DNA of 64,000 bases from Diadema antillarum. Its lineage: Eukaryota. Position numbers and translations under genes: made by a program. Below are positions 1 through 64,000 of this stretch, in pieces. The DNA lies in contig NW_027271855.1 in assembly GCF_040938485.1 (NCBI RefSeq), forward strand, positions 1,054,001-1,118,000. Direction: 5' to 3'. Positions within the stretch are counted from its first letter, which is position 1; every line of letters starts with the position of its first letter. The notes beneath the pieces are model-generated. The model was not told where the DNA came from and did not search any database. It saw only the letters and a program-made list of their open reading frames with translations.

Positions 1-1925
1 TTTTCACTATAAATTGGTTGAGTGTTGTTGAATTGGTTTTGTGGCCATTGCCACAGTTTTCAATATCATGATCTATTTATTTCAATATCAGTCAAACTTC
101 TGACAAATGCAAGAACACCCTTCAAGAGAATTTTGATCAATTGTCCTAGGAAGCACATTTAAGATCTTGAAATATGGACGAAAGGTAGTTACAACATGCA
201 ACGTAATTTCGAACAAATCTGTGTTTTCATGTTTTCCCCCTAAACCCACCTAATTTCCTGGCAGTTTTCTAAGTGGTAGGGTCTGTGACTTGGTAATAGG
301 TCACATATAGTGTTCTCAGAACCATTGTCTCAATATTCTATTGCATTTACATATCATATTTTTGGCTTTATCCATGAAAGGATCAACTAAAGTTGTGTGT
401 AGGAATCATCTGTGTCTACAGCATGTTTTTCATGATGTACACTTTTTGAAATAATGGAAACTCATAATGTTCTTAAACAAGACAAGATTTTAAAGTGTTT
501 ACATATTCTAATTTACCATGAATAAGAGTGATACATTTCTTATTCACTCGTTAGAAAATTCATCCATGCTGTACACATCCAGAAACGTTCTAAAAGAAAT
601 GAAGACCAAGAAGTTACTGCTGCTTGTCACTGCCAAGTGCAGTCGAAAGTCGATATTTAGATAGGTAGCCCACTGGGAAAATGCTGGGTGTAGAAATCCA
701 TATATGAGCATCAGACGATAAACTAATTAAGTAGTTAGAGTCCTCCACAAGTCAGATTGAGCGATCCAAACTTGAAGGATGATAAAGAGATGGCAGAAGT
801 CTCGTTTTCTCTCATGTCTGCCATAGCCAAGGCATGTTCGTTTTTCTCATTACCCTAAGTAACTATTTTTCAACGTCTTACACTAAATTATGTTGCACTT
901 TACAATATGCCAAATTCCAAATCAGTGCAGATATCATCAATAATGTCGACCCGAGAAAACTCGCCTGATCACTTTAAATGACACTGACAATCATGTGCAG
1001 TAAAAGTCTGGAAAGATGGCGTGAAACCCCAAACCAGTAACCAAAGTGGCGAGATTACCAGCTGCCAGAGTGTGTTTTCGTGTGAGGCAACAGTTAGAGA
1101 ACACCAAAAGTTGAAATAAACACCTTGATCAAATAAACACGCTTCCTCCAAGGTCAGGAGATCTACCAGGGTTTTGAAATTTTATATTCTAGTTCCAATT
1201 TTTCAGATTTGTGAGAAGATTTCTTCTCATTACAGTCTTGTGGAAAACCAGATGCCAGTAAATTTCAGCAGTCGGAGGGAGCATCCGGTGGAAGGGATGG
1301 AGAAATAGTTTGACAGGGGGATGAGGATAGGCCAACATGGGAGACATTCTAGGCAAGTTTTCGTCTCTCTAATTTAGCAAGGCTGATTGAGCAGCTGGGA
1401 CAGCATTCATCAGTACACACTCCTATGACTATCATATCCCAAAGTGTTTCCATTCATTGTGTAACTCAGAACATTTCTCTTTTTTTTTTTTTTACACTTC
1501 ATGTATTCTGATCATGTCATTTACAACAAGCAATTAAACATGCTATCCTTCAGGAACTGACAGAGGTTTTCAGAAAAAAAAAAGTAAAAAGATGAAGTCA
1601 AAGAAAGTACATTTGTAATAATCTTTACATCAATCCCAGCCCTCCATAAAAAAAAACAGTTAAAACAATAACCTCATATACAGCCATGGCAAGAGGACAT
1701 TGACATGATAGAGTATGTGTTTGTGTTGTTTAGTTTTTCTTCAGTCCAATTACATGAAAGAGGTGTGAGACTAATTAGACCACTGCCCAGACCCTTTAAT
1801 TCTTACTGCTGTCACTACAAAAAAAAAAATGAAGAAATAAATGGAAAATAATGGTCATTGCTTTCCTAACAGCATGATTCAAACTGTGGTCATGGTATTT
1901 TGAGATATTCCACCTTACCTTTTTT

Positions 1926-2492
1926 TTAAAGGACAAGTCCGCCTTTACATACATGTGGATTGAGTGAATGCAGTAATATTAGTAGAACACATCAGTGAAA
2001 GTTTGGGGAAAATCTGACAATCCGTTCAAAAGTTATGAATTTTTAAAGTATCTGCGTAGTCACTGCTGGATGAGAAGACTACTACAGTGTATGATGTCAT
2101 ATGCGTACAACCACATAAAGAAAATAAAAAGAGAATTTCACAAAACTTTACTTTTTGAATAAAGTTCACATTTCTTCGACTTGTTACTGACATATGTTAA
2201 GGGTAATGTTATTCCCCCTGCCTTCTGAAAGAGAGAAGTCGAGTGTTCTGTTGTTATGCGAGAAAAGTGAAAATATGTTGAATTTTGTTTATTCTTTCTT
2301 TATATCGTTGTACTCATGTGACATCACAAGCTATAGTAGTCTTCTCATCCAGCCTTGAGTGAGCAGAAACTTCAAAAATTCATAACTTTTGAACGGATTG
2401 TCCGATTTTCCTCAAACTCTCAATGATGTGCTCTACTAATATTGCTGCATTCACTCAACCCACATGTCTATGAAGGTGAACTTGTCCTTTAA
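1926..2492 (+). mobile_element. T2/Kolobok-like MITE family A, copy 1
   Basis: TTAA|AGGACAAG…CTTGTCCT|TTAA with ~200 bp imperfect inverted arms. TTAA target plus RR termini is the Kolobok/T2 signature. Confidence 0.85.
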
Positions 2493-3144
2493 AGATGTTC
2501 ATGTACAGAAAGATTTTGAAAAGATCACTAAATTACTATTTTGCATATCTGTTGACAAGTACACCAAAGGCATCATACTCTTGTTTCTTTCAATAATTCC
2601 ATTTTAGGAAGATGTCACAAAACTGAGTAATAGAGGAAACCCAACTACATAGGAAATAAGGAGGTGTACGAGTATATGCATGCCGTGTTCTCCTTTCACG
2701 GATATGGGGCAGACTTTTTTACTGCTTGCTCACACCACCACAGAGGCCAGAAAAACATAAGATTATTTACTCATGATGTAGGTAAATGTGTACAAGTGTA
2801 TTGACACAGAGGGGAAGGACCTCATCAAATGGGCTCAGGTGGAAGTCATCCGTTGCTCCTGGATGTTTCACTCCAAGGGTGTTTGCCACCTTTGCCTGCA
2901 CACTGCCAAGGGCATGGGAAATGTCCCTGTTTCTTCCCATACCCCTCTCTCAAGCTGTTTCTGTGGCCAGGGGATCCCAGCCTTGTCTGATCCACCATCA
3001 TTGATCTCCCTGGGTGGAAAACACCTCGTCAGCTAGAGCCAGGAACCCCAATGTCAAAATATGCAACCAATTGGTGAAAAACATACTCTGCATTTAGCAT
3101 ATATAACCACTGATAATGTTCATTATTTTGTCCATGAGAGTACT

Positions 3145-3345
3145 ACTATACAGCAAGATATTTTTGCAGCATGAAATTTTTGCGAATTGGAATTAATAGC
3201 ATTTTTCATGCCATGAAATTTACGCGAATTGCCTCTGGCATTCAATGCATAGTGTAGACAAGAATTTATTGTGTGCATTTTAATTTTGCAAATTTTGGCT
3301 CTTGCAAAATTTGCAAAATTAAAATGCACGCAATAAATTCTTAAT
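3145..3345 (-). mobile_element. Tc1/mariner-like MITE family H, copy 1
   Basis: Shares the GCATTTTAATTT…AAATTAAAATGCA hairpin and CATGCCA(T/C)GAAA core with 18698-18905 and 44337-44627. Confidence 0.6.
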
Positions 3346-3755
3346 TTTTTTGTACATTCTCCCCATTACCTTAGCCAGTCGTAGAAATCTTTTTTGTTTT
3401 CTTTTCCTGTTATCAAGTATCAAAAATATATATGGTATTGTGTATGGGCTTTCCTGGTAATGATTCTATTTTAAATAGCATTATGTCTTGGCATTGGATT
3501 GTGTTAATACATCTGCAGAGAGTAAGTATGATCTGGCAGAGTTAACAGAAAATCCCATCCTTGAAATAAAGTTTTACAGATTTTATTAAGAACATAATGT
3601 CAGCTGAGAACCAGAAGGGAGCTATTGCAATTTTAGGGGGTTTTGAGTTATTGGTATCATGTTGTAGAGCTTGATCTTCTCTATATCATGGTGTCAGTTT
3701 CAAATTATTCTTATTTTTAGGAAAATGTTTAAAATCTAAACCAATAATTTACATG

Positions 3756-3783
<28 letters not shown>
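3756..3783. repeat. (CA)n microsatellite
   Basis: Visible directly. Confidence 0.95.
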
Positions 3784-3786
<3 letters not shown>

Positions 3787-5572
3787 ATTTCAAATTAAAT
3801 TGCAAAGCAATTCAACCAGTGTTTCAGGCAGCCTTACAGTCTTAAAATGATGATGGCCTTAACTGAAGCATGTCTCTGTTCAACTAATATTTAGTATCAT
3901 CTCGAAATCAACTTGTACAAGACTTTCTATACACTCACATTTTCCTTCATTCCAGATCCGTTTTTCAACCGCATGCCATCCTATCCTGCAAAACATCACC
4001 ACTGCACACCCTTTCAACCAGAAGTGTGAACCAATCTCTCACTGCCTAATCTGATGGTGGTCTTTATGCATTATTACTTGTGGGTTAAAGTCATCTCTTC
4101 TCCAAATAATGCCCATATATAGATGCAAACTTATGCCCTGTAACCAGCAATCCTACGTGTGTATCTTGGTGATTCCAGGGCTCTTTGCCTCAAAATATCT
4201 GCTGGCCATTGTACTTGCTCCTCTCAAATGCCCTCCAATTTGTCTACAGCTCCATAGTGATGACAGCCTCCCTCTTTTCTTTCTCACCTTTTTATTCTCT
4301 GTCTCCTTTCCACAATCTGTCAGTGTGGTTTTCTCACTATCTCCATGTCTTTCAGTCTCTCTCTCTCTTTCCCTTGGTGGGCTACTTACTTTAGCCTCTG
4401 AATGCTTCATCTTTCCAGTTCATCTTGTGCATGCCTGTGATTAAAATGGTGCAGGCTTGAAAAAAAAATATGGTGATTTGAACATAACTTGTAGTTTTTC
4501 CTTGTGTTATTGTATACTGTCTGTCTCTTTTGATGATACAGAATTTACACTGGTACTCCTATGCAAGTGGATACCCAATGTACAAGTCCACATATCTGTT
4601 TGTGGCTCATAATTTTCTTTTTGCTTTTTTGTGCCTTTCAATCATGATATTACACATCATGTAAATCAATAAGAAGGACAAAAAGGGCCATTACCACATA
4701 AGGTTTCTGTTATTTATGAGGCATAACCTATTGTTGGAAGGCATAAAATATAATGATGGTTGACTTCAATGGTAATTGGTATATTCCCTAGCCCTTACAT
4801 TGATTTGCAATTATTGCTTGTTGATATATATGTATATCTGGAATAAAACTTGGAATCTATTGATTGTGTTATTTCTTTCTTTTTTCTTTTTTATGATAGA
4901 TGGAGGGATACAACTGCAAGTGTTAATAATGCATAATTGGCTGATTTTGTGAAAAGGGGGCCTGTTAACTATGATGTAAACACAGCAACATTACCCTATC
5001 ATGATGGAAAACTTTGATGAGGTGACAAAAGCATTTGGCAAGTTTATGGAGCTTGGTCAATGGCAGTGTAAATCCTGTTGATAGCAAAGATTAATCCTCT
5101 GCCACAGCTGTCTACACACCAAGCTTGTCATGGAACAGATCATCGCAGGCCAGGTTTATAGGGAAGGTAATATTTCTCGTTTCACTCTCGGTGCATTTTG
5201 TGGAAACCACAGGATTCAGAATGGTCTTCCCAGACAGACCTGAGGAGAGGCTGACATGTCTAAAGCAAAGAATATAGAAAAAGGCAGCATCTCAAGCTAT
5301 CTGTTCTGTGAATACGTATGAAATATGTATACACACACACCTATATACCACTTAATATATTTTCTTGATGTTTGTTTTCTTATTGGTCTATATTGACATT
5401 TCTTTCATATTCCCTATAAACTCCCTTTATTCCCAAATAGAAAATATAATGATAAAAAAGCTTATGAATATCAGTATGAATTATAGTGAAGTTTGCCTTG
5501 GAGAAATGTTTAATTATTTCCAATGTAGTGTCTCGACATTTTTCATCTTCAATGTAGTTGGGCTTTGTTTAT

Positions 5573-5880
5573 GGGTGCATCTGTCAACTCACTTTTAGTG
5601 CAGAATTAAGGTTTCCAAACAACTTTTAGAGTTTTTGGCAGTTGATAAACACAAAGCTGTTTTGATTATGGGTTAGAAATGCATTTCTGAAATGCCGAAA
5701 AAAGTACTCGCAGTAGAGTTGATGAATGCCAACCACTGCCAACTACACATCTCCCCTCATCGGGTAAAACTGCACGATGGAGCTGGGCAGCAATGACTTG
5801 TAAGCCTCCCAATCGACCCATGACAGGGAGTTAATAAATGCAACAACTTGAGAAACACAATCTGAAAGGCATTTGCAGAC
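5573..5880 (+). repeat. Dispersed repeat family I, copy 1
   Basis: CAGAATTAA…TTTCCAAACAACTTT…GGCAGTTGATAAA…AACCACTGCCAACTACACATC also occurs at 17785-18135. Confidence 0.7.
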
Positions 5881-6720
5881 ATACAATCTGTTTTCTTTAC
5901 TTTTGCTGTATTATACATGTATGGTATAGTACTTTTGTTGTATAAAGATATACATGCAGGCCTACATGTATGGCATGGATGTACTTGTATGTACTTAATG
6001 TTGACTCATATTTACCAGAGTTATTTTTCTGACAAATCACAGTTCATGACCATTACCTTGAGACCGAGGGCTACTACTTTAAAGAGTGACAACAAATGAA
6101 TTATTAGTTTTAAAGTGCCTACTGTAAATATTTTTGTAATAGATTAATATGATCATTGAAACTTAATTGCAAATTGTGAGATGATTTCCGTTCATATCTT
6201 CAAGCAGACTAAAAAAGCTCAAATGTATGAGTTTATTTACCATTGAACATGCCCAGATTTTTTCTCTTTATAGCTTTTTTTGTGTATAATAGTTTAAAAC
6301 TGTAATATTGTGGAAATTGGTCTGAAATATTAGACTAGTTGCCTGTCCTGCTGCTATCCAAGAGTAGGCCCATTTACACTTGCTTGGAAAAATCGTGACA
6401 TTTGGGTGCAAGTTGCTAGGCAACTACACCCAAACGCCCTCGAAACATCGCCAGAAAAATCGCCAGCCGGAGTGCGATTTTTTGAAACATCGCGATGTTT
6501 GAGTCGAAGTTAAGCCAGTGTAAACCCAAGCTGCAGAAATATCGTGATTTTTCATCACATGACTTTCGATATCGTATTGCACCGGGAGTTTACGCGCGCT
6601 CCCGATCCCTCTTTGGAACATGTAGAGAGTACGTCAGCCGCTGTCCAGAGTACAGGGTACATGCTGTACAGGGAAACGCCGATCCTCGGCTCGTGGTCTC
6701 TCACCTCCCTGATGAAACTA

Positions 6721-7628
6721 TAGTTACGTTCAGACGACAAGCCTTAACCTCTGGGTTAGGAAACCTCGAGGTTAAGCTTGTAGTTGGGGACGGTGAAGAT
6801 GCACTCGTAGTTAGCTAACCTTGAGGTTAGCTCGATGTTGAGAGCCACGAGAAATCCTATGGTTAGCGCTCTAACCACGAGCCGCAGGGGGTCCCAACTC
6901 GTAGTTAAGCACCGTGTGGACTCAAAAATCAACGCACTCAAAGGGGCAGGAATTTAACTTCGAGGTTTCGTAACCTCAAGGTTAAGATTCGTCGTGTGGA
7001 CGCACGTCGAAGTTAGGGGGCAAGAGCTTAAAGGACAAGTTTACCTTCATAGACATGTGAGTTGAGTGAATGCAGCAATATTAGGAGAACACATCAGTGA
7101 GAGTTTGAGGAAAATCGGACAATCCGTTCAAAAGTTATGAATTTTTGAAGTTTCTGCTCAGGCACGGCTGGATGAAAAGACTACTATAGCTTGTGATGTC
7201 ACACGAGTACAACGATATAAGAAAGAATAAAAGAAATTCAACATATTTCCATTTTTCTCGCATAACAAAAGAACACTCGACTTCTCTCTTTCAGAAGGCA
7301 GGGGGAATAATATTACCCTTAACATACGTCAGTAGCAAGTCGAAGAAATGTGCACTTTATTCAAAAAGTAAAGTCTTGTGAAATTCTCTTTTTATTTTCC
7401 TTATATAGTTGTACGCATGTGACATCATACACTGTAGTAGTCTTCTCTTCCAGCAGTGACTGCGCAGATACTTAAAATATTCGTAACTTTTGAACGGATT
7501 GTCCAATTTTCCTCAAACTTTCACTGATGTGTTCTACTAATATTGCTGCATTCTCTCAATCCTTATGTCTGTGAGGGTGGACTTGTCCTTTAACCTCGAG
7601 GTTAGGGCTTGTCGTCTGAACGTAACTA
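6721..7628 (-). mobile_element. MITE family B, internally deleted copy interrupted by MITE A
   Basis: TIR TAGTTACGTTCAGACG / CGTCTGAACGTAACTA. Both ends match the reverse complement of the ends of 28853-29636. Confidence 0.85.
7028..7593 (-). mobile_element. T2/Kolobok-like MITE family A, copy 2 (inserted in MITE B)
   Basis: Same termini and TTAA duplication. The core is the reverse complement of copy 1. Confidence 0.85.
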
Positions 7629-10600
7629 ATATTGTAGGACCCCTATATGAAAACTAGTAACAAACCTGGATTTCTCTAACCACGTATCATCACCCCAGAA
7701 CGACTTAACAAAATATAATGTTCTCCCAGAAATGCATTGATTTTGGGAGTTCCCATACTGTTCTCGGTATACGTTGACTTTGAGGAATACAGGAGTAGGC
7801 CTACGTAACAAGTGTCAGTAAAACAACCATTGAGTTCTTGCTGTTGCCTGATGCAATACCAGTCCTTAGAAAAACGAGCCTACTTCTCACTTTCATCATA
7901 TCGGCGAAATTTTATGATCCTCCTTAATGCTACTTTCATCAACTTTCCCATACTAAGCTGAAGTTTTGCACACCTGCTACGTATGTGATCTAATATAGCA
8001 AGTGTTATAGTTTTACCGTAAGTTTACACTCTCAAGAAACACAAATTTATGTGTGCATTGGACTGATAAAAAGCCCTGGCTTAACGTTCCAACCAGCTAG
8101 CTAGCTGTGAGCAAAATAGACTAGCTGCACTGGTACTGCAGTGAATACGAATAGCCCGCGCTTTCACTCGTCTACCGTGTTGAAGAGAGGTAAATGACAC
8201 ATGCCCACTACCGACCAAAAAATTGCGATGTTTCGTGAAGCTCAAACTTCACATGTTTTTGCGCAAGTGTAAACGGTGGAACCAAAATATCGCGATTTTA
8301 AAAATCGCGCTGTTAGTAGGTGTAAATGTAGCTACTGTTAACTTTTGAGAGTGTTAGAGGATGGGTGTCCATGGTGATATAAGTACATCAGTATTTTGGA
8401 TGATTGTTGTTTATACTCTCACTCATTTTCACCAGTGGTTAGGAACAGCGGGAATGGAGTACATGGATGTGAATATCTTGTGCAAAGTGAAATTGATACT
8501 TGCATAACCCCAAACATTTGTATTGATTTTTACGGATTTGAAAGCTTCTTTGATATTATGTTTGTATGTAAAGTCAGTAGTTCTCTAGGTAAAAAGTATA
8601 CAAATATCTTCAAGAACTTAATCCATTTGTTTTGATTGACACCAAAATAGGCCCATATAAAAATTTTGTTTCATGCTCCAATAAAGAAAAAGAACAGCAT
8701 AGGAGGAATATCAAAGTATAGATAAAATAAGCGAAAGTAAGTCTCAGCAGCTTTTTGTATTGGAGGTACTTACATAAGATTTCTAAACATTTATGAGAAT
8801 CATTGAATTACTTGTGTTCTACTGTTAAATATATTTTTTAAAAAGTGAGTGTCATAAATATCCTTATGTTCATATCATCAAGAGAAAAAAAACCAATAAT
8901 TTGTGCATTTGACCATTTTGAACTAATTGTTTGCAGTTCCTTTTGAAATTGATGTGTGTTGACAAACCAGACTAAGGCTCTTGTAGTATTGTTATAGGAT
9001 AAAAAGGTATTATTTCAGGACTTCTTGTAGAAGTTTGGCCTGAATCCTGAAAAGACTTAGACTGTCATCATCATAATAAAACCCATTGAGTACTTATCTC
9101 CTCAAAGAAGAGTATGATATCTTACTTTGTCATCCATATAATTGACTCTGCCACCAGAAATTGACAAAGACAAAGCTGAGCTCTATTCTATTCTGTGTTG
9201 GCTTCAAAGAGAAGTGAAATTCAATCGTTATTTCACTAAGAAAGAACAAAAAAAAAACACATCATAACATATAGCACATATGTTAAATACTATAAAAGTA
9301 TGTAATATGAGACAAGCATTGATTCAATGCAAAGTCATCATGTGAGCTTTGTTAGGACCTACTCTTACTTTAAATGAAAGCATCATAATGTCCACTTCCT
9401 ATATTCTACATTTGCCCTTGGCACACATACCAAATAGCATTGCCTTGTACACAATAGGCCACTCAAAAGGACTTCTTTCTCTGACCAAATGTCTCAAAAT
9501 ATCATGTCTTTCACAGCGATTACTGCAACTCGCCAGCATTTTGGGGGTACATCTGAAAAAATCATCATCTTTTCAACTCCTGCTCTTTGAAAATTCTTCC
9601 ATACTTTTTATCAATGGAGGGGAGATCAGTTTCCCTTGCCAAGGTCATAGAACAATCAAAAAGGGCAAAATTCCACCATAATGAGGCAGGGAAGGCAGGG
9701 CCATCAGTAAAGCTTGTCTGGTGGGGTGTCCAAGCTTTTTCTTTCTTCTTTTTCAGGAGTATCACACATAAAGAGTAATTTTAGTCTTGTGATTATTTTC
9801 CATTTTTCTGTAGCTCAGAACCTTCCCAAATTAAATTCACCAGTATTTCTAGCAACAAATCCATGAGTAAATTGTTGATGTTTAGCATTTGGCAGTTGTT
9901 ATCTGATTTCATACATCACTTAGATCAATGATATATATCGAGGTGATAAGAACAAAAGCAACAACTGCTCTCACTGTACATAAACCAAGGGAGGTTTGTG
10001 AATGGATGACACCACCACCTTTGCTAATTTGCATATGCTTAGATGCAACCAGTATTGACCAAACCTGTTAATAATTCCCGTACATTTCCTATCTCATGTC
10101 AAATTGTGTAACTCAACTTGATTGACAAATTGATTGGTCTAGAAATGCACTTGATAGGCTCTACAAAGAACTTAAAGAAAAGAAATGTGATTATCATGAT
10201 TTCAAAATTGCTCGCTGTTGAATATTACATAGTAGTCATCAAAGCTCAAACCAGGCACAGCCTACAGTGATCATGAATGCCATCTTCAGATGGACTTTAT
10301 TAATAGAAAGTGGGAGGGCTTCCACAAAAAGTTGTCTGTCCCCTTTACCAAAGTCTTCAGGATGATTATGCTAATGAGCGCTCCCTAATTTCATTGGTGC
10401 ACTGGTGATCTGGTTTTGCACTGAGTGTACCCTTTGGTTGCCAGTGGCCAATAAGATTAAATTCTTTTCCATATGTGAATAATCTGATACGATCTTGGCA
10501 TTTACAGGACACTTCCCTTGCTAAGGTGGTGTTAAACTTTTTTTGGAATCACTGTGGACAGAAAGGGATCAGACTGGTTTATCTTGTTAGACTTCCAAAG

Positions 10601-11331
10601 CCTGGAAAAAATGCATACATGTAGTCTCAAATTTTTGGTAGAATTATGACAGCTCTATACCATTTGTCAAGGCTACCCTGAATACCAGTTAGGCTATATA
10701 CTTTTTGTGTATCAGTCTCTGCTTGCGTGGCAAAAATCTGTATATCACAAATGATTCAGTGTGATTTTGCTTTCTGTAACAGCTAGAATGGCTCCAATAA
10801 AAATCAATACTTCTTAAAAGTTTAAGTTTGAAAGAGTATGTTGAGTATATTGTATTTTCTTTATGCTGAACATTCCTTTCAGTACAAGTTGTCTGTATAA
10901 TTGATACTGTACAATATTGTATGATTTTCATTACTTTGCTTGGAAGGTGATGATTCAGGTCAGACTGATCCAATGATAGTACAATAGTAAGGTACGATAG
11001 TTTGAAAGTTAGATTTAGTGAAACAGGAAGGAAGTTGTCCTCTGCAGTTTACTCCATTGAATATATCCTGCAAATATTGAGCTTGACACCCCTGCATGAA
11101 TGATTGGGCAGAAAGATGGTTTCTATATTATATCACCGTATACACCAGCTAAACCCATCAAGTTGTGGTCAACCCTGGCACAGAATTAGCAATATAGCCA
11201 GGTCCCACTCACCAAGCACCTACTCCTCCAGAAAGAGAGATGTGCAACCCCAGTCCATCTCTCTTTCACATTCTCATTCTCTTCTCTCTATTCCTCCCTT
11301 CCTCCCACTCTCTGCATTCCTCTTTCCTTCA

Positions 11332-11358
11332 GTCCATCCATCCATCCATCCATCCATC
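11332..11358. repeat. (TCCA)n microsatellite
   Basis: Visible directly. Confidence 0.95.
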
Positions 11359-11379
11359 CTTCTGTTAACCAATCTCAAT

Positions 11380-11597
11380 GGCCCGAATTCACAAAGGTGG
11401 TTTAAACTTAGACCGTGGTACAAATTTAGACCATGGTCTAAAATAAGCGTTAAATAGGCGTACCAATACATGCGCGCATCAGTGCACGTTTTTTTGCTGG
11501 ATGCCCGTTAGCGTACGCAATCTGTCAATCATATCTACGCAGAAGAAATATACATAAATCATGGTTTAAATTTAGACCACCTTCGTAAATTCAGGCC
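11380..11597. mobile_element. Harbinger-like MITE
   Basis: TIR GGCCCGAATTCACAAAGGTGGT / ACCACCTTCGTAAATTCAGGCC; 3-bp flanks AAT/CAT. Confidence 0.6.
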
Positions 11598-12540
11598 CAT
11601 ATGTTTATGTTACTTTCTCTCTGTGCGTACTGTCTCCTTATCTCCCCTGCCTACCCTCTCCATCACAGTGGACACTGGTTTTATCTGTCACCCACTGTCT
11701 TATTTCTCATCCTAATTAGTAAATAGCAAAGCTGCATCTTTGTAAGATAGCTGTATTACAGTGATATGATTTCATGATCCCCTAGAGGCCACTTGTACCT
11801 TCCCTTGTGCCTCTGTCCTCAATTGAACGCTCACTCATGCTCTCTCCCTTGTTTCTCTGTCTCTTTTCTCACAATGCACCCTGCCTTGACCCTCCCAGTG
11901 TTCCTTCCCCTCGTTTTCCAGCATGTATCTGTCATCGACAGAAGGGGCAAATTCTGGTCAAAAGCTGCTTTTTAAATCAAAAAGTTAAAATCCTTTTGTC
12001 TCAGGACAATTAGATTATGAGCAATGTACTTTTGATATTGGAGATGGCTGTTTTTATAAATGTGAGGTATGTGTTGTAAGGCATAAGGTGTTATGCTGCA
12101 CGAGTGTTGGATGTAGACTATGTGACTTTGTTTATAAGTCACTGTGTTGATAGTATGTAGCACATGGAGATGAAAGAGAATGTTTAAAATGGTGCTGCAG
12201 GCATTAGCATGAAGACAGCAATGCCAGAAACTGGATGCAAAACTTGGCATTTTTTCTTTTATATTGTTTGTTTTCTTTCCCGACACCTACCTAAAAGTGC
12301 ATGCAGGATATTCAAATTAAACAATGCATTTTAAATTTAGTGCATTCACTGTATCATCATTTATGCTGTAAGTTTGCACTGTGTGTAATATTTGTCTGAT
12401 TGCTGAATAGAAATGATATTGACAATAACGATCATGAAACTCTGATAATATCTAAGTGCCAAATTAGTGGAATATAGAGTTTCTAAGTCCAAATTCATCC
12501 GACTTGTTACTGCCTGAAAAGTCACAGACTGATTTGCAAT

Positions 12541-13665
12541 TTTTGTCTCGCCCACCGGAGGTGAAGGCGAGACTAAGGGATCCAAATGGCGTCCGTCCGT
12601 CGTCCGTCCGTCGTCCGTCACAAATGTTAAAGTTTACCTGCAAGACTCTCTTATGATGCATAACTTGGCAACTGTTACAGCAATGGCAGCCACACTTGGG
12701 TGATAGAAGCACTAGGGGTATCTTCATGTTATGGTGTTGTCGGAGGTCATGTGATGATGTCAAAGGTCATTTGAGGTCATATATTAAACAGTATGTGCAA
12801 GACTCTCTTTTCTATGTTGAAGTTTACCTGCAAGACTCTCTTTTGATAAATAACTTCACATAAGTTGCTTGGATTACAACCTAACTTGGGTCATAGATGC
12901 ACTGGGGGTACCTTCATGTTATGGTGCCGTTGGAGGTCACAGGATAAGGTCAATGGTCATTTGAGGTCATACTTTAAAGTTTACTTGCAAGACTCTCTTA
13001 TCACACGTAACTTGACACATGTTGCTACAATGGCAATCAAACTTGGGTGATGGATGCACTGGGGGTACTTTCATGTTATGGTGCCGTAAGAGGTCACATG
13101 ATAAGGTCAAAAGGTCACAGACAGGGGTCAACGAACTTTTAGGGCCCAATGTTAAGTATTTTGATTATGGCTCGTAACTTTTGATCCCCTTGTATGTTTG
13201 CGACCAAACTTGGATGGTAGATGTCCCTTGGGGAGGTGAAGGTCATCACAAGGTCAAAGGTCACAGACAGGGGTCAACAAATTTTTAGGGCCCAATGTTA
13301 TGTTTTTATGGCGCGTTTTGATTATGGCTCATAACTTTTGATCCCTTTGTCCGTTTGTGACCAAACTTGGATGGTAGATGTCCCTTGGGGAGGTGAAGGT
13401 CATCACAAGGTCAAAGGTCACAGACAGGGGTCAACAAATTTTTAGGGCCCAATGTTAAGTTTTTCTTGCGGGTTTCGATTATGGCTCATAACTTTTGATC
13501 CCTTTGTCTGTTTGTGACCAAACTTGGATGGTAAATGTCCCTTGGGGAGTTGAAGGTCACCACAAGGTCAAAGGTCATAGGTGGGTCAATGAACTTCTGG
13601 GAGTTAGAAAAATATTAATTTCTTGTACGCGAATGAGCGAGACACAATTTGGCACTTGCCTTGTT
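12541..13665 (+). mobile_element. Helentron-associated non-autonomous element (HINE / DINE-1-like) with internal ~150 bp tandem arrays
   Basis: 5' TTTTGTCTCGCC…GGCGAGAC inverted repeat, then a (GTCC/GTC)n microsatellite at 12590-12620, tandem units, a 3' subTIR GCGAGACACAA, a short GGCACTTGCC stem-loop and TT flanks. Confidence 0.75.
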
Positions 13666-15317
13666 CTAACTGTGCATGAAGTTGCAGTGATGAATCCCAG
13701 TAAAGATTCTGAATGCAGAAAACATGCAAGTTTTGCTACATGATGCTCCTCAATATTTATATTATTCCTTACAGTCACGTGCTAAATATGAATTGCAGCC
13801 GCAGGCAGAGCTATTGTTCAGGTAACATGCATGGATGCAGGTAGACTGAAACCACTCACACATGTTCATTATTACAGTGGCAAAAAACTAAGCGATGTTT
13901 GTTGTCTATTGACATTACAAATTTGTGTTGAATAGTGGGTGGATAAGATCAGCCATCACAAATTTTGCTACCATGATTGTCACAGTGATTGTTACATTGA
14001 TAATGGGCCTAACACTAAAGCCACAGTGACAGCGGTAGAAGTTTCCCAGACTTTTATTGGTTCCTGCACAGATTATGTAATTCTCCATACCATCATCTCT
14101 TACTTGGGATGAATCCTTGCAGAGATCAGCTTTTGCTGTGAAGGGATAACATGAGGTCACTGAGGTCAAACTCTGCCCACCCCCAGACAGTAGGATAACA
14201 TGGTCCTCAATATCAAAATAGTCTTCATAATAGTCTGTTCCATCTTCTTACAGGCACTGAACATGGTTTATCATTCAAAATATAAGTTATAGGCCTACCT
14301 CAATGCAACATATGTGATGACATAAACAGTTAATACCAGTGTATGGTCGGTATCCTTCTTTTTCAAATCATGTATCTTATTGCACATGAATAATTCAGTC
14401 TCTCACATGATCCATTTAATTGTTGCAATGGTCGCATGATATCACAAATTGTTGTGGCAGGCATCCCCTTTATAACACTCTGCCTAATGAAGAGGATTTA
14501 TTCTATAGATTAAATGGTTTTATGCTTTGAAAATCATCATCAATGTGGACTTAGAGGTATAACTCATGGGTTTTTTTCCAGACTGTACTCAATTAATTAC
14601 AACCTACATCATCCCACTTCGTATACTGACAAAAGACCACTTCCTGTACAGCAGAAATTCTTCTGTTCCTGCAGAGTACTCTGCTACAGAACAAATTTCA
14701 AGTGGGCTGTATCTTTATCATGTTTTAGAGACACAAAGGAGCAAGACTTGTGGAAAGACTAGTATGTCCATGTACCATGGTGGTCAGTTCATGTAGCGGG
14801 TTTTATGTTCCCCAGAAATGCAGCTTGACATTTTGATGTTGCCAGGATTACGATCAGTCAGAGGGGTTTCGTGGATGACTGCATAGATGCTCCTTATACA
14901 GCAACTTAAGCATATTATGAGGGACCAAGCTAGAAACCCATTCTGCATATTGCACTTAACTCTTTGTGTACCACAATGTATAGGCCTACCCCCTGTGTGC
15001 AGCATTATATTGAGACTGCAAGGCAGCAACACTTTTGGAAAACATTTTGTTTTTCAAAACTTTGAACCTCATTATAGAAGTGTTTATGCTAGAAATGCAG
15101 TACAGCAATGTTGCAGAGGGAATTGCAAGCCTTGCTCTGGTGTAAATTTCATGACAAAGCTATGGCTATAACACATTCAATGTATAGTGTGGCATATTGC
15201 AATTCATCAATCAGGTTGTGCATGGTTGTGTGCTTGAGCAAAATATACCAAATTGGTTGCCATTGGCTGAGTCAGGCATGTGAGTGTGTCACAGAAAATT
15301 GAACACCCTTTCAATGC

Positions 15318-16340
15318 TTAAAGATACTATAAAGTTTTGGTACCATATGTACCTCAAAAGTTTCCCTGAATTTCCTTGTCTTAGTTTGTGTTTCAGGTTA
15401 AAGTACCTTTCATATAACTACCACTGTGAGACTTACTCGCCCCAAAGTGCTTTCATGTCTTAGTAATCAGGCAATAGCCGTTTACTAGTATGCGACGCCG
15501 TACGGCGGCGAGGTAGTACATGTATTGTACGAAACCATTATTGCATGATAACTGCGACCAGCAGCGTGCAGCCCCATACGCATAGCTAAATGGGGCTTCG
15601 CATTGTAGCATTCAGGATCATGACAGATTTAGTATCACGGGTAAATATCAACTTAAAATCCACAAATTTCTTCAATTTGAAGACTTACCAGTTAAGTTGA
15701 AGTATTGAAAACAGGCTTCGGGCAACGTTTGGTTTTGCCAATAGTCCCTTTCTGTTCGAATTGATGACTGAATGTGACTCGGTCGAGAGGACCTTGGGAG
15801 AGCTACACTGAATTGACAGCCAGCGCATGCGCACACAGACATCTTATCCGTTCATGGATTTGAAATTTGTGCGCATGTGATGTGTGCGCATGCGCTGGCC
15901 GTAGTATTCAGTGTATGTAGCTCTCCCAAGGTCCTCTCGACCGAGTCACATTCAGTCATCAATTCGAACAGAAAGGGACTATTGGCAGAACCAAACATTG
16001 CCCGAAGCCTGTTTTTAATACTTCAACTTAATTGGTAAGTCTTCAAATTGAAGAAATTTTTGGATTTTAAGTTGATATTTACCCGCGATACTAAATCTGT
16101 CATGATCCTGAATGCTACAATGCGAAGCCCCATTTAGCTATGCGTATGGGGCTGCTGGTCGCTATGTGTATGGGGCTGCTGGTCGCAGTTAATTGCATGG
16201 TTACTAAGACATGAGAGCACTTTGGGGCGAGTAAGTCTCACAGTGTTAGTTATATGAAAGGTACTTTAACCTGAAACACAAACTAAGACAAGGAAATTCA
16301 GGGAAACTTTTGAGGTACCAAAACTTTATATTATCTTTAA
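15318..16340. mobile_element. ~1 kb foldback MITE (TTAA target, AG termini; Kolobok/T2-like)
   Basis: TTAA|AGATACTATAAAGTTTTGGTACC…GGTACCAAAACTTTATATTATCT|TTAA. Arms are nearly identical over >400 bp around a ~45 bp spacer. Confidence 0.85.
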
Positions 16341-17784
16341 CATATTGAGGGTCACTATCTTAAAAACACTAGCTAGTACTATGTCATCTCTTTCCTTCAT
16401 CAGTATATTTTCTGTCTCCAGTCAAGAATGAATTGCTGCCGACTCTTGCACAGTCATTTTGTAATCTGAATAGTTTTTATTCATGATGATGGCCAGGCTT
16501 TAGAAAAACAGTGATTTTCACAAATCTGTGCAGCAGGCCTAATTAATGGTTCAAGATTGTTTGGGTTCACCTGGAGTACAAGGTGATCATGTTCATGTAC
16601 CTTCTGACCATGCTCTGGAAGGTGCAATGAAAGCTTATGTTCATAAACCTAAATTTAGAAGGAAAGCAGTCACTTGATCTACTTCATATTGTTGTTTCCC
16701 TGCAAGAGATTAAGAACAGAAAACAGTTATTCAGCTTTCTCTCTTCCATCAGGAATATACATATATTTTTTGGTATGTTTTTATGTATTATATATCTGTG
16801 GGTTCATTGCAACTTTGTTTTGAACCCTCAGATCTGTGAGAAAAGATAGATGAGCAAGGCCAGAACTCTTTCATCAGAGGTATCGTGTATGTCATAATAC
16901 CTGTGCACATCAGAGAATTCCTCCTACACTCAGTAACAAAATATTTCTGCGAGGAAATTCCATGGTTTAGGGATTGTGAAATGTCACTACAGTGTCAAAT
17001 GTTACAAAGTCACTAACATGATAATCTTGTTCACATTTCATCTTCTTTTTCTAGCATTGCACAACTGCAGTTGTTGCAGAGGAGTGGATCTCTCTGATAT
17101 TTTGCTATCTGATCTGCAGTAATTTGCTGTATTTATATGAAAATTATAGGTTGCTGTTATCTGACCAGGAGACAAAATATCCTGTCCACACTGCCAGGCA
17201 CTTCAGCTGATAACATCAGCACTTTAGCCAAAATATACTGGGATGATACCAACTTTGTGATTGTATAAAATTACAGGCAGGCTGCTCAGCAATCATAAGA
17301 GAAAGAGGACTGATGATTGACAATAAGCATATCTTGATAAGATCATATAAATTTTGCCCAAGTTATGCAATTTTATGGTCATGAAAAGTTCATCTTCTGA
17401 TGCTGTCAGGGATAATTGGGCTTTGATATGTTTGCTTTGGACAAGAAGGGGAAAGTGAATTCTAAATTTCCCCTCTGTGATCCATACACCCTAGTTTCAC
17501 ATAAACCATGACCCAGCACCAAGTATTTGTGGCCTGCATGAATCAAACCTAAGATGGAGCATGGGGAGCAAGCAGTGTGAGAGGTGTTCTTCACCCAGGC
17601 TGGCTTCAGATTGGCTCTCCAATATTTGTTGTGGGATTAACAAACAATATGATCATGATATGAACCACATCATGTGAACATGCTATTTGTTTCGATTTGT
17701 AGTGTTGTAGTCTTAGAAATGCATTTGGTTATAACTGAGTTGTAGGGGTAGGGGATACAATAGATCGTTGTAAACTTTAACTTG

Positions 17785-18135
17785 GGGTGCATTCACTTCT
17801 GGCACAGAATTAACATTTCCAAACAACTTTCATGGAGTTTTGGGCAGTTGATAAATGCAAATCTGTTTTGATTATCGGGTTAGAAACTCGTATCTGAACC
17901 GCGCAAAAAATGCAATCACAAACACGTTTCTGTTGAGTTGATAAACAGAAAGTCATTTTGAAATGCATTTCTAGCTTGGACCTACCCATGGCAACCACTG
18001 CCAACTACACATCCCAGAACCTAGGGTCAAACTGCACAGTGGAGCTGTGCATCGACAAGCTTCCCAATTGACTCATAACAGAGTTAATATAAATGCAACA
18101 ACTCAAGAAACCCTATCGAAAGGCGTTTGCAAATG
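17785..18135 (+). repeat. Dispersed repeat family I, copy 2
   Basis: Colinear with 5573-5880; both copies begin GGGTGCAT. Confidence 0.7.
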
Positions 18136-18299
18136 TGTTTTGATAGTGGGTATTGAAACATGTTTCAAACATGGGAAAGTTGATAAACCCAGCCTTGAAT
18201 GCATGAATGTTTTGTGTCTAACTGTTTTTCCCCAATGGATATTTCACAGGAAAAGAGAAGGAAAACATAAGACATTTCCACAAAATGTTGTTGTTGTAA

Positions 18300-18580
18300 A
18301 AAGTGTACATTCTCTTGAAGACTTTTCAGTGATATATATAAAGATATATCATTCCCCCTGCCATCTGAAGGAGGGAAGTGGAACGCTCCTTCTTTTTGTT
18401 AGAAAAATGAAAATATGTGGTATTCTCCATATATTTTCTCTACATTGATCTGCTTCTATGACATCACAAACTTGTAGTTTTTGAATCTAGTGATGGCAGC
18501 ACAAAAACCCAACACATTCATATCATTTGAACAGATTTTCCCTAAATTTCACTGATATGTTCTACTATTGCTAAGTTTAC
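18300..18580 (+). mobile_element. Degraded family A-related MITE remnant
   Basis: TTCCCCCTGCCATCTGAAGG, TGACATCACAAACTTGTAG and AAATTTCACTGATATGTTCTACTA align by eye with the family A core and right arm. Confidence 0.5.
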
Positions 18581-18697
18581 TTAATCTACAATTATGTTTG
18601 GGATAAATTCCCTTTCAAGTACTCATAAAGCAATGAGATGGAAAGTGCAATTAAGGCCAGTACATACAGGAATGCTTTATACAGGAAGGCGTTTTGA

Positions 18698-18905
18698 TAC
18701 TGTAAAACGAGGAATGTTCGCATGCATTTTAATTTCGCGAATTTCGGGAGAGCTAAGATTCGCGAAATTAAAATGCACATGAAAGTTCTTGTCTACACTA
18801 CACGCATTGAATGTTAGAAGCTACTCGCGAAAATTTCATGCCACGAAAAAGGCCATCGGCTCCAATTCACAAAAATTCCATGCCACGAAAATATACTTCC
18901 GTAAA
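18698..18905 (+). mobile_element. Tc1/mariner-like MITE family H, copy 2
   Basis: Starts TACTGTAAAAC; same hairpin and core as the other copies. Confidence 0.6.
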
Positions 18906-19461
18906 ACTAGTCAGTATACAGCCCCCAACCATCTTCAGATGTACACAGAGCCCAAAGTTATGGTGTACTTTAGGGCTATGTCAGTTTTTATCAACTATTT
19001 GTACATAATAATCAACTCTCCCACACTGCTCTGTTATAATGCCAATCTCACTTTGATTTTATACTAAATATAAATTGAGTGGTACAGATGTTTTGCATTT
19101 TCCCCTCTGCTCAGCAGGGAAACGATGTTATTTGATTTTGTCTAATACCTAATGCATGCATAATACACCCAGATTATTTTAATGCTCAGGAGCCATCATT
19201 TGTTGGAAAGCTTCCAATTACCACTTGGGCAAAGTCCTCTGCATCCTTTAAGATATGGTAATTCCTGTTGAATTAAGAAACCTTAAATGATTTTGTGTCA
19301 CACTAAACACTATATGGTGAGCACTGGTGGAAGGAATGTGCACTTATTTTTTTTTTCTGTCTATACTATGGCACAGAATATTCATATAATTTGTATGATA
19401 AGATTCATTCTGTGCACAAGACACATAAGTGATCTGACGGTTTCAGTCTGAATGTACAGAG

Positions 19462-19540
19462 TAATAATAATAATAATAATAATAATAGTGGCTACTTGTA
19501 TAGTGCAAAGGTCCACCTTTCAGTGCTCATGGCGCTTTAG
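19462..19540 (-). mobile_element. L2/CR1-type LINE extreme 3' end (or SINE tail) with (TAT)n
   Basis: (AAT)n-AGTGGCTACTTGTATAG…CAGTGCTCATGGCGCT is nearly identical to 30306-30392. Confidence 0.65.
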
Positions 19541-21134
19541 CAGAGATCTTGTTAAATATTTACCAGATGTATTTTCCCCCCGAAGGCAGGCAACACAAAT
19601 TCCATGTTTTTACCATGGAACAGAGGAAAATCAGCTGCTTGTTTCATAACCCTTCAATTGCTGGACTACCACAAGTTCAGCTATGGTCAAATCATAATTT
19701 GGGTATGGGATCAAAGTGTCATTCTTCAAGAAAAGTGGAAAATATAATATCACAAGATTATATAGTTTCTCAAAAACAAAAGTAGGAATCTGTACATATT
19801 TGGGCATAAGACACATATTCTACTGAACTTGTATTGCATCTACAGATACGATTTTATTGAAGTGCACAAGGCAATGAAGAAAATGAAGAAGAAAAGTCCG
19901 CTGCTTTAGTAAGGACTGTCATAATCTTCATGAAATGTTTGAAGTTGTCTGAATCATAACAAACAAATGGTCAGCCAGTGAGCTTACCACATGCATCATA
20001 CTCTTGACCATGGATCTCCCATAAGTGGGAGGGACATTGTTTGTTGATCTTAATATTGGCAAAAGTCTGATTCAGGAAGTCATTCCTGGTCCACAAATAA
20101 ACGTTCAAGAGGTGGTAGAGAAGGAGAAGCCTGAAACAAGGTTGTACAGTCTGTTTTCTAGGATGCAGTTTGTCATTGATGTTGTGAATAGTGCTTCCAC
20201 ACATCATGGTGTAATGCCGACTTTGTATTCTGACCATAACAGACTGAACACTATTCTGAAGTCCTGATAAAATATTTCTGTCAAAGTTTATAGATACAGG
20301 AATTACAGTTAAAGTTCATTTTCTTTCTGGCAGAGATCCTGAGACAGAGGCTAGACACATTTACCCAGGGTGTTTGATGGATTGTGAACTAACATGGAAT
20401 GAAGGATGTATAAATATTGCATACTTCTGAAAGGGAAGAATCTCAATTTATGATGAGGAAGTTGTGAGGGTCACATAATGATTGACCTCCAGCAGACTAG
20501 TTATTTGTTTTGCATCAACTTTATTACCAAGGTTTTCACATTCTTCTAATATCAACATGAGCAGTTGTCAATTCTTAAGGTAACTCTGTTTTTATTTTTA
20601 ATTATCATCAGAAATTTTGATTTCAATAATGTGTGTAAAGTCAGTGGCTTTTTAATGCCTGCCATTTCCGTTGCTGTTGTGTGAAATATAGAAATGTAGG
20701 TAGATAACATCAGTTTTATGATGTTTTCCCCTGAACTGACTGGCTGATGTCACTTACAATCTAGCCCCAATCAACGGTCTTAATAAAGTTTGTGATTCTC
20801 AGAGTAGAATTCCTGTAGAACGAGGATGTGAACTACCTTTGGTAAGTTATTGCAATTTTGATAGCGATAACGAGTCACAGTATGTGAATTCAAAGAGATG
20901 TACAGTAGCCAATGACAAAATTAAGTAGTTCTTTAGAGACAAACAAATACAGTGGATGGTATTTTGGTCCTTTTCAGTGAATGAAATACTAGTGGGAATA
21001 TTATCAGAGGAGTCCTGCAAAAATAAATAAAGTGAATTGGCATAGAGGGTATAGGGGGCATGGCACATGGTGTACGTATAGGATGAAATGGAAACCAGAC
21101 TGAAAAATTAACTGAAATGCAACAGAAAGAGATC

Positions 21135-21227
21135 TTAACCCGTTGAGGACGAGTCCCGAGTATACTCGGGCAGGTGTCTATGGGAAATGCGTGTTGTAGC
21201 AAAATCAAATCGTCCTCAACGGGTTAA
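21135..21227 (+). mobile_element. piggyBac-like mini-MITE family G, copy 1
   Basis: TTAA|CCCGTTGAGGACGA…TCGTCCTCAACGGG|TTAA with a perfect 14-bp TIR; 85 bp element. Confidence 0.85.
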
Positions 21228-21619
21228 AGGGTGAGGGTCGACCCTGAAGGATCCGTCCAAAAAGAAGCATGGAAGGGAAAGAAGCGTGAGAAGAAAATGT
21301 GTGAATAAAGGATATTAAAATGAGCATTGAAGCACAAACAAATCCCCTTCACTGAATATATTATTTATAATCATGGAAACAGGGCTTTTCTGTATGGTCA
21401 TCTGTCAAATGTACCACTCATAATTTTATGTCATGTCCTGTGAAAGCCTGTCAAAACAACAACAAAAAATCATTACAAGCAAATCGTCATGTGGATCAGT
21501 GTACTCATCATGTTGCGATGCTCTTCTTCATTATTGTTTTATGATGATGTTGACTTCCTTTGTCTTTGACATAGTTTAAAAGAAGAGGATTCTTTTGGGT
21601 ATAGATATACACGTATATA

Positions 21620-22030
21620 TATGTGACAGTGAACCTCAAAACGAACATAAAGTCGCACACACTGATTTTGCGTGAGGACTGAAAATAAGTGAAATGGGTC
21701 AACCTAGCCGAACTTGACTTTTTCATATTTTCTGAAAGAGCGGGTCTTCTTTTACATTATGCTAAAATTTGGTATCATAAAACGGGCAGGAAAGTGTGTT
21801 TTTTGAGCAGTTTATATCAAACATTTTTGGTAGAATAGTGTGATTAGGTGTGTCTTTAGAATCCCCTTTTCATTTCTGAAAAACCTTGTCCACACTCTTC
21901 ACTTTCAACTCTAATAACTTTTGACAGGATAGTGCCAATGCTTTGAAAGTTGGCGTTGATTATTGACAGAATGTGTTAATGAGGCATGCTCAATTTCAGT
22001 TTAATCTAATAATCCCTTCATTGTTGGTAC
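21620..22030. mobile_element. Possible DNA transposon fragment, unclassified
   Basis: Begins TATGTGACAGTGAACCTCAAAA and is richer in CpG than its flanks. No second terminus found. Confidence 0.3.
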
Positions 22031-25000
22031 TCTGGTGGTTTACTTCCTGTTTTTTGTCCCATTCATCGCACAGCCTGCACGGTTTGGTAAAGATTAAGCG
22101 CTTGAATAGACACTGTACTTCAGAGCCTCTTTTCTCAGTTCACACTTTTCCTGAGTTTGTGCTTTCTTTCCAATATTTAGATAGGTTAGGAGAGTCCATT
22201 TGATTTGAGTTATATATCATTTTAAAGCTTAAAGTCTGCTCTTTCAGAATATGGTCTTAACTAAAAATTCATGTCTGGCGACTTTTTGTTTGTCTTGAGG
22301 TGCAGGGTCACATATAGAGAGAGAGAACAAAAAAGAATCACTGAGAATTAAAACAAATACTTTCATATGTTTCATGGTATGTTAAGGATTGATGAAATGA
22401 GGCATGTGGCTTTATGGTGATATAGTAAATTTGATAGGGGTGATGTTTTGATAGTTTTGTCTTGCAGAGAATCAACAATTTTGTTCTCGTTTTTTTGCTC
22501 ATGTAAGATTGTTCAATTGATACTGGTTACTTGTCAAGAACCACAAATTATAAACTTGCATTTTATTATTATCCTTCATGAATGAAAAATTGTTTTAGCC
22601 CATGCTCACACGAGGCTGGAAGGGTTGAGAAAATGATATGATTTCTTATTTTCTTATCATTACAATTTCCAGCCACACAATCATTGCTGTAGTGTGGATC
22701 AATTTCCAGCTTTGCCAAAGCTCCTCTGACATGAGAGGAGGGTTTTTCTCACCCGCTGGCAAAATGGGGCGTTCAAACTTCTCGGAAATTTAGAAATTAG
22801 ATTTTACAGGTTGACTTGAGCCCTGTCAAAATTTTGTCGACCCACTGTTTGTCCTGTGGAAGAGAGGGAGAAAAAAAAAGAGAAAGAGGGAGAGAGAATA
22901 GTTTAATATCAACTTGTCTAACTCATCCAAGTGGAGCTTAGTTTACCTCTTATAAATCACTTTAATGTTTTTCATTCATTTCACATCAACAGGTCATATT
23001 ATGTGGTCAAAAGTTAAAGGCTCCTTGCCATACTTTGAAGGCATATATTGTTCTACCCGTAGTCACTATTTGACATAAGAAAATTATTCTTTCAGTCAAA
23101 TGTATCTATTAGATGATTAAAGGACATGCATTCATTGGAAGACTTTCTCCAGGCCAAACAAGTCCTTGCAGCAGTGTCCTTTTTTTGTACAATGTAGCTT
23201 CTAATGGAAAAGAATAATCAGTTGTTGAGACATTAAAAAGGTGTTAGCTTATCTATTTTTACATTTGTAACAATGTCGTTTTCTACTTTATCTAGAATTA
23301 GAGTCATTAGAATCAAATCGCTTTATCAAGATTGGAATGATAAAGATTAGAATGGATCCACAAGACAATCAAGAAAGAAATCAATACAAAAATATGGACA
23401 TTTGAGAATTCAGCAAGACAGATTGTTTGATGTGCATGATGAGACCAATTTGTTCTGCAAGTGGGAAAGGAAAAAATAGAGTAGTGGTGAAAGAGAGTAG
23501 GGTGGGGGAAAGGAACACTACCCAGTTTTCAGTAATGCTGTTTTTCTAACCAGGGATCATCTATAGTATTTGTTTAAACTTTTAGAGGTGTCAAACTGTT
23601 TCACTTGGACACGAGGAGTTGGTGAACTGCATGGCCTGTCTTCTTAGCGGGAGTTCTCTGGGTCTTCAGCACATTAGCACATAATCTGGCAGCCCCCCTC
23701 TTTACTGCATCAATAACCTGAAGGCAGAAAACACTCTTTCCAGCCATTTACCTTTCACTTCAGAGGACAAACAACTCGGAAAGAAGAGAAGTGCTGGAAG
23801 TTTCTGTGTGATTTTGGGACGAATCCGATGATTTTGTAAGAAATAGTATCTTGAAGCGTATCTTTCAGCACATCAGATGGATATATACTGATATTCAAAT
23901 TTCAGCTTTCCAGGGTATAAAATTCATGATTATCTACTTTGTTTACCTGCAAGTATTTCACCAGTAATGCACTTGAATAGAAACAAATTATGACATTTTG
24001 TACAGACATATTGAGTATCCCTTCAAATGTGCCATGAACCTTGTCATTTTTGTAGCATTAAAATCTTTGTGTTTCTGAAGTCAATCAAAGGCTGCCACCT
24101 TGAAGGATGCTACAAGCATGTGCCCAGAATATCAGCTGGCAGAAACATCTTTTCAATCACTGAGTGGGGGGAAAAAAAGGAGAAAACGAAATGAAAGTGA
24201 GTATCACTTAAAAAACAGAGAGAGAAGATGTTTAATGTTTTCATAGGCATTTGTATAGAAGCATAGTAAGAAGGAACGGTTACTTTGGTATATTTGTCTC
24301 TCGATTGTGTTAATACATCTCATTGATTTGACATTCTGGGTACAGTAGCTTTTCTTTCTTGCCATCAGTTATATTCAGCATTAAGAGACATGTAGGGCTA
24401 TTTGCATTCAATATGATTACTATCATCAAGATCATAAATACACGTTTGTACATTATTTCTGTCAAGGAATCTTTATCTGGGCAAGATTTGTTCAGCATTC
24501 AGATATATCCTTGAGGTTCAGAATATAAATGAGTTATTTGTTTCTGCCTTCCTTCAAGTCTTTGGAAATATTCTGCTATTGAAGATGAAACACTTATTGC
24601 TGTATTTGCAACGGCTATATTTAGTTAACTTCAATATCAATAGATATCTGATTTATAGATGTGCTGTAGAGAGATGTCCATTTACTGATCATCATATGAA
24701 TTTTTACAGCTATTTCACCATTTTCTTGTACTTTTCTCATATTACCTTTGTCTTGGCCATTTGCAATCTTGGATAGTCTTACAAAGATTTGATACCAAGT
24801 GCAAAAACTATAAAGCTGTCTCATCTTTTTCTCATGCTCTGATTTATGCCTCTTTGAATGAATTCCTGTATGCCTAAGTGGCGTCTGAAAATAGATCTAT
24901 AAGTTACCTATATAGCAATCCATTTGGGAATGTTGATTCCCAGGTATCGCACTGGTGAAAAACGTCATCACATCACAATGTAAAGAGCTATGTGATCTAG

Positions 25001-26010
25001 GCATAGAGGCTTACTAGGAAGGTGGCCACTGTATCGTTACTTGACTTTTTCTGATATCACTACTAAATAGCACTGCTGAGATACTTGCATCAGTCTTGCC
25101 CTGCTTATACTCACATAACTCAGAAATGTTCTATTCCTAACAAAGATGAATAGGCTATCAATGAGTTATAAAACCAATATGTACAAACAGAATGCATGTT
25201 CAATGAATCATTTCTCTACTAAAATAAGAATGTTTCAGTCATGAAATTTAAAGGTGAATGTTTTCTCCATACCTGGAAGATTGCTCTGTGCATAAACTAA
25301 ATCATACTACATGTATATAGGCCTACATGCATTACTGAACAATGATTCCGTAGGGAGAGATTTTTGCCATGGGGCAAAATTTCAAGTGAAAATATCAAAA
25401 TGTCAATTTTTCCCCACATTTTGAAAATAGCTCAAAATATTGTCATAAAAAGGATGTTACCAGGTAGTGATTATTTGAAGAATTTTGGGCCATTGGGTCA
25501 AAGGGTAAGGGTCAAAGATCAAGTGAAAATTCTCAAATTCCCAAATAGTTGCTCTTAAAAGATAAAGTCATTCTTTCAAATAAAGGAAAGTAAACCCTCA
25601 ACATATTTGTGATAAACATGTATTATCACTTTTTTTTTTGCCAGTTAGGTCTAGGTGAAACTGTCATCTCACATTATCATGATGTACTCTACACCTATTG
25701 GGAGAACCATGCAATATGGTAGAAGCTTACCACTTGCCATAGTGACATTTTTAGTGTATTTTCATTATGATGTCATTTAATTTAGTTTATTTCATTAATT
25801 CCAGCCATGAATGCAATGTTTGAAGACTTATGTCAGAGAACCACAGCTAATGGAATGTGTGTGTGTTTGTTTGTTTGTGGTTTTTTTTAGCTGTATATCT
25901 TGTGGCAGCATTATCCTTCTTTTTTATGTAGTGATAGTGAAGTGAGATTATCTGATGCTGCCAAAGAACTGGATTTTGGATACTAGTCAGTGTTGCTCAA
26001 ATGCCGATGT

Positions 26011-26336
26011 CAGGGCCTGCGGAGCGTTTTCAAAAGTGTGAGGGCCCACTTCCGGGTTTCATGAGCTAACAAGCCACAAAAAAAAAACAATAAAAAAAGT
26101 CCTTAGCTCCAAAAAAAAGCAAACAATAAAAAATAAAGGTCTTCAGTGAAAAACTTAACCTTACCGTGCTCACACTTCAAGATCTCTATCTATTTCTATT
26201 AAGTGCCACTGACGTACTTCCGGGTTAAAAAAAGTGTGGGGGCCCAAAGTGATGACACCTTATGTATTCCTTTGTATGGTGCACAAAAAGTGTGGGGGCC
26301 CGAGCCCCCACAGCCCCCACGCTTCCGCTGGCCATG
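26011..26336. mobile_element. CAGGG-type TIR MITE with apparent 5-bp TSD (GATGT)
   Basis: GATGT|CAGGGCCTGCGGAGC…GCTTCCGCTGGCCATG|GATGT; internal AAAAGTGTG(G/A)GGGCCC repeated three times. Confidence 0.65.
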
Positions 26337-28852
26337 GATGTTCATGAATCTGACATTTTCTTCTACTTGATTATTATGAATGTGAGAAATTTGTGATTCA
26401 AGGCATCTGTGTGATATTGAGAAAAAATCTTGGAAATCTGTACATATAATTTACACTGTCCATGACAAAATAACATTAAAATCAAAGATGAATAAGTTAC
26501 CAGTCAAGTGCTTGTCATACAGAGAAAACATTTCTGGCATTCTCACCTTGCCCTTTCAGTCTGTCTAGAATGGAAAGACTTGTGCAGCCTCAAGATGAAA
26601 CCCTTGGCACAAAGCTCGTTGAAGAAGTTTATGCTTAATATTACTTTGACTCTGCAAGGTTAAATACAATGTCCATTTTAGGACATAATCTGGAGACTGG
26701 AAGAACTTAGCCAATTTAACTCACCATTTGTAAATGCCATCCCGGAGTCTTCTCTACATTTCTGCCTCCCTTTTTCTCGTTCTTGCAAACGAAGCCACAT
26801 AGTTGACAAATTTGCCAATAATTTGATGGGACCTATGCTCAGAGAATCTCGTCTCTTCTACTTAGAGTTTGTGCAGGGAAAGCAGGCTTCTTACATGCCT
26901 AAATTGGCGGTACATATGCAATGACAATTTTGTGATTTTTTCCTCCCATTTTGCTTCAAGGAAAACGTTAGAGGTTGGAGAGATGCGGCGTAATTAGAGT
27001 GTGGCATGGGATGGTGATTGTACGTTTACCTCTGCTTTGTGCGTTCTCACAGACGCAGATGGTAAGGTGATGTAATGGAGTTATGGCGTCTAACGAGCCT
27101 GATGCGTAGGCACGCAAAGCCACGCCAACGCTCTTCCCTGCCTTCTCTTGAGCTGCATAAAAGAGGGCTAGGTGTGCCCCAAATAGTGCATAATCTCAAT
27201 CTTCCCATTACTGCTAGTCTATCTTTGATGACTATCCTTACAATTTAATACAAACTTACAACTGCCTTCTTGCAACAAGGGAGATGAATAGTGGTAAAGT
27301 TTGTATCTGGTAGCAGGTATATATGCTCAGACAATTGTATTTGTGTGTTGGGGGGTAGGGAGTAGTTATAGTCTTGTCAGGACTGGTTGTATGAATGTGT
27401 ATGTATGACTATGTACAATGTATGTCTATATGACAGAGTTGGAAATATTGTTATTGTGTCTTACAACTCAAGACTAGCCAGTCATTTAGAATGTGACTGT
27501 GCCCATGAAACAGATGTGAAAGCAATTACAAGTCTTTTTTTTTTATGACAGCATCATGGTGATTCCTGATAGTATGAATGAAATTTTCATCATTCGCAAG
27601 TCAAGCTGGCATTTGCAACACTAGCCATCAAGGTACCTTGGCTGAGCCTCATGTGCTATGTTCAACAATCCCGCGAGGAATGCATGGCACATTTATTCAA
27701 ACTTATACTCATTCATAAAAACGGAAGCAGCACTCTTGACATTGTTTGATTTATTGATAATAAGACAAAATGGTAGGAAATGTTTGAGCGATAGGGAATG
27801 GGGGTAAACAAATTAATTCAATCAGTGTTAATGGGTTTACATTCTGCCCACGATTTCATTGATCTCAGTAGACAGTCATCCTCCCTCCATAACATGTGTA
27901 ATCTCACGTCAGCTGGAAATGAATGCCGGCAAGCTCTAAGAAGTTAGCCTACATCTGTGCACCTTTCAGACTGACTACATCATAATGTTTACCACTGAAC
28001 TCATTTTGATTCAAGGGGAAAATAATGCTAATCATTGAATTATAGCCATTGACTATAAGCACCTACTTTCAGGTTAAATATGACCCATTCACACGCAAGA
28101 ATTATGGGGTTTTTCATCACTGTACAAATATTGATTTTTACAGCGATTCATACATATCCGTGAAATACACATTAGGTTGCATCTGAAACACTTTAAAACT
28201 CTGAACTGGGCATGCCTAAACAATAAACGGAGCACATGACCCCAGCACTCCTCCCTTGACCTAATGTGGCGAGTTGCATCATGGGATTTAAAAAAAAAAA
28301 AAACTACTTTTTGTTGTGTGCCATTCACACCACTAAGCAAGGTAGATCATCCTGAAAAGGGAAGAAAAAGAACTTGGGATGGACTGATTTTAGTGCAATT
28401 GTTGGTTGTTGTTGGTGGTGGTGGTGGTTGTTTTTTTTTTTCTTTTTTTTTTTTTCATATGAAAGACAAGTATTTGCTGTTGCATCACACTCTCCCCGAG
28501 AGGAAAGTCAGTGTTGGAAGACTATAAATTTCAGGTGAATGTGAACAGGCCTGAAAGTTATGATGCCCCACAAAGATAACAGCCCCTGACCTGAGTCAGC
28601 TAGCCAGCAACATGCATGTACATCATCTTGGCAGTAAAAAAAAAAAAAAAAAAATGCAGTGGTAATGCAGAGTGTGTACATCAACACAGGGTGTCAAACA
28701 TGAGAATTCATCAGTGTTTCAGTGTTGATTACAAATGGGTGAGTCTTTTAGACCAGAGTCTCCCATTTAATTGATTCAACACTTAACTATTTGGAGTTTA
28801 AATGGAATTAGGAGGATAACTTTAGCTGGAATTATCAGTGCCATTTCATCAA

Positions 28853-29636
28853 TAGTTACGTTCAGACGGCAGGCCCTATAACCTCGAGGTTAGGAAACCT
28901 CGAGGTTTAGCTCTTGCCCCCTAACTACGACGTGTGTCCACACGACGAGTCTTAACCTCGAGGTTACGAAACCTCGAGGTTAAGCTTCTGCCCCTCGTAA
29001 CTACGAGTGGGTCCCACTCGATGTTAGAACCACATAACCGGAAGTTTCAGCCCACACTGCTAACTAGGCGTCTATTTATTCTTTTGTCCAACCCTGTCGG
29101 ACTCGCTTACAGGTACTCTTTTTCTCTGTCATGGTATGCAGAGATAGCACTGCACTGATGACTTTATTCCTTTATGAAGATATTCGTCGAAAACATTTTT
29201 TTAAGCGTCGGAGAAGAATATAGAATACAGTAGCGATCTAGTTCGACGTGTTCAGTTTCAGAGATCAAGCGCATGGGAAGAAAAGATGATGTTGTTGTGT
29301 CGTGCGTCATAGGTTTTTCACGTGTAGTGTATTTGTGGTGTACGTTTGGGAGGTTGACCCGGAAGCAGAGGGAAATTGTGGGGGCTGGAGTTTACGGCGA
29401 GGTGACTCTTAACTTCGAGTTCGTTGTTTTTTGTGTCCACACGGTGCTTAACTACGAGTGGGGACCCCCCGCGGCTCGTGGTTAGAGCGCTAACCATAAG
29501 ATTTCTCGTGGCTCGAAACATCGAGCAAACCTCGAGGTTTGCTAACTACGAGTGCGTCTTCACGGTCCCTAACTACAAGCTCTAACCTCGAAGTTTCCTA
29601 ACTTCGAGGTTAAGGGCTCCCGTCTGAACGTAACTA
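28853..29636 (+). mobile_element. MITE family B, longer copy
   Basis: 16-bp perfect TIR and repeated AACCTCGAGGTT palindromes in both subterminal regions. Flanked by TA (or AAT) duplications. Confidence 0.85.
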
Positions 29637-29790
29637 ATGTCTATAAATCACACAGGAGTAAATCAGACCATTCAGACCAGGGAGGTGATCACCTCCCTGT
29701 TCAGACCAAAGATTTCCAGTGGATGCAACCGCCTGATCTGAAAAGGGAATCACACAGGAAAATCTGTTTGTTTTGTTGTAGGGGCTCAAT

Positions 29791-30060
29791 NNNNNNNNNN
29801 NNNNNNNNNNNNNNNNNNNNNNNNNNNNNNNNNNNNNNNNNNNNNNNNNNNNNNNNNNNNNNNNNNNNNNNNNNNNNNNNNNNNNNNNNNNNNNNNNNNN
29901 NNNNNNNNNNNNNNNNNNNNNNNNNNNNNNNNNNNNNNNNNNNNNNNNNNNNNNNNNNNNNNNNNNNNNNNNNNNNNNNNNNNNNNNNNNNNNNNNNNNN
30001 NNNNNNNNNNNNNNNNNNNNNNNNNNNNNNNNNNNNNNNNNNNNNNNNNNNNNNNNNNNN
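29791..30060. other. Assembly gap (270 N)
   Basis: N run. Confidence 1.
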
Positions 30061-30117
30061 CGTTACTTTGTGCCTGCAGCATAATATTTAATAGTGTGAT
30101 TGCGACATGAAAAATCC

Positions 30118-30299
30118 TTAAAGGCATAGTTTACCATTTGCAGAAGAAACAAAAATCCAGCATTTGTCGTTTAAAATAGTTCCAAAAGGGATAGAAACAA
30201 CCACTTTAAAAATTTGAATCCGCATACTCAATGTTAAGTATCGTTAAATACACAAAATGTGAACAATAGTTATAATAAAATGTTCATATGAGTATTCTA

Positions 30300-30302
<3 letters not shown>
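30118..30302 (+). mobile_element. T2/Kolobok-like MITE family E, left part, truncated at the L2 tail
   Basis: TTAA|AGGCATAGTTTACCATTTGCAGA… is colinear with 37980 onward. Confidence 0.65.
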
Positions 30303-30340
<38 letters not shown>

Positions 30341-30780
30341 GTGGCTACTTGTATAGCGCACAGGTCCACTTTTCAGTGCTCATGGCGCTTCAAAAATGAA
30401 AAGATATCATATATTTACATGCATATACATATTCAAACATTTCAACAAAGAAGAAAATGGTAAACAAAAAAAAATATATATATAAAGAATACAACATATA
30501 CCAATTAAAAATACAATATTGATCCAATATTAATGGCATACAGCAATTACAGTCCTCGGTATGAAAGGAACAGATAAGTTTTAAGTTTGGATTTGAATGA
30601 CTCTGTAGATGACAGTTCCCTTAACTGAAGAGGTAACTGATTCCACAATTTTGGTCCCATAACGGAAAAAGCACGATCACCATACCCATGTTTTACTCTG
30701 GGTGTTTGGAGTAAGAATGTATCTGATGATGAACGTAGCCTTCGTGTCGGACTGTATTTTTGAACAGAATTACTTATGTA
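30303..30780 (-). mobile_element. 5'-truncated L2/CR1-group LINE: ORF2 C-terminus, 3'UTR and (TAT)n tail
   Basis: Minus frame 30780-30547 reads YISNSVQKYSPTRRLRSSSDTFLLQTPRVKHGYGDRAFSVMGPKLWNQLPLQLRELSSTESFKSKLKTYLF, the typical L2/CR1 C-terminal motif. Tail GCGCTATACAAGT…(TAT)n. Confidence 0.85.
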
Positions 30781-31581
30781 TAATCAATTAGATAATTAGA
30801 TAATCAATTGTAGACAAATCGACTTATGATCAGTGGTAAAATAAGATGAATTTTGTGAGGCAGTCATTTGTAAATGCCATCCAACATGAAAACCTGATCT
30901 ACCCATTTCATTGTTGTAAGCAAATAGCTGACCACTGTCTGTTTTATCTCATGCTTTTTTAGCTACAGTATATAGATAATTTTTTGTAGCAAATAAAGTT
31001 TTGTTTCCTACTCGCTATAAGTTTCTGATGTCATGTTCATGAGGTCCTCTCTGAAAGTTGTTGCCTTCTTTTTTTTAATTCCTGCCACTGTATTGCCAAG
31101 ATCAAACAAGTTATCACACTGATTAAAAAACAATGATGTGCATCTTTCCATATACACATTTACAACCAACTATACCTCTTGTTCTTGGTGTTGGGTCACT
31201 CTTAGGACCTAGCATCTAGTCTGTACTCACAGACCCCACTCTATGTTTACCATCACTTAAAATGTTTGATGTAAACTCCAAATTTATGGGTAGAGGATTT
31301 GGAGTTTGGAAACTAGTCACCATGTGTGTTTGATTAGTGTCCCTGGCACGTATTTACATTTATACAGACTGGTGTTGATTCTTGCACTCATTGTCTTATG
31401 TCACATAGCATTACTTGCATGTGTGAATAGCCACAAAGTCCACATTCTCATGATGGTTTGCTCTGACTGTTTCAGGTCACTGAACTGGATTGGCATCTTG
31501 AAGGCAGTCATCCTCCTTTCCACTTCCAAAATGAGTCATGCTCTTCATTGGAAGTATATCATATAGATAGAAAGAAGGGGC

Positions 31582-31679
31582 TTAACCCATTGAGGACGGA
31601 CTGATTTTGCTATAGACTGACACCCATTTCCCATAGACACCTGACCGAGTATTCTCAGGACTTGTCTTCAATGGGCTAA
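31582..31679 (-). mobile_element. piggyBac-like mini-MITE family G, copy 2
   Basis: TTAA|CCCATTGAGGACG…TCTTCAATGGG|CTAA; core is the reverse complement of copy 1. Confidence 0.75.
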
Positions 31680-33094
31680 TTGACGGATAGACAGAAACAC
31701 ATGTGTAAGGATTTATAATGTTTCTTGTAATATTCTCTTCTCTATGTGAAGAAACAAAACTTTCCCTTGTGCCCATCAGTAGTTTCTGGGAATCCAAATG
31801 ACTTTGAGAGGAGTTTTTGTATCATTTATGATACAAAAACTTTTATAATGATTTCATAATCACATTCTTTCCAAGGAGGAGGCATAGATCACTGAAATCA
31901 AACATTTATGGCAGGCAAGATCATTGAGATAAATTACAATCAAAAAGTCAAATTTTGGGTACTATTAAAATATTCTCTCAAATTATATCACATGAATAGT
32001 AATTTTAGTATCATTTGTTTGTAGCTGTGATAAAGATATTAACTGAACAAATCCATGTTAGAAGGAGGTATAAAATTGATTGAATGATGGTCTCATACTG
32101 TTCTGTATATCAAAGCAAACTTCATCTGAAAATCTCAAAGTGAAACAGAGCTCTCTAATTTGTTTCTCAAGTTCTCAACTTTTTCTTGTTTGGAAGTAGC
32201 TTTGAGCATGCATGTTTCAAGTTTCTGGATAGTAGAGCACAGATAAATGACTAAATAATAATATATAAAGAAAGTATTCACTTCCAGTGGCTTATCATTT
32301 TTATGTTATCGTCAAAAGCAGTCAACATAGTACCAATTTAGAATTACTCTGCTTTAATTGTTTTTCTACCTATCTGCAAAGTCTTTTGTTATGTATAATG
32401 TTTTTAAGATGGTATACTTTGTGGATCTTACACTTGAATGGTCAGAGTTCAGTTCATGTTTGTAAATTTCATGTTTAAGCCAGGTTGTGTAATATGAAGC
32501 GATGTTGCCCTGGATGCAATTATCAAACAACTGTCTATCTTCTCATATTTTCAGGAAACTGTCATTTTAAGTTCATTGGAATGAATTTCACTTGGCATGT
32601 TATTGTAGTATACCCTCAGAGAGAGAGAGAGAAAGAGACAGAGAGACAGACAGCCAGACAGAGAGAAAAAGGGATGAATGTTAGCATTTCTTTACAGTTC
32701 ATTTTGTTGTTTCATATTATTTACGATCATATTTTGCAATCTTTCAAATTGCCGGTGGGAATTCTGTAGATGTGGCATGAAAATGTAAAATTGATAGCTA
32801 CCTAAGTATTGAATTTCATCTTCATCCCTTTGGGCTTGTTTGCCTGCAATAAAAAGTACACATCGTATGCAGTTTGTCCAATGACATCATGTTGGTTTTT
32901 GAGGACTTCATGTTTCAGCCCTGACCTATCTAGTTGAAGTTTATGAATAATTGCTTCTATGTTTTTTTAATATTTTTTGTCCATTAATCCATTCCATTCT
33001 GAAGAAATATAAATTGAGGGCTGTCATTTGGGAAATGTTCCAGATGACACATCTTTCTTTGAAATATATTTATTTTATGTGATGCCATTAGAGT

Positions 33095-33128
<34 letters not shown>

Positions 33129-33346
33129 TACTTCCAGAGGACATGTAGCTTTCCAATGTCAGTAAACTTGCAAGTTACAGAACATCACAGAAATTTGAAG
33201 TAGCAATAAACAGTTATTGTAGATATGTGGCACTTAGTGCAAAAGTCCGGTGAGTAGCCCCAGAAATGTCAGGTAACTGAATTGTTTGTTTGCTTGTATA
33301 TGTTTGTTTGTTGTTGTTGTTTTTTCACATACAGTATCTGTGACAC

Positions 33347-33923
33347 TTAAAGGACAAGTTCACCTTCATAAACATAAGGATTGAGAAAATGCAACAATAT
33401 TAGTAGAACACATCAGTGAAAGTTTGAGGAAAATTGGACAATCGTTGCAAAAGTTATGAATTTTTTAAATTTTTGTGTTGGAACCGCTGGATGAGGAGAC
33501 TACTACAGCTTGTGAGTCATATGCGTACAACAGTATAAAGAAAATGTAAAAGAAAATTCAACGTATTCTCACTTTTTTCGCATAATAAAAGAGCACTTGA
33601 CTTGCCTCTTTCTAAAGGCAGGGGGAATAATATTACCCATAACATGTGTCGGTAACGAGTCAGGGGAATTTGTACTTTTTTCAAAAGATGGCATTTTGTG
33701 AAATTCTCTTTATATTTTCCTTATATTGTTGTACGCATGTGACATCTAAGTTATTCATACACTGCAGTAGTCTTCTCATCCAGCGGGTACTGCACAAAAA
33801 CTTGAAAAATTCATAACTTTTGAATGGATTGTCTGATTTTCCTCAAACTTTCAATGATGTGTTCTACTAATATGACTACATTCTCTCAATCCTTATGTTT
33901 ATGAAGGTGAACTTGTCCTTTAA
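33347..33923 (-). mobile_element. T2/Kolobok-like MITE family A, copy 3
   Basis: TTAA|AGGACAAGTTCACCTTCAT…ATGAAGGTGAACTTGTCCT|TTAA; same orientation as copy 2. Confidence 0.85.
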
Positions 33924-35985
33924 GGCTGAAGTTTTGTACTTGCAACAAAGCCTTTCAACTCAATTGTGAGTGTATTTAGCATAGCAAGGAACAGAAGAGA
34001 AATTGCCACTCAAAATGAATACAACGAATATAAGGATACTGACTTATCATAGACACTTTATGCCAGAAATACCTGCATGTTCTGTAGATATATATGCAAA
34101 TGCCCATTCACACTCTTGTGAATGTTAAATAAACAGTTATTCTGATTTCATATCAAAGCCATCATTTTCAAGACTAGTCAGTTTTTTTATAGTAGTTTCA
34201 TTCTATTTTGTTAGATATGGCAATTAGATTTTTAAATAATACCATTTTATCATAGTATTTTTATACATGATTACTGCGGGAGAAAATGTGAAAGGACATC
34301 GCTTTCTCAAGTTTCTGTAGCTGAATCTCATCAGCAAAGATGCATGAAAGAGGAAGCGGATTAGCCACAGTCACACAGACATGAAGAGATGGTAGAATAG
34401 AGATTAGGGCAGTTGAAAGGAATACTCCCTACAGTGAGCAAATGTCTTGGCAGTATTTTCTGAATATCAATCACTGTAGACCTCCCATACGCTCAAGGAC
34501 TGTCCATTGTTGCTACTTTCTGCTGGTACAAAATGCATTGTCACACCAAGAATAGATTACAAATGGAAGTAGGGAAATCTGGCCTCTGCCACTTTTTTAA
34601 CCTAGAAATCTTCAGTGTACCATGTAGCATTCTCAAAAGAGTACTCCTGTTTCCTCTCCTTTTTGTAAAGACCCAGGCAATTCAGATAATGATTTTTTTC
34701 TTTCTGTTTTTTTTTTTTTTTTGGGGGGGGGGATAACATAGTAAAAAAAAAATCAAATTATTGTTATTGAATTACAGAAGTTGAATTGAAGCAAGTGATC
34801 ACTGCAAATCTCAGCAAATGAGGACAGTTTTAACAACTGAAATGATTGTAGTTCTGTCTAGCATGCTGTATTGTCCCATGGGCCATTCAAATGACATATC
34901 CTGGTCATGTGCCTATACAGCTTTCACATTCTATTTAGTTAATGCTGGGCTCACAAACTCATTGAATCATGGTTTTTCTTAAATACTGTATAAGTCATAT
35001 ATGCCTATTTAATTAGCATATCATGGATTGGAAGAAAATGTCATGAGTGGTTTAATTTGCCATCAAAAACCATAGCAGTGCAAAGAGTGAAACATTTATT
35101 TGCAAGAAAAAAAAAAGCAAGAGATTTGACTGGATACAGAAAGTCAATAATGCATCATGTTGTTAATATATGGAATATCAATGTCTCCGAATTTATGAAA
35201 GTAAAACCACTGCGAAATTTATTTCATAATGATACAGTTTGTACAAAGTTTATGACTCTCCTGCTTGTAGGATATGAATTCACATATATGTGTTTTTTGT
35301 GTTTCAGTCATGGTTTGTAAGGACTTGCCATATAACTTTAATTTTGGAAGAGCATTGAAATTCTTCAGTGAATGAATGGGTCAAAGCCTGTATGACCAGG
35401 GAGGTTCAAGAGATGGAGTCACAACAGTCTTATTACCTTTGAATCCATTTTTGATGTCACCACTCAAGAATATTTGAGGTATGTGCCAAACTGGATCTGA
35501 TAGATAGAGATAGGAAGACAATTGATCAATGTCTCCTTGCATAATGACCAGCCACCGACTCTCTATAATATCATTAGATACCCAATTTTGTGTTAGAGTT
35601 CAACATTAATCTTCAGATTGCTCAGAAAGATGGTGGCTTCAAACCCCAATTATCAAAGGCACAAATATACCTGTGGAATTCTTTTGTGCATCCATATAAA
35701 ACTAACAGCTATTTGAATGATTAAAGTCAGTTAGAACTCCTGTTCTCGAACTTCCTTGGAATGACTACTGTGCAACTGTGTTTCCCAGGCCCAGATAATA
35801 TTTGTCAAATTACTTTTAAAACTGCATATGAAATTGAAAGTTATGGAAAGTGATATAGACTGAAATTTTCTAGTGTGGTCCATTGCATGTTTCATATTAC
35901 AAGAATATGACCCTGCTGCTAAATGTTGCTTCTTCATTAAGATTACTTTGAGGCCTTGTTGTATCATGTTTACATGTATGTCACC

Positions 35986-36376
35986 TTAAAGGGTGTGTAC
36001 AGTTCTGGTCGAGGTGAAGATTTAGCTTTTAATGTTTTGTGAGATATTTTGAAAGCACTCTATGAGATGTCAAAGAGCATGCGGTTCTAAGGGGTATCAA
36101 AAGTTTATTCGATGAAAATCAGTTTTGAAATGGCTGAGATATCCAAAAACAAGGTGAAACAAAGAGATACTAATAAAGTTGGGGCATGTCGCCTTTTATT
36201 ATTAGCACTTATTTGGATATCTCAGCCATTTGAAAACCAATTTTCATCAAATAAACGTTGAATCCTTCTTAAAATTACATGCTCTTTCATATTTCATAAG
36301 AGGCTTTTCATTATCTCACATAGGAATGTTCAAAACATGAATCCGTACCTCAACCAGTACTGTACAGTCCCTTTAA
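35986..36376. mobile_element. T2/Kolobok-like MITE family D
   Basis: TTAA|AGGGTGTGTACAGTTCTGGT…ACCAGTACTGTACAGTCCCT|TTAA; internal inverted repeat AAATGGCTGAGATATCCAAA / TTTGGATATCTCAGCCATTT. Confidence 0.8.
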
Positions 36377-37979
36377 ACCTTTAGTAATATGACTGTCTTC
36401 CCATATTTGCATCAGTGTTTCAAAATTTCAGTGAGCATTAATCCAGCAAAAGCTTCTTCTTAGTATAACATGTGTAAAGTGCATGATCTGTATGAAATTG
36501 TGTTACAGGCACAATATGTATGCAATGGAAGGAAATGAAAAGAAAATATTTGGACAACAACTTCCTGTAATTTCAGTTTCTCCTGGTTGGTAATATTCTT
36601 TTGTAATGAGGTATTCTTGTGCTATTGTGTGACTACTTACAGTGCAAACTTCGAGGGTGTGTTGTTCTACAAAAGAGCTATTGAATTATTACAATCATGG
36701 TGTCATGATGATTTAACAATTCTGCCCATACCAATTAGCCTGATTGATATTTGTGGCAGAATGCTTTGAAAGAGGACTTTTTACAAGTCTTGTAATTTGA
36801 AGTTAATTGTGGCCGAGGCTGCTGATTGATTGCTTCATTCAGAGTCGGAAATGCAACCTGAACTAACCCAGGGGGGACAAACTCCAATAGCTTGATCCAC
36901 CCTATGCAGCCCAACTTTTGACTTGTGATGGACATTGCACACCTCCAGCCAACCACAGATACTGGAAGTAACCAAACATCCCGTAGGGCGATAGCCCAAA
37001 ATGGCTGCCCCCGTAAATAGGGTTGGGTAGAAATGTGACATCGATCTGGTCATGGCTCTCTACAGGAAGCATGAGAGGTGTTCAGTTTAAAGAGTGTTAG
37101 AAACTTATTAGTTGGAACTGGAGTGCTACAAAAACCACTTGTCACACTTTTTGGCCCCTTCCATTCTTTGACCTGCCTCCCAATACCCTTTTCAATTGCT
37201 GACTTGCCTTCGACACAAAAACATGCTGGTGTTTGATTACCCATATTTGTAGTCTTGAAACCTGCCATGCAGCATGACAACTCTGAGAATAGGTGGGAGA
37301 AACTTTGTGCACAAGGCTGTTGGCATTTCATTTTTTTTTTCAAACGTTCTCTCCCAGCCTTCCTTTTTTAATGAGTTATATTTTTCTAGGGTTATAACCT
37401 CAGTCTACAAAGGAACTGGGAAAACCACAATTTCTGCAGATGGCATGCCTCTCCGATGATTCAGTCCCTCAGCAATAGGAAAAAGAGCAAAGTGTGTGAA
37501 CCCATGCAGAAATCATCCCTATAAAAGACTGCTTTAGACTTGTATTAACTACTCCCTCCATCAGACACAAATACAACACCCAAAATCGTCCAACATCAAA
37601 ATTCAAAACACTTCAACTACATATGGCTAAATACCTGGAAACGATTTCATTCATACCAAGGTTTTTTCATCCAGCCACAGCTTTGCAGGACTTTTAGCAA
37701 CATTGTAGAATTGGGGTCATGATAATGGTAAGTATGGGAAAGAACAACCTCTAAAGGAGAAGCTATTTCATATTTGTTGAAATTTTGATGTATTCATTAG
37801 TATATGGTCATGTTTGATTTATGAAGAGACAGGACACTGGAATTCACTCATGTTGTCTGAATTTTCCTCAAAAGTATCATCACTATTTAATTACAAATAT
37901 GAAGCTTTTCTACTGAAGATGTTTGAAAGATAAGAAAGTTGTGGATGCCATCAATGATTGTCAAGATTATGGTATTCAT

Positions 37980-38400
37980 TTAAAGCCATAATTTACCATT
38001 TGCAGATGAAACAAAAACCCAGCATTAGTGCTCAAAATAGTTCTAAAATGTGAGTTAGGGATAGAAACAACCAATGTAAAATTTTGAACCAGTATAATCG
38101 ATGTTAAGTATTGTTAAATATACAAAATAAACACAATAGTTATAATAAAAATGCTTCCAGACTAAACCGTCTACAGTTATGGTTTAATGAGAAAAATAGT
38201 GATATCTCCTTATATATTAGGCTTTATTGCAAAAATCTTATATGATAGGATGTTTTGTGATACAACTGACCTACACATATGCATCAAAAGTGACATCTTG
38301 AAAAACTTTTAAATCAGTGCTCCCAAAGGTAAACAGGACCTTTAAGTGCTGTAATGCCAACATACTTAAAAGTGATAATCATGAATAATTATTCTTAAAA
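37980..38400 (+). mobile_element. T2/Kolobok-like MITE family E, copy 2 (right end not located)
   Basis: TTAA|AGCCATAATTTACCATTTGCAGATGAAAC… is colinear with 30118-30300. Confidence 0.6.
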
Positions 38401-38481
38401 CAGCAGAAATAAAATGAAAATTAAAGGGGGTGCTTGCGCCCCCCTTTAATTTTCGATTGTAGTGGCTGAAGCTTTTTTTTT

Positions 38482-40817
38482 TTAGGTGATCCGAGTATCC
38501 TCTCGGATCACCTTCTGTTTTTGTACGGATTCTTTCTTCTTCTTCTTCTTTTTCTTCTTATTTCTCCCCAAAAGTTGTGCATCGATTAGCTCAGAAAGTC
38601 CTCTTCCTATCAATTTCAAACTTATACCATATATGTATCGTCTCCCAAAGACGGCAATCGAACTAAAATCAAAGTGATCAGTCGACCGTGACGTCACTAT
38701 GACGTCATTATATGAAAACACATTCTCAATCATATCTCATTAATGGAATGGAATTTTTCAATGAAATTTACGTCACATATATTTCAAGTCAAGCGCATTC
38801 TACTCATATTCTCAAAATTCATCTATATCTTAAAACGTGCGCGTACGCGCGCGTTGAAATATTTGTATGCTCAAATCGAGCTCAAATTTTTTTTGCACAC
38901 GTTTCAGACCATTTAGAGCATTTTTTGAAAAATTGAAAAAATTTTACGGACGCGTACGCGCGCGCGCATATACGCACGCACAGCTCATATGCAATAGAAA
39001 TTTCCCGTTTTTTCACACTTATCGCCTGCCTGAAATGTCAGGGAATATGTCTACCAAGTTTCAAGTCAATCCGACTCAATATGACGTCATACGGGCCCGT
39101 CAAAGTTGAAATTCCGCGCGCGCGTCAATGGCGATATACAGTGCAACAATGGCAAAAAACTGCCAATTTTAAATCCGATTTTACTCGTCAAGATGGACGA
39201 TGACCCCCCATTTTCTTTACATATTCTGAAAGCTGATGAGTCTTACATATTATTTCATGGGTTGGCGATGCTGGAAAAATGATTAAAAGATATCAAATTT
39301 CTTGATAAAATAAAAAGAGTAAATTTTCAAAATGACGTCATCAAATTACAAGTTCACTCGAGCGTATCTCACTTATCCTTTGCCAATTTTTACCCAGATT
39401 TCAGTATGTTGTAGCTTACTAAATGTTCTTTCATTAATATAATTACAACATTTTGATTAGATGACGGCATCACCTCATAATATTGGATTAAATGTAATCT
39501 TGTCAAATATGACCAGTTTACGTGTTATCTTAATGGGAGTGCAGTTTTTCTGGATGTGAAAATTGACATGACTATCTTTTTCGAGCACTAGCTCACCTAT
39601 GCTTCGGTGAATTTCTCTAAGATTTTAATATTTTGTAGCTGAGACTTTGGGCTATCGTACGTGTGCCCTTCATTTTTTCATACGTTGTCGGGATCACGTC
39701 CAAAAACTTGGTTGAAATCAAAGCCTATCTTCGATGTATTTTCATATTTCTTTCTTTTTCCAACTTTCTTTGCAATAACTCAAGAAAAACATACTCTATC
39801 ACTACCATATTTTGCACATGTTTAGTTCATGTCACATACATTATTTCATCAAATAACAACTACTTCATCAGATGCCATCTTCGGTATGTAAATTAGGGTC
39901 AAAGGTCATAAATGTTTCATCCTGTATCTTGGTGAATACATGTTCTGTCTTCCCCATATTTTGCACACGTAAAGACCGTGTTACAAGGATCATTTCACAA
40001 AATAACCACTTTTTGCTCAGATGCCATCTTGTCTGTGCAGATCGGGGTCAAAGGTCATATGCACTTCTTTCTCTATCTTCGTTATGACGTGTTATCTCTA
40101 TGGGAGGGAATTTTTCTAGATGTGAAAATTGACATGATTGTCTTTATCGAGCACTAGCTCACCTACCCTTCGGTGAATTTCTCCCAGATTTTAATATGTT
40201 GTAGCTGAGACTTTGCGCTATCGTACGTGTTCCCTTTGTTTTTCATATGGTGTCGGGATCACGTCCAAAAACGTGGTTGAAATTAAAGATTATCTTCGAT
40301 GTATTTTCATATTTCTTTCTTTGTCCAATTTTCTTTGTAATAACTCGAGAAAAATAGCCCCTATCAACCCCATATTTTGCACATGTTTAGTTGATGTTAC
40401 GTACATTATTTCATAAAATAACAACTACTTGATCAGACACCATCTTGGGTATGTAAACTAGGGTCAAAGGTCATAAATGTTTCATCCTGTATCTTGGTGA
40501 ATACATGTCTTATCTTTCCCATATTTTGCACACGCAAAGACCATGTTACAAGAATCATTTCACAAAATAACCACTTTTTTGCTCAGATGCCATCTTGGGG
40601 GTGCAAAGTGGGGTCAAAGGTCAAATATACTTCATTCTGCATCTTTGATAGTGTATACGAAATTCGGTACCCAAGATGGCAGGTCTGACTCCCTTTTCAA
40701 AATGAGAATCCAAACATCACACGACCAATGTCCCTAATCTCAGGTGAAAACTCGAATCATTGATTTAAAAAAAATCGGATCACCTAATTTGTCAGTCTTG
40801 ACAAATTCCGGGTCTGG
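38482..40817 (+). mobile_element. Helentron-associated non-autonomous element (HINE), 2.3 kb, with a 567-bp internal tandem duplication
   Basis: 5' subTIR TTAGGTGATCCGA with its inverted copy TCGGATCACCT, a (TTC)n tract, 3' subTIR TCGGATCACCTAA (40775-40787), stem-loop TTTGTCA-GTCT-TGACAAA, and poly-T on both sides. Duplicated units start at 39521 and 40088. Confidence 0.85.
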
Positions 40818-40917
40818 TTTTTTTTTTTGCTTGTCAGCCGATGAAACCAGAAAGTGGCACCAGAAATATTTTTTGTGCCCCCCCCCCCCTTTATGGAATT
40901 CCTGGATCCACCCCTGA
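40818..40917. mobile_element. Right part of a CAGGGG-type MITE split by the HINE (left part ~38420-38481)
   Basis: Ends CCTGGATCCACCCCTG. The poly-T run continues across the HINE, and GGGGGTGCTTGCGCCCCCC on the left mirrors TGTGCCCCCCC on the right. Confidence 0.5.
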
Positions 40918-43900
40918 AGATGACATACAGCAACGGATTTCAGAATGCAGACTAACCAATTTAAACATTAGGTACATCTACTGTAGAAGCTATTTTGTAG
41001 CCCTAATATATGTGTCCAGTTTCAATTTTGAAATCCCTCAAAATATATTTACTTTATCAAATAAAAGCTACCACTCTTCATTTTCAGTTGACTTTGAAAT
41101 GCTGAATTTGTATTTCTTATTAGTTCATCTGTTCCTTAACTTTTTGTCATATTAATCCACCAATCACATTATCCGCATATGAAAAATATTTTTTAATCTG
41201 CCTCTAACCACTTTTTTTTTTAAACTTGACACCTGTAAAGGAAAATAGCAGAGAAATCTTGTGATATATTGCCATGTTAAATCAACTTATCTCATACCTC
41301 ATGCAATAACACACTTGAGGCTCCCACTATCCAAGTCTCATAGTAACAGCATATTATATTTATTAAAACTATCACTGTTTCCATTGCTAATATGTGAACA
41401 AACATATTAACACAATAGTTCATCTATGATAGGTACAGTAGTCACATTTCATATCATTAACTTGAATATTGATGTCATACAAAACATAAATTTTCCTTGA
41501 TGACCATATTTTCAAAGATACATATTAATTTGGTCTTGGGCAGTTTTCAGGCAGTTGGAAACTCGGTGCAGATTATAATACCCATTGTGCCAACAAATGT
41601 GTGGGTAACTGGGGGAAGAAATGTAAATATTCAAATATTGTCTCCTTGTTTTATTCACACTTTACCTGTATGATATCAAAGTTAAAGACTTTGTAAAGGT
41701 TGTACTGTGGTTATTAGGAAGGCTGTTCTCAGAATTGTGTTTACAAATATTAACAAGCTGTTGTGTGCATATTGGGTCAACCTTCGGGCAATGTGTGGAT
41801 GGCCGGATTAGATAGCAATATCATAAAATCAAATTTCTGTTATGGTAGTGTAGCAAAAGCAAAAGCATAAATTTGCTAGACTGTTAGATTTCACACTGTG
41901 TGATGCTGCAGATTGCTTTCCATCATGAAGAATAATAATCAACATTTGTAGTTTACAGTGTTCATTAGTTCCTTGTCGGGCTTTTGATACAGCTAACCAG
42001 GGCCCATATCCTGAGATTACAATGACTGCTGTGCAGTGATTGTAGCTATACCAAAGCTACAGATGAACAACAGCCAAACAGTTTTTTCTGTGGTTGCTGC
42101 ATTTATTCCCGGTCTCTGGAAGAAATGGAAGCCTAGGAATCAGGATGATATCAAGTTACATCAACAGATACACAATTGTTTGCTTCTCTGTTACTAATTA
42201 TTTATTGCTTGGAACTTTTGAATAAAGAATGAATAGCACATTCTGCATGTTTAGTGATGCATATGTGTAAAGGGGCATTGTGTTGATTTTCTCCCTGGTA
42301 ATGTGTGGACTACATCCAAACACTGTGTTTTCTACAATCAAAACACAACGACATGTTGTAGCTGAGCTATGTTCGCATTGCTAAGCCTGTGACGCACGAG
42401 ATGTAAGTGATACTTGTTGCAGATATAAGATTCCCCGAGAAGGTCAACCATTAGAAAATTGGCATTCTCTTTAACCTTTCTTTCTCAGGTGTTTTGGGGC
42501 CAACATGCCATAGATACCAGTCAACCTCTTCACCCCATCTTGGTTGCTATGGTATACAGTGGTGTTACTACCCATCCACCTACTTACTAGTAGTCTATTA
42601 GCACAGACCCAGGGCAACTTCTTGCTGTTGCTGTATGTTCTGATACAATCCAGCATAGCCACAGTAGTGCCATGAACTAACAGGAGGTTTTGATAGGAAT
42701 GTGGTCCTTAGAGAGGAGTGGTACAAAATATAGGCGCAATATTTAGGGACGCAAAGATAGTTGTGCTCTTTATAGTGGGCAATGACATTGAGTATGTCTA
42801 GTGTTTGCTTTATTGGCATTTACGGTGGCATCATATTGCTGTGAATTCCAATAATAGATATTGAGATGAAATCAGTCAACATCGTGTATTGTTGCCATAA
42901 CAACTGCTACATCATCATTACAGTATACACTCACAAGTTTGCCCTTTGCAGCATTAATCTTCTTTTTAATTTCTGTATCTTCTAATGCAACACTTTTTAT
43001 TTCAGCTGCCTTCAGAAGTCATATTTCATGTTCTTTTTATATATCACATCAAAATTGTAGCTATAAATGCTGTATTGTTTTAAAAAGACATAATAACTAC
43101 TCAAGTTAAAAACAGACTTAGCAGAAGATAATGGTCTTCACTGATACGGTGCATTCCATTTATAGGAATACTTTATACAGAACATTACATCATTTGATTC
43201 ATAATATGTGATGGCGTCACATAATGTATAATGAGCGATATCACCACAATATTTATCTTTGTGCCACCTTACAGACAGTAATTTACTTTTGTAAGCTAGG
43301 TTGCTTTTATTCTATCCTCATTTGTAGATTATACATATCAATCAACTACATATGGCATCAAAACAACACATGCTAAATTTCTGTTGAAGTTGACTGTATC
43401 CATTTCCAGAGATGTGAATTGTACTATGTTGTCTGCAAATCCTAAAGTCATGCCATAACATTGAGTTGCAGACAGAATTTTGAAAAAGTCACAAAACATT
43501 AGTTTTGAAACACCTTTCATTATATTCTTTTGTCATATAACACACACATGCAAACATGCATGCAACATCATGCAGTGTATGTGGTATAGTCATTCAACAA
43601 AGGCTCTAAAGTGGATATTTTTGTGTTGAGTAATTTTTGCGCTCTGCCGAGTAAGATCAATTTAGAGGGTTTTAATTACGAGTATGTGGAATAACAACAT
43701 TACATAATGGTACATACAAAAAGCAAAAAAAAAAGAAAAAAGATGTGTGCTTTTATTTTCATGCTAGTTTTTGGTCACATGAAATTAGGGAAAATTTCCA
43801 CTTTGACAGTATGTAACAATAATTTTGTCAGATAAGCCACTTATTATGTTATATATATATTTGTGTCTCTAGGGGGAAAAAAAGATACTCATATTATACT

Positions 43901-44336
43901 AGCTCTCTGCTTGTAATGTTAAAGTTCATAATTTGTGGGTGTAAATGAACTTCGAAATCTTTTTGTTCTATATTTTGCTCAATTATCCACTTTTCAAAAT
44001 AAAATAAATTGCTTCAGTAGTCAGTAGCCTAAGCACAGAGCAACAGTCATTCCCAAGCAAAGCATTACCATTGATCATAAAACACATGTATTAATAGGTC
44101 TATTGTTTTTGGTGTATTTGTGTGTGTGTGTGTGGGGGGGGGGGGTCATTGTTGGCTACAGAGGGCCTATTTCTGCTTGAAATTACTCCCACTAGGCCTA
44201 ATATCATTGAAGCAGATGTACTGTATCTTGGTAATCAAGTTGAACTTTTTTGAGTTAGTGATGTGTTTTGATGTGTGAAACAATGATTTGCAAAGATTAT
44301 TAACTGAGAGCAAATGCTTTATATGACCAGATAATG

Positions 44337-44627
44337 TACTGTAAAACCAGAAATTTTTGCATGCATTTTAATTTCACAAATTTAATGAGAACCAAGACGC
44401 ACAAAATTAACATGTGCATGAAAGTTTTTGTCTACAATGAATGCATTGGATGCCAGTGGCAATTTGTGAAAATCTTTATGCCATGGAAAGGGCCATCTTC
44501 TCGAATTTGCAAAATTGAATGCATTGGATGCCAGTGGCAAGTTGTGAAAAGTTTATTCCACAAAATAAGCTGCCAGCTTCAGTTCATGAAAATTACATGC
44601 TGTGAATATTTCTCATTCTACAGTAAT
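44337..44627 (+). mobile_element. Tc1/mariner-like MITE family H, copy 3 with internal duplication
   Basis: TACTGTA…TACAGTA termini; duplicated TGAATGCATTGGATGCCAGTGGCAA segment. Confidence 0.65.
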
Positions 44628-44817
44628 TTACATGTGTGGTCAAAGTGCTTTGGAGACTTGTCGAGTGATGACATCCTCATTCCTCAATTTAGCACATATG
44701 TGCTGTTGCAGGTAATATCACTATTTTTGAAGGCATGTGATACTTTCAAATCCCATTATTATCCGTAGTTCTGACTCTCTCCAGATTTATTAGTGAAAAA
44801 CTGAGCAAAGAAAATGG

Positions 44818-44890
44818 GATTCGATCAGGATTTGAACCCAAGACCTCAAGATTACTAGACCAATACTCTACCGATTGGTTCTTGAAAGCT
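44818..44890 (-). pseudogene. Degenerate tRNA-like sequence (tRNA-derived SINE head or tRNA pseudogene)
   Basis: Minus strand …AACCAATCGGTAGAG (A-box-like)…GGTCTTGGGTTCAAATCC (B-box GGTTCRANTCC). The acceptor stem does not pair well. Confidence 0.5.
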
Positions 44891-45634
44891 CTAGTAGAGT
44901 GTTCGTCCCAGAAACCCTCAATTCTCAATGCCCATGTGGTTATCACACACACACACATTAGCCTGACAAAAACTGATTTATTACAAAATCATACCATGGT
45001 TTTCTAAGGCAATTGAACTTCTCAGCATGCAGATTATAATTTTTGGCAGAGATTCAAATTTCATTATTGGCATAATGCATGACTATCCTGTAACATGTAA
45101 GATGTGGTCATTCACCATTGATGTGACAAAAGAAAAATCTGAATGTAGATGAAATCTTCTTGTGGAGATGGTAGTCATTGGGGCCAAGTTTCTTTCTTTC
45201 TTTTTGTTTACCTTTGGCTATATGCAATTTCTCTCATTACAAAGTAATTTTTGAGCCACAATAGTAAATCCCCCCCCCCAAAAAAAAAACAACAACAACA
45301 ACAACAACACACACACACACACACAAAAAACAAAACAAAAACAGAGGGGTTTGGTGCAGTAAATTTGCCAATTAGATATGAATCAAGAATCATATTATAG
45401 CAAGCTGCAATGCACCAGACTTCTGACTTCTTGATGAATGAAAAAAACAAATTAATGTGTGAATTTATGGATATGACTATGATATCTGCTCAGCAAATAA
45501 CATGTGTACATATGCTTCTTGCCTGTATGATTATGTGTTTCCATGAGGTTGCTTGTATTGTATTGGTTTGTTTATATATAGGTCTATGTGTATTTATATA
45601 ATTTGTAAGATTGAGGACCTCATAAAATGCTGTT

Positions 45635-46137
45635 TTAACTCTTCATGTGCCACGTTCACACGTCCAACTCAGTTGACGGCGTGCCAACTTCGCATATTCT
45701 GCTCAAATGCACAAACCTGCCCAAACCGATGAATAAATAGGCAAATACCACAATACGATAAAAGAGTTTCTCGCGATTCCATTCCTGGCGTATGTAGCTT
45801 ACATGTTATGTGGTGAATGACTATCTAGCAGTGTGTCCTACTGGATTTGCAAGTAAATTCTAAGTTTCTGTTACTGTTTTGTGTGCAGAAGTCATGCCTT
45901 TACAATGATGTAGCTACTGGTCTCTTGAAAGAAAACCAATCATAGATTTGTCAAAAGAATTTACATCAAAACAATGCTTGGCCTTTTTTCTACATCTTTG
46001 CTCATTATATATGCCCAGGGTAACAACAGTCTATGAGAGTTACATATATTTGAAAAACAGAATGTTCTCCCAAAACGTTGCTATCTCTGAATAATGTCGC
46101 ACACAGGGGGTTTACACCATGGCACATAAAGAGTTAA
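45635..46137. mobile_element. piggyBac-like MITE (~495 bp)
   Basis: TTAA|CTCTTCATGTGCCA…TGGCACATAAAGAG|TTAA; 13/14 TIR match. Confidence 0.7.
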
Positions 46138-46898
46138 ACTACTGAGGATCACTCCTTTGTAATGTACAATATTACGTACACTCAGATGGTATACAAAAAT
46201 TTGTAGGACACTGCAGTGACAATTTGTGTCATCAGAAACATGATCTTATTCATTGATGTTGTACACTTGAAACAATTAAATTACAACATAAAAACTTGCT
46301 ATAGGTAGGGTATACCTTTGTATATTGCAAATTGTTCTATTGCAAATGTAATAGCCATTATGTAATGCCTTTACATAGGTATCACTCCATATACTTGTCT
46401 AGATGGAAAACTCATTTTCTACGATTTGGAACATGAAAAGAAACTGATATATTGGTATTGTTTTTGGTAATGTTACATTCACAAGTATTCTGGCTTAAAG
46501 CATTATTTCTCCCTGGTAGCTGAGCTAGTAATATAGGGATAATATGAAAACATCAGCACAGTGTAATCTGATGTGACTGTACCATCACAGTGCATGTGTT
46601 ATTGTGTTTGTGTGTGTTTTCCCAGTAAACTCTTGAACCCTCTCCAAACGAATGATATTACGAGCTGTGTTTCGTGTCAGAACAGCAGCCAGTCCTGGGA
46701 TGACTTGTGACAGAACCTGTATTTGTGTCTGCCTGCACTGACACCACTGCCCTGAGATTCACAGTAGAACTGGGGCTCCCTCTGCAATTAAAGCGTTGTG
46801 GTGGCCAGGTGAGGCCAGTAATTATCAGGCCGGGGTGCCGTGCATTTACAGTCACATCAGTAGCTCTTAAAGCGAAAAATCAACTACAATTCGTCGGG

Positions 46899-46972
46899 TG
46901 AGAATGAGAAGGGCGTTAAGTTGCCACTAAACCCATAGTGTTCAAGACAACTTAACGCCCTTCTCATTCTCA
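46899..46972. repeat. Perfect 25-bp inverted repeat with 24-nt loop
   Basis: TGAGAATGAGAAGGGCGTTAAGTTG … CAACTTAACGCCCTTCTCATTCTCA. Confidence 0.9.
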
Positions 46973-47003
46973 ACTGACAAATTTGACTTTATAGAGTAAA
47001 ATC

Positions 47004-47181
47004 CAGGGCTGCCAACTCTCACTCATTGAGAGTGAGACTCACTCGTTTTGGTCCTTTCTCACTCTAAAACTTTATTTCATTTGCATGCATTTCTATTGAT
47101 CTCTCTCATTTTGACTCCTAAATTATAGCATTGACCTATGGGAGTCTCACTCTCAACTAGTTTCCAGTGTTGGCAGCCCTG
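47004..47181. mobile_element. TIR MITE with apparent 6-bp TSD (AAAATC)
   Basis: AAAATC|CAGGGCTGCCAAC…GTTGGCAGCCCTG|AAAATC with a perfect 13-bp TIR. Confidence 0.75.
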
Positions 47182-47277
47182 AAAATCAAATGGACAAATC
47201 AGTGCAAGTTTCATTAACATTAGACAGAAAAATAAGAAAGTTAATGAAAGTAAAATTTTCATACATCTCCTCCATAT

Positions 47278-47458
47278 CAGGGCAATTACCCCCGGCTAAA
47301 CACTGATTAGTAATAAGTTTAGAGTAAAGATTAGGGTTAGGGTTAGGTATAGGGTGTAGAGTTTGGGTTAGGGTTAGGATTAGGTTCAGGATTAGGATTA
47401 GGGTTAGGGTCAGGGGAAGGGTACGGGGTAATTGCCCAGGGGGTAATTTCCCTAGACC
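47278..47458. mobile_element. Small TIR element containing degenerate (TTAGGG)n
   Basis: GGGCAATTACCCC / GGGGTAATTGCCC inverted ends around TTAGGG variants at 47331-47427. Confidence 0.6.
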
Positions 47459-47655
47459 CATCTCAAAACAGTCATTATATCACAGTCATATCACAGCAAA
47501 TAAAATTAGGTGATGATGTGAAGTTTTCCCTTTGCTTGCATAGACATCATTACTGTATTTACTTATTTTTACAGAAACATCTCCCTCACATCAAATTGTT
47601 CTCATTTGTTGCAATTACTATTAAGCATTGATGACTTGGTAAATTGGGGGGGGGG

Positions 47656-47832
47656 NNNNNNNNNNNNNNNNNNNNNNNNNNNNNNNNNNNNNNNNNNNNN
47701 NNNNNNNNNNNNNNNNNNNNNNNNNNNNNNNNNNNNNNNNNNNNNNNNNNNNNNNNNNNNNNNNNNNNNNNNNNNNNNNNNNNNNNNNNNNNNNNNNNNN
47801 NNNNNNNNNNNNNNNNNNNNNNNNNNNNNNNN
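47656..47832. other. Assembly gap (177 N), preceded by a poly-G run
   Basis: N run. Confidence 1.
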
Positions 47833-48105
47833 CACCTTATAGGATGGGCTGTGTGGCAGTCATCACTTTGAATAATGTATAAGATACTGTATATATGCCA
47901 TGTAGATACTGATATATATCTATATATATGTATATCAGTGCAAATTTTTTTGTTTACTGTAATTTTTCGCGAACCAGGACTTCCCAACAGTTTCACGAGT
48001 GTGTAAAATTGTGATTGTGTAGTATTATCACACACCTTGTTTGTGTACTGTTTACTGCGTATTAGTACCTGCATGCATTCACATCGCATTCATATTGGGG
48101 TCAGA

Positions 48106-48284
48106 TTTTATAGTTTCTTGTTTTCTTAAATTTGCAATGTGCAATTGACTTGAAATTTGCGAAATATTTGCTATATGGGCCCGGCGATGCATTTTATAGT
48201 TTCTTCTTTCTTGTTTTCTTAAATTTGCAATTTGCAACTGACTTGAAATTTGCAAAATATTTGCTATATAGGCCCGGCGATACG
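48106..48284 (+). repeat. ~90 bp tandem duplication (family H-like sequence)
   Basis: TTTTATAGTTTCTT…TTTGCTATAT(G/A)GGCCCGGCGAT occurs twice. Confidence 0.75.
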
Positions 48285-49829
48285 CTGCAATTAACTCACT
48301 GATGAGAGGCCAAAGCTTTTGAATTTGTCATGGTCATTGAAGCACTGTGCGGAGCGAAGGACAAAAGAATCTCGAAAGTTCACCTCCTTGTATCTCCCTT
48401 ATTTTACCACGAAATCCCTTGAAACTTATATCTAATATGGATATATCATCCTTCATATGATTTTTGGGCGAAAATGCTGATGTATCTTTTGAGATATGTG
48501 TATTTTTCTGTTTGAGTCGACCGTGGGAAAGGGTTACGATTTTTTCCCGACATAAGTCTGCGTCTGCATGAATATGCATTTGATTAACATATTGCTAGTC
48601 AGTATACACCAGACTCACTACCTGCGAAGTTTCGTGTTTGTGCAACTAGTAGTTAGGTGAAAATAAGAGCAAAAAGACAACCAAATTTAAGAGAAAATAC
48701 TGGACCTGCACAACTAGATCATCCTCCTGCGCATGCGTTCTCTACTGGTCAGTGCACGCTTAGCCAATCAGCGGTGTCAGGTTTGGCGCACGGCCACAGG
48801 GTTCGGTTTTCTGTCCACAGGGTGGTGAGTGGGCGAGAGATGAACCCTGCAATGTGCTTCAACTGTTTCATGCAGCACGAAAACCGATACATCGGACTGC
48901 GTACTGCTTACGCTATGGATTTTACGTGGGTCACAAGTGACAGTCACCTCGATTTTTTCCCAACATAACCGTGCGCCAAATGATACAGAAAAGATATTTG
49001 GAACACAGTATGGATATACTACCATAAGTCATATACCGAAGTTTCATTTTTGGGCAATGAAGGAAAATGTGAGAAAATAACACTTCTTTAGAGACCAAAT
49101 TTTCTGTTTTGGAAGCTAAGTTTCGATGTTATTTTCACAGGTTTATCCTCGATAAAACCAAAAATAACTAGCATTGTCAGTTAGATAATACAGGGCATTC
49201 AGATGCAAAAAAATTATACTTGAGTAAAGCTATACCAAAACGGTATAGCTATACGATGAATTTATACGTCTGAATGCTGACTAACAAAATGACGTGTAAC
49301 GAAACGACATATAGCGAAATGACGGTCAGAACATCTTTTCCAACTATAACTCGATAACAAATCAGCATTCCGTCGTGTCTGAACGTATGGCGACCATAGA
49401 ACGGTATAACTGGGCAGGGTTTAATGGGAGCAAGCACGTAAGGTGACCTTGTGCCTGTCACTCATGACCATATCAACATACACAGTGAGAAACTGCATAA
49501 CTATACGATGTTTTTCCGGAATGTTCGAAATTAGCGTCTGAACGGTTTGTCGCTATACGATGATTCTTTATACATCATTTCGTTATCAAGTTTTGGTATA
49601 AACTGGCTTGCGTCTGAACAGGGGGTCAGTTTCTCCTTCAATTTGCTGTATAGATTTAATCATTTGATGGCTTCTGAGGTGAGATATTGCGATTGTCCTG
49701 CAACACTTGAATTCCCCAGCGGTTTTGCGTACACAAGCTGTTTACTTTATGCAAATGAGGCTTCGAGGTCATATGCTTTTGGCGAGTTAATTGCACCATA
49801 TCGCCGCGCCTGTATATAAAGCAATAGAT

Positions 49830-50132
49830 AGCAACTTATGTCAGCACATTGTTTTTTAAGTGATCCACATTTTACAAGCTCTGCTTTTCTGAGACTCACT
49901 TTTTTCGTTATTATATTTACTTTTCTGTTGATCTTGCAAGTATGCATTGTTGATCGTATTGTGCGATTCATTTGTACATGCATTTTGTAATATATCCTAT
50001 GATTCACCTTGTACTGAACATATTTCTTACAAATTCTTAAAAACATGATTAGTGAAATGTGTGCTTAATATTATGATGTACCTTTTTGTTGGATGGAAAT
50101 GAATTATAATTGAATTGAACTGAACTGAATCA
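49830..50132 (+). mobile_element. Possible CR1/L2 LINE 3'UTR remnant with (AATTG/AACTG)n tail
   Basis: T-rich UTR-like sequence ending AATGAATTATAATTGAATTGAACTGAACTGAAT. Confidence 0.35.
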
Positions 50133-50997
50133 AGTATTTTGAAAAAAAATCAACTTCAAGATTTGTAGGTATTTTTTTTTAATTTTTATCAAATTTTAAT
50201 TGTTGTGGTATGTTATATTTTCCTCTTTTTGAACATGTCAATTTGAACATGGAATGTAGTTTCACTGTTGACGGAGCCCTCTATTTGAAATGTCCTATGA
50301 CTTCACACCACATTTGCCTGTAGACAGTAAGTCACTTTTCAGAAAAGAACATGTAAGATTTGAGAAATTTCAAACCCTACAGAATAAGCAAAGAATAGTA
50401 CGGTTTTAGGAGCCTACACATATTTTATGAAACTCCCTCAGTTTTGCTCTTATCATCTGCCAGTCACTTATTAGACATAAAAGGAAAGAAAATTATTAAA
50501 TTGAAGTATGTTGAAATATCAAATTTTTTTCCCACAGTTGATTTCAGAAATATTTGTTACCACTCATCATTATTGTGAAGTAGACATTAAGTCATTTCAT
50601 TAGCAGTCACTGTAACATTTATGTCATATATTTTCTGTATGTTACAGCCAAGTTAAAAACCCACAAAAAGTCCCAGATTAGGATTTTCTGTAATGAACAA
50701 ATAATGTCGTTCTACTTGACCAACTCAAATTTTTTAAGTTTATCTTACTTGGAAGAGTAATCTTTTCTTTACCTACTGTCAAAATATGGTGGCTTAAAAC
50801 TGATATTGAGATGTTAGCAGGTTTTCTTAACCATATTTTTTCTCATTGATATTTTTGCACAGCATGCTTGAGTGACCCCAATCTTTAAATCATCCTCTTT
50901 TCTCCCTTTTCTATGAAACTACTCTCTTTTATTTCAATCACCTTTAGAATGGGTTACGATGGTCAAATTTAACAAGTTGTATATCATTTCATTACTC

Positions 50998-51089
50998 TTA
51001 ACCCATTGAGGACAACTGATTTTGCTGCAACAGTCATTTTCCCTAAACACTTGCCCGAGTATTCTTGGGACTCGTCTTCAACAGGTTAA
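50998..51089 (-). mobile_element. piggyBac-like mini-MITE family G, copy 3
   Basis: TTAA|CCCATTGAGGAC…CTCGTCTTCAACAGG|TTAA. Confidence 0.75.
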
Positions 51090-52141
51090 ACTATGTAGAA
51101 AGGTGGAAATTCATTTTGGCATACTTTTTTAAAGGGTTTTGAGCTGGACAGTCACATACCCAATGCGTATGGTTGGGGGGGGGGGGTGTTTTCGTTGCTC
51201 CATTTCTGAGCACACTTACACTCTCAAGGTGAATGTCTTGCACTTCTCAAGCAAGTTTGATGTCAAACATACTGTACATCTTTCACAATAGATTGTTTTG
51301 TGCCTTGTCACAAATCAGGTCATACAGTATGATTTGTCTTGTTTTCTTGGTGCAATGTGTAGATGATGGAAGTCAAACACAGTACTCTGTGATAATAGCA
51401 TAATTACATGTATAACTTTCATTCTTTCATGTACAGGTGTACTCTCTGATTTCATCACTTGGTATTAATTTTGGTAACAAAATGTATCATTGAGTAAGTG
51501 CTGGTACAGAGATACAAATGGCAGTTTATCTGTTCTTTCTTATTAGACATATTATTTTTATGCAGTTCTAAACAAAGAAAATAAAGGAATGAGATGTTGT
51601 AGCAACAGAGGTTTTTTTGTTGTTGTTGTTGCAGGTGAAAGTTATTGGTTTTGGAGACACCTCATGTCGTAGTCTGTTATGTACTTAGTTTCATGAGCCA
51701 TTTTATGTCAGTACCAGTAATGATAATTCATTTTATGGTCTGACAACACAAAGCATACATGCATTTCACTCTTTAAAGAGGGAATCCACCCCAAAAATAT
51801 ATAAACCTTTTTTAAATTATCTATATGTTTTATTAAATCAAATCAGAATCACATTGTTTACACACAATTGGCAACAATTTGAAAAAAGACAAAATAAACA
51901 TCTGGAATAATCATACACATAACAACTCTTAACCTATGGAGACACCAGGGTAACTACTTTCCATGGTGACTAACTATACACATAATTATTTAAACTCATA
52001 TGATTTAAGAACATGACATAGACTGCATGAAGTACATTTTAAATGCACTGTTAAAGAGGTAGTACATGTATCAAGGTACTGTCACTGGCAGCATGAATCT
52101 TGATAGGTACACTGACCACCAATAGAGTTTATCTACATGTA

Positions 52142-53541
52142 TCAAAAATCAAACCTCCATCTTTTAAAATGAATGGGGAGCTTATTCCTTTTCTTAGCCA
52201 AGTGGTATTCTATCTCTTTCTGTTTTTGAACAAATGATTTAAACGCATTTAAATTTGGAATGCTGTTTTTGAATTTACAAATAAATGTGAAATATTTTAC
52301 CACTAAGATTAAATACGTTACAAATTTGTCAGATAATACACCAAACAACTTATTGAAATTAGTAAAATTAAAATTGAAATCATACTTTTACACTAATATA
52401 CCTCGTAAAAGTTCCCAAATTGGAGTGACCTCACATTCGCAAAATAAATGAATTATTGTCTCTTCAAATTTGTCACAAAAAGAACAGTTTGGAGAATCTC
52501 TTCTTTTGATCTTATACGTTTAGGGCTATTGTTTTATGAAATATTTTATAATAAAATGAGCATAGTTTAGTATCAATAGTGTATGTAAAATTTGTAACAT
52601 GTACTTTTTCCCAGTCCAAATTGACCAGTACTAAAACCTTGTTATCCCAATATTCATAACGCTTGTTGGGAACTTGTTTGGAGTTCAGCAAATTGTATGC
52701 AAGACTGGGTATTTTCTTTGAACTCTTCAACTTAACAATGAGAGCTTCATGTACATCAACATCTTGCATATTGGGATTTTCCTGCCAGTCATTTGGAATA
52801 TTTTTTATCAAAAAATTATACTTTCTTCTGTGTGACTGAGGGATATCAAAATCAAGGACTAATTCTTCAAATAATTTATGGCCAGGAAAGGGAGGATTCA
52901 GCAAATCAGATATTACAGATACATTCTTTATATTCCACAACTCATAATAAAAATACTTCTTAGATTTTGAATGTATCAATCGATTAAACCACAATGACTG
53001 ACATGCACCAATTTCTGAGAATTTGCATTGAAATTGCTCTACAGTTGCATACTCCCTGTACATGTACCAAGTACGCAAGGAATCTGCTAACTGTGTATTA
53101 TCTAAAGAGTTTAAGATTTTTTCAGGTGCATATGATTTCCAAAGTATATTAGGGTCTATATGATATTTTTCCAAAACTGATGATTCAATCGATTTCCAAA
53201 CAGATTCGAAGCTATCATCAAGTAAACATTTCACCCATGTCATTTTTTGAGCAAGAGCAAAAGCGTAAGGGTCGGTCATCTTGAGACCACATTGAGCATA
53301 ATCATTGCACATAAATGTCCTTTTGACCCTATCTTGGCCACCACTCCAAATCAACCTAAAAAACAGCTTATTTAACTCATTAAAAAATGTTGTGGTATCT
53401 TGATACTTAAAACAGAAAAGAGATATAACAACTGTGGGAGAACAAGAGACTTAATTACACAAATTTTACCAATTAAAGAGAGAGATCTCATTCTCCAGCA
53501 GTTGATAGTCTGAGTAATGCCTTTTAATTTTTCCTTATAAT
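52142..53541 (-). mobile_element. 5'-truncated, frameshifted L1/Tx1-clade LINE ORF2 remnant (post-RT C-terminal region)
   Basis: Three frames give CWRMRSLSLIGKICVIKSLVLPQLLYLFSVL, IWSGGQDRVKR…GLKM…AQKMTWVKCLL…LWFN…FYYKIFHK and EYHLAKKRNKLPIHFKRW*, all typical L1/Tx1 ORF2 C-terminal motifs. Confidence 0.85.
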
Positions 53542-54170
53542 TTAAATCAAATATCAAACCCAAATTGAGTGAAAAATTGAATCCCAGGCATTTCAAAAGA
53601 GAGGAAAATGTTTCCTACAGAACGATACACAAATGACAAAAATTGGATAAGAAATAAGGAAGATGTGACATTTTCAAATTTCAAATTTTTTCGGAAAACA
53701 TTTCTTGACCAGTCCTTATGAATATTCAAATGAGCAAGTTGATGATGTCATGCTCTCACAATTTTTTATTCATTTCAAATACAGAAATGACAAAAATCTC
53801 ATATTTCAGCTGTATAAATATAAAATGTGCCTTAAAACTACCCAAAATAAAAAAGAACAAATGTTAACTCATGTAACTGGTATGAGAACATACTTTTACT
53901 TGTATTAGCTAAAAACAAAAATTTTTCTGAATTTCATATATAGCATTCATGAAAAATTGTGAGGGTATGACATCATCATCTCACTCATTTGAATATTCTT
54001 AAGGACCTGGCAAGAAATGTTTTCTGAAAAGAAAAAAAGTGAATTTCAAAATGTCATATCTTCCTCATCTCTTATCTGATTTTTTTTTTCATTTTTGTAT
54101 TGTTCTGTAGGGAATTATTTTTCTCTTTCTTTTAAAGTTTAATTATTTTTGGGGTAGATATTCTCTTTAA
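53542..54170. mobile_element. Palindromic TTAA-flanked MITE abutting the LINE 5' end
   Basis: Long inverted arms (e.g. TTTCCTACAGAAC / GTTCTGTAGGGAA and GAATATTCAAATGAG / CTCATTTGAATATTC); TTAA at both ends. Confidence 0.7.
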
Positions 54171-54585
54171 GTGGCAGTGTAAATTGTGTGTGAAAATGCA
54201 GTGTGTGTTCCTTTGCCTGGTTTATATCATCCCTGGCATCAACCTTCTCATCAGTTTAATGTCCATAGATACATGATCAATATGTGTGCAAAAAAAAAAA
54301 AAAAGTTGGAAATGTACAGCTGCTCCCTGCTGTAAGTATGTTGACATTGAATAAAACCTTGAGGTGCTAACATGGTCCACTGCACTATGGCTCTTTATTT
54401 TGACTGACGTATGCAGCATTATTCCACTGAATCAGAAATTACTGAGAATATGCATGGGTGTAAATTAAATGTTGCTTATCATGCAGTTTTAATATTACAC
54501 TTGTATGTTCAACTCTGAAATAAATCACATAATGGCCTTACTCAAATTTTGCTTGAGATGACTTTGCTTATCAGTGTGTTTAAAG

Positions 54586-54865
54586 TACAGTCAACCTTGC
54601 CCAAGTCGAATCTACAGTAAAACTTGCGTAAGTTGAGTAATCACCTAAAAGTCTAATTTTATCCAAGTCGAAGCTATTTCTTCAGTCCAAATAGATTCGA
54701 CTAAATAGGCAAGGTTGACTCTTTTTGGACTGAAGAAATAGCTTCAACTTAAGAGAAATTTCGACTTATGAGGGATTAAAATCAATAGAATATAAAGAGA
54801 AAAAGACCTTCAACTTAGGTGATTATTCAACTTATGCGAGATCGACTTAAGCAAGCTCGATTGTA
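54586..54865. mobile_element. pogo/Tigger-like MITE, internally rearranged
   Basis: TA|CAGTCAACCTTGCCCAAGTCGA…TCGACTTAAGCAAGCTCGATTG|TA with interleaved inverted repeats. Confidence 0.6.
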
Positions 54866-54960
54866 TCTGATTGGAATGTCACTATGAACAAGGGAGCTGT
54901 AATTGAGTGTATGATTGTTGTGTCGACTCTGTTTTATGTCCTATGGCTTTGAGACAGCGC

Positions 54961-55089
54961 AACACACACACACACACACACACACACATTCTGCAGCCTG
55001 CGCACATCTGACAAGCAGACAAAAACACAGAAAATATTTTTCTATGTATTTTAAAGAAGTCACTTACACTTCATTTTCCTTCTTTGTAC

Positions 55090-55129
<40 letters not shown>
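54961..55129. repeat. (CA)n at 54961-54988 and (CT)n at 55094-55129
   Basis: Visible directly. Confidence 0.9.
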
Positions 55130-55133
<4 letters not shown>

Positions 55134-55294
55134 CTTCTCATGCAAACTTACCATGTCTTAACTAGTGTTTTGGTTCATACTGTCAATGCATTGCTTAACT
55201 ATTTATCAGCTTCATTTAAAAAAAAGGCTAACTCTTGCAGTTTTGATAGGTATGATTACAAGGACAGCAGGCTTAGAGGAATGCATAAGAGAAA

Positions 55295-57886
55295 TATAAT
55301 CATTTTCTGAAAATTTTATTTAGTATAAAACAGCAACAAGTTGGTGTTCATAGGAACAACTGTACACAAGTAATTACATTGCTGAAAAGAAAAAGAAACT
55401 TTTGAACATATTAGTGGGATTGTCAGTCATGTCTGGACATACAGCATTGAGTAAATTGTACTTAAGGGCCTGACTTTTTACCAGACTGTAAGCCAAAAAC
55501 CATACGGTGCTTGTTTTATTTTCAAAGTTCACTCATTTGTTTTATTGGTTTATTAATCAGTTACACCCATTTATCACTGATCATGGATATTGAACAGGTT
55601 GAGTAATGTGTTGACAGGCATCCTTGTTATAACTCCAAAGTAAAATTTGAATTCTTTGTTGAAATATGTAACCTATGAAATCACACAAATTACATGTATA
55701 TGACATAAATCTACAGTTTTCTACATGTGCAAACTCTTAACTGCTCTCTATGTACACATGAAAACACTGTAAAAGGCACTTAAATATTTCTATAAAATAA
55801 ACCAACTTTATCATATTTACAAGTTGCTATGAAGGTACAAATATCACTTGGCATAAAATATTTAGTTAAGACACAATCTTAAATATCTAAAGGAATCTTA
55901 CCGCATGACAGAAAGACGGAATATTATCAATGATTTCTGAATAAATCTGAATACACAAACCACACTTTGCAGGAAGAGAATTGCCATTCCAAGGCACAGA
56001 ACAGGAAGCATCTACATTTGCCCATGTAAGGCAATCAAGGCTATTCACATCAAACAGTTTTCAAGAAAACCCTTTTGTTTCATCCATAGTTTGTAAATAT
56101 GTGATGACAGAACTGGAATGAAAACAAAAAGAGGCACAAGGAATGTTATTTCTGTTATTAATTCGATAAATAAACAATCAGTACATTTTGAAAAGAGATT
56201 AAAACTCTAAGGTGAAAATATTTGATAGAATTATGCCAATAAATATCCAAGAGGAACTCATTCCCATGAATTAAAGTTTGGGGGTTTACCTGCCTCACTT
56301 CCTCAGAACTAATCTTTAAAAAAAAGTTTTGCAAAGGGCTGAAGTGAATGATGATGAAAGGCACCAAGTACTGTCATAACTTGCGATGGCTAGTACTGAT
56401 CAACAGTTCTGTCATCTTCCCACCAATCAAATTGAATTCAAAGCATAAAACTGTAGACTTCCTTATGATACAGAGAGTGCGCCTTGAAATACATGCAGAT
56501 GAATGACATGTGTATTGCTGGGTATCCTGCAGCTCCTGAAATGGAACTCTTTTATGTACTTTTGTTAAACCATATTTTTTTTTTATAAGGCAATTGAGGG
56601 AAGAGAGAAAGAATAACTTCCTAAGGAAGTCAACTTCTTCCTCCTCCCCTTCTCTCTGTCTCTCCTCTCAGCTAACCCCTTTTTCAACCATCGTTCATGA
56701 ATGAGAAAGAGAAAGATAGAGAGAGAGAGGGTTGAATATCAACGCTGTGTGGTCTAATTTCGACAAATTACACAGCAGAGAGAAACACACTGAACTAAAA
56801 TCTTGATGACCTATTGCCCTTTGAAGCCAGGCTAATGTTTCCCAGCTGCCCATGTGAGAAATATAAAAACTGAATATTATTAATACTCTGCTCCAGCCCT
56901 CTGTATCTTGTCAACTTAAGTGACAAACACAGGCAGAGTACTTGCTTTCAAAGCCAGAAAGCTGCAGTACTGGGATGGTAAATACTGTATATACAGAGCT
57001 AGGCACTTAAAATAAAGGCAATAATATCAAGCTCCATCACTATTTTTGGAGGTAATTGTGAATTTTTGAGAATGCCCAACCCTGGGGTGTGGATGTTTCT
57101 CTTACTGTCTATCAAGAATCCCGACAACTGCTTCCATTGTCCTTTGTTTTTGTTCTTTTCACTTTTTTTTGGGGGGGGGGGACGGACGGTGGAAATTATG
57201 TTTTTAAGCCACTATGTACTTGGATTTGGTCACATTTCAAGTCAGTTTGAATACTGTACAATTTGGTCCAGTTTCTGTTTATAAAAAGAAAGCCACTCCA
57301 CCCTCTTGAACAGATGCTATGGGGCACAAAGTAGTCTCTGGAATGATTCATTGACATAACTTCTTGAAGATATTAACAAGTGTATTTGCATTTTACGACA
57401 GTACAAAACGTTTACAGGCACAAACTTTAATGGCAGCATTGCTGTATTTCTTACGTGTGGTCTTTATGGACACTTCAAAACACTTTAGAGTGAAAAATAT
57501 TGGAAAACATGTTTGATTAAACCAAGGATGAGTAAAATGCTACAAAGTTTCCCTTTCAGAGCATGATTAATTGCTTGTTTATGCTTGTAATGTAGTTTGA
57601 TTACTACAGTACTTTGATTTGTGAGGTTTTAATGGCTCACACTGAGATCAAATGCGTATATGTCTGAAATGCCAATCCACAGTTCTGTTGATGTTTAAGC
57701 CATTTACCTGCTGACATGTTGATCAGATGGCGCTAGCTTTAGGAGTTACATAAATCACACATCACTTCAGAACTGAACTATCTAAACTTGAGTATTTGCT
57801 CTGCACTCATCAAGTGCTGTTAAATCGTGAAAACACGGCTGTATTTTAAAGTGTTTGTGTTTATAGTCCAGTGGAGTTTAGTTCAT
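55295..57886 (-). other. SoxE: Putative SoxE 3'UTR (~2.6 kb)
   Basis: TE-free AU-rich sequence after the stop codon, dense in miRNA seed matches and Pumilio elements down to 55749. AATAAA candidates at 55549-55554, 55540-55545, 55515-55520 and 55315-55320. The 3' end is inferred. Confidence 0.5.
55315..55320 (-). terminator. Candidate polyadenylation signal AATAAA
   Basis: Plus-strand TTTATT, followed on the minus strand by U-rich sequence. One of several candidates. Confidence 0.3.
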
Positions 57887-58132
57887 TCAAGACCGCACTG
57901 CACTTGCATAAGCCTCCCATGGTCTGGGGTCTTGGAGCATTGTTGGTTCACTGAGATCTACATAAGCTGGAGACCGCTGGGGAGAAGTGTGGGGGTACTG
58001 GTAGGCAGGGGGCATGCCACTGGCAGGGGTGGAAGGGTTTGCATTGTAGAAGTCCATTTGTGCCCTGGGAGAATGTTGCTGCTGAGGGAAATCACATTGG
58101 GAGGCTTGTCGGAAGTCATATGGTTGTTGTTG
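57887..58132 (-). CDS. SoxE: Probable true SoxE C-terminus in a shifted frame ([81 protein letters not shown])
   Basis: 81 open codons ending in TGA at 57889-57887. The frame continues the polyQ and has the Pro/Gln/Ser/Tyr-rich composition and terminal W-E motif typical of SoxE transactivation tails. It needs one extra base between 58133 and 58132 (repaired protein 494 aa). Confidence 0.75.
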
Positions 58133-58984
58133 TGCTGCTGCTGCTGCTGCTGCTGCTGTTGCTGTTGTTGTTGCTGCACTTGTTGCATGGCAGCAAAGTT
58201 GAATGCCTGCATCTGATGGTGCTGTGTTGATGGATATTGTGGTGGTGGGGACATCATGTCTTGCTCAAGCTTTGAATTCACTGACACATTGTCCAGAATG
58301 GTTGCCTGCAAGGGGCTGGTATTACCACCAGTAGCCAGGGGCCTTCCAAGCCACTGCCCCCTTGCATTACCACTCTGTGTACTCACATTGATGTTGGCCA
58401 TGTCATAACTACTGTTGGTAGTAAAGGGAGGCATTTGGCAGGTCTGTCTGATCATACTCTGCTGACAAGGCATGGTGTGTGAAGCAGTCACGCTGGCAAT
58501 CGTTTGCACAATGTACTGGTCAAGTTCTTCAGAAGAAATCTCCTCCATTCCCATCATCTCACTGCCAAAGTCACGCACATCCACCCCAGCAAAGTCCATG
58601 GGCATCTCGGTCTTCACCTTCAGGGAGTACTTCTGCCGCTTTGTTGGACGAGTGCAGTCAGCATCATTCTTGGGTGTGGTTGGTGGAGTGGGTGGTCCCT
58701 GTCCAACTGCCCCTCCCATCATCATCCCCAGCTTGTCGGTTCTCTCCTTCAGACTGGCGTCTGTGATCTCCTCCCCAACCATGGTGCTGAGCAAGGCCTT
58801 GGTCGAGACCTGGTGGGAGGGGTCAGGCGAGGGGACTGGACGGTTGGGTGGAGCCTTTTTGTTATTGTCATTCTTGTTGCGGCGACGGGGCTGGTACTTG
58901 TAGTCTGGGTAGTCTTTCTTGTGCTGCTGCCTGAGACGCTCAGCCTCTTCAATGAATGGTTGTTTCTCTTTGTCAGACAACAGC
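57958..58984 (-). CDS. SoxE: SoxE coding exon 2 as assembled (rest of HMG box, [10 protein letters not shown]2/TAM-like region, polyQ). The frame after ~58133 is probably wrong
   Basis: Acceptor TTTTCTCCTGCAG|G completes the Arg codon, giving [37 protein letters not shown]. Also [16 protein letters not shown] (SUMO-type motif) and [30 protein letters not shown]. The spliced product as assembled is 470 aa. Confidence 0.9.
58124..58176 (-). repeat. CAG/CAA trinucleotide repeat encoding polyQ in SoxE
   Basis: Plus-strand (CTG)n/(TTG)n tract, visible directly. Confidence 0.95.

Positions 58985-64000: not shown

Follow-up and report, generated by a model that had tools for sequence, protein, structure and literature searches.

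A candidate multi-site miR-124 target in the 3' region of SoxE in the sea urchin Diadema antillarum and other echinoderms

The SoxE locus

The window analyzed here, a 64-kb stretch of the Diadema antillarum genome, carries on its minus strand a gene with the following coding features:

62259 to ~61870, minus strand: exon 1 open reading frame, starting MSSPESLE, with the SoxE dimerisation motif and the first half of the HMG box, ending ...GKLWR
Between exon 1 and the last exon, minus strand: intron of ~2.9 kb
57887..58995, minus strand: last coding exon of SoxE, from the second half of the HMG box (starting LLSDKEKQ) to the C-terminus, placed from the list of open reading frames and by homology
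57887..57889, minus strand: stop codon TGA, within a TCTTGAA that is invariant in the three-urchin alignment

Gene structure and homology identify this gene as SoxE, the orthologue of Sox8/9/10, in agreement with a preliminary description of the locus, which had named it a putative SoxE. Specifically, the intron splits the HMG box at LWR|LL, the SoxE-type position, and a Sox_N-type dimerisation motif lies upstream of the box. In a protein search, Lytechinus variegatus SoxE and Paracentrotus lividus Sox9 match the last exon at 78-80% identity; these best matches contain PF12444 and PF00505. The gene thus shows the three features by which the SoxE group was recognized, namely the LWR intron, the Sox_N region and best matches that are themselves SoxE. 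The Lytechinus and Paracentrotus proteins are 92% identical to each other, which places the window sequence in a sea urchin that branches outside these two; both genera belong to Camarodonta, and Diadematoida is placed outside that group.

An apparent 1-nt frame break near 58060 lies in or beside the polyQ tract of the last exon. The SoxE C-terminus and the TGA are read in the second frame, and this C-terminus agrees with the ends of other echinoderm SoxE proteins.

Probable extent of the 3'UTR

Downstream of the stop codon, three features bear on how far the transcript might extend:

55295..57886, minus strand: putative 3'UTR of ~2.6 kb, recognized by its conserved blocks, a conserved AATAAA, the absence of a long open reading frame and single-copy depth
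57633 and 57431, minus strand: ATTAAA motifs, candidate proximal poly(A) signals
55315..55320, minus strand: conserved poly(A) signal AATAAA, found in three urchins, with the invariant block TTGTTGCTGTTTT (55327-55339) upstream of it

These limits come from an alignment of the window with Lytechinus variegatus (L001) and a third urchin (L003, an ENA assembly with 79% protein identity). Pairwise identity is roughly 35-60% across most of the 3' region, and 18 invariant blocks of 7-22 nt are spread over it from the stop codon to 55327. Beyond the AATAAA at 55320-55315, sequence conservation among the three urchins vanishes. The AATAAA counterparts are at +2830 (Lytechinus) and +2696 (third urchin), which gives putative UTR lengths of about 2.6 kb in the window, 2.85 kb in Lytechinus and 2.7 kb in the third urchin. 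Because conserved blocks run up to a conserved AATAAA and conservation is then lost, we infer from this pattern a 3'UTR that ends near 55295, with all of the sites described below inside it. The preliminary description had argued for a UTR reaching at least 55773, and the conserved blocks together with the conserved AATAAA carry that limit on to about 55295.

The stretch is single-copy, with flat depth in three contig sets of ~830-930 Mb that show pile-ups at repeats. These contig sets look like genomic DNA, ~5% divergent from the window, and are therefore uninformative on transcript ends; a search of sequencing runs turned up none recorded as RNA that contains the stretch. A sea cucumber contig derived from mRNA (L007), with an intronless coding sequence, has at least 1.5 kb of 3'UTR carrying two sites. 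A search for Rfam families in the SoxE UTR found none.

miR-124 seed matches in Diadema antillarum

The 3' region contains nine matches to the miR-124 seed:

57416-57421, 57001-57006 and 56132-56137, minus strand: marginal offset-6mer sites GUGCCU, from a motif scan
57015-57020, minus strand: marginal 6mer site UGCCUU, from a motif scan
56586-56592, minus strand: 7mer-A1 site UGCCUUA, local A+U 0.72, no aligned site in the other urchins
56358-56364, minus strand: 7mer-m8 site GUGCCUU, lineage-specific
56027-56033, minus strand: 7mer-A1 site UGCCUUA, 36 nt upstream of the site at 55991
55991-55997, minus strand: 7mer-m8 site GUGCCUU, with a positional match in Lytechinus variegatus (common TGTGCCTTG) and GTACCTA in the third urchin
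55773-55779, minus strand: 7mer-m8 site GUGCCUU, within a highly conserved block, identical in Lytechinus and GTGCCTC in the third urchin

All nine motifs had been claimed in the preliminary description and are indeed found at these coordinates, on the minus (mRNA) strand and 3' of the SoxE stop. Their class names also stand, because miR-124 is UAAGGCACGCGGUGAAUGCC: with this sequence GUGCCUU is a 7mer-m8, UGCCUUA a 7mer-A1, UGCCUU a 6mer and GUGCCU an offset 6mer. Five of the sites (three GUGCCUU and two UGCCUUA) are canonical, pairing with miR-124 nucleotides 2-7 plus either position 8 or an A opposite position 1. The strongest predicted duplex is that of the site at 55991, at -18.8 kcal/mol. 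Cooperative miRNA sites have a reported spacing of roughly 8-40 nt, and the 36 nt between the sites at 56027 and 55991 fall inside this range. The most distal site, at 55773, lies 478 nt from the putative UTR end. The two 7mer-A1 sites resemble each other over 14 nt only.

Within 55295-57886, the five canonical sites compare with a mean of 0.30 and a maximum of 4 in 20,000 dinucleotide-preserving shuffles, none of which (0/20,000) reaches five. The earlier rough expectation of ~0.1 per 7-mer was close to the ~0.15 that the shuffles give. Over the whole window and both strands, GTGCCTT occurs seven times and TGCCTTA five times, as the shuffles predict, and three of the seven and two of the five sit on the mRNA strand of the 2.6-kb stretch. 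When all 16,384 hypothetical 7-nt seeds are considered, 13 have at least five sites in the putative UTR of the window, and 12 of those 13 are simple repeats or strongly A/T-rich, the exception being miR-124.

A repeat origin of the sites was considered and rejected. No repeat family was recognized, and because the flanks of the five sites are unrelated and the region is single copy, the sites are not copies of a repeat.

Recurrence across echinoderm SoxE 3' regions

Canonical sites were counted in the first 2.7 kb past the SoxE stop codon at nine echinoderm loci; for the species other than urchins, this 2.7-kb '3' region' is an operational definition and not a mapped UTR:

Diadema antillarum (window): 5 canonical sites
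Lytechinus variegatus (L001): 3 canonical sites
Third urchin (L003): 2 canonical sites
Apostichopus japonicus (L006): 3 canonical sites
Second sea cucumber (L007; mRNA-derived Logan contig with 1.5 kb of UTR, SoxE 69% identical to that of Apostichopus): 2 canonical sites
Further echinoderm (L008): 1 canonical site
Asterias amurensis (L004): 1 canonical site
Patiria miniata (L005): 0 canonical sites
Third sea star (L009): 0 canonical sites

Ranking raw k-mers across species mostly brought up A/T-rich words, so composition-corrected tests were used instead. Markov models of order 1-2 fitted per UTR predict 2.6 sites where 17 are observed (P ~2e-9), which places miR-124 at rank 3-4 of 16,384 seeds, and a third-order model predicts 4.9 (P 1.5e-5; rank 7 of 16,384). 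Against 350 kb of non-UTR background from the same loci, both strands included, 1.5 sites would be expected (P 8e-13). Leaving the window out gives a test of a hypothesis stated beforehand, and the 12 remaining sites still exceed the 1.3 expected from the same background (P 2e-8). Canonical sites are enriched ~7- to 11-fold over the nine SoxE 3' regions. They are also biased in strand, with 17 in sense and 3 in antisense orientation.

When aligned sites are counted once, ~14 independent origins remain. The site-rich animals are sea urchins and sea cucumbers (Echinozoa); the three sea stars examined are poor in sites, and neither of the others has a counterpart aligned with the single Asterias site. 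In the two sea cucumbers, the proximal site occupies the same position. Recurrence above background, together with positional conservation of individual sites, as expected of canonical miRNA target sites, was thus found at these loci.

Conservation among urchins and alternative readings

The distal site is embedded in a larger conserved element:

55748..55821, minus strand: highly conserved block of 74 nt, nearly invariant in the three urchins, with invariant runs of 22, 16 and 10 nt
Within it, minus strand, from the alignment: UGUAAAUA (55821-55814), UUUUAU, the distal miR-124 site and UGUACAUA (55756-55749)

Searches of the sea star and sea cucumber loci did not find this block (<=4 mismatches in 20). 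The second conserved site, at 55991-55997, is orthologous to a Lytechinus site at +2176 in a global alignment anchored on the invariant blocks TGTCATCACA and GTCTTTCTGT. In the third urchin, canonical pairing is lost at both of the positions that the window and Lytechinus share; an 8-mer, GTGCCTTA, lies ~60 nt beyond the lost equivalent of 55991, and in the alignment this position reads as a loss with a nearby gain. The other three window sites (56027, 56358 and 56586) are lineage-specific; Lytechinus likewise carries one more site not seen in the others, and the third urchin has two 8-mers in all. Conservation in other echinoderm SoxE UTRs had been proposed as a check on the cluster, and its outcome supports the cluster: the sites at 55773 and 55991 are kept in Lytechinus, across a deep split among urchins, one site is kept between sea cucumbers, and canonical sites are enriched over the nine 3' regions. 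Against it stand the loss of both urchin sites in the third urchin and the scarcity of sites in sea stars.

The 74-nt block also holds, beside the distal site, Pumilio-like motifs (two UGUANAUA) and a CPE-like motif (UUUUAU), and because of these the conservation of the distal site alone is not creditable to miR-124. The same neighborhood lends itself to a reading in which the motif is selected for another reader, either an RNA-binding protein of UGCCUU-type specificity or a Pumilio/CPE module that carries GUGCCUU as a passenger. Compatible with such a reader, the nine 3' regions contain 29 TGCCTT cores, of which 12 have no G before them and no A after them; 11 of these 12 are TGCCTTG, a word that is itself enriched. 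Another reader is possible for the distal site, but overall we consider it unlikely, as the enriched words are precisely the two canonical miR-124 extensions (G at position 8 and A opposite position 1), with 8-mers in two species, and most sites lie outside the conserved block, where positions turn over and the number is kept in the manner typical of miRNA sites. We know of no RNA-binding protein with UGCCUU-type specificity.

It is unlikely that most of the sites fall outside the relevant mRNAs, whether through a proximal poly(A) site or as DNA-level enhancers downstream of a short UTR. Strand asymmetry is marked both for the miR-124 sites (17 versus 3) and for GACCACA (12 versus 0), a word that is conserved in this stretch and that could speak for enhancers, since it fits the Runx DNA consensus; the asymmetry therefore favors a function at the RNA level and makes one at the DNA level unlikely. 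The ATTAAA motifs at 57633 and 57431 would suit a short UTR and make proximal poly(A) use in SoxE possible, but conservation ceases directly after the distal, conserved AATAAA, and the 3'UTR of at least 1.5 kb in the sea cucumber mRNA contig includes sites.

Chance or composition, that is, a long A/T-rich UTR with a repeated heptamer picked out for a famous miRNA, is highly improbable: although both heptamers occur at their shuffle-predicted frequency window-wide and a P of ~1e-5 in one UTR is unremarkable among 16,384 seeds (~0.3 such seeds expected), the independent sequences retain their excess (12 versus 1.3, P 2e-8), miR-124 keeps its composition-corrected rank (3-4 of 16,384 at order 1-2, 7 at order 3), the sites are strand-specific (17 versus 3), and positions are conserved in two clades, urchins and sea cucumbers.

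Predicted regulation of SoxE by miR-124

Mature miR-124 and its precursor have been sequenced in the sea cucumber Apostichopus japonicus (PMC4526669), and miR-124 is functional in the sea urchin Strongylocentrotus purpuratus (bioRxiv 10.1101/2021.12.10.471989). The string UAAGGCACGCGGUGAAUGCC further occurs in 152 papers, on vertebrates, insects, mites and ascidians, and the miR-124 gene itself lies outside the 64-kb window.

Taken together, the clustering of sites is confirmed, and its interpretation as miRNA regulation is supported by computation: the 2.6-kb stretch past the SoxE stop is probably a 3'UTR and a multi-site miR-124 target. In the corresponding model, Argonaute loaded with miR-124 would pair nucleotides 2-8 of the miRNA with the three 7mer-m8 and the two 7mer-A1 sites, and the four weaker 6-mers may contribute. 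The two canonical sites 36 nt apart might cooperate. Binding would lead to deadenylation, decay and translational repression, such that SoxE mRNA would be cleared or silenced in cells that express miR-124, namely neurons. For Diadema antillarum itself, we infer transcription of the region as a UTR, expression of miR-124 and a lowered SoxE output.

The expression of SoxE shapes what such a circuit might do. In the S. purpuratus embryo, SoxE marks the tip of the archenteron, the coelomic pouches and some of the myoblast precursors (PMC4175510); juveniles express it in further tissues as well, among them the nervous system (PMC12588293). Since embryonic SoxE is mesodermal, the expected role would be exclusion from neurons rather than a neural-stem-cell switch of the mouse type, and the simplest function for miR-124 would be to shut SoxE off in differentiated neurons.

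The sea urchin miR-124 study (bioRxiv 10.1101/2021.12.10.471989) does not list SoxE among its targets and does not mention SoxE or Sox9, and our literature search found no paper that links miR-124 with SoxE in any invertebrate. The echinoderm pair is thus a well-supported prediction of a new target for a known kind of regulation.

Vertebrate comparison and ancestry

In vertebrates, repression of Sox9 by miR-124, which the preliminary description had cited as known, is documented for the mouse. According to two reviews, it has been described in neurogenesis of the adult subventricular zone (Cheng 2009, via PMC9120710) and in the fetal ovary (Real 2013, via PMC8945268). Additionally, lamprey SoxE has two canonical sites in the first 1.1 kb past its stop, with no others on the same strand across 15.6 kb, and one site occurs in a sox9b-like mRNA contig from a fish. 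A transcript that outranked most vertebrate matches proved to be fish sox9b-like, 72% identical to zebrafish, and among the 120 matches listed for a protein search seeded with a sea star sequence, none came from a hemichordate or amphioxus.

The data suggest that the mouse miR-124/Sox9 switch may also operate in echinoderms, and a shared origin of the two is plausible but unproven. Common descent is favored by sites being present in Echinozoa as well as in lamprey, teleost and mammals; the nearly empty sea stars and the failure of any site to align between phyla speak against it or are neutral. Repeated gain is itself plausible because miR-124 has very many targets. As a tentative proposal, held with somewhat less than even confidence, miR-124 and SoxE could form an ancestral deuterostome pair that has persisted for over 500 million years while individual sites turned over, possibly within an older module in which the muscle miRNAs miR-1 and miR-133 also read the UTR and SoxE is cleared from neurons and muscle. 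Such a module would restrict SoxE to progenitors or to mesodermal cells that are still undifferentiated. The putative UTR of the window contains conserved miR-1 sites, and seed matches of the miR-1 and miR-133 types are enriched across the nine species.

Known miRNA-target pairs common to different phyla are very few, and SoxE/Sox9 is a key gene in debates on how neural crest, glia and cartilage originated. If true, miR-124/SoxE in echinoderms would provide a concrete and ancient post-transcriptional circuit in a tractable animal, for which sea urchin laboratories already use miR-124 reporters, target protectors and inhibitors. Should the resemblance instead be convergent, it would indicate that long UTRs of non-neural regulators repeatedly gain miR-124 sites. 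For genome annotation, the analysis adds a putative SoxE 3'UTR of ~2.6 kb, its conserved poly(A) signal and, as a putative control element, a highly conserved block of 74 nt.

Comparison with known systems

The pairing of let-7 with lin-41/TRIM71 is a deeply conserved miRNA-target pair, backed by genetics in protostomes and deuterostomes. Like it, miR-124/SoxE combines an ancient miRNA with sites that recur in the known or putative 3'UTR of the same regulator across phyla while individual sites turn over; unlike it, miR-124/SoxE draws on site counts in echinoderms and vertebrates and is patchy within the echinoderms.

Closer in phylogeny are the urchin Notch and NeuroD1 targets of Konrad and Song (bioRxiv 10.1101/2021.12.10.471989), which involve the same miRNA in the same class of animals and were validated by luciferase reporters with seed mutations. 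Those targets comprise a single site in the Notch 3'UTR and, in the coding sequence of NeuroD1, a deleted seed, whereas the SoxE candidate is a five-site cluster.

The mouse miR-124/Sox9 pair differs from its urchin counterpart in that the urchin interaction is a prediction, with five canonical sites that are unalignable with vertebrate UTRs, and in that embryonic urchin SoxE is mesodermal (PMC4175510) rather than neural-stem-cell or glial. The two nevertheless have in common the same miRNA seed, an orthologous factor of the SoxE group and sites in its 3'UTR (putative in the urchin), and in both a progenitor or non-neuronal factor would be kept off in the cells that express miR-124.

Conserved motifs in the SoxE 3' region

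The alignment of three urchin lineages (Diadema antillarum, Lytechinus variegatus and L003, an urchin sequence from an ENA assembly) shows that the distal miR-124 site at 55773-55779 (minus strand) lies within a 74-nt block, 55748-55821 (minus strand), that is nearly invariant. Specifically, the site is surrounded in this block by further putative regulatory motifs:

55821-55814 and 55756-55749, minus strand: two Pumilio-type UGUANAUA motifs
within 55748-55821, minus strand: CPE-like UUUUAU

Across the SoxE 3' regions of nine echinoderms, UGUANAUA occurs 22 times in sense and 7 times in antisense orientation. Seed matches to the muscle miRNA miR-1 likewise fall within invariant blocks of the three-urchin alignment:

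56140-56146, minus strand: ACAUUCC, miR-1 7mer-m8
57339-57345, minus strand: CAUUCCA, miR-1 7mer-A1

In the SoxE 3' regions of the nine echinoderm species, miR-1-type sites number 14 in sense and 6 in antisense, with about 3.8 expected, and in both sea cucumbers (2/2) such a site adjoins the conserved miR-124 site. Putative matches of the miR-133 type (GGGACCA or GGACCAA) are found 11 times in sense and twice in antisense in the nine regions, with about 1.4 expected for GGGACCA alone. In sea urchins, SoxE is a marker of myoblast precursors (PMC4175510).

The nine regions include two from the same source, ENA assembly ERZ26222911, which yields both L003 and the sea star sequence L009. Its urchin-type SoxE shares 79% identity with the window and its sea-star-type SoxE 86% with Asterias; the sample therefore contains a mixture of echinoderms.

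An additional element, built on GACCACA, is invariant in the three urchins at each of two places:

57455-57462 and 56746-56754, minus strand: GACCACAC(A)

GACCACA is contained in 8 of the 9 echinoderm SoxE 3' regions, which together hold 12 sense copies and no antisense copy, with about 1.5 expected. It is not known to match any miRNA seed, and the motif is also compatible with the DNA consensus of Runx. Despite this fit, the strand bias points to a function at the RNA level.

Boundaries of the gene and its repeats

The reading frame of SoxE is offset by one base at about 58060 (within 57887-58179), beside a polyQ/CAG run, and the conserved C-terminus falls in the other frame after the shift. 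The related DNA contigs end exactly at the repeat at 58117-58183, and because they break there, they are uninformative on an assembly error at the shift. Downstream, the sequence just 3' of SoxE holds two further repeats:

54582-54963: high-copy element recognized by contig depth, with a hairpin at 54665-54750
55084-55138: (GA)n microsatellite, directly 3' of the inferred poly(A) site

The related genome's contigs terminate at the microsatellite. The high-copy element reaches a summed contig depth above 10,000, versus 12-70 in its flanks, and combines numerous 'opposite strands' joints with the near-perfect hairpin, which gives sub-threshold Rfam miRNA-precursor matches on both strands. The element resembles an inverted-repeat transposon of the MITE type.

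An echinoderm small RNA

GUAUUCA and UGUAUUC are furthermore enriched in the nine SoxE 3' regions (17 observed, 4-5 expected). They are also conserved next to the miR-124 site of the sea cucumbers, at about +385 in Apostichopus japonicus (L006) and about +190 in the second sea cucumber (L007). Both are seed matches for ugaauacaucugcugguuu, a small RNA of echinoderms that is probably miR-2002. This small RNA has been sequenced in A. japonicus (PMC4526669).

Follow-up and report, generated by a model that had tools for sequence, protein, structure and literature searches.

The SoxE gene of the sea urchin Diadema antillarum, as assembled, changes reading frame inside a glutamine-coding repeat of its last exon. 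The question raised by this locus is whether the break belongs to the animal or to the assembly, and which of the two possible C-termini is the genuine one. We examined it in the window, by which we mean the whole 64,000-nucleotide stretch of DNA that was analysed; the gene lies on its minus strand.

Structure of the SoxE gene

SoxE consists of two coding exons with a single intron between them. The coding part of exon 1 (62259-61874, minus strand) was delimited by sequence reading and Pfam. It starts with the ATG at 62259, begins MSSPESLE and encodes the Sox_N/dimerisation region, followed by 40 residues from the beginning of the HMG box. Exon 1 ends with ...LGKLW plus AG, which is followed by the donor GTGAGT at 61873-61868 (AG/GTGAGT). 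The intron (58985-61873, minus strand, 2889 nt, GT...AG, phase 2) splits the HMG box between ...LGKLWR and LLSDKEK, and the orthologous proteins are continuous over that junction. Exon 2 starts at 58984, after the acceptor ...CTGCAG, by completing the arginine codon. Its frame-0 part (58135-58984, minus strand), recognised by identity to orthologues, pN and Pfam, comprises the remaining HMG box, the linker, the TAM/K2 motif EELDQYI and the glutamine tract as far as the last CAG. The start of the 3′UTR (57553-57886, minus strand) was read from contigs of a small sequencing run, X9, which is possibly RNA. Near the acceptor, at 59115-59155 (minus strand), the intron contains a C run and then an A run with (TAA)n, where assembly errors may be expected as well.

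Judged by its sequence, the gene is a SoxE gene in all the features that we tested, the C-terminal one being present in the +1 frame only. The Sox-type HMG box was recognised by Pfam HMG_box in both exons, with an E-value of 2.8e-13 in exon 1 (profile positions 1-40) and 1.5e-4 at the start of exon 2 (profile positions 42-69; exon 2 residues 1-28). Directly N-terminal of it lies Sox_N (PF12444; E 8.3e-13, 49.6 bits against a cut-off of 23.1). The sequence EELDQYI in the exon 2 translation fits E-phi-[D/E]-Q-Y-phi, the motif of the SOXE middle activation domain (PMC6649842). In a protein search with the exon 2 frame, the closest named proteins were Lytechinus variegatus SoxE, Paracentrotus lividus Sox9 and Peronella Sox9, and the next-ranked after the echinoid proteins were asteroid and holothurian SoxE and vertebrate SOX8/9/10.

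The echinoid SoxE or "Sox9" proteins (L. variegatus P0002, P. lividus P0003 and Peronella japonica P0004) display the same order of Sox_N, HMG box and TAM-like motif. Exon 2 is 78-82 % identical to the proteins of the two camarodonts and 69 % identical to that of Peronella. The window protein is about equidistant (78-80 % identity) from the two camarodont proteins, which look much closer to each other.

Elsewhere in the window, we noticed a 312-codon stop-free frame at 52515-53450 (minus strand) with no Pfam match at E 0.01; Pfam recognised nothing in the three long open frames searched besides SoxE. Since there are no long open frames elsewhere in the window besides SoxE and the frame at 52515-53450, SoxE lies in a gene-poor region. 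There are two runs of N, at 29791-30060 (270 letters) and 47656-47832 (177 letters). These would be deliberate masks if the assembly is the gap-free one described for this species (PMC13511894).

The frame break in the glutamine tract

The CAG/CAA glutamine-coding tract (58124-58176, minus strand) was located by direct reading and by Tandem Repeats Finder, which reported a period-3 array of 15 copies within it. The tract reads CAG CAA CAA CAA CAG CAA (CAG)8, then CA, then (CAA)3, and the next codons are CCA TAT GAC TTC. Translated in frame 0, the same strand reads GTG CAG CAA CAA CAA CAG CAA (CAG)8 CAC AAC AAC AAC CAT ATG ACT TCC. The as-assembled sequence across 58120-58160 includes ...CAGCAGCACAACAACAACC....

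The (CAG)8 run codes for glutamine in frame 0 only and the three CAA do so in frame +1 only; the two phases meet at 58134-58133. Here stands the stray dinucleotide CA (58133-58134, minus strand), which we identified as the break by direct reading and from the frames of the orthologues. The latter fix the frame on both sides, as frame 0 upstream to AAMQQ (58180; AFxFAAMQQ) and as frame +1 downstream from QQPYDF. Because the two glutamine phases meet at this CA, the fault lies there and amounts to either one missing base or two extra ones. Up to the frame-0 stop the coding sequence measures 1410 nt, or 470 codons; up to the stop of the +1 frame it measures 1481 nt, or 494 codons minus one base. 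The preliminary description had quoted the tract sequence, its coordinates and both protein lengths (470 and 494 aa), and our direct reading of the minus strand agreed with it on each of these.

The tract encodes about 17-20 glutamines and is both longer and purer than in five echinoid relatives (Lytechinus, Paracentrotus, Peronella and two contig-derived proteins), which have 5-10 mixed Q/E/P/A/H/T residues at this place. Compared with the echinoid SoxE proteins, the window alone has this longer pure-Q tract and, as assembled, the frame break. The mammalian SOX9 PQA domain occupies the same place between TAM and TAC, is also of low complexity and Q-rich, and varies in length between lineages (PMC6649842), whereas the window tract is pure Q. 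The pure-Q tract is probably an independent expansion relative to the mammalian PQA stretch.

The two alternative C-termini

From 58132, the +1 frame starts QQQPYDFRQ and ends ...AVRS; it comprises 81 codons plus the TGA at 57889-57887 (together 57887-58132, minus strand). The tail in frame 0, as assembled and as obtained by translation, spans 57958-58134 (minus strand), has 58 aa plus TAG (57960-57958), starts HNNNH and ends ...LQLM. The two tails gave opposite results in BLASTP. The +1 tail matched L. variegatus SoxE, a protein of 499 aa, with an E-value of 1e-27 and covered its last 81 residues to the final residue. The frame-0 tail recovered spurious matches only, the best one (E 0.04) to an unrelated N-terminal stretch, and is without relatives. 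The earlier proposal that a one-base break in the polyQ tract hides the SoxE C-terminus was thus borne out.

The same picture was obtained with the whole of exon 2. A search with its frame-0 translation gave orthologues with 69-80 % identity, but query coverage reached only 77-81 % (58 % for one contig-derived protein without its N-terminus). The shortfall arises because the orthologues, after ...MQAFHFAAMQQ and a short Q-rich stretch, go on as QPYDFRQ(A)..., which is the window's +1 frame. They end in (Y/F)VDL..RPWDS(F/Y)..VRS and a stop. Once the +1 frame is used, the window has the same C-terminal tail as the echinoid SoxE proteins, with 74-77 % identity to Lytechinus, Paracentrotus, Peronella and the two contig-derived proteins. 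Alignment to echinoderm SoxE C-termini, the check suggested beforehand, matched the +1 tail and failed to match the frame-0 tail. We also looked for orthologues ending in the HNNNH...LQLM frame, and neither these nor any other protein carrying the frame-0 tail was present in the protein collection searched.

The tail was further aligned with sea-star, sea-cucumber and vertebrate SOX9/SOX10 proteins. One tryptophan (W72) is invariant in this alignment, and the tails share the ending ...Y..(S/T)R(P/S). The C-terminal region ...W(E/D)...Y...(S/T)R(P/S) is present in the +1 frame and absent in the assembled frame. It is this tryptophan and this ending that the +1 tail has in common with the vertebrate SOX9/SOX10 TAC; identity to the vertebrate TAC is only 22-25 %. 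The +1 tail is the orthologous SoxE C-terminus and the predicted C-terminal transactivation region. Since the conserved tail lies in the +1 frame, the expectation that automated annotation would give the wrong C-terminus also proved correct.

The DNA of relatives is consistent in this respect, as the exon forms one open frame through the tract region in all three relatives compared: the L. variegatus chromosome (L003), an ENA contig with both exons (L001) and a Logan contig (L002). In two public gene calls, P0001 (L002 1130-2233) and P0005 (L001 3001-4041), the TGA stop after ...VRS is read as W (VRSWTN...). These calls come from a TGA-recoding model applied to animal DNA, and neither locus translates to the query under the standard stop.

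Selection on the hidden tail and age of the break

We compared regions of exon 2 in codon alignments with the same three relatives (L001-L003). In the 81 codons of the +1 tail, protein identity was 76-77 %, pN 0.12-0.13 and pS 0.65-0.74. The corresponding values for about 280 codons of the upstream exon were 81-82 %, 0.10-0.11 and 0.73-0.82. Synonymous sites are saturated, and the replacement sites of the tail are constrained like those in the rest of the exon. The frame-0 tail gave a nominal "identity" of 19-22 % and a pN of about 0.56. None of the 81 codons of the +1 tail is a stop, and its stop is at the orthologous position. This intact and constrained tail must have been under selection until essentially the present, and with the same purifying selection acting on it as on the upstream exon, the break is either spurious or of very recent origin. 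A long-standing frameshift is excluded by the open, constrained +1 tail with its orthologous stop.

One replacement polymorphism was observed within the hidden tail. At 57928, two sequencing runs (X2 and X9, see below) read A where the window has G (plus strand), which changes Pro (QDPRPW) to Ser in the +1 tail. The orthologues have Ser at this position in four of five echinoids (ESRPW) and Ala in the fifth.

These data bear on the idea that the truncation is fixed in the species, so that the C-terminal activation region has recently been lost and the 470-aa protein is the normal one. The tail shows no decay: all 81 codons are open, the stop is orthologous and pN equals that of the upstream exon. 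The variant at 57928 also speaks against it, as it gives the residue found in most of the echinoid orthologues. Nothing specific speaks in favour of a fixed truncation, and we consider it very unlikely.

Test of splicing across the tract

The preliminary description also raised a cryptic 98-nt GT-AG intron (58179-58082, minus strand) as a way to restore the frame. Such a GT...AG pair does exist; its length of 98 is 2 mod 3, the pyrimidine tract is fair, and taking the stretch out leaves the frame open as far as ...AVRS. Lost with it, however, would be the Q tract and the conserved PYDFRQ...(E/D)(Y/F)P block, which is kept in all echinoids compared and partly in sea stars. The donor (CAA/GTGCAG) is weak, and the donor GT, which lies in a GTG (Val) codon in the window, is absent in the three relatives: L001-L003 have GCC or GCT (Ala) there, so GC in place of GT, and the stretch is plain coding sequence in them. 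We rejected this intron.

To widen the search, we listed, within 58260-57990, every GT/GC-AG pair of 20-250 nt that on excision brings the frame back to ...AVRS. Of the 51 pairs obtained, not one keeps all three conserved blocks (including QMDFYNAN). In every pair from the only GT of the tract to an AG in the CAG run, the length is divisible by three. No joints were seen in the contigs compared, among which those of the possible-RNA run X9 cover 57553-57963 and 58271-58463. Splicing, as predicted from these pairs, cannot yield an orthologue-like protein, and the chance that the 98-nt intron, another small intron or an exitron restores the frame seems to us extremely small.

Sequencing runs around the break

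Logan contigs of four runs (X1, X2, X3 and X9) were compared with the window over 57300-59100, outside the repeat at 58118-58182. X1 and X2 are from the same organism as the window and from separate studies, with shares of 0.94 and 0.89; X3 is partial. Further runs were from a close relative of the window species ("organism B"), and small shares were also seen in coral and marine metagenome runs. X1 equals the window at every base compared (about 1.8 kb), and X2 differs from it at four places in 1.8 kb. X3 continues unspliced from the exon into the intron and thus represents DNA or unspliced RNA. The contigs of X9 are confined to 57553-57963 and 58271-58463.

Within the tract, the contigs of both X1 and X2 stop, 35 letters in from the 3′ side in both runs and 39 and 45 letters in from the 5′ side, and none of them bridges it. 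This fits a tract that is variable in length or hard to assemble. Simple models with CAG-number variation or with a one-base variant were tried and failed to reproduce the overhangs of 35, 39 and 45 letters.

Two features of the contigs lie away from the tract. X1 contigs abut with a single uncovered base at 57491 and at 58849, and following the usual picture in k-mer graphs, such one-base holes are typically heterozygous SNPs. X1 may be the source animal of the assembly. At 57963, a low-depth X9 contig departs from the window with 10 unmatched letters (CCTCCTTCCC, plus strand). There is no splice signal at that place, and the sole near match in 55000-63000, at 56640 and with one mismatch, lies on the other strand; the departure is probably a chimeric contig end.

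We also searched for same-species fragments that span the tract. A protein search for same-species proteins of 45-143 aa matching the 81-aa +1 tail gave none. Exact look-ups of the three products expected from window-identical Logan contigs found none on record, and exact flanks with a variable gap had no matches in JGI metagenomes. The protein collection searched contained no proteins more than 80 % identical to the exon 2 frame, which means that this species and its close relative "organism B" are both missing from it.

Origin of the frame break

We infer that the frame break is probably an assembly or consensus error in an otherwise ordinary, functional SoxE gene, which is also the option that the preliminary description had favoured. 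The error would be located at the (CAG)8/(CAA)3 junction, 58134-58133, where one base was lost or two were gained, and would have arisen during consensus building or polishing over a length-variable, low-complexity tract. The true gene would then read through as ...AAMQQVQ(n)PYDFRQ..., giving an intact protein of about 493-494 aa with all four SoxE parts, namely the dimerisation region, the HMG box, the EELDQYI motif and the C-terminal activation region.

Several observations point in this direction. The break is at a low-complexity site and the frame downstream of it is intact and conserved, as is expected of an artefact. When replication slips on a trinucleotide tract, bases are gained or lost in multiples of three and not singly. 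Most of the errors that remain in long-read assemblies are indels, located in tandem repeats and homopolymers (PMC12212083), and such errors look much like the present case, with a single-base indel, clean surroundings and a false frameshift in a conserved gene (PMC12212083). The D. antillarum assembly was produced with hifiasm from 28x HiFi data of one animal; Nanopore reads from a further two individuals served to patch it, and Racon was run with MiSeq short reads for polishing (PMC13511894). Its Merqury QV is 44.5, about 1 error per 28 kb (PMC13511894), so about two base errors are to be expected in the 64-kb window. The heterozygosity is 2.52 % and the 1.75-Gb assembly, which has no gaps, largely keeps both haplotypes (PMC13511894).

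The main rival to an assembly error is a real allele, that is, a 1-bp deletion or 2-bp insertion in the tract, carried by the sequenced haplotype or by part of the population. Its product, of 470 aa, would keep the DNA-binding, dimerisation and middle activation parts of SoxE and end in a nonsense tail of 58 aa where the C-terminal activation region belongs. The premature frame-0 stop (57960-57958) falls within the last exon, and by the rule in PMC7756068 the transcript is therefore expected to avoid nonsense-mediated decay. By analogy with SOX10 last-exon truncations, the protein would be hypomorphic or dominant-negative.

The good local consensus is in favour of such an allele: the identity of X1 and the four differences of X2 over 1.8 kb outside 58118-58182 indicate that the region is not generally error-ridden, and this counts against an error. 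The intact +1 tail is what one would expect if the allele were young, and a heterozygous indel would also break contigs in the tract, as seen in two samples. Moreover, most frameshifts in good human assemblies are real, with about 78 % of the frameshifted genes in high-quality human HiFi assemblies being due to real variants (PMC12212083). With heterozygosity as high as 2.5 % (PMC13511894), private disruptive alleles are not rare genome-wide.

Against a real allele, a one-base change is unusual for trinucleotide slippage, and SoxE is a single-copy developmental regulator with a tail that shows strong conservation between the classes of echinoderms. When vertebrate SOXE proteins lose the C-terminal activation domain, their activity falls 16- to 658-fold (PMC6649842), and SOX10 last-exon truncations are dominant-negative disease alleles (PMC7756068). 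Judging from these effects, a real allele of such a kind should be rare, and its vertebrate counterparts are dominant disease alleles (PMC6649842, PMC7756068). In the searches made, we found no independent read, contig or protein with the frame-0 tail. We regard a real allele as possible, although rather doubtful.

Recoding is another way in which the DNA could be correct as written. The full-length protein would then arise beside the 470-aa form, either from a +1 shift of the ribosome on the CAG/CAA tract or from slippage during transcription there. The position of the break in a repeat would suit this mechanism, as would the 58 and 81 open codons of the two frames. But the DNA of all the relatives has a single frame, the sequence shows neither an evident +1 shift site of a known kind nor a stimulatory element, and we give recoding scarcely any credence. 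The same applies to its consequence, two SoxE proteins made from a tract that is really one base short, of which the 470-aa form would be a potential competitor at SoxE sites and the full-length form would be made via the +1 shift; this is a most improbable outcome.

Significance for SoxE in echinoids

Sox9/Sox10-type genes act in the coelomic pouch, left-right patterning, muscle and gonad of sea urchins. Most probably, the frame break at this locus does not belong to the biology of the animal. As an error, it would provide a concrete residual base-level error in a coding repeat of the assembly. Taken at face value, the gene model carries a false tail of 58 residues and drops the conserved activation region, which would make comparisons of Sox9/Sox10-type genes misleading.

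If the break is real, it would produce the same kind of protein as the last-exon alleles of campomelic dysplasia and SOX10 PCWH, in which the HMG box, dimerisation region and TAM are kept and TAC is replaced; compared with these SOX9/SOX10 truncating alleles, an artefact is the likelier cause in the window. A real break would constitute a natural invertebrate counterpart of the dominant C-terminal truncations of SOX9/SOX10, in a keystone reef urchin.
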